Source of the DNA: Campylobacterota bacterium
Lineage (GTDB): Bacteria; Campylobacterota; Campylobacteria; Campylobacterales; Sulfurovaceae
Reading direction: 5' to 3'
NCBI GenBank assembly: GCA_034722955.1
Contig: JAYEOM010000123.1
Span: 1 to 31,459, forward strand
DNA: 31,459 nucleotides
This document shows positions 1 to 31,459 of this stretch, piece after piece (the first letter of the stretch is position 1; each line of letters starts with the position of its first letter). The translations under genes were made by a program, and so were the position numbers. The notes under the pieces are model-generated. The model saw only the letters and a program-made list of their open reading frames with translations. It made no database searches and was not told the origin of the DNA.

Positions 1-23
1 TTCAAAAAACTTCTTATTGCTTC

Positions 24-56
24 AAGGCTACCCCAATGAAACAAACACCCAAATAG
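24..56. repeat. Partial (left arm plus loop) copy of the palindromic element at 14573-14625
   Basis: aaggctaccccaatgaaacaaacacccaaatag closely matches aaggctacccaaggagacaaacacccaaatag starting at 14572. Confidence 0.7.
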
Positions 57-151
57 AAGCCACAGAGAGGGTAAGATTAAAAACTAATGAGTAGAAGAAG
101 TAGACTATAGCACAAAATTTTTGTTTACAAAAGCTTTAATCCTCACTTTTT

Positions 152-160
152 TGATAAAAT
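152..160 (+). promoter_or_regulatory. Extended -10 (TGnTAAAAT) upstream of mqnD
   Basis: tgataaaat preceded by T-tracts, about 27 nt before the ATG. Confidence 0.5.
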
Positions 161-186
161 TACTCTATTCTACTACTAGGCGATAA

Positions 187-1050
187 ATGATGAACATTGA
201 ACTAGCACACTCTCCAGACGCAGATGATATATTTATGTACTATGCTATCAAATTTGGCTGGGTGAATACCAAAGATTATGAGTTTAGCAATATCGGCTTA
301 GATATAGAGACTCTCAATGTGGAAGCCATAAAAGGCACCTATGATGTCTCTGCGATAAGCTTTGGTATGTATCCTCTGATCAAAGATAACTACGCTCTGC
401 TTCGTACAGCTGTAAGTTTCGGTGAAGGGTATGGACCCAAGCTCATACGCCGTAAGGATAAAAAACTAAAACGCAATTTCAAAGTAGCACTCTCCGGCAA
501 ATACACCACCAATGCTATGCTATTTCGTATCTACTACCCCGATGCACGACCAATCTATATGGATTTTCTAGATATAGAACAAGCTGTTGTGAGTGGAGAG
601 GTCGATGCAGGTGTACTGATACACGAATCTATCCTAGACTATGATGAGAGCCTAGAGGTAGAGAAAGAGATATGGGATATATGGGTCAAATTAGCAGGAG
701 AGGGACTGCCACTACCTCTAGGTGGTATGGCACTGCGTCGCTCACTGCCCCTCAACCGTGCCATAGATATAGAAAACATCCTCATAGATGGTGTCAAAGT
801 AGCCAATGACAGAAAAGAGGAGTTATGTGCCAAACTAGAAGCAGACTCTCTAGTGCGTATCTCCGATAAGATGCTCACCAAATACCTAGATATGTACGCC
901 TCCGATGAGTCTGTAGAGCTAAGCCCTCTACAGCTAAAAGCTCTAGATAGACTCTATGAGATAGGTTTCGAAAATGGACTTTGGGAAGTACCTATCAAAA
1001 CAGAGGATTATCTTTTGCCTAGGGAGTATGAGGGGCTGAGGAGAAATTAA
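187..1050 (+). CDS. mqnD: 1,4-dihydroxy-6-naphthoate synthase (futalosine menaquinone pathway)
   Basis: Motifs AHSPDADDIFM, DIETLN, SFGEGYGP, GVLIHE and LPLPLGG typical of MqnD; start is 187 or 190. Confidence 0.9.
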   Translation: MMNIELAHSPDADDIFMYYAIKFGWVNTKDYEFSNIGLDIETLNVEAIKGTYDVSAISFGMYPLIKDNYALLRTAVSFGEGYGPKLIRRKDKKLKRNFKVALSGKYTTNAMLFRIYYPDARPIYMDFLDIEQAVVSGEVDAGVLIHESILDYDESLEVEKEIWDIWVKLAGEGLPLPLGGMALRRSLPLNRAIDIENILIDGVKVANDRKEELCAKLEADSLVRISDKMLTKYLDMYASDESVELSPLQLKALDRLYEIGFENGLWEVPIKTEDYLLPREYEGLRRN

Positions 1051-1118
1051 TGGCATATTGGCAGGTAAGAGATGGCTTTAAAAGTGTAGTTGAGCAGTAT
1101 TGTGGCAAAGAGCTATAG
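1050..1118 (+). CDS. Putative 22-aa micro-ORF MAYWQVRDGFKSVVEQYCGKEL (or gene remnant)
   Basis: ATG overlaps the mqnD stop (TAATG); GAGGAG lies just upstream; TAG ends 2 nt before the murB ATG. Confidence 0.4.
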   Translation: MAYWQVRDGFKSVVEQYCGKEL

Positions 1119-1120
1119 AT

Positions 1121-1897
1121 ATGGGCACTAAACTCATAGACTTCTCCCGCTACTCTAGTATCAAAGTCGGTCAACCAACAGAAGTCCTTATCATAGAGAA
1201 GGATGACGCTATCCCCTCAGATAGATACCTCATCGGAGGGGCAAATAATCTCCTTATCTCTCCTGCTCCTCCACCTCTGATGATGCTGGGTAAGGATTTT
1301 GCTACTATAGAGCTGGATGTGGAGTTGCTCACTATTGGGGCTTCTATGCCTACGGGGCGGATAGTCTCCTTTGCTCGCAAAAATGATTTAGCTGGCTTTG
1401 AGTTTTTTGCCAAACTCCCTGGGGTGCTTGGAGGGATGCTAGCTATGAATGCAGGGGTTAAGAGCTATGAGATTTTTAATATCTTGCATAGTGTAGAGAT
1501 TGATGGAGAGTGGATAGCTAGGGATGATATAGAGCATGGGTATCGTTTTGCCCATCTAGGAGGGGTGGCTACGGCAGCTAGGTTTGAGATCAAGCAAGGG
1601 TTTAGTGGTGAACTACTCGATGAACTAGTGAAGCTTAGAGCCAACCAACCAAAAGAGCCTAGTGCAGGTTCTGCTTTTAAAAATCCAAATGGAGATGCAG
1701 CAGGGAGATTGATAGAAGCAGTAGGACTCAAAGGCACAAAACGAGGGGGGATGGCCTGGAGTGAGGTTCACGCTAATTTTTTGGTCAATCTAGGCGGCGG
1801 AAGCTATGAAGAGGCTATCTACCTTATAGAGTTGGCTAAAGAGAAGATATATGGCTCTTTTGACATTATGCTTCGAGAGGAGATCAAAATACTCTAA
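1121..1897 (+). CDS. murB: UDP-N-acetylenolpyruvoylglucosamine reductase
   Basis: IGGANNLL, PGVLGGMLAMNAG, QPKEPSAGSAFKNP, AGRLIE, HANFLVN, EIKIL; ATG 1121 preferred over the track's TTG 1100. Confidence 0.95.
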   Translation: MGTKLIDFSRYSSIKVGQPTEVLIIEKDDAIPSDRYLIGGANNLLISPAPPPLMMLGKDFATIELDVELLTIGASMPTGRIVSFARKNDLAGFEFFAKLPGVLGGMLAMNAGVKSYEIFNILHSVEIDGEWIARDDIEHGYRFAHLGGVATAARFEIKQGFSGELLDELVKLRANQPKEPSAGSAFKNPNGDAAGRLIEAVGLKGTKRGGMAWSEVHANFLVNLGGGSYEEAIYLIELAKEKIYGSFDIMLREEIKIL

Positions 1898-2058
1898 GAA
1901 GTTGTGCAAAAATAGATATACCCAAATGACGCAGGAGTTTTGTCTCTAGTTGGATTGTCTCAAGAGGAGCATAGTGATTCTACACGACGATTGAAACCAT
2001 TCAAACAGCAACAAAAGAACAGGTAAGATGGGTATATTTGTTTTTGGGAGACTCCTAA
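1895..2058. mobile_element. ~160-bp imperfect palindrome, MITE-like, between convergent genes
   Basis: Left caaaaatagatataccca pairs with right tgggtatatttgtttttg; arms stay partly complementary to a central gcatag..ctacac loop; TAA at both ends. Confidence 0.65.
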
Positions 2059-2081
2059 GAAAGAGAACTCCTCCCTCCTTG

Positions 2082-2564
2082 CTAGTCTATACAGCGAACA
2101 CAGCGGATATAATGTGAATCACTCTTCATATGGCTATATGGTTGACTCTCAAATACAGCATAGACTGCCCAATACTCATTTTTCTTGGATGGTGTAGAGG
2201 ACCAAAAATCCATACCTATTGTGTTTTTGAGTCCTCTTGTCCTGTCATGCAGCTCTGTCAATTCAGCTACTTTTGGCAGTCTCCAGTCAGAATAACCAGC
2301 GTAGTGCAGATTGCTGCAATAATTTTTTGCATATTTCCATTTACCTGCTTTTCCAGCAGAGCGGTTGCTTTTGTAAGCACCATCCTCTTTATCACCATAA
2401 GGTGAATCTTGCCACATCAATTTAGTCTTGTAATTAACATATACATCACCATCATCACATGGAACTTTGGCACTATCACCACTACCGGCAGGTGCAACAT
2501 AGCCACCTGCTATGAGCATGGTTCCCGCCATAACCAAAAGAGCTACAATAACTGCTTTTTTCAT
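2082..2564 (-). CDS. Secreted DUF1566 (Lcl C-terminal) domain protein
   Basis: Signal peptide; LMWQ, AKNYCSNL, AGYSDWRLP..EL, FWSST and YIRCVR motifs. Confidence 0.85.
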   Translation of the reverse strand: MKKAVIVALLVMAGTMLIAGGYVAPAGSGDSAKVPCDDGDVYVNYKTKLMWQDSPYGDKEDGAYKSNRSAGKAGKWKYAKNYCSNLHYAGYSDWRLPKVAELTELHDRTRGLKNTIGMDFWSSTPSKKNEYWAVYAVFESQPYSHMKSDSHYIRCVRCID

Positions 2565-2649
2565 AGACTACTCCTCAAATACAATATTATTTAGTATGAT
2601 AATATATATTTACTCACAAATTGCTAAAAAAAGCTATTTTAACCGGTCA

Positions 2650-3036
2650 TTATCCCCAATCTTCATTTTTTGCACGATTTTTATGTTTTGATTTTTTATA
2701 AGAGCTACTGTTTTTCAATTTTTGAAGACGGTTTAGATTACTCATCTCTGCTTCACGGATATCATCAAATACCCTGTCATCTGTAGACTCACTCAAGATC
2801 AGCTGAGCATAGAGACGATCTATATATATTTTTAGCTCTCGATAATACTCCAAATCCAAAGAGACCGTATCACTCTCATCTAGTTTTGATTTGAGCTCTA
2901 TAAACTTTTGGACAAAATGTTGAGCAGAGATATTTTCATCCTTAAACATCCTAAAAAGATTTTTGCTGATCTTCTCTAACTCTCCAATATATTTTTGACG
3001 CTGATATTTATCTATCTGCTTTTGTGTATAACGAAT
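2650..3036 (-). CDS. Hypothetical charged helical protein, probably starting at ATT (128 aa)
   Basis: Frame is open for 29 codons upstream of ATG 2949; AAGGAG lies 6 nt before ATT at 3036; an in-frame TAG blocks further extension. Confidence 0.7.
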   Translation of the reverse strand: MRYTQKQIDKYQRQKYIGELEKISKNLFRMFKDENISAQHFVQKFIELKSKLDESDTVSLDLEYYRELKIYIDRLYAQLILSESTDDRVFDDIREAEMSNLNRLQKLKNSSSYKKSKHKNRAKNEDWG

Positions 3037-3046
3037 CTCTATCTCC

Positions 3047-3628
3047 TTAAGCTACAATCTTGATCGGTACTCCAGAATTTACAGCATACCATAACATATC
3101 CATAGCATCATTGGTGATAGCTATACATCCATTAGTCCAATCTTTCGAGAGTGTAAAGTTATTGCCTTTGCCATTATCGTTCCAAAAAGGCTGAGCATGT
3201 ATAGTGATAGCACTACCCGGAGAGTCTCCTCTGGCTCTGGCAGCTTTTATATCTTTGCTGTTTGGATAGGAGATGAAGATCATACGATAGTATTTTGGGT
3301 GGCATTTTTTGCGTGTGACAAGATAAGAGCCCTCCGGAGTACGCTTATCTCCCATTTTGACCTTGTGCCCTTTAGGATTTTTTCCAAGAGATATACGAAA
3401 AGTATATATTTTCTTCTCATTTTTATAGAGATACATTTCATGCTTTTTCTTTGATACAATGATCTTGTCTATCTTTTTATCTCTCTTGAAGTGCTCACCC
3501 GTTCGTAACTCTTTTCTGCACTCTGAGGTTTTATAACTCCCCTTTTTGTAGACAAGCCTTTCACCTTCACTGCATCCCAAAAAAAAGAGAACTATTGTCA
3601 CTAAACTTAAAATTTTCCATCTAATCAT
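3047..3628 (-). CDS. L,D-transpeptidase/carboxypeptidase (YkuD family) lipoprotein
   Basis: Lipobox FLGC; K..GDKRTPEGSY, ISYPN, ITIH..WTNGCIA catalytic His/Cys. Confidence 0.88.
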   Translation of the reverse strand: MIRWKILSLVTIVLFFLGCSEGERLVYKKGSYKTSECRKELRTGEHFKRDKKIDKIIVSKKKHEMYLYKNEKKIYTFRISLGKNPKGHKVKMGDKRTPEGSYLVTRKKCHPKYYRMIFISYPNSKDIKAARARGDSPGSAITIHAQPFWNDNGKGNNFTLSKDWTNGCIAITNDAMDMLWYAVNSGVPIKIVA

Positions 3629-3631
3629 CTT

Positions 3632-4201
3632 TTACTTCCTTATAATGATCGGAACACCCTCTCGCACAGCGTACCAGAGTTTCTCCATCTCTTTATTTGT
3701 CACAGCTACACAACCTTGGGTCCAATTTTTTGAGAGTGTATATTTGTCACCATTGCCATCTGCGTTCCATTTTGGCTGGGCATGTATAGTTATATCACCA
3801 CCGGGATTGACACCTTTTGCATTTGCACGGAGGATATCATTGGTATTTGGGTAAGAGATACAGAGAGAGCGATAGTACTTTTGTGAACAGAGTTTTCTCC
3901 TAAGCCAATACTGCCCCTCTGGTGTTCTATGATCACCCTTTTGTACTTTATCTCCTTTGGGATTTTTACCCAAAGATACAGGAAGTTTATCGATGACTCT
4001 GGCATCACGATAGAGATGCATCTTTCGTTTTGATTTATATATAACGATCATATCAATACGCTCACTCTCATCGATATCTTTTGCAAGTGACATCTCTTTT
4101 TTGCACTCTTTGATATTATAATATTTACTATTTGTATCTGGCTGTTGACCACACCCTATAAAAAATAGAGTTATAAGTAAAAAGACCCCTATATATTTCA
4201 T
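3632..4201 (-). CDS. L,D-transpeptidase/carboxypeptidase (YkuD family) lipoprotein, paralog of the neighbouring gene
   Basis: Lipobox FIGC; GDHRTPEGQY, ISYPN, GGDITIH..WTQGCVA; AAGGAG precedes ATG 4201. Confidence 0.88.
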   Translation of the reverse strand: MKYIGVFLLITLFFIGCGQQPDTNSKYYNIKECKKEMSLAKDIDESERIDMIVIYKSKRKMHLYRDARVIDKLPVSLGKNPKGDKVQKGDHRTPEGQYWLRRKLCSQKYYRSLCISYPNTNDILRANAKGVNPGGDITIHAQPKWNADGNGDKYTLSKNWTQGCVAVTNKEMEKLWYAVREGVPIIIRK

Positions 4202-4222
4202 CGACACTCCTTTGCTACTGCT

Positions 4223-4231
4223 ATTTTAACA
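4223..4231 (-). promoter_or_regulatory. Extended -10 TGTTAAAAT for the YkuD pair
   Basis: Plus-strand attttaaca about 22 nt upstream of ATG 4201. Confidence 0.5.
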
Positions 4232-4281
4232 TAGTTTTTAAAATTTCCATAGCTGATAGAGGAAGGTACTTAAAGATAAAA

Positions 4282-4366
4282 AAGGTTAATCGATGATTTT
4301 CTCGCAAATGCCCTAGGTGCAATGATAAATGCTAGTTTAGTAATCTCTATTGCATATTTTGGGTTG
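4282..4366. repeat. Half copy of the MITE-like element at 19880-20038 (inverted orientation)
   Basis: aaggttaatcgatgattttctcgcaaatgccctaggtgcaatgata...tgcatattttgggtt matches the reverse complement of about 19882-19966 with scattered substitutions. Confidence 0.9.
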
Positions 4367-4386
4367 AATAAGAAGGTATAGAACAG

Positions 4387-4411
4387 AAAAACTCTCCCCA
4401 AAGAGGGGAGA
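4387..4411 (-). terminator. Intrinsic terminator of tpx
   Basis: 7-bp stem TCTCCCC/GGGGAGA, 5-nt loop, then a T-tract on the minus strand. Confidence 0.75.
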
Positions 4412-4442
4412 AGTAAGGAGGGTATAGAAGTTAACTCTTAGT

Positions 4443-4958
4443 TTATAGAGCAGCTTTTGCGGCTTCGATCGCTTCTGCATAATCAGGCTCTATTGTGATC
4501 TCAGGTACAACTTGCTTGTAAGATACTTTACCATCTTTACCAACTACAAAGATAACTCTTGCAGTTACACCAGCCAAAGGACCATCAGCAAGAAGAACAC
4601 CATAAGCGTTAGCGAAATCTTTGTTTCTAAAGTCAGAACATACTTTGAGGTTTTCGATACCAGCTGCACCACACCATCTAGCTGCTGCAAATGGAAGATC
4701 CATAGATACAGTGATCACTTCAACACCATCAAGAGCTGCTGCTTCTGTGTTAAATCTTCTAGTCTCAGCGTCACATACACCAGTGTCTAGTGAAGGTACT
4801 GCTATTACTAGTTGAACTTTACCTTCTCCACCAATTGTCTCATTTTGAAGCATTGGGTCACAGTTTACTACTGTTACTACTGGAGCTGTGTCGCCTACAT
4901 TGATCTCTGTTCCGCCTAGGTTACATACGATGTCGTTTTTAAATGTTACTGTTGCCAT
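4443..4958 (-). CDS. tpx: Thiol peroxidase (atypical 2-Cys peroxiredoxin)
   Basis: VPSLDTGVCDAETRRFN and SMDLPFAAARWCGAAG motifs. Confidence 0.95.
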   Translation of the reverse strand: MATVTFKNDIVCNLGGTEINVGDTAPVVTVVNCDPMLQNETIGGEGKVQLVIAVPSLDTGVCDAETRRFNTEAAALDGVEVITVSMDLPFAAARWCGAAGIENLKVCSDFRNKDFANAYGVLLADGPLAGVTARVIFVVGKDGKVSYKQVVPEITIEPDYAEAIEAAKAAL

Positions 4959-5045
4959 TTTTAAATCCTTTTAATTTTTGATAACCGTATGATATTCTAA
5001 ATAGGATAAAATTACTCTTAAATAGAAAAAGATTTTTCATTTTTT

Positions 5046-5453
5046 TCAAAATATCTCCTCTTTCATCTGTTTTATGATTCGTTTTAGTGCAGCATCTTCA
5101 TCAGATTTGAAATCACTCTGTATCCTATATATAGATCTATTACCATCAAATATCTTGAGCCTGATATAGCCATTGAAGTCCGCACCCAGACTTTTGACCT
5201 GTGGATTGCTACAGGAGTCAACATGGTGGATATATCCGTTTAGATGATAGTTGCAAGATTTAGATGAGATAGATTCAAAATTTTTTTTGAGCGGCTTTGT
5301 CAGTTTTGGATCAAATGTATCTATAGTGATACACGGCAGAGATAGATCTTTTTTGTCGGTAAGATACCCTGAGTATACGGGATAATCCTCGCAACCACTC
5401 AGCAGGAGCAGTATTGAGACTCCCCACAAGGTATGAAACCTAAAGATTTGCAA
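5046..5453 (-). CDS. Hypothetical lipoprotein
   Basis: Lipobox LSGC after a hydrophobic stretch; TTG start overlaps the end of the upstream gene. Confidence 0.7.
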   Translation of the reverse strand: MQIFRFHTLWGVSILLLLSGCEDYPVYSGYLTDKKDLSLPCITIDTFDPKLTKPLKKNFESISSKSCNYHLNGYIHHVDSCSNPQVKSLGADFNGYIRLKIFDGNRSIYRIQSDFKSDEDAALKRIIKQMKEEIF

Positions 5454-5832
5454 TACCTTTTACCCAGTTTTCCATAGTGGTATTGGCTTCCGGATTGGGT
5501 GCTTCGAGAAAACTGATGACAAATGAGCCATCTCTCTCTGCGACTCCGATAGATCGAGGTCTCACTGCCAATACCACTGCTTTAGGCAGATGTTTGCCAA
5601 AACAGCAGATAATATTTTTGGCATCTTTTATATCTTCAGATATATCACCCTCTGCCAAACTGCTAGTATGTGCGTAGTGGTCAAACTCTCCTATATATAC
5701 AGCTACTCGATGAGCTTCAATCTGCTCTTTTAGGTAGTTAAGTATATCATCTATATTTTTATAACTTGTCTCATTTTTATCAACTTCTAGTGTATATACC
5801 GGATACTTCTCCATAACGGTAATCTGCTTCAT
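5440..5832 (-). CDS. Conserved hypothetical protein (DUF6858/DUF302-like)
   Basis: EKYPVY, FDHYAHT, CFG..LP..LAVRPRSIGVAE; family assignment is from memory. Confidence 0.65.
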   Translation of the reverse strand: MKQITVMEKYPVYTLEVDKNETSYKNIDDILNYLKEQIEAHRVAVYIGEFDHYAHTSSLAEGDISEDIKDAKNIICCFGKHLPKAVVLAVRPRSIGVAERDGSFVISFLEAPNPEANTTMENWVKGIANL

Positions 5833-5944
5833 CTCTTTGGTTCCTTGTTTTTGATAAGGTATTTTAGCAAAAAAATGTTGAATTTATTATTATTATAACT
5901 ATTTACTATAAATAAATGGGGGTAGCGGCTTCACCTTACTCTGC

Positions 5945-7114
5945 TCACATCCCAGGTACTCTTGGGATTTTTCCTAGTTTTGAGTTTCGGCAGTACCAGC
6001 CCCACCCTTTTTTCATCCAGTGACCAACTATCGGTAGAGGGATCATCTTGCCTCCCTTGGCATCACGATAGACAAAAGCAGCACCGTTACCTGTATCCAT
6101 AACACAGAGGATATTTAGATGCTCCTTATAGCTATATTTCGAATCTATACCCTGACTATGATTGAAGAGATTATAAGCAACATTTTTTGCCATAACCTCT
6201 GCTACATGCCCCTGTTTTGCTTTCCACTCTGGCCCCATCAATGCAGCACTATCACCAATAGCATAAACACCCTCAAAACCTTCGATCTCATTATACTCAT
6301 CAGTTACTACAAATCCTGCATCACTCAGCGGAAGATCAGAGCTCTCTATGACAGAGTGCCCTTTGCCTGCTGATATGAACATAGTAAGATCTGACTCTAG
6401 CTTGCTGCCATCTTCGAAATTGACTCCATCACTTTCAAAACCGGTAATTTTCACACCCACTTGTTTGTAGATATTGGTCATTTCAAACATCTTGTCCATC
6501 ATCTCTACAGCTTTGTGCCCCATCTTCATACCAGGTTTTTCCATAGGTGCAAAAAAGGTCAACTCAAACTTATCTCTCAGCCCTCTTCTCTTGAGCATTG
6601 TATCTACATTGAACAGCACTTCAAATGCAGGACCACCGCGTACAGCAGAAGCATCTTTGGGATTACCGCCAAAACCCATAGCTATCTTGCCTGACCCTCT
6701 AGCTACCAAGGCATTGAGTGCGATATTGAGCTGGGTCGCCTCTTCTGGTCTACCGCAGATAGAGAGTGTATGCTCCATACCTTGAAATTGAATCTTATCT
6801 TGCCCAAGAGCAACAACAATATAGTCATAACTATCCAATATGCGGCCACTATCCAGAGTGATCTTTTTGATTTTAGCCTCTATCTTGCTGACAGGATCAA
6901 CAATCAGTGAAAAGCCATGCACCTCTGCCAAATCAGCCAGAGGAACACTGACATCCTCTTTTGTGGATTCACCAGTAGGTATCCAGATAGATGTAGGATA
7001 GATATAGAAATAGTCCCGATCACTCACTAATGTCACATCCAAATCACTCTTTCGCAGGTATATTGCTGCTTCTATGCCTGCAAATCCTCCACCTAGAACT
7101 AAAACAGTTGCCAT
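5945..7114 (-). CDS. sqr: Sulfide:quinone oxidoreductase, type VI (SqrF-like) flavoprotein
   Basis: Rossmann GGGFAG; SICG; GFGGNPKD.SAVRGGPAFE; YAIGD; KQGHVA; LCVMDTG; C-terminal amphipathic HWMKKGWGWY. Confidence 0.8.
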   Translation of the reverse strand: MATVLVLGGGFAGIEAAIYLRKSDLDVTLVSDRDYFYIYPTSIWIPTGESTKEDVSVPLADLAEVHGFSLIVDPVSKIEAKIKKITLDSGRILDSYDYIVVALGQDKIQFQGMEHTLSICGRPEEATQLNIALNALVARGSGKIAMGFGGNPKDASAVRGGPAFEVLFNVDTMLKRRGLRDKFELTFFAPMEKPGMKMGHKAVEMMDKMFEMTNIYKQVGVKITGFESDGVNFEDGSKLESDLTMFISAGKGHSVIESSDLPLSDAGFVVTDEYNEIEGFEGVYAIGDSAALMGPEWKAKQGHVAEVMAKNVAYNLFNHSQGIDSKYSYKEHLNILCVMDTGNGAAFVYRDAKGGKMIPLPIVGHWMKKGWGWYCRNSKLGKIPRVPGM

Positions 7115-7134
7115 ACTCTCTCTCCTTTTTAAGA

Positions 7135-7329
7135 TTATCTAAAGATACCTGATCGCTCTTTCTCAAGCACCAATTCATCCGAAACAGTTGTATTGGCTTG
7201 GATGATTCCATAGATAGCACCGATCAATAACCCAGAGAGGATAACAATCCAAATCGTCAACCTCTTCTCACTGCTCTCTTTTCCATTATAATCTTCTATT
7301 TTTTCCAATGTAGGCTCTATACTCTGCAT
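7135..7329 (-). CDS. Small single-pass membrane protein (64 aa)
   Basis: AGGAG SD; one hydrophobic helix; tightly packed between ccoG and sqr. Confidence 0.75.
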   Translation of the reverse strand: MQSIEPTLEKIEDYNGKESSEKRLTIWIVILSGLLIGAIYGIIQANTTVSDELVLEKERSGIFR

Positions 7330-7339
7330 CGTTAATCTC

Positions 7340-8797
7340 CTATCTCTTTATCAAGTCAGAACGAGGATAGACAAAAACTGTTTTTCTATCTACTACGATC
7401 TTCTCTTTATCATCTATAGCATAAGCTCTGATAGTTACTGGGATCGGTACATCTTTTCGTGCATCGTCTGCTAATTGTGCATCTGTTTCAAAAATAACAA
7501 CTTTTTTCTTTTTCTTCCCTGCTCCGATCTTGAATGCATCTTTTGGTCTCACGATCTTAATTTTGTCATTACCAATAATCTCAAAGAAGTAAGTATGAGC
7601 TTTGCTATCTGTATTGGTAAAGAGGAATAGATATGAGTTCTGCACTACACCTTGATCTAGTATCTTATAGAGTCGTGTTGTTTTGTTGACATTCAAGAGC
7701 ATATGCTCTTTTGTGCTTCCCATCGCAAAGAGAGCGATCAGAACTATTATGAGGACAGCTGCATAAGCGAGTACTTTACCTCTGAGGAAATTTGTCTTTC
7801 CCTCATGTCTCAACGCCTCTTTTTCACTCGACCATCTTACTAGGCTAGGTTTACCAAGTGCACCCATAACATTTGTACATGCATCCACACACTCCAAGCA
7901 GTTGATACACTCTAGCTGCATCCCTTTTCGGATATCGATATTTGTCGGGCAGACAGTCACACAGCTCTCACATGTAGTACACTCAGCTGTAGGGTCGGCT
8001 GCTAGCAGATCTTTGGTTTTGCTAAATGCTTTTTCTCTATCATATCCATGCCCCTGATATATATCTCCACCACGGATCGGATCATATATCGCCATCACAG
8101 TATCATCATCATAAAGTACAGACTGTACACGACTATAAGGACAGATATAGATACAGAAATCCTCTTTTATGAAAACAACATCTATGACGATAAATGCTGC
8201 TGTTCCAAGAAGTATACCAACAAGCATCATATGCTCACTAGGATCCTGAATATACTGAAAGAAATCTTCAGGTGGTACAAAGAACCAGAGGAAATCAGCT
8301 GCTGCTATCAATGAGAGAACAGCCCATAGTAAAATCGCGACCACTTTTTTGATCTGATTTTCAGGCTTACTCATATCTGGTTCTTTCTGCTTGTTCTTGA
8401 TACTCTTTCGTAACCCAAGCAGTTTTGTCTCAATACCATCTCTATAGATCACACGAAATATCGTCTGAGGGCAAGCCCATCCACACCAAGCTCGACCACC
8501 CACTGCAGTGACGGCAAATATCCCCAAAAAGAGAAGCATCAGCAAAAATGGCATCAAATAGAGCTCTTGCATATCAAATGCAACACCGGCTAGGTGTAGT
8601 TTTTTATGGTCAAAACTCAATAAAAAGAGGTGATTGCCTCCGATAGTAATCCAAGGCATCACCAATGCAATGATAGTTGCTAAGACATAAGCCCAATATC
8701 TCTTGATACGATAAGATACCCACCCCTTGAGGTACTCTTTTTTCATGTTTTTCTTTGGCTTCTCTTCTACACTGTTGTCTGTTGCTGCTGCATCCAT
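7340..8797 (-). CDS. ccoG: cbb3-type cytochrome c oxidase accessory polyferredoxin CcoG/FixG
   Basis: GRAWCGWACPQT, FCIYICPYSRVQ, CTTCESCVTVCP, CINCLECVDAC and a FixG-type C-terminal domain. Confidence 0.93.
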   Translation of the reverse strand: MDAAATDNSVEEKPKKNMKKEYLKGWVSYRIKRYWAYVLATIIALVMPWITIGGNHLFLLSFDHKKLHLAGVAFDMQELYLMPFLLMLLFLGIFAVTAVGGRAWCGWACPQTIFRVIYRDGIETKLLGLRKSIKNKQKEPDMSKPENQIKKVVAILLWAVLSLIAAADFLWFFVPPEDFFQYIQDPSEHMMLVGILLGTAAFIVIDVVFIKEDFCIYICPYSRVQSVLYDDDTVMAIYDPIRGGDIYQGHGYDREKAFSKTKDLLAADPTAECTTCESCVTVCPTNIDIRKGMQLECINCLECVDACTNVMGALGKPSLVRWSSEKEALRHEGKTNFLRGKVLAYAAVLIIVLIALFAMGSTKEHMLLNVNKTTRLYKILDQGVVQNSYLFLFTNTDSKAHTYFFEIIGNDKIKIVRPKDAFKIGAGKKKKKVVIFETDAQLADDARKDVPIPVTIRAYAIDDKEKIVVDRKTVFVYPRSDLIKR

Positions 8798-8798
8798 G

Positions 8799-9464
8799 CT
8801 ATTCTCCTTTTTTATGGTTTTTTTCTTGTTCGAAAGGGCAGATCAATATCTTGCCATCATCATTTGATTGGATTGATGGAGATATCTCTACCCAAGAGCC
8901 ATCTATCATATCTCTGATTCCTCTTGATTCGATATAGTCTTTGAGAGAGCTTCTACTGATATTTAGTTCCCGCGATATAGCACTTACATTCATCCCATCT
9001 TTGAGATGAGCAATAATCTGTGCCTGATATTTATCAAATTTTGAACTTGATCTACTCCCTTTTGGGCGACCGATCTGATTTTGTCTGCTTCGCTGCTCTT
9101 CTCTAAGTGTATTGAGCAGAGGAAAGATTTCACTAGCAAGGCTTCTCCTATTGATAACCGTTCCGGATGAAGCACTATAGAGTGTGATACCTCTGCCGAG
9201 CATACAGTTGATGATCTTGACAATCTCATCTACCTTTTCACTAAACATCCAAATCTCATCAACTATTATGCTATCACCATCTTTTAATCCATGTACAAAC
9301 CTTTCAAACTGCTCTCGCTCTTCAATAGGACGATTTTTATTTGAGTATTCAAAAACCTCTTTATCTATATTCAAACCCTCACCCAATGAAAAAGAGAGAA
9401 TTACACTCTGCTGATGAGTAATATTTCGCTTGCCTGACAACTGCCGCAAGTATGCATAAGTCAT
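8799..9464 (-). CDS. Serine recombinase (resolvase/invertase)-fold protein with C-terminal HTH; catalytic residues absent
   Basis: MTYAYLR start, LKDGDSIIV, GRPKGS arm and HTH MNVSAISRELNISRSSL; RVS replaced by RQL and (D/S)RLGR by WMFSE. Confidence 0.8.
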   Translation of the reverse strand: MTYAYLRQLSGKRNITHQQSVILSFSLGEGLNIDKEVFEYSNKNRPIEEREQFERFVHGLKDGDSIIVDEIWMFSEKVDEIVKIINCMLGRGITLYSASSGTVINRRSLASEIFPLLNTLREEQRSRQNQIGRPKGSRSSSKFDKYQAQIIAHLKDGMNVSAISRELNISRSSLKDYIESRGIRDMIDGSWVEISPSIQSNDDGKILICPFEQEKNHKKGE

Positions 9465-9487
9465 ATCTCTCCTTTATCATTTTTATA

Positions 9488-9517
9488 ATCTTAGCTAATT
9501 ATGATGAATAAAGTCAA
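9488..9517 (-). promoter_or_regulatory. Putative sigma70 promoter of the resolvase-like gene: TTGACT-N18-TAAGAT
   Basis: -35 at 9517-9512, -10 at 9493-9488, AAGGAG SD before ATG 9464. Confidence 0.5.
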
Positions 9518-9535
9518 GGATATTCTAAATATTAT

Positions 9536-9587
9536 CGTCAATTTTTATATTTCTGCGTCAATTATTTACAAAAGTCGTCAATTTTTA
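9536..9587. promoter_or_regulatory. Three direct repeats CGTCAATT(T/A)TT(A/T) with exact 20-bp period
   Basis: Copies begin at 9536, 9556 and 9576, between divergent promoters; the moaC extended -10 TGTTAAAAT follows at 9588-9596. Confidence 0.75.
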
Positions 9588-9632
9588 TGTTAAAATACAC
9601 TATATTTCAATATTAAATCCAAGGACAGATGT

Positions 9633-10103
9633 GTGAATTTAACCCATTTAGATGAAGAGAACAAACCCAAAATGGTAGATGTCTCTGACAAAGAGCATAC
9701 TACCCGTATCGCTGTAGCCAGCGGTCTCATAGAGGTAACACAAGAGGCATTTGATGCAGTAGTCGAAAACTCAGCAAAAAAAGGTCCCGTACTTCAAACA
9801 GCAGTTATAGCAGCGATACAGGGAGCCAAACAGACCAGTACCCTGATACCTATGTGCCATCCTCTTATGTTGACTTCAGTGAAGACAGATATAGAAGAGC
9901 TACCTCAACTGCCAGGCTTCAAGCTTACAGTGAGAGCCAAACTAACTGGACAGACAGGTGTAGAGATGGAAGCTCTCACTGGTGTCAGTGTCGGACTACT
10001 GACGATCTACGATATGCTCAAAGCCATAGATAAAGGTATGGTGATTAAAAATATACAACTTGAGAGAAAAAGCGGAGGTAAAAGCGGTGATTTTAGACGA
10101 TAA
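9633..10103 (+). CDS. moaC: Cyclic pyranopterin monophosphate synthase
   Basis: [50 protein letters not shown] start. Confidence 0.97.
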
Positions 10104-10356
10104 AACTCAAGATAAGCCTGAGATATTCTACCCCACCCAATGGGGATTTAAACTGATAGGCAGAGATGCTGATGCACTCAAAGCCTGCATCAAAGAGGTC
10201 ATGGGAGACAAAGAGCATCTATGCTCATCTGGCAACCGATCAAAAGGCGGAAAATTTCACAGCTACAACGCCAGCTGTGAAGTAGATAGTCAAGAGGAGC
10301 GAGATCGTATCTTCAAGAGCTTTCAAGATCATGATGATGTCAAGATGGTGATTTAG
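10087..10356 (+). CDS. DUF493 (YbeD/HP0495-like) protein
   Basis: KPEIFYP..WGFKLIG, SKGGKF.SYN, VKMVI; GTG 10087 with GGAGG SD, overlapping the moaC end. Confidence 0.85.
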
Positions 10357-11533
10357 TATGATCCAAATCAAAAAACTTATCAGCAGCATAGTAGAACATA
10401 AAAGCCAAGCCGATAGCACCTATAGAGATCATCCACTCTACTGATGTTGGCGTATACTCAGTCAGCCCTGGGGCGGCGGAGTATTCACGGGTTTTCAGTG
10501 CGAGCATGGGTGCTAGCTGTGTATCATCTACCAAGTCATAACGCATCCAAAATATACCAACCATACCGGAGATAGAGGCATAGACCATTAGCTTGATCGC
10601 TCGTCCCTTGCTCACAACTATGATCACAAAAGGGATCAGCATCCCCAAAAGCACCTCCCCTACCAAGAATCTTTTGGAGGTGATCATATGCAGAGCTATA
10701 TCACCTCTCTCAGGCATTTCACCATATATAGCAGTAAGAGCACGCCAAATCTCAAAAAAGATCAAAATCGCCAGCAACAATCCCAACACCTGTGCTAGAG
10801 TCACCATAAACTTTTTTACCTCCGGAGGGAAGTCCATCTTGTATCGCCATCCATAGATCAAAAAGAGGAGATAAGAGCCGGTCACCATCGCAGAGAGGAT
10901 AAAATAGAGTGGGAAGAAAACCCCATTTGCGATAGGACGAGCAACCAAAAAGCCAAATACAGCTCCCAGATTGGAGTGAGCTGCAAGACCAATAACCAGA
11001 CCAGCAAGCCCGAAGATCTTGGAGTATTTGTGATTATCATTGTTGAGAAAGATAAACTCCAAAATGATAAAAAAGAGGTAGAGTCCATAGAGTGTCCCCA
11101 TCCACCATATAGCAGAACTCAATCCTGGTGTCAATACATTATAGATCACCATACGCACAGGGTGTCCGATCTCGAAAGCGATCACAGCAAAACCTGTCAA
11201 TATCGTAATGATAGCACCGATGATCGCCCGTTTTCCTATGATCTGGAATGACTTAATATTGAAGACATGTCCTAGTGATGACATGATGCACAATCCTGTA
11301 CTAGATACGACAAAGAAGACATACATCGCGATCAGAAGCCCCCAAGCATGCTGCCTAGTGACACCATAAGCATGATGTCCCTGAACTAGATAGGCACCAA
11401 TACCCCAAAACATCATTGTCACCAATCCTATCGTCAACCAAAACATAAAGATATTCAATGGTGTAAACTCAAAACTAAAAAAGGATTTCAGCGTCTGTCT
11501 ATTGTAAGGTAAAAATTTTTCTATATTCATCAC
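10340..11533 (-). CDS. psrC: NrfD/PsrC-family membrane anchor (about 10 TM helices)
   Basis: WGLLIAMYVFF, EIGHP.R, SSAIWWM, WMRYD and Y.PT..EW motifs; follows the Fe-S subunit gene. Confidence 0.8.
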   Translation of the reverse strand: MMNIEKFLPYNRQTLKSFFSFEFTPLNIFMFWLTIGLVTMMFWGIGAYLVQGHHAYGVTRQHAWGLLIAMYVFFVVSSTGLCIMSSLGHVFNIKSFQIIGKRAIIGAIITILTGFAVIAFEIGHPVRMVIYNVLTPGLSSAIWWMGTLYGLYLFFIILEFIFLNNDNHKYSKIFGLAGLVIGLAAHSNLGAVFGFLVARPIANGVFFPLYFILSAMVTGSYLLFLIYGWRYKMDFPPEVKKFMVTLAQVLGLLLAILIFFEIWRALTAIYGEMPERGDIALHMITSKRFLVGEVLLGMLIPFVIIVVSKGRAIKLMVYASISGMVGIFWMRYDLVDDTQLAPMLALKTREYSAAPGLTEYTPTSVEWMISIGAIGLAFMFYYAADKFFDLDHTKSPS

Positions 11534-11540
11534 ATCTTCC

Positions 11541-12104
11541 TTATGTCAAATAAAAGAGTTTTGGTTTGGTACCAAGATGCTCTTTAAGTTTATAATACTC
11601 TCTATCTCTAAGCACCTTGGATATTGCACTATCAGGATCATCCAAGTCCCCAAAGATACGAACTTTTGTAGGACAAGTTGCTTGACAGGCTGTCGTCATC
11701 TCACCATGTATCAGACGGGTATCAGAGCAGAAGTTGCACTTATCCACTGTTGTTGTCCTATCATCGATATAGCGTGCATCATAAGGGCAAGCCTGCATAC
11801 AGTAGGTACATAGTATACACTGATCGGGATTGACACGAACTACGCCGTTCTCATCATAAAAGGTTGCATTGGTTGGACAGACGGCTTGACATGGTGCATT
11901 ATCACACTGTTGACACTGGCTAGGCTGAAAACTGCTAGAGCCTATGCTGAGATTTGGAAATACTCCCTCTATCTCATTGACTCCTACCCAGATACGATGC
12001 TGATCAGCCCCAAGCAAAATACCATTCTCCTCTTTGCAGGCACTCTCACAAGCTTTGCAGTTGATGCAGCTCTTATAATCCAGTGCCATTCCATAACGAG
12101 CCAT
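11541..12104 (-). CDS. psrB: Four-cluster Fe-S electron-transfer subunit (PsrB/NrfC family)
   Basis: CINCKACESAC, CQQCDNAPCQAVCP, CILCTYCMQACP, KCNFC..ACQATCP. Confidence 0.88.
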   Translation of the reverse strand: MARYGMALDYKSCINCKACESACKEENGILLGADQHRIWVGVNEIEGVFPNLSIGSSSFQPSQCQQCDNAPCQAVCPTNATFYDENGVVRVNPDQCILCTYCMQACPYDARYIDDRTTTVDKCNFCSDTRLIHGEMTTACQATCPTKVRIFGDLDDPDSAISKVLRDREYYKLKEHLGTKPKLFYLT

Positions 12105-14548
12105 TACACCCTCCTTATATCAACGATAGTTTCATGCATTGCTGCTGAACCAAAGGATTTTTCATATCTATCTTCAATGATGAGATTATCATTTGCACCA
12201 CGATGATGCGCCAAGGTAAGCTCACTCGACTCTGCACCAAATCCATGAATAAAAAAGAGTACATTGACTCCGATCTTCTCTGTAGGGTATGCCATTATCT
12301 CTATAGTACCTATACTACTCTTTACCTCCACCATATCTCCAAGTTTTATCCCTCTCTCATCAGCAACACGCTTGTTGATCCAGAGATGATTGTCATCTAG
12401 CAGATCTAAAAGCAGAGCATTGTTAGAGGTGCTGCTTTGGGTAAACTGCCCATGCCTTCCGGTGATAAATTTGAATTTTCCTTTGGGAGTGGGACGGTAG
12501 AGCTCATCATACCAAGTAGGCATCGCATCTACTCCTCTCTTCTTCTCCAAGTTGTAGAGTGCACAAGCGATCTTTTTTGTCGCAGTTCTAAAATCTTTTT
12601 TGAGAACGGCTATCTCATCAGTATCGACACAGGTATCATGATACGGCTCATTGATCAAATCTCCGGTGATCACAGAGTAACTCTTCTTGTGTTCAGGATA
12701 ATATTGATACTCATTGAGTGATTTTTGTTTGAAAAATTTATCCATATCGGGATAGAAGACACCTCTATCACGCAGTATTTTCCAAGCCTCTTCACCATAG
12801 ACGCTCGCTACCATATGGTGGTTGATCGTCTCTTGAGAGTGGCGATAGCCATCAGCAAGATCATAGCCCTCCTCTCCATAGATAGCTTTTTCGCCACGCT
12901 CTTCGATCTCCTCTTGCAGTGATTTGTCATATCTCTTGGAGATTTCAAAAAGAGGCTTGGATAGTTTTTCACCCAATCCACGCATGATCTCGATGACAGG
13001 CTTCGTATCATGTTTGGCATCTACTACCTTTTTCCGAAGTGCTATAGAGGGTTCTGCTCCTCCAAATGTCTTGACAGGGTCTTCCCTTTCAAGATAAACA
13101 GACTCTGGCAACACTACATCTGCCATCATAACCGTATCGCTAGGCATTGTATCGATCACAACAACCAAATCCATCTTTTCAAGCATCTTTTTTGTTTTTA
13201 GCGTATTGGGGACAGATAACATCGGATTTTGTTTGTAGACAAAAAATGCTCGCACTGGATATGGTGCAGTACCATCTATGACCGTGTTTCGCCACGCTAT
13301 CCAAGAGCCGCTTGAGCCTATAACTGCTGCTTTACCCTTCTCTATACGCTCTTTTGCATTTTCATAGCTTGGAGAGGATATGGTGTGTTCACCTAGAGGA
13401 AGCTTTTTGCCAAAGATGATGCCACCCTTCTTGTCAATACCTCCTCCCATAGCACTAAAGATCGCTTGCGCTCGTCTCAGCTGATAATCCTGCTGACTCC
13501 ATGCTGTACGGCGACCCTGATAATAGATAGCTCTAGGGGCATGTGCCATAAAGTCTCGTGAAATCTTACGAATCTCCTCTGCCTTGATCCCTGTGATAGT
13601 CTCTGCCCACTCTGGAGTATATTTATGATCAATGATATGTTTTTTATAGACTTCAAAATCACTCATATTCTCTCGGGCAAAGCGTTTGTTGTAACGCTCC
13701 TCTGTCAAAGCAACATGGGTCAATGCCAAAACAAAAGCGAGATCTGTGCCCACCTCTATAGAGTGCCAAGTATCTGCATGAGCGGCTGTGTTGGTAAAGC
13801 GTGGGTCTATAACGACAAGCTTTGCTCCTCTACCTTTGGTTCGCTTGAATAGATCCATCGTATCTGGTGTCACGATCGCTTCGGCACGATTGGCACCTGC
13901 CATGATGACATACTCTGCATTTTCCAAATCTGCCTGTCCATATCCTCCTAATGTGAGTGTATACCCGGCTATTGTAGTTGAAAGGCAGATACTGCTATGG
14001 TTGACATAGTTGGATGAACCTATCTTATCTTTCATAAATGAGGTATAGGTATGCTCTGCCATCCCCTCTCCGGCACAATACCCAATAGTAGAGCGGTTAT
14101 CCCTCTCCTCATCGATGATTTTGACCATCTTATCTTTGATATGCTCATACGCTTCATCCCAGGTCACCCGCTTGAACTTTCCTTCGCCCCGTTTGTCTAC
14201 ACGGATGAGAGGATACTTCAGACGATCAGGATCATCAAGTGCCTGTATACCTGCATTACCACGGGCACAGAGCATATTTCTAGATTTTGGAAACATAGGA
14301 TTTGGATTAAGTTTCGTCAAAACACCATCTTCTACACGTGCTATAGCTGCACATTTGTTGACACACATTTCACATAGAGTAGGAGTCTCTTGGAGCTTCT
14401 CACTCATCTTGGTTTTCGTCAAGCCGTAACCGGCAATTTCACTCTTGTTTTTCCTCTCTATTGAGAGGGAGGCAGCGGTAGAGACACCTACTACTGTCAA
14501 TACAGCAGTACCTTGAAGAAACCGCCGTCTCGATATTTCCGTTTGCAT
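12104..14548 (-). CDS. psrA: Tat-exported molybdopterin oxidoreductase, polysulfide/thiosulfate reductase (PsrA/PhsA)-like
   Basis: SRRRFLQ Tat motif; CEMCVNKC..LCARG Fe-S site; DPDRLKYPL; HSSIC putative Mo-ligand Cys; ADVVLPESVYLER; substrate not provable from sequence. Confidence 0.8.
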   Translation of the reverse strand: MQTEISRRRFLQGTAVLTVVGVSTAASLSIERKNKSEIAGYGLTKTKMSEKLQETPTLCEMCVNKCAAIARVEDGVLTKLNPNPMFPKSRNMLCARGNAGIQALDDPDRLKYPLIRVDKRGEGKFKRVTWDEAYEHIKDKMVKIIDEERDNRSTIGYCAGEGMAEHTYTSFMKDKIGSSNYVNHSSICLSTTIAGYTLTLGGYGQADLENAEYVIMAGANRAEAIVTPDTMDLFKRTKGRGAKLVVIDPRFTNTAAHADTWHSIEVGTDLAFVLALTHVALTEERYNKRFARENMSDFEVYKKHIIDHKYTPEWAETITGIKAEEIRKISRDFMAHAPRAIYYQGRRTAWSQQDYQLRRAQAIFSAMGGGIDKKGGIIFGKKLPLGEHTISSPSYENAKERIEKGKAAVIGSSGSWIAWRNTVIDGTAPYPVRAFFVYKQNPMLSVPNTLKTKKMLEKMDLVVVIDTMPSDTVMMADVVLPESVYLEREDPVKTFGGAEPSIALRKKVVDAKHDTKPVIEIMRGLGEKLSKPLFEISKRYDKSLQEEIEERGEKAIYGEEGYDLADGYRHSQETINHHMVASVYGEEAWKILRDRGVFYPDMDKFFKQKSLNEYQYYPEHKKSYSVITGDLINEPYHDTCVDTDEIAVLKKDFRTATKKIACALYNLEKKRGVDAMPTWYDELYRPTPKGKFKFITGRHGQFTQSSTSNNALLLDLLDDNHLWINKRVADERGIKLGDMVEVKSSIGTIEIMAYPTEKIGVNVLFFIHGFGAESSELTLAHHRGANDNLIIEDRYEKSFGSAAMHETIVDIRRV

Positions 14549-14572
14549 AGATACTCTTTGATTGTTAGGATA

Positions 14573-14625
14573 AGGCTACCCAAGGAGACAAACACCCAAA
14601 TAGGTGTTATTTCTTGGGGTAGCCT
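14573..14625. repeat. 53-bp GC-rich palindromic (REP-like) element in the predicted psrA leader
   Basis: AGGCTACC..CAAG..AACACC / GGTGTT..CTTG..GGTAGCCT; partial second copy at 24-56. Confidence 0.75.
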
Positions 14626-14631
14626 AAGTAT

Positions 14632-14637
14632 ATTATA
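14632..14637 (-). promoter_or_regulatory. -10 TATAAT of psrABC
   Basis: Perfect TATAAT on the minus strand about 85 nt upstream of the psrA ATG. Confidence 0.55.
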
Positions 14638-14749
14638 CATCAATACTATTTAAACCCGAAATAGTTTGACCCTATATTTAAGAGTACTCTATTTTAACAA
14701 AATGATCTATATTTTAATCACGCCTCAACTCTAGAGACTGTGAAAGAGT

Positions 14750-14809
14750 TAGGGGCAGGGACTTTGGTCCCTGTAAAAACAGCTGACTTATGGGATTCGT
14801 GGACTAAAG
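14750..14809. repeat. Degenerate REP/REPIN-like hairpin
   Basis: CAGGGAC-TTTG-GTCCCTG (14756-14773) plus a partial inverted copy GTGGACTAAAG (14799-14809). Confidence 0.45.
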
Positions 14810-14817
14810 AGGTTCTT

Positions 14818-16260
14818 TCACATTCTCTCTAGATCAGTGTCGAGCAGGTATCTCTGGTAGATCTCCTCAAAGGTTCCATCCTCTTTGAGAGTATCCAAAG
14901 CAGACTGCCATGCCTGCTGCTCCTCCTGACAGGTATCTTTGGAGAGGGCGATATAGAAATAGGTTTGGATGACCGTGTAGATCGGTTCGAGATCATCCAT
15001 GCTGTACCCAGCATTTTTCACGATCTGGGGAACGGTGAGGTCGGTAAAGATGGAGAGATCAACCTCTCCATTCATAAGCTGACGGACATTATCGACAGGA
15101 TCTTCGGAGCTAACAAGGTTTGTGAACCTCTCTCTCTTGAGATATTGTTCGCTGAACCAATCCGTGGTTGTAGCAATAGCTTCGACCTGCTTGGCCTCCT
15201 CTAGAGAGTTCAGCTGGATACCTGATCCCTTTTTAGCGTAAAAGATCGTGCTGTTTTTTCCCACCGGACCGACCCAACGGAAGAGTTCTTCCCGTTCAGG
15301 AGTCCGCTCGGCACTGAAGAGGATGATGTTCGGATGGAGCAGAGCCATATTGTAGGCATTTTTCCATGAGGTCAGACGGATATTATCTGGTATATGCAGA
15401 CGCAAGGCGATCTCTTGTACCATCTCCGTCACAAAACCCGAGGGTTTTCCATCCTTCATGAATGTAATAGGCGGATACTCCTCTGTCATCATCTGAAAAA
15501 TACCGGGAGGCGTTTCTAAGGGGAGCCATTTGGCGTAAATTTTATCGAAACTCCCGTCACTCTTCATCCCGTCAAGCTTTGACTGTCAGCGTGCTACCAA
15601 CTCCTGTGGCGTGGTCTTGGAGAAGGCAATGTAAGCAAGATCTGTAGATACAGTAAAAAGATTCTCCAGATCACTCATAGCGGCACCTGCATTTTCCAGA
15701 AGCCTAGGCACGGCTATATTAGTAGTGCTGTAAAGTTGCACCTCTCCGCTCAGCAGTTTTTGCAGTGCCGTCTGATCATTCGGATAACTTTTCAGATTGG
15801 CGAACCCCTCACTCTTAAGCATCTGTTCCGTATGGTGGTCGGTCACTGTGGCGATGCTGACAACTTTTTTGGCATCGCCCAGTGTTTTAATCGTGATTCC
15901 TGATCCTTTCAGGGCATAAAGGTTGGTATCCAGAGTCGTCACAGGACCCACCCACTGCAAGCGGTCTTTGCGTTCAGGAGTCATTACTGTGGTGAAAAGT
16001 GCCGTATTTGGCTGCTCCAAAACCGCCTTATACCCCACTTCCCAAGGCACTACATCTATCGTTCCATCCGTGTCGCTCCTTTTCAGAAGCTCCTCCACCA
16101 CCTCCGTCGCCTGACCGGTGAGACTCCCCTCCTTTGTAAAGTTCAATGGGGCATACTCTTCAGTAAAAATTGTCAACTTATCACTACTACTATCGCTACC
16201 ACCACAACCCATAAATAGGACTGCAATACCTGAAAGTAAAAATATTTTAATCTGCTTCAC
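14818..16260 (-). pseudogene. Lipoprotein with two tandem family-3 (PBP2) substrate-binding domains, interrupted by an in-frame TGA at 15588-15586
   Basis: Both track ORFs are in one frame: ELVAR*QSKLDGMKSDGSFDKIY aligns with domain-2 QQAWQSALDTLKEDGTFEEIY; repeated TEEY.P, WVGPV and KGSGI motifs; GTG 16260 with AAGGAG; lipobox FMGC. Confidence 0.85.
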
Positions 16261-16377
16261 TCTAAACTCCTTTTTTCGCAAATAGTTCGGCTTCTCTTTC
16301 CATGATCAATAATTTATATGATTATATTATGGAACGAAATAGCTTAAATTCTTGTTAAGAGCTTTTTGTGAAGCTCC

Positions 16378-16719
16378 TTACTCCATCTCTAAAGTCATCA
16401 AATAGATCTCTTCACCATCAACCACAGAGACATTTGTGCCTTGACAATGCAGACATTGATAGCGTGGCTTCTCCTGCTCACTTTCACATTTGCACTCATT
16501 GCAATAGAGTATAAGGTTCTGTATATTCATCACAAACTCTGCACCATCACATACTGTCTTCTCTTTGAATGTATCAAATGCTATCTCAAGCAGATGAGGT
16601 TCGATACCGCTCATCTTTCCTATCTTTGTAACTACTTTTGTGATCTTGACTGCACTGTTCTCTTTGGCACAGCCCTCACACTGCTCTAGCAAAGCCTGGA
16701 CTATAGAGTACTCATGCAT
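16378..16719 (-). CDS. hypA: Hydrogenase nickel insertion protein
   Basis: MHEYSI start overlapping the hypE stop (TGATG); two CxxC motifs. Confidence 0.95.
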   Translation of the reverse strand: MHEYSIVQALLEQCEGCAKENSAVKITKVVTKIGKMSGIEPHLLEIAFDTFKEKTVCDGAEFVMNIQNLILYCNECKCESEQEKPRYQCLHCQGTNVSVVDGEEIYLMTLEME

Positions 16720-17717
16720 CAACATATCCTTGGCAGGAGTTCACCCTTTGGCAGATCAAGATATCGGCTGCTCCCATGAGCCAAGCGGAGGATAACCCTC
16801 CCCTCTCTTTTCATAGTCACTTCTCCTATGATAGCTGCCTTGCCTGATAGATCTACTTTTTGCAGTATCCGTAGTGCCGACTGGGCACACTCTGCTGGAA
16901 CCGCAAGAATAAATGTGCCTTCATTGGCAAAATCAAACGCTTCAAAACCAAAGAGTTCACATATCCCCCAAACTGCCTCATCAACTGGTATATCTGCCTC
17001 CTCAACCTCTATGCATACACTACTCTGATCTGCCCACTCATTTAACACCGCCGAGAGACCGCCACGGGTAGCATCACGCATAGAAGAGATGGCAATACCC
17101 GACTCTATCAACGCTTCAACAGCTGACCATAGTGTCGCACAGTCACTCTCAAGATCACTGCTGATGCCCAACCCCTCCCTCTCGATCAAAATGGCCGCTC
17201 CATGACGACCAACATCTCCCGATACGATGAGTATATCCCCCTCCTGAAGATTGTTTGCTGAGATCCCCTCTCTGGCAATTTCACCTATCCCTGAAGTGTT
17301 GATAAAGATCTGATCAACTGCACCTTTGGGAACCACTTTGGTATCACCGCAGACGATCTTCGCACCACTCTTTTCAAGTTCACTTGCCATCTCTTTGACG
17401 ATCAACTCCAAATCATCAAGAGCAAACCCCTCTTCGATGATAAATCCGGCACTCAGATAGAGGGGTTTGGCACCCATCATCGCTAGATCATTTACCGTAC
17501 CGGCAATAGCCAGTTTGCCGATATTGCCTCCGTTGAAAAAGATAGGAGTGACAGTGAAACTATCCGTCGTAAAAGCGATCTTTTTTTTGACTTCCAACAG
17601 TGCGGCATCTTCAGCTTTGAGCAAGATCTCGTTATCGAAATAGCGAAAAAAGAGATCATTGATCAAACTGCTTGTCTCTTCACCTCCACCTCCGTGGCTC
17701 AGTTGTATTTGGTTCAA
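16719..17717 (-). CDS. hypE: Carbamoyl dehydratase
   Basis: SHGGGG, TTDSF, GDTKVV, MRDATRGG, C-terminal LPRIC. Confidence 0.97.
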   Translation of the reverse strand: MNQIQLSHGGGGEETSSLINDLFFRYFDNEILLKAEDAALLEVKKKIAFTTDSFTVTPIFFNGGNIGKLAIAGTVNDLAMMGAKPLYLSAGFIIEEGFALDDLELIVKEMASELEKSGAKIVCGDTKVVPKGAVDQIFINTSGIGEIAREGISANNLQEGDILIVSGDVGRHGAAILIEREGLGISSDLESDCATLWSAVEALIESGIAISSMRDATRGGLSAVLNEWADQSSVCIEVEEADIPVDEAVWGICELFGFEAFDFANEGTFILAVPAECAQSALRILQKVDLSGKAAIIGEVTMKREGRVILRLAHGSSRYLDLPKGELLPRIC

Positions 17718-18838
17718 AATATCTCCCCATATCTATAGTATGCACTGCACGCCCCCTCAGAACTCACCATACAGCTGCCCATAGGGCTATTTGGTCTACA
17801 TGCTTTGCCAAAGACTTTGCAATCATTGGGCTTTGCCAATCCCTTGAGGATTGTGCCACAGATGCAGAGTTTGTGATCATCGATCGACTCTGTCGGTAGT
17901 ATATCAGCAAAGATCCTCTCTGCATCATACATGGCATACTCCTCTTTAAGCTCCAGTGCACTATCGGGGATATCACCGATCCCTCGCCAACGGAAATGTC
18001 TCCGAGGCTGCATATATTTTTCGATCACTTCTTGAGCCTTGGTATTGCCATCTAGCGTCACAAATCTGGAGTACTCGATCTCCACTTCACTACGGTTCTC
18101 ATTTTTTTGCCTTACTATCATCAAGATACTCTGCAGGAGATCCACCGGCTCAAATCCACTGACAACTACAGGAGTGCCATATCGTTTTGGAAAGGGCAAA
18201 TATATCTTTGCACCGGTGATCACACTCACATGAGCTGGACCTATAAAAGCATTGATCTTTGCCTGACCATCTGCCATGATAGCATCTATAGCAGGAGGAA
18301 CAAGAACATGGTTGATATGAAAATAGAGATTTGTGATTTTGCGTTTTTCGACCTCTGCCAAGAGTGCTGCCGTCATGGGAGTAGTCGTCTCAAATCCTAT
18401 AGCGAAGAAGATCACTCTCTTATCTAGGTTCTCCTCTGCGATCACAATAGCATCCATCGGCGTATACAGGGGACGGATATCATAACCCTTGGCACGCTCA
18501 GCCGCCAGGGAACTCTTCGACCCTGGAACACGAATCATATCTCCAAGAGCGAGCAAAATAGTACTCTCCAGCTGTGATAGTGCGATCGCATGATCGATCC
18601 GCTCTTTGGGCATGATGCATACTGGGCATCCAGGCCCATGAATAAAATCGATTTTTTCGGGGAGCAGTTGTTTGAGACCATATCTCATAATAGTATGAGT
18701 ATGTCCACCACACACCTCCATGATCCTCAACGGCTCCGAAAGAGTTTTGACCTCTCTCTCAATAGTATATGCTAGTGCCTTGATAACATCAGGATCACGA
18801 AAGCCATCATAGAGATCTTTGAGACAAAGCTCTCTCAC
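17714..18838 (-). CDS. hypD: Hydrogenase maturation Fe-S protein
   Basis: MEVCGGHTH, GPGCPVC, GFETT, CMVSSEGAC. Confidence 0.97.
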   Translation of the reverse strand: MRELCLKDLYDGFRDPDVIKALAYTIEREVKTLSEPLRIMEVCGGHTHTIMRYGLKQLLPEKIDFIHGPGCPVCIMPKERIDHAIALSQLESTILLALGDMIRVPGSKSSLAAERAKGYDIRPLYTPMDAIVIAEENLDKRVIFFAIGFETTTPMTAALLAEVEKRKITNLYFHINHVLVPPAIDAIMADGQAKINAFIGPAHVSVITGAKIYLPFPKRYGTPVVVSGFEPVDLLQSILMIVRQKNENRSEVEIEYSRFVTLDGNTKAQEVIEKYMQPRRHFRWRGIGDIPDSALELKEEYAMYDAERIFADILPTESIDDHKLCICGTILKGLAKPNDCKVFGKACRPNSPMGSCMVSSEGACSAYYRYGEIF

Positions 18839-19095
18839 TTTTCTCCTCGGCTACTACTCTTCTCGTCCTCTTCCATCACTTCCAAAATCTCCTGGTATGC
18901 TTGCAAACTCAACAAGGCATCCTCTTCATCGATCTTGCTCATCGCAAAACCTACATGGATCAGAATATAATCCCCAATACCCACCTCATCAGGCACCAAA
19001 TCAAGACTTACTTGGCGTTTGATCCCCATAGTATCAACAGTGGCAACATTATCTTCGTCGATCTTGACAATTTTTGACGGGATAGAGAGACACAT
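18835..19095 (-). CDS. hypC: Hydrogenase maturation chaperone
   Basis: MCLSIP start; GDYILIHVGFA. Confidence 0.97.
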   Translation of the reverse strand: MCLSIPSKIVKIDEDNVATVDTMGIKRQVSLDLVPDEVGIGDYILIHVGFAMSKIDEEDALLSLQAYQEILEVMEEDEKSSSRGEK

Positions 19096-19098
19096 AGA

Positions 19099-19866
19099 CT
19101 AACTCCTCATTTTTCGTTTGAACTCAATCCACTCAATCACTCTCTGGATAGTCTCATCATCTTTACTGTTGATCTCCAAGATATCTACATTAGGTTTAAT
19201 TCCTCTTGCTTCAGCTTTTTCATGCTCAACATCATAGTCAAAATAGGGGAGCAGATCTGTTTTTGTTATCAAGACAAGGTCAGCCTTTGCAAACATCACT
19301 GGATATTTTTCAATCTTGTCTCCCCCTTCAGGGATAGAGACGAGGACAATGTTTAGATGTGCTCCCACATCATAGCTTGCCGGACAGACCAGATTGCCGA
19401 CATTTTCTATAAAGCAGATATCTATGTTAGCTATAGGCATCTCATGCAGCCCCTTATGCACCATAAATGCATCTAGATGACAGGCAGAACCAGTTTGGAT
19501 TTGAAATGCCGGTACTCCTTTGGCTTTGATGCGGTCAGCATCACGACTAGTCTCCAGATCACCCTCGATCACAGCAAATTTAAACTCAGCCTGATTGGCT
19601 ATCTTCTCCAAAAGTGTCGTCTTGCCACTTCCGGGTGAACTCATCAGATTGATCGCTAAAACATTATGTTTATCAAAATGGCTGCGATTATGCCCTGCTT
19701 GCTTATCATTTTTATCAAGGATCTTTGTGATCACTGATACTGTTTTTGCATCATTGAGCTGTGGGTTATGATGCAGTGTTTCGTCTACTCTCTGCTGAGT
19801 ATGTGAATGGTCATGATGATGCTCCTGAGAACTCTCAGTGATACTACAGCCGCAATCTTGGCACAT
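19099..19866 (-). CDS. hypB: Hydrogenase nickel incorporation GTPase
   Basis: MCQDCGC start with AAAGGA SD, His-rich linker, SSPGSGKTT, CHLDA, ENVGNLVCP; the track's longer start lies within the repeat element. Confidence 0.95.
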   Translation of the reverse strand: MCQDCGCSITESSQEHHHDHSHTQQRVDETLHHNPQLNDAKTVSVITKILDKNDKQAGHNRSHFDKHNVLAINLMSSPGSGKTTLLEKIANQAEFKFAVIEGDLETSRDADRIKAKGVPAFQIQTGSACHLDAFMVHKGLHEMPIANIDICFIENVGNLVCPASYDVGAHLNIVLVSIPEGGDKIEKYPVMFAKADLVLITKTDLLPYFDYDVEHEKAEARGIKPNVDILEINSKDDETIQRVIEWIEFKRKMRS

Positions 19867-19879
19867 AAAAAATCCTTTC

Positions 19880-20038
19880 TTAAACCCGAAATATGCAGTA
19901 GATATTACTAAACTAGTATCTATCATTGCACCTAGTGCATTTGCGAGAAAACCATCGATTAACCTTAGATTTTTCACAAACACCCTAGACACAAGCATAA
20001 ACGCTATTTTAGCAACTCTATTGCATAATTCGGGTTAA
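19880..20038. mobile_element. ~160-bp MITE-like palindromic element between hypF and hypB
   Basis: Terminal inverted repeats taaacccgaaatatgcagtaga / tctattgcataattcgggttaa; inner arms also complementary; half copy at 4282-4366 and a 13-bp end at 14651-14663. Confidence 0.85.
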
Positions 20039-20052
20039 AACAATAGCATATT

Positions 20053-22305
20053 TTACCTACTGTCAAACATTATCTGTCCTAGAGCTATCCCTCCATCATT
20101 TGGAGGTATCTTGCTAGGGAGTATTGCATTGGGTATTTTTCCTAATACCAGTTCAAGAAGTAGACGATTCTGAAATACTCCTCCACTCAACACCAATGGC
20201 AAATCATACTTCTGATAAACTCTATCGATGATATCAACAATAGTGTGAAAAAATTTGGAGATTGCCACTGTGGTATCAGACTCCAATACTATCTCTTCTA
20301 TCATCTCCAAAAAACTTATCTCTCCATTTTCTATAGTGAAAGGATAGGCTCCTTCTATATTTTCATCATAGAGTGTCTCAAGCAGCATACCGCTCTCTCC
20401 CTCAAAGCTCATAACTTGACAGAGACCCCTCAGAGAAGCAACTGCATCAAAAAGTCTGCCTACAGAAGATGTAAGGGGAGTGTTTATATGTTTTTGCCAT
20501 GCCTGATAGTGGATCTCAAGTTCTGACGGAGTAAAGGCTCTGGTCGCAGGACTGTCCAACTGCACTGCTCTCTCTCCATAACACTCAAAAAGCAGACTCA
20601 ATGCAACTCTTCTGGGTTCCCTGATCGCTTTAACTCCCCCAAGCAATCTAAAGTAGTCCAGATGTGCTATACGATCATAGGCTCTAGTATCACATACCAA
20701 AAATTCTCCGCCCCATAAATTTCCATCATCTCCATACCCCGTTCCGTCAAAAGCTACACCTAGTACTCTCCCTCTCAATTGCTTCTCTGCCATTACACCC
20801 AAGATATGGGCGTAGTGATGCTGTACACCTTGTCTCTTTTTATTCTGGGCAAGTGCATACTTGGTAGATTCATAATTGGGGTGGAGATCGTGTCTGACAA
20901 TATTTGGGTTAAAACTATAGATGCGTTCTAGTGTTTGAATACTCTTCTCAAAATATGCGATCGAACCGATGGTATTTAGATCTCCAATATGTGGCGACAG
21001 GATAGCTTCGTATTCAAATCCGATCGCAACCGTACTTTTTTGACCGGCACCAACTGCCAATACTTCTGAGGGAAGTTTGAGAGGGAGTTTGATAGTTAAT
21101 GGGGCATAGCCTCTAGCACGACGCAGGGTAACAACCTGATCCTTCACAACCATCACGATACTATCATCACAACCATTAACAATCTCTCTATTGTGATCGA
21201 GGATATAGTCATAAACCCCAGAGAGTTTGTTCAAACTCTCCCTATCGATAGAGAGAGGCTCATCAGTCACATTGGCAGATGTGGCGACTAGAGGTCGGTT
21301 CAGTTTTCTCAAGAGCAATAGGTGTAGTGGAGTATAGGGCAAGAGTAGACCTACTGTAGATAAATTTGGAGCGATAAAGCGGCTTAGAGGTCTGCTGTTT
21401 TCTATTTTATCGCTTTGTGATGAGATATCAGAGATCTGATCCCGACTATGAACTAGCACTATCGGTCGCTCTTTTGAAGTGAGCAACTCCTCCTCCTGCT
21501 CACTCATGGTGACTAATGCTCTTGCCATCTCTATATCTGCTGCCATAACAGCATAGGGTTTGGATGGACGATTTTTTCTCTCACGCATCTTCTGCACTGC
21601 CGCATCATTGGTCGCATCACAAACCAGATGATAACCACCTACCCCTTTCACCGCCACAATACTCCCATCCAACAGGAGTTGTGAAACACTATCTAGTAAG
21701 TTTTCATTACCTATCTCTATTTTTTCATTTTTCTCCCAAAGGGAGAGCGTCGGACCACACTCCCAACAGCCTATTGGTTGAGCATGGTAGCGACGATTAG
21801 ATGGATCAATATACTCTGCCTTGCAAGCTTCACACATCGTAAAAAAGTGCATCGAAGTATAAGGTCTGTCGTAAGGGAGAGTCTCTATGATACTATAGCG
21901 GGGACCGCAATCAGTACAATTTATAAATGGATAGAGGTAACGCCTATCAGCAGGATCACTCATCTCTATCAGGCAGTGTTCACAAGTTGCTATATCAGGA
22001 GGGATCAAAATATGATTTTGCTCTCCTCTTCTACTCTCAAGAATTTTAAAATCTACATACCCGACATAATCAGATTCATAACTCTCCCATCTATCTATAG
22101 AGGCTAATGGCGGAAGCTCATACTGTAGAGATATCAAAAATGCTTCAATAGACTGTCTCCTCCCTTCAACCTCCAGACTCACCCCTGCACTACTATTGAG
22201 TACGAACCCTTTCAAGTCATAGCGTTGTGCAAGCCTGTAGACAAAAGGGCGAAAACCTACACCCTGTATAACTCCAGCTAATTCTATCTTTATATTCACT
22301 TCCAA
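20053..22305 (-). CDS. hypF: Carbamoyltransferase
   Basis: GVIQGVGFRPFVY, zinc fingers, KGVGGYHL, HDLHPNY, QHHYAH, FDGTGYG, PPNDGGIALGQ. Confidence 0.97.
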   Translation of the reverse strand: MEVNIKIELAGVIQGVGFRPFVYRLAQRYDLKGFVLNSSAGVSLEVEGRRQSIEAFLISLQYELPPLASIDRWESYESDYVGYVDFKILESRRGEQNHILIPPDIATCEHCLIEMSDPADRRYLYPFINCTDCGPRYSIIETLPYDRPYTSMHFFTMCEACKAEYIDPSNRRYHAQPIGCWECGPTLSLWEKNEKIEIGNENLLDSVSQLLLDGSIVAVKGVGGYHLVCDATNDAAVQKMRERKNRPSKPYAVMAADIEMARALVTMSEQEEELLTSKERPIVLVHSRDQISDISSQSDKIENSRPLSRFIAPNLSTVGLLLPYTPLHLLLLRKLNRPLVATSANVTDEPLSIDRESLNKLSGVYDYILDHNREIVNGCDDSIVMVVKDQVVTLRRARGYAPLTIKLPLKLPSEVLAVGAGQKSTVAIGFEYEAILSPHIGDLNTIGSIAYFEKSIQTLERIYSFNPNIVRHDLHPNYESTKYALAQNKKRQGVQHHYAHILGVMAEKQLRGRVLGVAFDGTGYGDDGNLWGGEFLVCDTRAYDRIAHLDYFRLLGGVKAIREPRRVALSLLFECYGERAVQLDSPATRAFTPSELEIHYQAWQKHINTPLTSSVGRLFDAVASLRGLCQVMSFEGESGMLLETLYDENIEGAYPFTIENGEISFLEMIEEIVLESDTTVAISKFFHTIVDIIDRVYQKYDLPLVLSGGVFQNRLLLELVLGKIPNAILPSKIPPNDGGIALGQIMFDSR

Positions 22306-22342
22306 ATGCGATCTCCCAAAAAAATCTCCTTAGTATTGTACG

Positions 22343-22377
22343 CTCTTTTATTAACAAATTGTTAACTCTTTATTAAT
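22343..22377. promoter_or_regulatory. Palindrome TTAACAA-A-TTGTTAA overlapping/between direct repeats CTCTTTTATTAA
   Basis: Palindrome 22351-22365; repeats at 22343 and 22366; lies between the divergent hypF and porin promoters. Confidence 0.5.
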
Positions 22378-22392
22378 TTTTCATTAAAACCC

Positions 22393-22422
22393 TTGACATT
22401 ATCAGTTAACCCATGCTATAAT
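22393..22422 (+). promoter_or_regulatory. Consensus sigma70 promoter of the porin gene
   Basis: TTGACA (22393-22398), 18-nt spacer with TG, TATAAT (22417-22422). Confidence 0.85.
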
Positions 22423-22451
22423 GCGTTTTGAAACAAATCAAGGAGTTTAAC

Positions 22452-23750
22452 ATGAAAAAAAGTTTATTACTATCAGTAGTAGCATCGACAATGATTATGG
22501 CGGGTGGAGATATTGCACCAGTACCAGCACCAGTTATAGTTGAAGAAGAGGTATTCCCACAGTGGGACTTTAGTGGTCAGGCAGTACTTTACTATCAAAC
22601 ACTAGACGCATATGGTGCAGGTAGCCTTTTTGAGCAAGAGTCATCTTTGGCAAATGCTGGTATCCAGTTAAATGCTGTAGGTAAATTTGACTATGGTTTG
22701 AGTGCAGGAGCTCAGTTGAGTGGTCTTGGTACGCTTGGTCTTGAAAATGATGTAGTTAGTAAAACTATGCAGATGCCTGGTATAGCCGAAGATGGTCTTA
22801 CTGGTGCAGCAATCACTAACATCTGGTTAGGTTGGGCAAATGACAGTACTTCATTCAAGTATGGTCGTCAAGATCTTCCAAAAGCACTCTCTCCATTTGC
22901 ATGGTCTGAGAAATGGAATGTATTCCAGAACTCTTATGAGGCTGCACTACTTGTAAATACAAGCATTTCAGATACTGTTCTTGTAGGTGCTTGGGTTAAG
23001 AAAGCTAACCATAATGGTGTTTTCCTTGGAAGTAACTTGAGTGCATTTGATAATGTTAATGAAAATGACGGTATCTGGATGGCGACAGTTCAGAACAAAT
23101 CTATAGCTGGCTTGACACTGACAGGTTCTTGGTATTATGCTGCTGACATGTTTGCAGATGAAAATGGTCAACTCAATGACCTCAACATCCTTTGGGGTGA
23201 TGCTTCTTATGCAAATGCTGATCTTCCTGTAACATTTGGTCTTCAGGGTGGTACAGTTACAAGTGATATATTCCTAAATGACACTACTGCATTTGGTGCT
23301 AAAGTTGGCGGAAGCTTTGATAACTTCACTGTAACTGCTGCATACTCAAGCGTAGATGATGGAGATGCTGGTGTATTCAATGTTGGTGGTGTAAAAACTC
23401 CTCTCTATACCCAGATGATTCTTAACCAGAACTTTATCAAGTCTGACAATGATACTTTCCTTATCAAAGCTACTATGGAAGCTCTTGGTGGTAAGTTCAT
23501 CGCTCAATATGGTGCGACAACTATGAATGATCGTCTAATGAACGAAGTAACAGGTCACTATGGTGATCGTGACTATGCTGAATTTGACTTCATCTATAAG
23601 ACTAAAGTATGGAATGACAGCATTACTCTACTTGCAGCTTATGTAAACCAAACTCAAGATGAGATGATTGTAACTACTGAAAATGGACAAGATGTTCTAT
23701 TTGAAGATAGCAACAATGTTATCAGATTCTGGGCAAGATACAACTTCTAA
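22452..23750 (+). CDS. Outer-membrane beta-barrel porin (major outer membrane protein-like)
   Basis: Signal peptide, YGRQ motif, alternating beta pattern, C-terminal RFWARYNF; AGGAG SD before ATG 22452. Confidence 0.85.
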   Translation: MKKSLLLSVVASTMIMAGGDIAPVPAPVIVEEEVFPQWDFSGQAVLYYQTLDAYGAGSLFEQESSLANAGIQLNAVGKFDYGLSAGAQLSGLGTLGLENDVVSKTMQMPGIAEDGLTGAAITNIWLGWANDSTSFKYGRQDLPKALSPFAWSEKWNVFQNSYEAALLVNTSISDTVLVGAWVKKANHNGVFLGSNLSAFDNVNENDGIWMATVQNKSIAGLTLTGSWYYAADMFADENGQLNDLNILWGDASYANADLPVTFGLQGGTVTSDIFLNDTTAFGAKVGGSFDNFTVTAAYSSVDDGDAGVFNVGGVKTPLYTQMILNQNFIKSDNDTFLIKATMEALGGKFIAQYGATTMNDRLMNEVTGHYGDRDYAEFDFIYKTKVWNDSITLLAAYVNQTQDEMIVTTENGQDVLFEDSNNVIRFWARYNF

Positions 23751-23775
23751 GAGTAACCTCTTAAGTTAATATCTC

Positions 23776-23815
23776 TTAGAGTTCAGGCTTCTGCCTGACT
23801 CTAACCCCTTTTTTT
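23776..23815 (+). terminator. Intrinsic terminator after the porin gene
   Basis: TTAGAGT-TCAGGC-ttct-GCCTGA-CTCTAA stem followed by a T7 tract. Confidence 0.85.
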
Positions 23816-23924
23816 ATATCTCTTATACTCTTTTTTCTTTACAATACAATATGCTATAATTCTAAAAATATTTTTGACTTCCTGAAAAATAATACTCTCC
23901 AAATAGAAATACAAGAAGGTACAA

Positions 23925-25238
23925 ATGAGCAAAAAACTACACCTCGTCAGCCTTGGTTGCACTAAAAATCTAGTCGATAGCGAAGTGATGCTGGGTCGTC
24001 TTCGTGATTATGCTATAACCGATGAGCCTGCCAAAGCTGATGTCATCATAGTAAACACCTGTGGATTTATCGATGCAGCAAAAGAGGAGAGTATCAACAC
24101 AGTACTAAATCTTCATGATGAACGAAAAGATGACTCTCTACTAGTGATGAGTGGTTGTCTCTCAGAGCGTTATCAAGAGGAGCTCCAAGCAGACATGCCT
24201 GAGATAGATATATTTACAGGAGTAGGGGACTATGAGAAGATCGATGCATTGATCGCTAGCAAACAGAGCTCTTTCTCGCCAGAAGTATACCTAGCACATG
24301 AAAAGTCTGACAGAGTTATCACAGGATCAAGCTACCATGCCTATATAAAGATCGCAGAGGGTTGCAACCAGCAGTGCTCATTTTGTGCTATCCCAAGCTT
24401 CAAAGGAAAACTACACTCAAGAAGTCTAAGCTCTATCGAAAAAGAGGTAAAACATCTAATCTCAGAGGGCTTCTATGACTTCTCTTTCATCTCTCAAGAT
24501 AGCTCAAGTTTCGGACGGGATATAGAGATGAGTGATGGTCTCATTAGACTTATCAAAATAGTTGAAGCAATCGACGGTGTCAAGAGTGCTCGTATCTTAT
24601 ACCTATATCCTAGTACGACAACTTTTGAACTCATCGATACTATATCTGAATCTAAAATCTTCCAAACCTACTACGATATGCCCATTCAACACATAGATAA
24701 TACTATTCTCAAGAGAATGAAACGAGGCTTTGGAGAGGATAAAACCATAGAACTTCTCAACCACATGAGATCAAAACCTGATGCTTTTCTACGAACTTCT
24801 GTGATAGCAGGGCATCCAGGAGAAGAGGAGGAGCATTTTCATAAACTCTGTAACTTTATGAAAAAATTTCATTTTGATAGATTCAACACATTCCACTACT
24901 CCAACGAAGAGAGTACACCAGCGTTTGATATGGAGCAGACAGCACAAGAGCTGATAGACCAGAGAGCTGATACTCTCGGTGAGATAGCACAACACTCCAC
25001 TACCGCCTCTATGGAGGCGATGATAGGTAAAGATGTCACTCTAGTCATAGATGGAGAGAGTGATGAACATGAATATCTTCTCTCTGCTAGACCTCTATCA
25101 TGGGCGGTAGATATAGATGGAGAGATCCTGATCAATGACACCTCTGATCTTCCGATAACCTATGGGAAGATTTACGATGCCACCATCACAGAACTAGTCG
25201 GAGACAAACTGCTTGCAACTCTACGAACAGCTCACTAA
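23925..25238 (+). CDS. rimO: Ribosomal protein S12 methylthiotransferase
   Basis: SLGCTKNLVDSE, VNTCGFIDAAKEES, KIAEGCNQQCSFCAIP, RILYLYP. Confidence 0.95.
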   Translation: MSKKLHLVSLGCTKNLVDSEVMLGRLRDYAITDEPAKADVIIVNTCGFIDAAKEESINTVLNLHDERKDDSLLVMSGCLSERYQEELQADMPEIDIFTGVGDYEKIDALIASKQSSFSPEVYLAHEKSDRVITGSSYHAYIKIAEGCNQQCSFCAIPSFKGKLHSRSLSSIEKEVKHLISEGFYDFSFISQDSSSFGRDIEMSDGLIRLIKIVEAIDGVKSARILYLYPSTTTFELIDTISESKIFQTYYDMPIQHIDNTILKRMKRGFGEDKTIELLNHMRSKPDAFLRTSVIAGHPGEEEEHFHKLCNFMKKFHFDRFNTFHYSNEESTPAFDMEQTAQELIDQRADTLGEIAQHSTTASMEAMIGKDVTLVIDGESDEHEYLLSARPLSWAVDIDGEILINDTSDLPITYGKIYDATITELVGDKLLATLRTAH

Positions 25239-26208
25239 GAGAAAAAATCTACTAGCATTCTCTGCCGGTATTGACTCTTCGGCACTCCTCTTTATGTTAC
25301 TAGAAAAGAGTATCCATTTTGATATTGCTTTGGTCAACTATGGGACAAGAGCAGAGAGCGACAGGGAGGAGGCACATGCCAAAATACTAGCCAAAGAGTA
25401 TGGCATAAAAGCCTATACCACAAAAGCTCCACAATGGAGAAGCCACTTCGAATCAAATGCCAGAAGATTTCGCTATGATTTTTTTGAAGAACTAATCAGC
25501 AGATACAGATATGACACCCTTATCACTGCTCATCAACTCAATGATCAGCTAGAGTGGTTTTTGATGAGATTGACTAGAGGTGCAGGAGTCTCAGAGCTGA
25601 TAGGTCTTGAGCCTGTCACCATAAGAGAGACAAAAACAGGGGAGAGCTATAGACTCATTAGACCTCTGCTAGATAAAACAAAAGATGAGTTATTAGACTA
25701 TTTGGAGAGAAGCAGTCACCCCTACTTTATTGATGAGAGCAATCAGGACAAGAGATTTGAGCGAAATCGCTTTAGGGAGGAGTTCAGTGATCAGCTACTA
25801 GCAGAGTATCATCATGGCATCAAAAGAAGTTTTGCCTATCTCCATGAGGAGAAAGAGAGACTACAGAGTGGTATAGAGCTTATCTTTAGCCGATATGAGC
25901 TGAGAGTCCTCAAGCTTGAAAACCCCAAACTCAGAGCCAAAGCTGCCGACCTGATACTCAAAGAGTTAGGGTACCTTCTCTCTGCCGATCAACGCAGCGA
26001 AATCGATCAAAAAGATAGTATAGTTATAGGTGGCAAGTGGGCGATAGCATATCAAGAGCAGAGACTATACATAGCCCCATATTTGACCACCTCAATGCCT
26101 AAAATATTCAGAGAGCTCTGCAGAGTCTCCTCTCTCCCTATCAAGATCAGACCATACTGCTACGAAAAGGGGATCGAACCTAGAGAGTTGATGTCGCTAA
26201 CTCTCTGA
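25213..26208 (+). CDS. tilS: tRNA(Ile)-lysidine synthetase
   Basis: LAFSAGIDS PP-loop, FESNARRFRY, TAHQLNDQLE, IRPLL, DESN..RNRFR. Confidence 0.92.
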   Translation: MQLYEQLTKRKNLLAFSAGIDSSALLFMLLEKSIHFDIALVNYGTRAESDREEAHAKILAKEYGIKAYTTKAPQWRSHFESNARRFRYDFFEELISRYRYDTLITAHQLNDQLEWFLMRLTRGAGVSELIGLEPVTIRETKTGESYRLIRPLLDKTKDELLDYLERSSHPYFIDESNQDKRFERNRFREEFSDQLLAEYHHGIKRSFAYLHEEKERLQSGIELIFSRYELRVLKLENPKLRAKAADLILKELGYLLSADQRSEIDQKDSIVIGGKWAIAYQEQRLYIAPYLTTSMPKIFRELCRVSSLPIKIRPYCYEKGIEPRELMSLTL

Positions 26209-27990
26209 AAGTTTTCCGATAAGCTCTGAAAACTCCTCTCCATAACGCTCGAACTTTATCTCTCCAACACCATGGATATTTAGCATATCAGCCTTGGTTT
26301 TGGGGAGCTTTATGCTGAACTCTTTTAGTGTCTTATCAGAAAAGACGATATATGGAGGGATATTATTGGCTTGGGCTATCTCTCGACGGAGCCCTTTAAG
26401 CTTATCAAAAATCTCTATATCATACTCATCACTATAGATATCTGCACTCTTGTTTGAGACTGTTTTTCTGATGCTCAGTCTATCCTCTCTGAGATCGATC
26501 TTGCGATCTCCCTTGAGAGCCTCTGCACCAAAATTGGTCAAGTGATAGACTTTGAACTCTCCTATCCCTACAGCTTTCAACTCAAGCAGACGATCTGCGA
26601 TAGTCAACCACTGTGCTTTTGAGTACTCCTCTCCTATACCATAAACTGAAAGTTTATCATGGCTATTTTTCAATATTCGCTTATCCCTGCTACCTCTAAG
26701 TACATCGATAACATATAGCAATCCAAAGCTCTGTTTTGTACGAAATATTGTTGACAACAATTTTCGTGATGCTGTTGTGATATCAATACGATTGACATCA
26801 GGCTGCAGACAGTTATCACACTTCTTGCCGCAGCTATCTATTTTGTCATCAAAATAGGAGGCGATACTCTGATGTCTACAGATCTCCCCTTGAGCGAAAC
26901 GAACCATCTTATCTAGCTTGTTATATGCATGTATTTTGTATGGTGTATCAGGCAGATCATCTATAAACATCTTCTGCTGGACTATATCCTGAGCAGAGAA
27001 TAGCAGCAGTGTCTTTGACTCCAAGCCATCACGCCCTGCTCTACCTATCTCTTGGTAAAAATTCTCTACTGTTTTAGGCAGTGTCATATGGACAACAAAA
27101 CGGATATTACTCTTATCAATCCCCATACCAAATGCTATCGTCGCTACAACAATCTCAATACGATCAGATACAAAATCCCCATAGACTCTATTTTTCTCCT
27201 CTGTAGAGAGTCCTGCATGATATGGCTTGGCATTGACTCCTTTTGTCTGGAGGAAGTGGGCTATGTTTTCTGTGGATTTTCGCGACAGTGTATAGATGAT
27301 ACCCGCATCACTTGAATGTGATTTCAAAAACTCCAACAGTTGTCCTCTCCCATCTTTGATGCGATGCTCTGCAGAGATAGTAAGATTGGGACGAAAAAGG
27401 CTACCTCTCACGCGTGTAGGACTACTCAGACTTAACTGCTCTACGATATCACTCTCTACAGCATTGGTCGCAGTAGCAGTAAAAGCTGCGATGGGAGTAG
27501 AGGGAAAATGCTCTTTCAGTAGAGAGAGCTGACGGTAGTTTTCACGAAACTCATGACCCCATTCACTCACACAGTGTGCTTCATCAATAACAAAAAAATT
27601 GATCTCCAAGCGATGAAGAAGAGATAGAAAGTATGGATTGGTTAACCTCTCTGGAGCAACATAGAGAAGCTTGACCCCTCCACTCTCAAGTGATGCTTCT
27701 GTCTCCTCAGACTCTTCTCTGCTCTGCATAGAGCTGAGCATAGCCGCAGATATGCCATTTGCCTTGAGTGCAACAACCTGATCATGCATCAGTGCAAGAA
27801 GTGGTGAAACTACTACTGTTACGCCATCCATCATCAAGGATGGAAGTTGATAGCAGAGGGACTTACCACCACCTGTAGGCAAAATCATCAAAACATCACG
27901 AGATCTCAATATCGCATCGATGATCTCTTCTTGAAGTGGGCGAAACTCTTTGTGTCCAAAATATCGTTCTAGTAGTTCAAATTTTTTCAT
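26197..27990 (-). CDS. recQ: ATP-dependent DNA helicase RecQ with HRDC domain
   Basis: PTGGGKSLCYQLP, DEAHCVSEWGHEFR, QEIGRAGRDG, CDNC, HRDC PPYIVFSDKTL. Confidence 0.97.
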   Translation of the reverse strand: MKKFELLERYFGHKEFRPLQEEIIDAILRSRDVLMILPTGGGKSLCYQLPSLMMDGVTVVVSPLLALMHDQVVALKANGISAAMLSSMQSREESEETEASLESGGVKLLYVAPERLTNPYFLSLLHRLEINFFVIDEAHCVSEWGHEFRENYRQLSLLKEHFPSTPIAAFTATATNAVESDIVEQLSLSSPTRVRGSLFRPNLTISAEHRIKDGRGQLLEFLKSHSSDAGIIYTLSRKSTENIAHFLQTKGVNAKPYHAGLSTEEKNRVYGDFVSDRIEIVVATIAFGMGIDKSNIRFVVHMTLPKTVENFYQEIGRAGRDGLESKTLLLFSAQDIVQQKMFIDDLPDTPYKIHAYNKLDKMVRFAQGEICRHQSIASYFDDKIDSCGKKCDNCLQPDVNRIDITTASRKLLSTIFRTKQSFGLLYVIDVLRGSRDKRILKNSHDKLSVYGIGEEYSKAQWLTIADRLLELKAVGIGEFKVYHLTNFGAEALKGDRKIDLREDRLSIRKTVSNKSADIYSDEYDIEIFDKLKGLRREIAQANNIPPYIVFSDKTLKEFSIKLPKTKADMLNIHGVGEIKFERYGEEFSELIGKLSES

Positions 27991-28133
27991 AACAGGATAA
28001 TAACGCTTTCTTGATGAAAAGTAGTTTTATATTGCAATTTGTAATGTTTTGAGATCTCTACTGATCCCTCTTTTCACTATCTTTTCACTATTCTTGGCTA
28101 TAGTCTCTGAGATTTACTTAAAAGGAATTCACA

Positions 28134-29522
28134 ATGAAGAGAGCCATTATAGCCTCACTGATTTTATCAACTTCACTACTTGCAATAGAAAATCTTGCCA
28201 TCACCAATGCAGCAGAAAATATCTCACTGACTATCTACGGAAAAAATCTCGCGATGATTGGTGAGAAACGATCAGCCACGATAGATAATCCTGGGAAAGT
28301 CAAGCTAATGTATCCGGGTGTACCTAGTTTGATCGATACGAGTTCTGTCATTGCCACTTTTTCTCAGCAGACAAAACTCTTCTCTCAAAACTACTCTTAT
28401 GATGTGATCAGCTATGACTCTCTACTCAAATATCACCTCGGCAAAACAGTCCACTACACAGAAGATGAAGAGTCCACTGAGCGCAAAGAGGGAACCCTGC
28501 TCTCTGTCACTCCGATACTCATCCGTGAAAAAAGCGAAGGGGCGATCTACATCCCTCATAAAGTTTTTTTTCCAAATATCCCCAAAGCAATGGCGATCAA
28601 ACCCTCACTCTTCTGGAATATTGAGACAGAAGCCAAAAGACTCGATATCGATCTCAAGTATTTGACCAAAGGAGTCAGCTGGAAAAGTGACTATACGATC
28701 GATCTGACCGATGATACCACACTAGACCTAAACTCATGGGTCACCATCACCAATAACTCTGGAGCTACTTATCGCAATGCAGATATCACTGTCTTAGCAG
28801 GAGATGTCAATGTGCCTCAGGAGTTGGGAGGTCGCAGGATTTACTCAAAGAGTCGATTAGCTGCTACTCCTACAGATAAAAAAAATATCCAAAATGAAGC
28901 CTTTTCAGGATACCATATCTACAAGATACCATTTAGAGAGACTATCAAAGATAGAGAGAAAAAGCAGATCTCATTCATTCAAAAAAAAGCAATCACTTAT
29001 GAAAAATATGCCTTCAACAGAGAGACTTTCTACTTCTCCAATTTTGGGGAGAGGAGATTGCGCTTCAGCCAGATCATCGCATTTGAAAATAGAGAAGAGA
29101 ACCATCTCGGCATCCCTCTACCCAAAGGAACAGCAAGAGTCTACAGAGAGGATAAGAGTGGCGTATCCAGATTCGTAGGTGCAGCCAATATCACCAATGT
29201 CCCCAAAGATGAAACAGTGAAACTGACTATCGGCAAATATTTTGATATCGTTGGAAAAGAGAAGGTAGTAGATTTCCGTCACACCAAAAGAGAGAAACAT
29301 ATAACTTATAAAATCACCATCAACAACCATAGCAAAAAAGAGGAGATAGTTAAACTCCAAAAAAGTATCCCCTCAAATAAGGGTAAACTAACCATCACCG
29401 ATAGTTGCAAAGAGCAGTGCAGTAAAGAGCGGCTCAATGCTTTCTCAACACTATACACACTTTCACTAAAACCAGATGCAGAGTATAGTCTAACGATCAG
29501 TTATGATATGAAAATGCACTAA
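28134..29522 (+). CDS. Secreted DUF4139/DUF4140-family protein
   Basis: Signal peptide; LTIY..N.AMI.E.R, YLT.G.SW..DY, ITNNSGATY, LGIPLPKG..RVY. Confidence 0.75.
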   Translation: MKRAIIASLILSTSLLAIENLAITNAAENISLTIYGKNLAMIGEKRSATIDNPGKVKLMYPGVPSLIDTSSVIATFSQQTKLFSQNYSYDVISYDSLLKYHLGKTVHYTEDEESTERKEGTLLSVTPILIREKSEGAIYIPHKVFFPNIPKAMAIKPSLFWNIETEAKRLDIDLKYLTKGVSWKSDYTIDLTDDTTLDLNSWVTITNNSGATYRNADITVLAGDVNVPQELGGRRIYSKSRLAATPTDKKNIQNEAFSGYHIYKIPFRETIKDREKKQISFIQKKAITYEKYAFNRETFYFSNFGERRLRFSQIIAFENREENHLGIPLPKGTARVYREDKSGVSRFVGAANITNVPKDETVKLTIGKYFDIVGKEKVVDFRHTKREKHITYKITINNHSKKEEIVKLQKSIPSNKGKLTITDSCKEQCSKERLNAFSTLYTLSLKPDAEYSLTISYDMKMH

Positions 29523-29640
29523 CCATACTACCCAAACAGAGCAATTTGACAAACTCTTTGGGATTTTATAGGTACTCATACTCCTATTATTTCCTGATAA
29601 GAGTATAATTGTAAAATAGATGAACAGAAAGGAAACCATA

Positions 29641-31293
29641 ATGATGAAAAGCACCAATCCCATCTCAACAGACACATGGGAAAAACTAGAAAAACTCTAC
29701 GAAGAGACGAAAGAGATCCATCTACGCGACTGGTTTGATGCCGACAAGGAGAGATTTACTAAATTTTCTCGTGAGCAGGGAGGCGATCTACTGTTGGATT
29801 TTTCCAAGAACCGCATCGATGAGAGGATCTTTGAATCACTATTGAGATTGGCAGAAGAGACAGATCTCAAGGGAGCAACCGAAGCGATGTTCAAGGGCGA
29901 AAAGATCAATCGTACCGAAAACCGTGCTGTACTGCATGTAGCACTGCGAAATCGCACCAATAGACCTATCTATGATAATGGTAAAAATGTAATGCCGGAG
30001 ATCAATATCGTACTCAAACAGATGGAGGATTTTTGCACCAGAGTCCATAATGGCACCTGGAAAGGCTATACCGGCAAAAAGATCACCGATATTGTCAACA
30101 TAGGCATAGGTGGCTCTGATCTTGGACCCGTGATGGTGACCGAAGCACTGCGATACTACAAGATACCAGCGATCGAGGTACACTTCGTATCCAATGTTGA
30201 CGGCACCCACATTGTCGAGAGACTCAAAAAACTCAATCCCGAAACAACCCTCTTCCTGATCGCATCAAAGACATTCACAACTCAGGAGACGATGACCAAT
30301 GCCCACAGTGCTAGAGACTGGCTCTTGGAAGCGGCGGGTGAAGAGTCAGCAGTAGAGAAACACTTCGTTGCCATGTCCACCAACACCCAAAAGGTCAAAG
30401 CTTTCGGTATCCATACCGACAATATGTTTCCCTTCTGGGACTGGGTCGGCGGACGCTACTCTCTATGGTCTGCGATTGGACTCTCCATCGCACTTACTAT
30501 CGGCTATGACCACTTCGTTGAACTACTCGAAGGTGCACATGAGATGGATGAACACTTTCGCAATACTCCTCTTTCTGATAACCTCCCAGTCATCATGGCA
30601 CTGCTCGGCATCTGGTACGATAACTTTTATGGTTCCGAAAGTCTTGCTATCCTCCCCTATGATCAATATCTACATCGCTTTTCAGCTTATCTGCAACAGG
30701 GTGATATGGAGTCCAATGGCAAATCAGTTAGTCGAAGTAATGAAAAGCTAAGTTATCAAACAGGACCTATCATCTGGGGTGAACCTGGCACCAATGGACA
30801 GCACGCCTTCTATCAGCTGATCCATCAAGGAACCAAGCTCATCCCTTGCGACTTCATCATTCCGGCACAGTCACTCAATCCTATCAGAGAACACCACTCT
30901 ATCCTGCTCTCAAACTTCTTTGCCCAAACCGAAGCCCTAGCATTTGGAAAAACGCACAAGCAGGTAGAGGAGGAGTTCACCGCTGCTGGCAAAAGTCTGG
31001 ATGAAGTCTCAGAGCTGATACCCCACAAAGTCTTTGAAGGCAACCGTCCGACCAACTCAATCCTACTCAAAAAAGTAACCCCACACAGTCTAGGCAAACT
31101 CATCGCCCTATACGAACACAAGATCTTCGTACAGGGGGCTATCTGGAATATATACAGTTTCGACCAGTGGGGCGTAGAGCTAGGCAAGCAGTTAGCTAGC
31201 AAGATATTGCCAGAACTCAAAAATGATGAGAGAGTAACAAGCCATGATGCTTCGACAAATGGATTGATAGGGCATTGGAAATCCTGGAGCTAA
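29641..31293 (+). CDS. pgi: Glucose-6-phosphate isomerase
   Basis: [59 protein letters not shown] favours ATG 29641/29644. Confidence 0.97.
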
Positions 31294-31355
31294 GAGCCAA
31301 AGGCGGTATTAATAAAAGATTTTTTGATATAATGGACAGATAGAAAGGATTGATT

Positions 31356-31421
31356 ATGTCAAAAATAGAATATCTGCCTCACTACACCTATAAAAATAAA
31401 TTAAAAAGGGTGATTAAATAA
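31356..31421 (+). pseudogene. Truncated gene start (MSKIEYLPHYTY...), resembling the N-terminus of Uma2-family endonucleases
   Basis: TGATATAAT at 31325-31333 and AAAGGA SD precede the ATG; sequence turns low-complexity and A-rich after codon 12. Confidence 0.45.
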
Positions 31422-31459
31422 ATAAATTAAAAAAGAGGGATTAAAAAAGAAGTGAATAA

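Follow-up and report, generated by a model that had tools for sequence, protein, structure and literature searches.

The TnpR resolvases of Tn3 and gamma-delta (PDB 1gdt and 5cy1) are active, transposon-borne serine recombinases whose inverted-repeat sites span ~28–34 bp. TnpR also acts as a repressor: its binding sites overlap the promoters of its own gene region, which leads to autoregulation. Sin (PDB 2r0q) is likewise active, with a full-length helix E, and binds a direct-repeat accessory site. The Mpi-like invertases (NF009949, ‘master DNA invertase Mpi family’) resemble the protein described here in fold, size, and domain order.

The window analyzed here is a 31,459-nt stretch of a Campylobacterota genome. 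It carries a gene, res, whose product shares the serine-recombinase fold with TnpR. Unlike TnpR, this protein is chromosomal and has lost catalysis, and its locus bears direct repeats 20 nt apart and a compact 17-bp inverted repeat. A sequence-only reading had described res as a dead serine recombinase that might have been domesticated as a transcription factor. Our analysis confirmed the presence of a dead serine recombinase upstream of ccoG in this organism, with the following arrangement (window coordinates):

8799–9464, minus strand: res coding sequence, stop codon included, for a 221-aa dead serine-recombinase homologue (open reading frame list, Pfam, fold match).
7340–8797, minus strand: ccoG, encoding a cytochrome cbb3 oxidase accessory protein (TIGR02745, 486 bits against a cut-off of 316.7).
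8795–8809, minus strand: ccoG translation start, comprising the ribosome-binding site AAGGAG (8804–8809, in the last res codons) and the ATG (8795–8797), from the sequence.
9633–10103, plus strand: moaC, divergently transcribed from res (Pfam MoaC).

Several claims of the sequence-only reading concerned this layout, and all of them held. The res frame is intact and uninterrupted, the ccoG Shine-Dalgarno sequence lies in its 3′ end, the arm and helix-turn-helix (HTH) are retained (residues 132–136 and HTH matches, below), and no transposase flanks res. Its neighbors are ccoG and moaC. The res stop codon (TAG) is followed by a single nucleotide and then the ccoG ATG. This 1-nt spacer and the Shine-Dalgarno sequence within the res frame predict that translation of ccoG is coupled to that of res. 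No protein other than that encoded by res matched Pfam Resolvase (PF00239) in the 2.51-Mb genome.

The res protein begins M-T-Y-A-Y-L-R-Q-L-S and reads W-M-F-S-E at residues 72–76 and G-R-P-K-G at residues 132–136. It matched PF00239 at 29.4 bits (cut-off 23.3), as well as HTH_7, HTH_23, and HTH_28 at scores under the model cut-offs. Foldseek returned the gamma-delta, Tn3, and Sin resolvases as the best matches to the predicted structure (E ~1e-8), and VIA-align superposed the model on serine-recombinase catalytic domains over 115–122 residues (Z 12–14.7, rmsd ~2.5–2.7 Å). Sin was also the best sequence match to the family profile among solved structures (E 6.5e-7, residues 1–173 including its GRP arm). 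The layout of a small serine recombinase is present, with a resolvase catalytic-domain fold, helix E, arm, and C-terminal HTH. Its parts, all encoded on the minus strand, are:

9138–9464, minus strand: resolvase-fold domain, residues 1–109; the positions of the nucleophile and of D67, R68, and R71 hold L9, W72, M73, and E76, while R7 and R50 are kept (alignments, omega).
9081–9137, minus strand: shortened helix E, residues 110–128 (model, gaps relative to Mpi-like relatives and Sin).
9057–9071, minus strand: GRPKG arm, residues 132–136, counterpart of the resolvase/invertase minor-groove G-R arm (conservation, Sin alignment).
8925–9035, minus strand: HTH DNA-binding domain, residues 144–180, the most conserved part of the protein (HTH matches, invariance).
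8802–8906, minus strand: C-terminal tail, residues 187–221, predicted to be disordered, with a nearly invariant Cys209-Pro210 (pLDDT <50, tally).
9204–9206, minus strand: Cys87 codon; the residue is in helix D, next to the dimer interface of the model (Cys in 361 of 362 sequences).
8838–8840, minus strand: Cys209 codon, in the C-terminal tail (Cys in 357 of 362 sequences).

The resolvase-fold domain was modelled with a pLDDT of 80–95. Among 30 diverse family sequences, residues 132–181 held 14 of the 20 invariant columns. These included G132, R133, P134, and G136 of the arm, which aligned with GRP of Sin, and R171, S173, D176, Y177, S180, and R181 of the HTH region.

Catalytic residues were assessed by profile-to-PDB alignment and by tallies over 362 distinct family sequences. 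Y-A-R-V-S of Sin fell on y-l-r-q-k of the family, and D-R-L-G-R of Sin and gamma-delta fell on W72–E76. Both placements agree with the sequence-only reading, in which the nucleophile motif reads YLRQL and the (D/S)RLxR motif reads WMFSE. The equivalents of Ser10, Arg68, and Arg71 are thereby L9, M73, and E76. Ser occupied the nucleophile column in 2 of the 362 sequences (versus 9 of 9 outgroup sequences), and Arg was present at the R68 and R71 columns in 0 and 3 sequences, respectively. The shortening of helix E suspected earlier was also evident. The modelled helix has 19 residues, the family alignment shows a 14-column gap relative to the nearest active relatives, and the conserved E-R-x-x-I-x-E-R segment of the full-length helix is deleted. 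Alignment to Sin likewise left a gap of ~14 residues between helix E and the arm.

Two arginines persist: R7, the R8 equivalent, in 351 of 362 sequences, and the invariant R50, on which gamma-delta R45 fell, in 361 of 362. Their retention, along with S10 and T16 in the window's protein, would be expected of an active recombinase with an unconventional nucleophile, such as the Ser of ‘RQLS’ or a Ser/Thr at position 16. The former had been named in the sequence-only reading as a finding that would count against it. We consider such activity extremely unlikely. Only 42 of the 362 sequences carry Ser at position 10, where K and P dominate; position 16 varies (H, S, A, or T), and the arginine columns and helix E segment are lost as described. 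To judge from these residues, proteins of the res family are almost certainly unable to recombine DNA.

The Mpi model NF009949 was the sole NCBIfam model matched by the family, at 43–63 bits (59.4 for res) versus a cut-off of 272. A representative search with the res family showed a score gap after ~50 clusters at E ≤ 1e-30. The next-best proteins beyond this gap were canonical invertases bearing Y-x-R-V-S-T and S-R-L-G-R-S, which score 150–190 bits on the Mpi model and are themselves under its cut-off. They have in common with the family the arm and linker GRPKGSxxKSKxD and an HTH of the type VSRxxLxxxIxxRxL. Unlike these invertases, the res family lacks the S10, R68, and R71 equivalents, has a helix E shorter by 14 residues, has gained Cys87 and the Cys209-bearing tail, occupies a fixed place upstream of ccoG, and shows vertical inheritance. 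The Mpi-like invertases are thus the nearest active relatives, consistent with the earlier proposal of a family derived from invertases. In a tree with 6 active outgroup rows, the res family formed one clade with a support of 100/100.

Linkage to ccoG was strict. The gene lay immediately downstream of res on the same strand in all 30 loci sampled across the phylum and, among the matches listed, in every one of the 104 loci having 300 nt or more of downstream sequence (80 of 403 genome-contig matches of the family were listed). Divergent moaC was found upstream in 78 of the 99 loci with enough upstream DNA. It was not the upstream neighbor in loci L013–L030, and the intergenic region upstream of res is shared with moaC in Sulfurovaceae-type loci only. 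The chromosomal moaC/ccoG context is fixed, and no link to a recombination site, invertible segment, or mobile element was seen.

A single strong match per genome (E ≤ 1e-19) was present in 49 of 301 sampled Campylobacterota genomes. The family is single-copy, and its tree is in line with taxonomy, with taxonomic families f7, f8, f11, and f12 forming one clade each. Omega was 0.02–0.17 in 39 of the 40 closest pairs listed (those with a computable dS). By region, 12 close pairs gave 0.077 for residues 1–109, 0.047 for 110–131, 0.062 for 132–186, and 0.167 for the tail, while the neighbors CcoG and MoaC gave 0.059 and 0.043 (11 close pairs). The res family is therefore inherited vertically and under purifying selection, which extends to the formerly catalytic domain. 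The sequence-only reading had asked whether homologues all lack the nucleophile and precede ccoG, and had conceded that sporadic, neutrally evolving homologues would speak against it; the residue tallies, conserved synteny, and low omega values all fall on the side of that reading. Furthermore, these comparisons suggest that the family has held its place immediately ahead of ccoG over a very long period in sulfur-oxidising Campylobacterales. A decaying pseudogene was rejected because of the omega of ~0.06. One genome holds a decayed res copy with stop codons.

Upstream of res lie two elements that together form an ordered array:

9536–9581, minus strand: three direct TTGACG half-sites (9576–9581, 9556–9561, and 9536–9541), exactly 20 nt apart, upstream of the res promoter.
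9488–9517, minus strand: promoter-like element with TTGACT (−35-like, 9512–9517) and TAAGAT (−10-like, 9488–9493).

The TTGACT lies 24 nt downstream of the last TTGACG and opens an inverted repeat, TTGAC-N7-RYCAA. In the window this repeat is degenerate (TTGAC-N7-ATCAT), and the consensus A-tract is missing from two of the three direct repeats. Promoter-like consensus matches in the region were not above those in shuffled sequence (9 versus a mean of 12.3). A look-up of public sequencing runs covering positions 7100–9700 listed 4 runs, all of them DNA runs from a single study, and no RNA run. Across 105 distinct 200-nt upstream regions of the family, TGACG occurred 224 times in the sense orientation of the gene and 32 times in reverse, with ~7 expected from the genome-wide pentamer frequency. 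Sites clustered at about −117, −97, and −77 from the start codon, and successive sites were spaced by 20 nt in 91 of 122 cases. The array consists of between two and four direct repeats with 20-nt spacing and, after them, the inverted repeat, with TTGAC-N7-(G/A)(T/C)CAA recurring at the −35 position in families f1, f7, f8, f11, and f12. The full chain TTGACG-20-TTGACG-20-TTGACG-24-TTGACT was found once in the genome. These patterns reveal a conserved, genome-unique, operator-like array in the res promoter. The array was absent from 9 ccoG loci without res, which is a weak control because the array sits in the res promoter. An FNR-type box (TTGAC-N4-ATCA) was rejected as an alternative description; it fits Sulfurovaceae-type promoters only, and not those of f7, f8, and f11.

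Genome-wide searches gave no sign of a wider regulon. TGACG-N14–16-TGACG had 3 matches, 2 of which were at the res locus, versus ~1.5 expected. Pairs of TTGAC[GT] 19–24 nt apart numbered 12 versus 10 expected, 3 of them at the res locus, and a stricter search for half-site clusters returned no match, the res locus itself included. In 5 Sulfurimonadaceae genomes, TTGAC-N7-GTCAA was at chance frequency (1–5 per strand versus 1–4 in controls), and 3 of these genomes had a copy with an AT-rich spacer at res itself. We also fetched 48 metagenome loci of Mpi-like invertases and examined 34 (L121–L154) for shared inverted repeats. No TGACG-type repeat was shared near these loci, a result which is uninformative because many contigs are only 1–3.5 kb.

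The retained HTH and arm, together with the conserved operator-like array, point to a regulatory function, and a DNA-binding switch for its own operon is the most likely role of the res protein. We propose, with a probability of roughly 70%, that it is a domesticated invertase which regulates its own operon, res-ccoG, probably by repressing it. A small serine invertase of the Mpi-like branch would have lost its nucleophilic Ser, the equivalents of Arg68 and Arg71, and a 14-residue stretch of helix E. It would have kept the fold of a resolvase, the helices that form the dimer, the GRPKG arm for the minor groove, and the HTH. The predicted dimer, or an array of dimers, most likely binds the TTGAC(G/T) half-sites in the res promoter, where the putative inverted-repeat operator covers the −35 region after the direct repeats. 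Such binding would autoregulate, and probably repress, the bicistronic res-ccoG transcript. We assign the array to the res protein by association, and infer both its binding there and the sign of regulation.

The position of the half-sites bears on this sign. Most of them (~−77, −97, and −117) lie upstream of the −35 element, where activators typically bind, and in Sulfurovaceae-type loci (78 of 99) the array also faces moaC. The res protein could accordingly be an activator of its own operon or of divergent moaC, with the upstream direct repeats recruiting RNA polymerase. We find this doubtful, in that the only element present in every family is the inverted repeat spanning the −35 hexamer and spacer, where a bound dimer would compete with polymerase. 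Control of moaC cannot be the conserved role because moaC is not the upstream neighbor in L013–L030.

Repeated half-sites also resemble accessory-site arrays. With its fold and predicted dimer interface kept, the res protein might be a non-catalytic architectural subunit for another recombinase or chromosome function, much like resolvase at res sites II and III. This is highly improbable given that the genome encodes no other PF00239 protein and has only one such array. Moreover, the orientation of the array with respect to the gene (224 versus 32) and its position are fixed across the 105 regions, and for this reason we see no sign of inversion or excision.

Text searches of the literature and term searches within individual papers turned up no account of an inactive resolvase ahead of ccoG, and a term search of the text of a 2019 review of respiratory regulation in Campylobacterota returned no resolvase, recombinase, invertase, ccoG, or fixG. 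These searches found no paper on the family, and databases label its members “recombinase”. The mislabelling by annotation pipelines anticipated from the sequence is visible in public names such as ‘recombinase family protein’ and ‘DNA invertase Pin-like’. Labels of this kind, ‘recombinase’ or ‘DNA invertase’, are attached to several thousand database proteins from Sulfurovum, Sulfurimonas, Sulfurospirillum, Hydrogenimonas, and relatives. As these proteins are almost certainly incapable of recombination, tallies of mobile elements or phase-variation systems in these organisms are inflated. In evolutionary terms, the family would represent a clean and old example, passed on by vertical descent, of a serine recombinase that was exapted as a presumed regulator. 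The changes involved are well defined: Ser and Arg residues were lost, helix E was truncated, and a cysteine pair was acquired. This would make the family a natural experiment in turning a recombinase dimer into an operator-binding protein. Physiologically, it hints that ccoG, and with it the supply of copper to the cbb3 oxidase, is under a previously unrecognised control in microaerophilic sulfur oxidisers.

Dimerization was examined by structural modelling. The homodimer model scored 0.50 (median of three runs), versus 0.00 for the best of 3 controls, but this score may mirror mere likeness to resolvase dimers, for which solved structures exist. Of the proteins solved as one-chain pairs, 20 of 30 reached this mark, as did 1 of the 23 whose structures are single chains; these counts hold only roughly because our own alignment was used. 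At least 97% of contacts agreed between runs, and the partner chain had a pLDDT of at least 70. Helices D and E (residues 77–90 and 104–125) make up the modelled interface, with residues 82–83, 85–86, and 89–90 around Cys87 taking part.

Cys87 and Cys209 are specific to the family. No Cys was among the residues tallied at the Cys87 column for active outgroup rows, and the C-terminal tail is missing in active outgroup relatives. One divergent lineage of the family is without the tail, and one member there has Val at the Cys87 position. Two nearly invariant cysteines, the strict linkage to ccoG, and the 1-nt coupling to its translation would all suit a protein that is no transcription regulator but a partner of CcoG, for instance in Cys-based copper or Fe-S handling, with another factor binding the array. 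Such a role is improbable, for no part of the protein is as invariant as the HTH and arm (14 of 20 invariant columns, omega 0.062), which is hard to explain without DNA binding.

For the proposed autoregulator, the cysteine pair may instead sense Cu(I) or the redox state. One possible, still tentative elaboration is that the formerly catalytic domain was rebuilt as a sensor, with Cys87 and Cys209 together making a thiol switch or else a site for Cu(I) or Fe-S. Such a site would alter dimer geometry, free the protein from the TGACG array, and tie expression of ccoG, which encodes a cupric reductase, to copper or oxygen status. Regulators of the CsoR, CueR, and OxyR types offer a possible functional analogy only, as dimeric DNA-binding proteins with a conserved cysteine pair and a copper- or oxygen-related gene under their control; the searches run found no kinship to the res protein in sequence or fold. 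If the sensor reading is true, a site-specific recombinase would have given rise to a new class of one-component, signal-sensing transcription factors, and free-living Campylobacterales would have in this family a dedicated regulator of how copper reaches the cbb3 oxidase. Under the same reading, the Cys209-bearing tail would have been gained after inactivation.

The dead-resolvase gene (res) lies divergently from moaC and immediately before ccoG, in the following arrangement:

7340-8797, minus strand: ccoG (TIGR02745 at 486 bits)
8799-8801, minus strand: TAG stop codon of res, separated by a single base from the ccoG ATG
8799-9464, minus strand: res, an uninterrupted ORF of 221 codons
9488-9493, minus strand: TAAGAT, a -10-like hexamer 18 nt beyond TTGACT
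9512-9517, minus strand: TTGACT, a -35-like hexamer 24 nt after the last TTGACG repeat
9633-10103, plus strand: moaC, the upstream neighbour of res

The ribosome-binding site of ccoG (AAGGAG) sits within the final codons of res, where the sequence-only reading had placed it. The res protein matched Pfam Resolvase (PF00239) at 29.4 bits, narrowly over the cut-off of 23.3, while several helix-turn-helix (HTH) models, including HTH_7, fell slightly under theirs. Its sole NCBIfam match was the Mpi master-invertase model (NF009949), at 59 bits, far short of that model's cut-off of 272 bits.

The N-terminus of the protein reads Y5-L6-R7-Q8-L9-S10, and residues 72-76 read W-M-F-S-E. Solved structures were searched with a profile built from 30 diverse homologues, which matched Sin (2r0q, E 6.5e-7) and gamma-delta resolvase (1gdt, E 4e-6). 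In the profile alignment, the nucleophilic Ser of Sin falls on position 9, the D-R-L-G-R of Sin and gamma-delta falls on positions 72-76, and the invariant R50 of the ccoG-linked homologues (hereafter the family) occupies the position of gamma-delta R45. An alignment was then made of 362 distinct full-length sequences from the family: 257 database proteins of 195-250 aa, 104 locus translations, and the res protein itself. This set is weighted towards two well-sampled lineages. Ser occupied the nucleophile column in 2 of the 362, and Arg occupied the R68 and R71 columns (gamma-delta numbering) in 0 and 3, respectively. The R8 and R45 equivalents were kept in 351 and 361. The proposed loss of the nucleophile and catalytic arginines thus extends across the family. 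Against rescue by the adjacent Ser of RQLS, which had been considered possible, Ser stands at position 10 in only 42 of the 362 sequences. Among five tested features that define serine recombinases, the res protein lacked four and retained only the fold and domain order. The family protein is without the chemistry of recombination.

An AlphaFold2 model built from 61 sequences had a mean pLDDT of 78 (80-95 across residues 1-120), and its best structural matches were serine recombinases (Foldseek E about 1e-8 to gamma-delta, Tn3, and Sin). VIA-align comparison with catalytic domains gave Z scores of 12-14.7 and rmsd values of 2.5-2.7 Å over 115-122 residues. Helix E spans only 19 residues in the model (110-128), and canonical invertases carry 14 more there, in a conserved E-I-E-R-D-L-I-S-E-R-T-K-E-G stretch, bearing out the suspected shortening. 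These active invertases share with the family both the HTH and the distinctive GRPKGSxxKSKxD arm, two parts that had been noted as retained. Homodimer modelling scored 0.50 (median of three runs) versus 0.00 for the best of three controls, with at least 97% contact agreement and partner pLDDT of at least 70. Among proteins of solved structure, 20 of 30 one-chain pairs and 1 of 23 single chains reached this mark, counts that hold only roughly here because a custom alignment was used. As resolvase dimers have solved structures, the result indicates likeness rather than proof. Cys87 is flanked by the modelled interface, which comprises residues 77-90 (helix D) and 104-125 (helix E). Fold, dimer helices, arm, and HTH are kept by the family.

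Scanning 1.84 billion representatives with the family profile yielded 50 clusters at E<=1e-30, beyond which scores fell off. The next-best proteins were canonical invertases with intact Y-x-R-V-S-T and S-R-L-G-R-S motifs. They scored 150-190 bits against the Mpi model, so that by profile score the nearest active relatives are classed as Mpi-like rather than Mpi equivalogs. This agrees with the suggested descent from invertases. The scan also returned P0292, which is Mpi-like, 203 aa long, and scores 103 bits against NF009949. Its N-terminus reads Y-A-Y-V-K-G-N, with no R-V-S, but it retains L-S-K-L-G-R-S and a full-length helix E. These motifs suggest that some catalytic residues were lost independently here, outside the ccoG-linked family.

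A maximum-likelihood tree that set 30 family members against six active invertase outgroups recovered the family as one clade with 100/100 support. Taxonomic families f7, f8, f11, and f12 each formed a single clade, while f1 needs two changes, with f12 nested inside it at weak support. From this topology, inactivation appears to have occurred once, with mainly vertical inheritance since.

Selection on the gene is purifying, the outcome of the dN/dS check that had been proposed: omega was 0.02-0.17 in 39 of the 40 closest pairs, and dS was saturated in the other. Regional values were pooled over 12 close pairs, which are mutually related and hence not independent. These gave 0.077 for the ex-catalytic domain (residues 1-109), 0.047 for residues 110-131, 0.062 for the arm and HTH (132-186), and 0.167 for the C-terminal tail. 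CcoG and MoaC gave 0.059 and 0.043, respectively (11 pairs each). Constraint on the dead domain is as strong as that on its housekeeping neighbours. Together, the family is a monophyletic, vertically inherited, and strongly constrained derivative of Mpi-like invertases. Occasional loss is tolerated: in one f11 genome, a decayed copy with in-frame stops and a degenerate arm (L171, G258:C20:86400-91000, about 2537-2899, minus strand) still lies directly upstream of ccoG.

Two cysteines distinguish the family. Of the 362 sequences, 361 have Cys87 and 357 have Cys209, the latter usually followed by Pro. Neither occurs in the active outgroup, whose proteins stop short of the C-terminal tail, a segment predicted to be disordered in the AlphaFold2 model. 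The pair is not universal, as two divergent members upstream of ccoG (L169 and L170, from G216 and G188; f2, genus g47) end shortly past the HTH without the Cys209 tail, and L170 has Val at the Cys87 position.

Strong matches (E<=1e-19) occurred once each in 49 of 301 sampled Campylobacterota genomes. The two largest taxonomic families mostly lack the gene (strong matches in f2, 2 of 90 genomes; in f3, 0 of 124). Weaker matches (E>=1e-11) were of a different kind; the two inspected (L172, L173) were ordinary active-type recombinases not adjoining ccoG. When one genome per species was scanned by pattern, 403 relatives emerged, and the 80 of these that were listed were Sulfurovum, Sulfurovaceae, and Hydrogenimonas records. 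Locus L025 encodes a protein identical to a Sulfurimonas-named protein, and L029 one 97% identical to a Sulfurospirillum-named protein. Source names were exclusively 'recombinase family protein', 'DNA invertase Pin-like', or 'hypothetical', the first two being the mislabelling that had been anticipated. Literature text searches and term searches within papers found no description of the family.

As predicted, homologues sit before ccoG, which was directly downstream on the same strand at 30 of 30 loci across six taxonomic families, and at all 104 loci with at least 300 nt of downstream DNA. Divergent moaC was upstream in 78 of the 99 loci whose flank was long enough, but not in L013-L030, making ccoG the conserved partner. 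The family is locked to ccoG.

The 168-nt intergenic region between res and moaC contains three plus-strand copies of CGTCAATT(T/A)TT, at 9536, 9556, and 9576, spaced by exactly 20 nt and reading TTGACG on the res strand. Across 105 distinct upstream regions, TGACG occurred 224 times in the orientation of the gene versus 32 in reverse; about 7 are expected from its genome-wide frequency (3.2e-4 per position and strand). Sites clustered about -117, -97, and -77 from the start codon. Of 122 successive spacings, 91 measured 20 nt, 13 measured 21 nt, and 3 measured 19 nt. With their A-rich flanks, the half-sites have the consensus AAAA-TGACG-AAAAWA. The three-fold array is unique in the 2.51-Mb genome, where pairs elsewhere are at chance level. 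No TGACG was found in the 400 nt upstream of nine ccoG loci from genomes lacking res, a weak control since the array belongs to the missing gene's own promoter. A promoter-proximal inverted repeat begins at the -35-like hexamer, reading TTGAC-N7-ATCAA in Sulfurovaceae-type loci, TTGAC-N7-GTCAA in f7 and f11, and TTGAC-N7-GCCAA in f8. The right arm is degenerate in the window copy (ATCAT), and f7 loci have an extra TGACG right after the -10-like hexamer. The res promoter thus carries a conserved, oriented, and genome-unique array of putative half-sites.

We infer that the family protein binds this array in its own promoter. In Hin and resolvase complexes, the HTH reads the core and the arm reads the adjacent A/T tract; by analogy, the HTH would read the TGAC core here and the GRPKG arm its adjacent A/T tract. 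Occupancy of the -35 inverted repeat would repress the res-ccoG transcript, a predicted mode of action akin to that of TnpR acting as repressor at res sites. Centre to centre, 11 bp separate the two TGAC cores of this repeat; the sites of active resolvases and invertases are about 26-28 bp long. Losing 14 residues from helix E could have drawn the HTH domains closer to the dyad, which would suit the shorter spacing. Passages of PMC8267372, which cite Marckmann et al. 2019, describe CcoG as a cupric reductase supporting copper delivery to cbb3 oxidase. Given this role, a cysteine-based copper or redox signal is a plausible input to the family protein.

Several neighbouring genes were also recorded. 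A 64-codon ORF with a hydrophobic stretch and no Pfam match (7135-7329, minus strand) lies directly downstream of ccoG. Among 64 loci with sufficient sequence, 28 have a homologue in the same position, as do two ccoG loci without the dead resolvase, and the product may act alongside CcoG as a small membrane partner. Further downstream on the same strand are a pyridine-nucleotide-disulfide oxidoreductase of 389 aa that may belong to the sulfide:quinone reductase type (5945-7114) and a DUF6858 protein (5440-5832). On the other side, a DUF493 ORF (10060-10356, plus strand) overlaps the 3' end of moaC by 44 nt, a pair kept in loci L001-L012. Just past this pair is a three-gene polysulfide/thiosulfate-reductase-type cluster (10340-14548, minus strand), whose products are an 814-aa molybdopterin oxidoreductase, a 187-aa 4Fe-4S protein, and a 397-aa NrfD-type membrane subunit.
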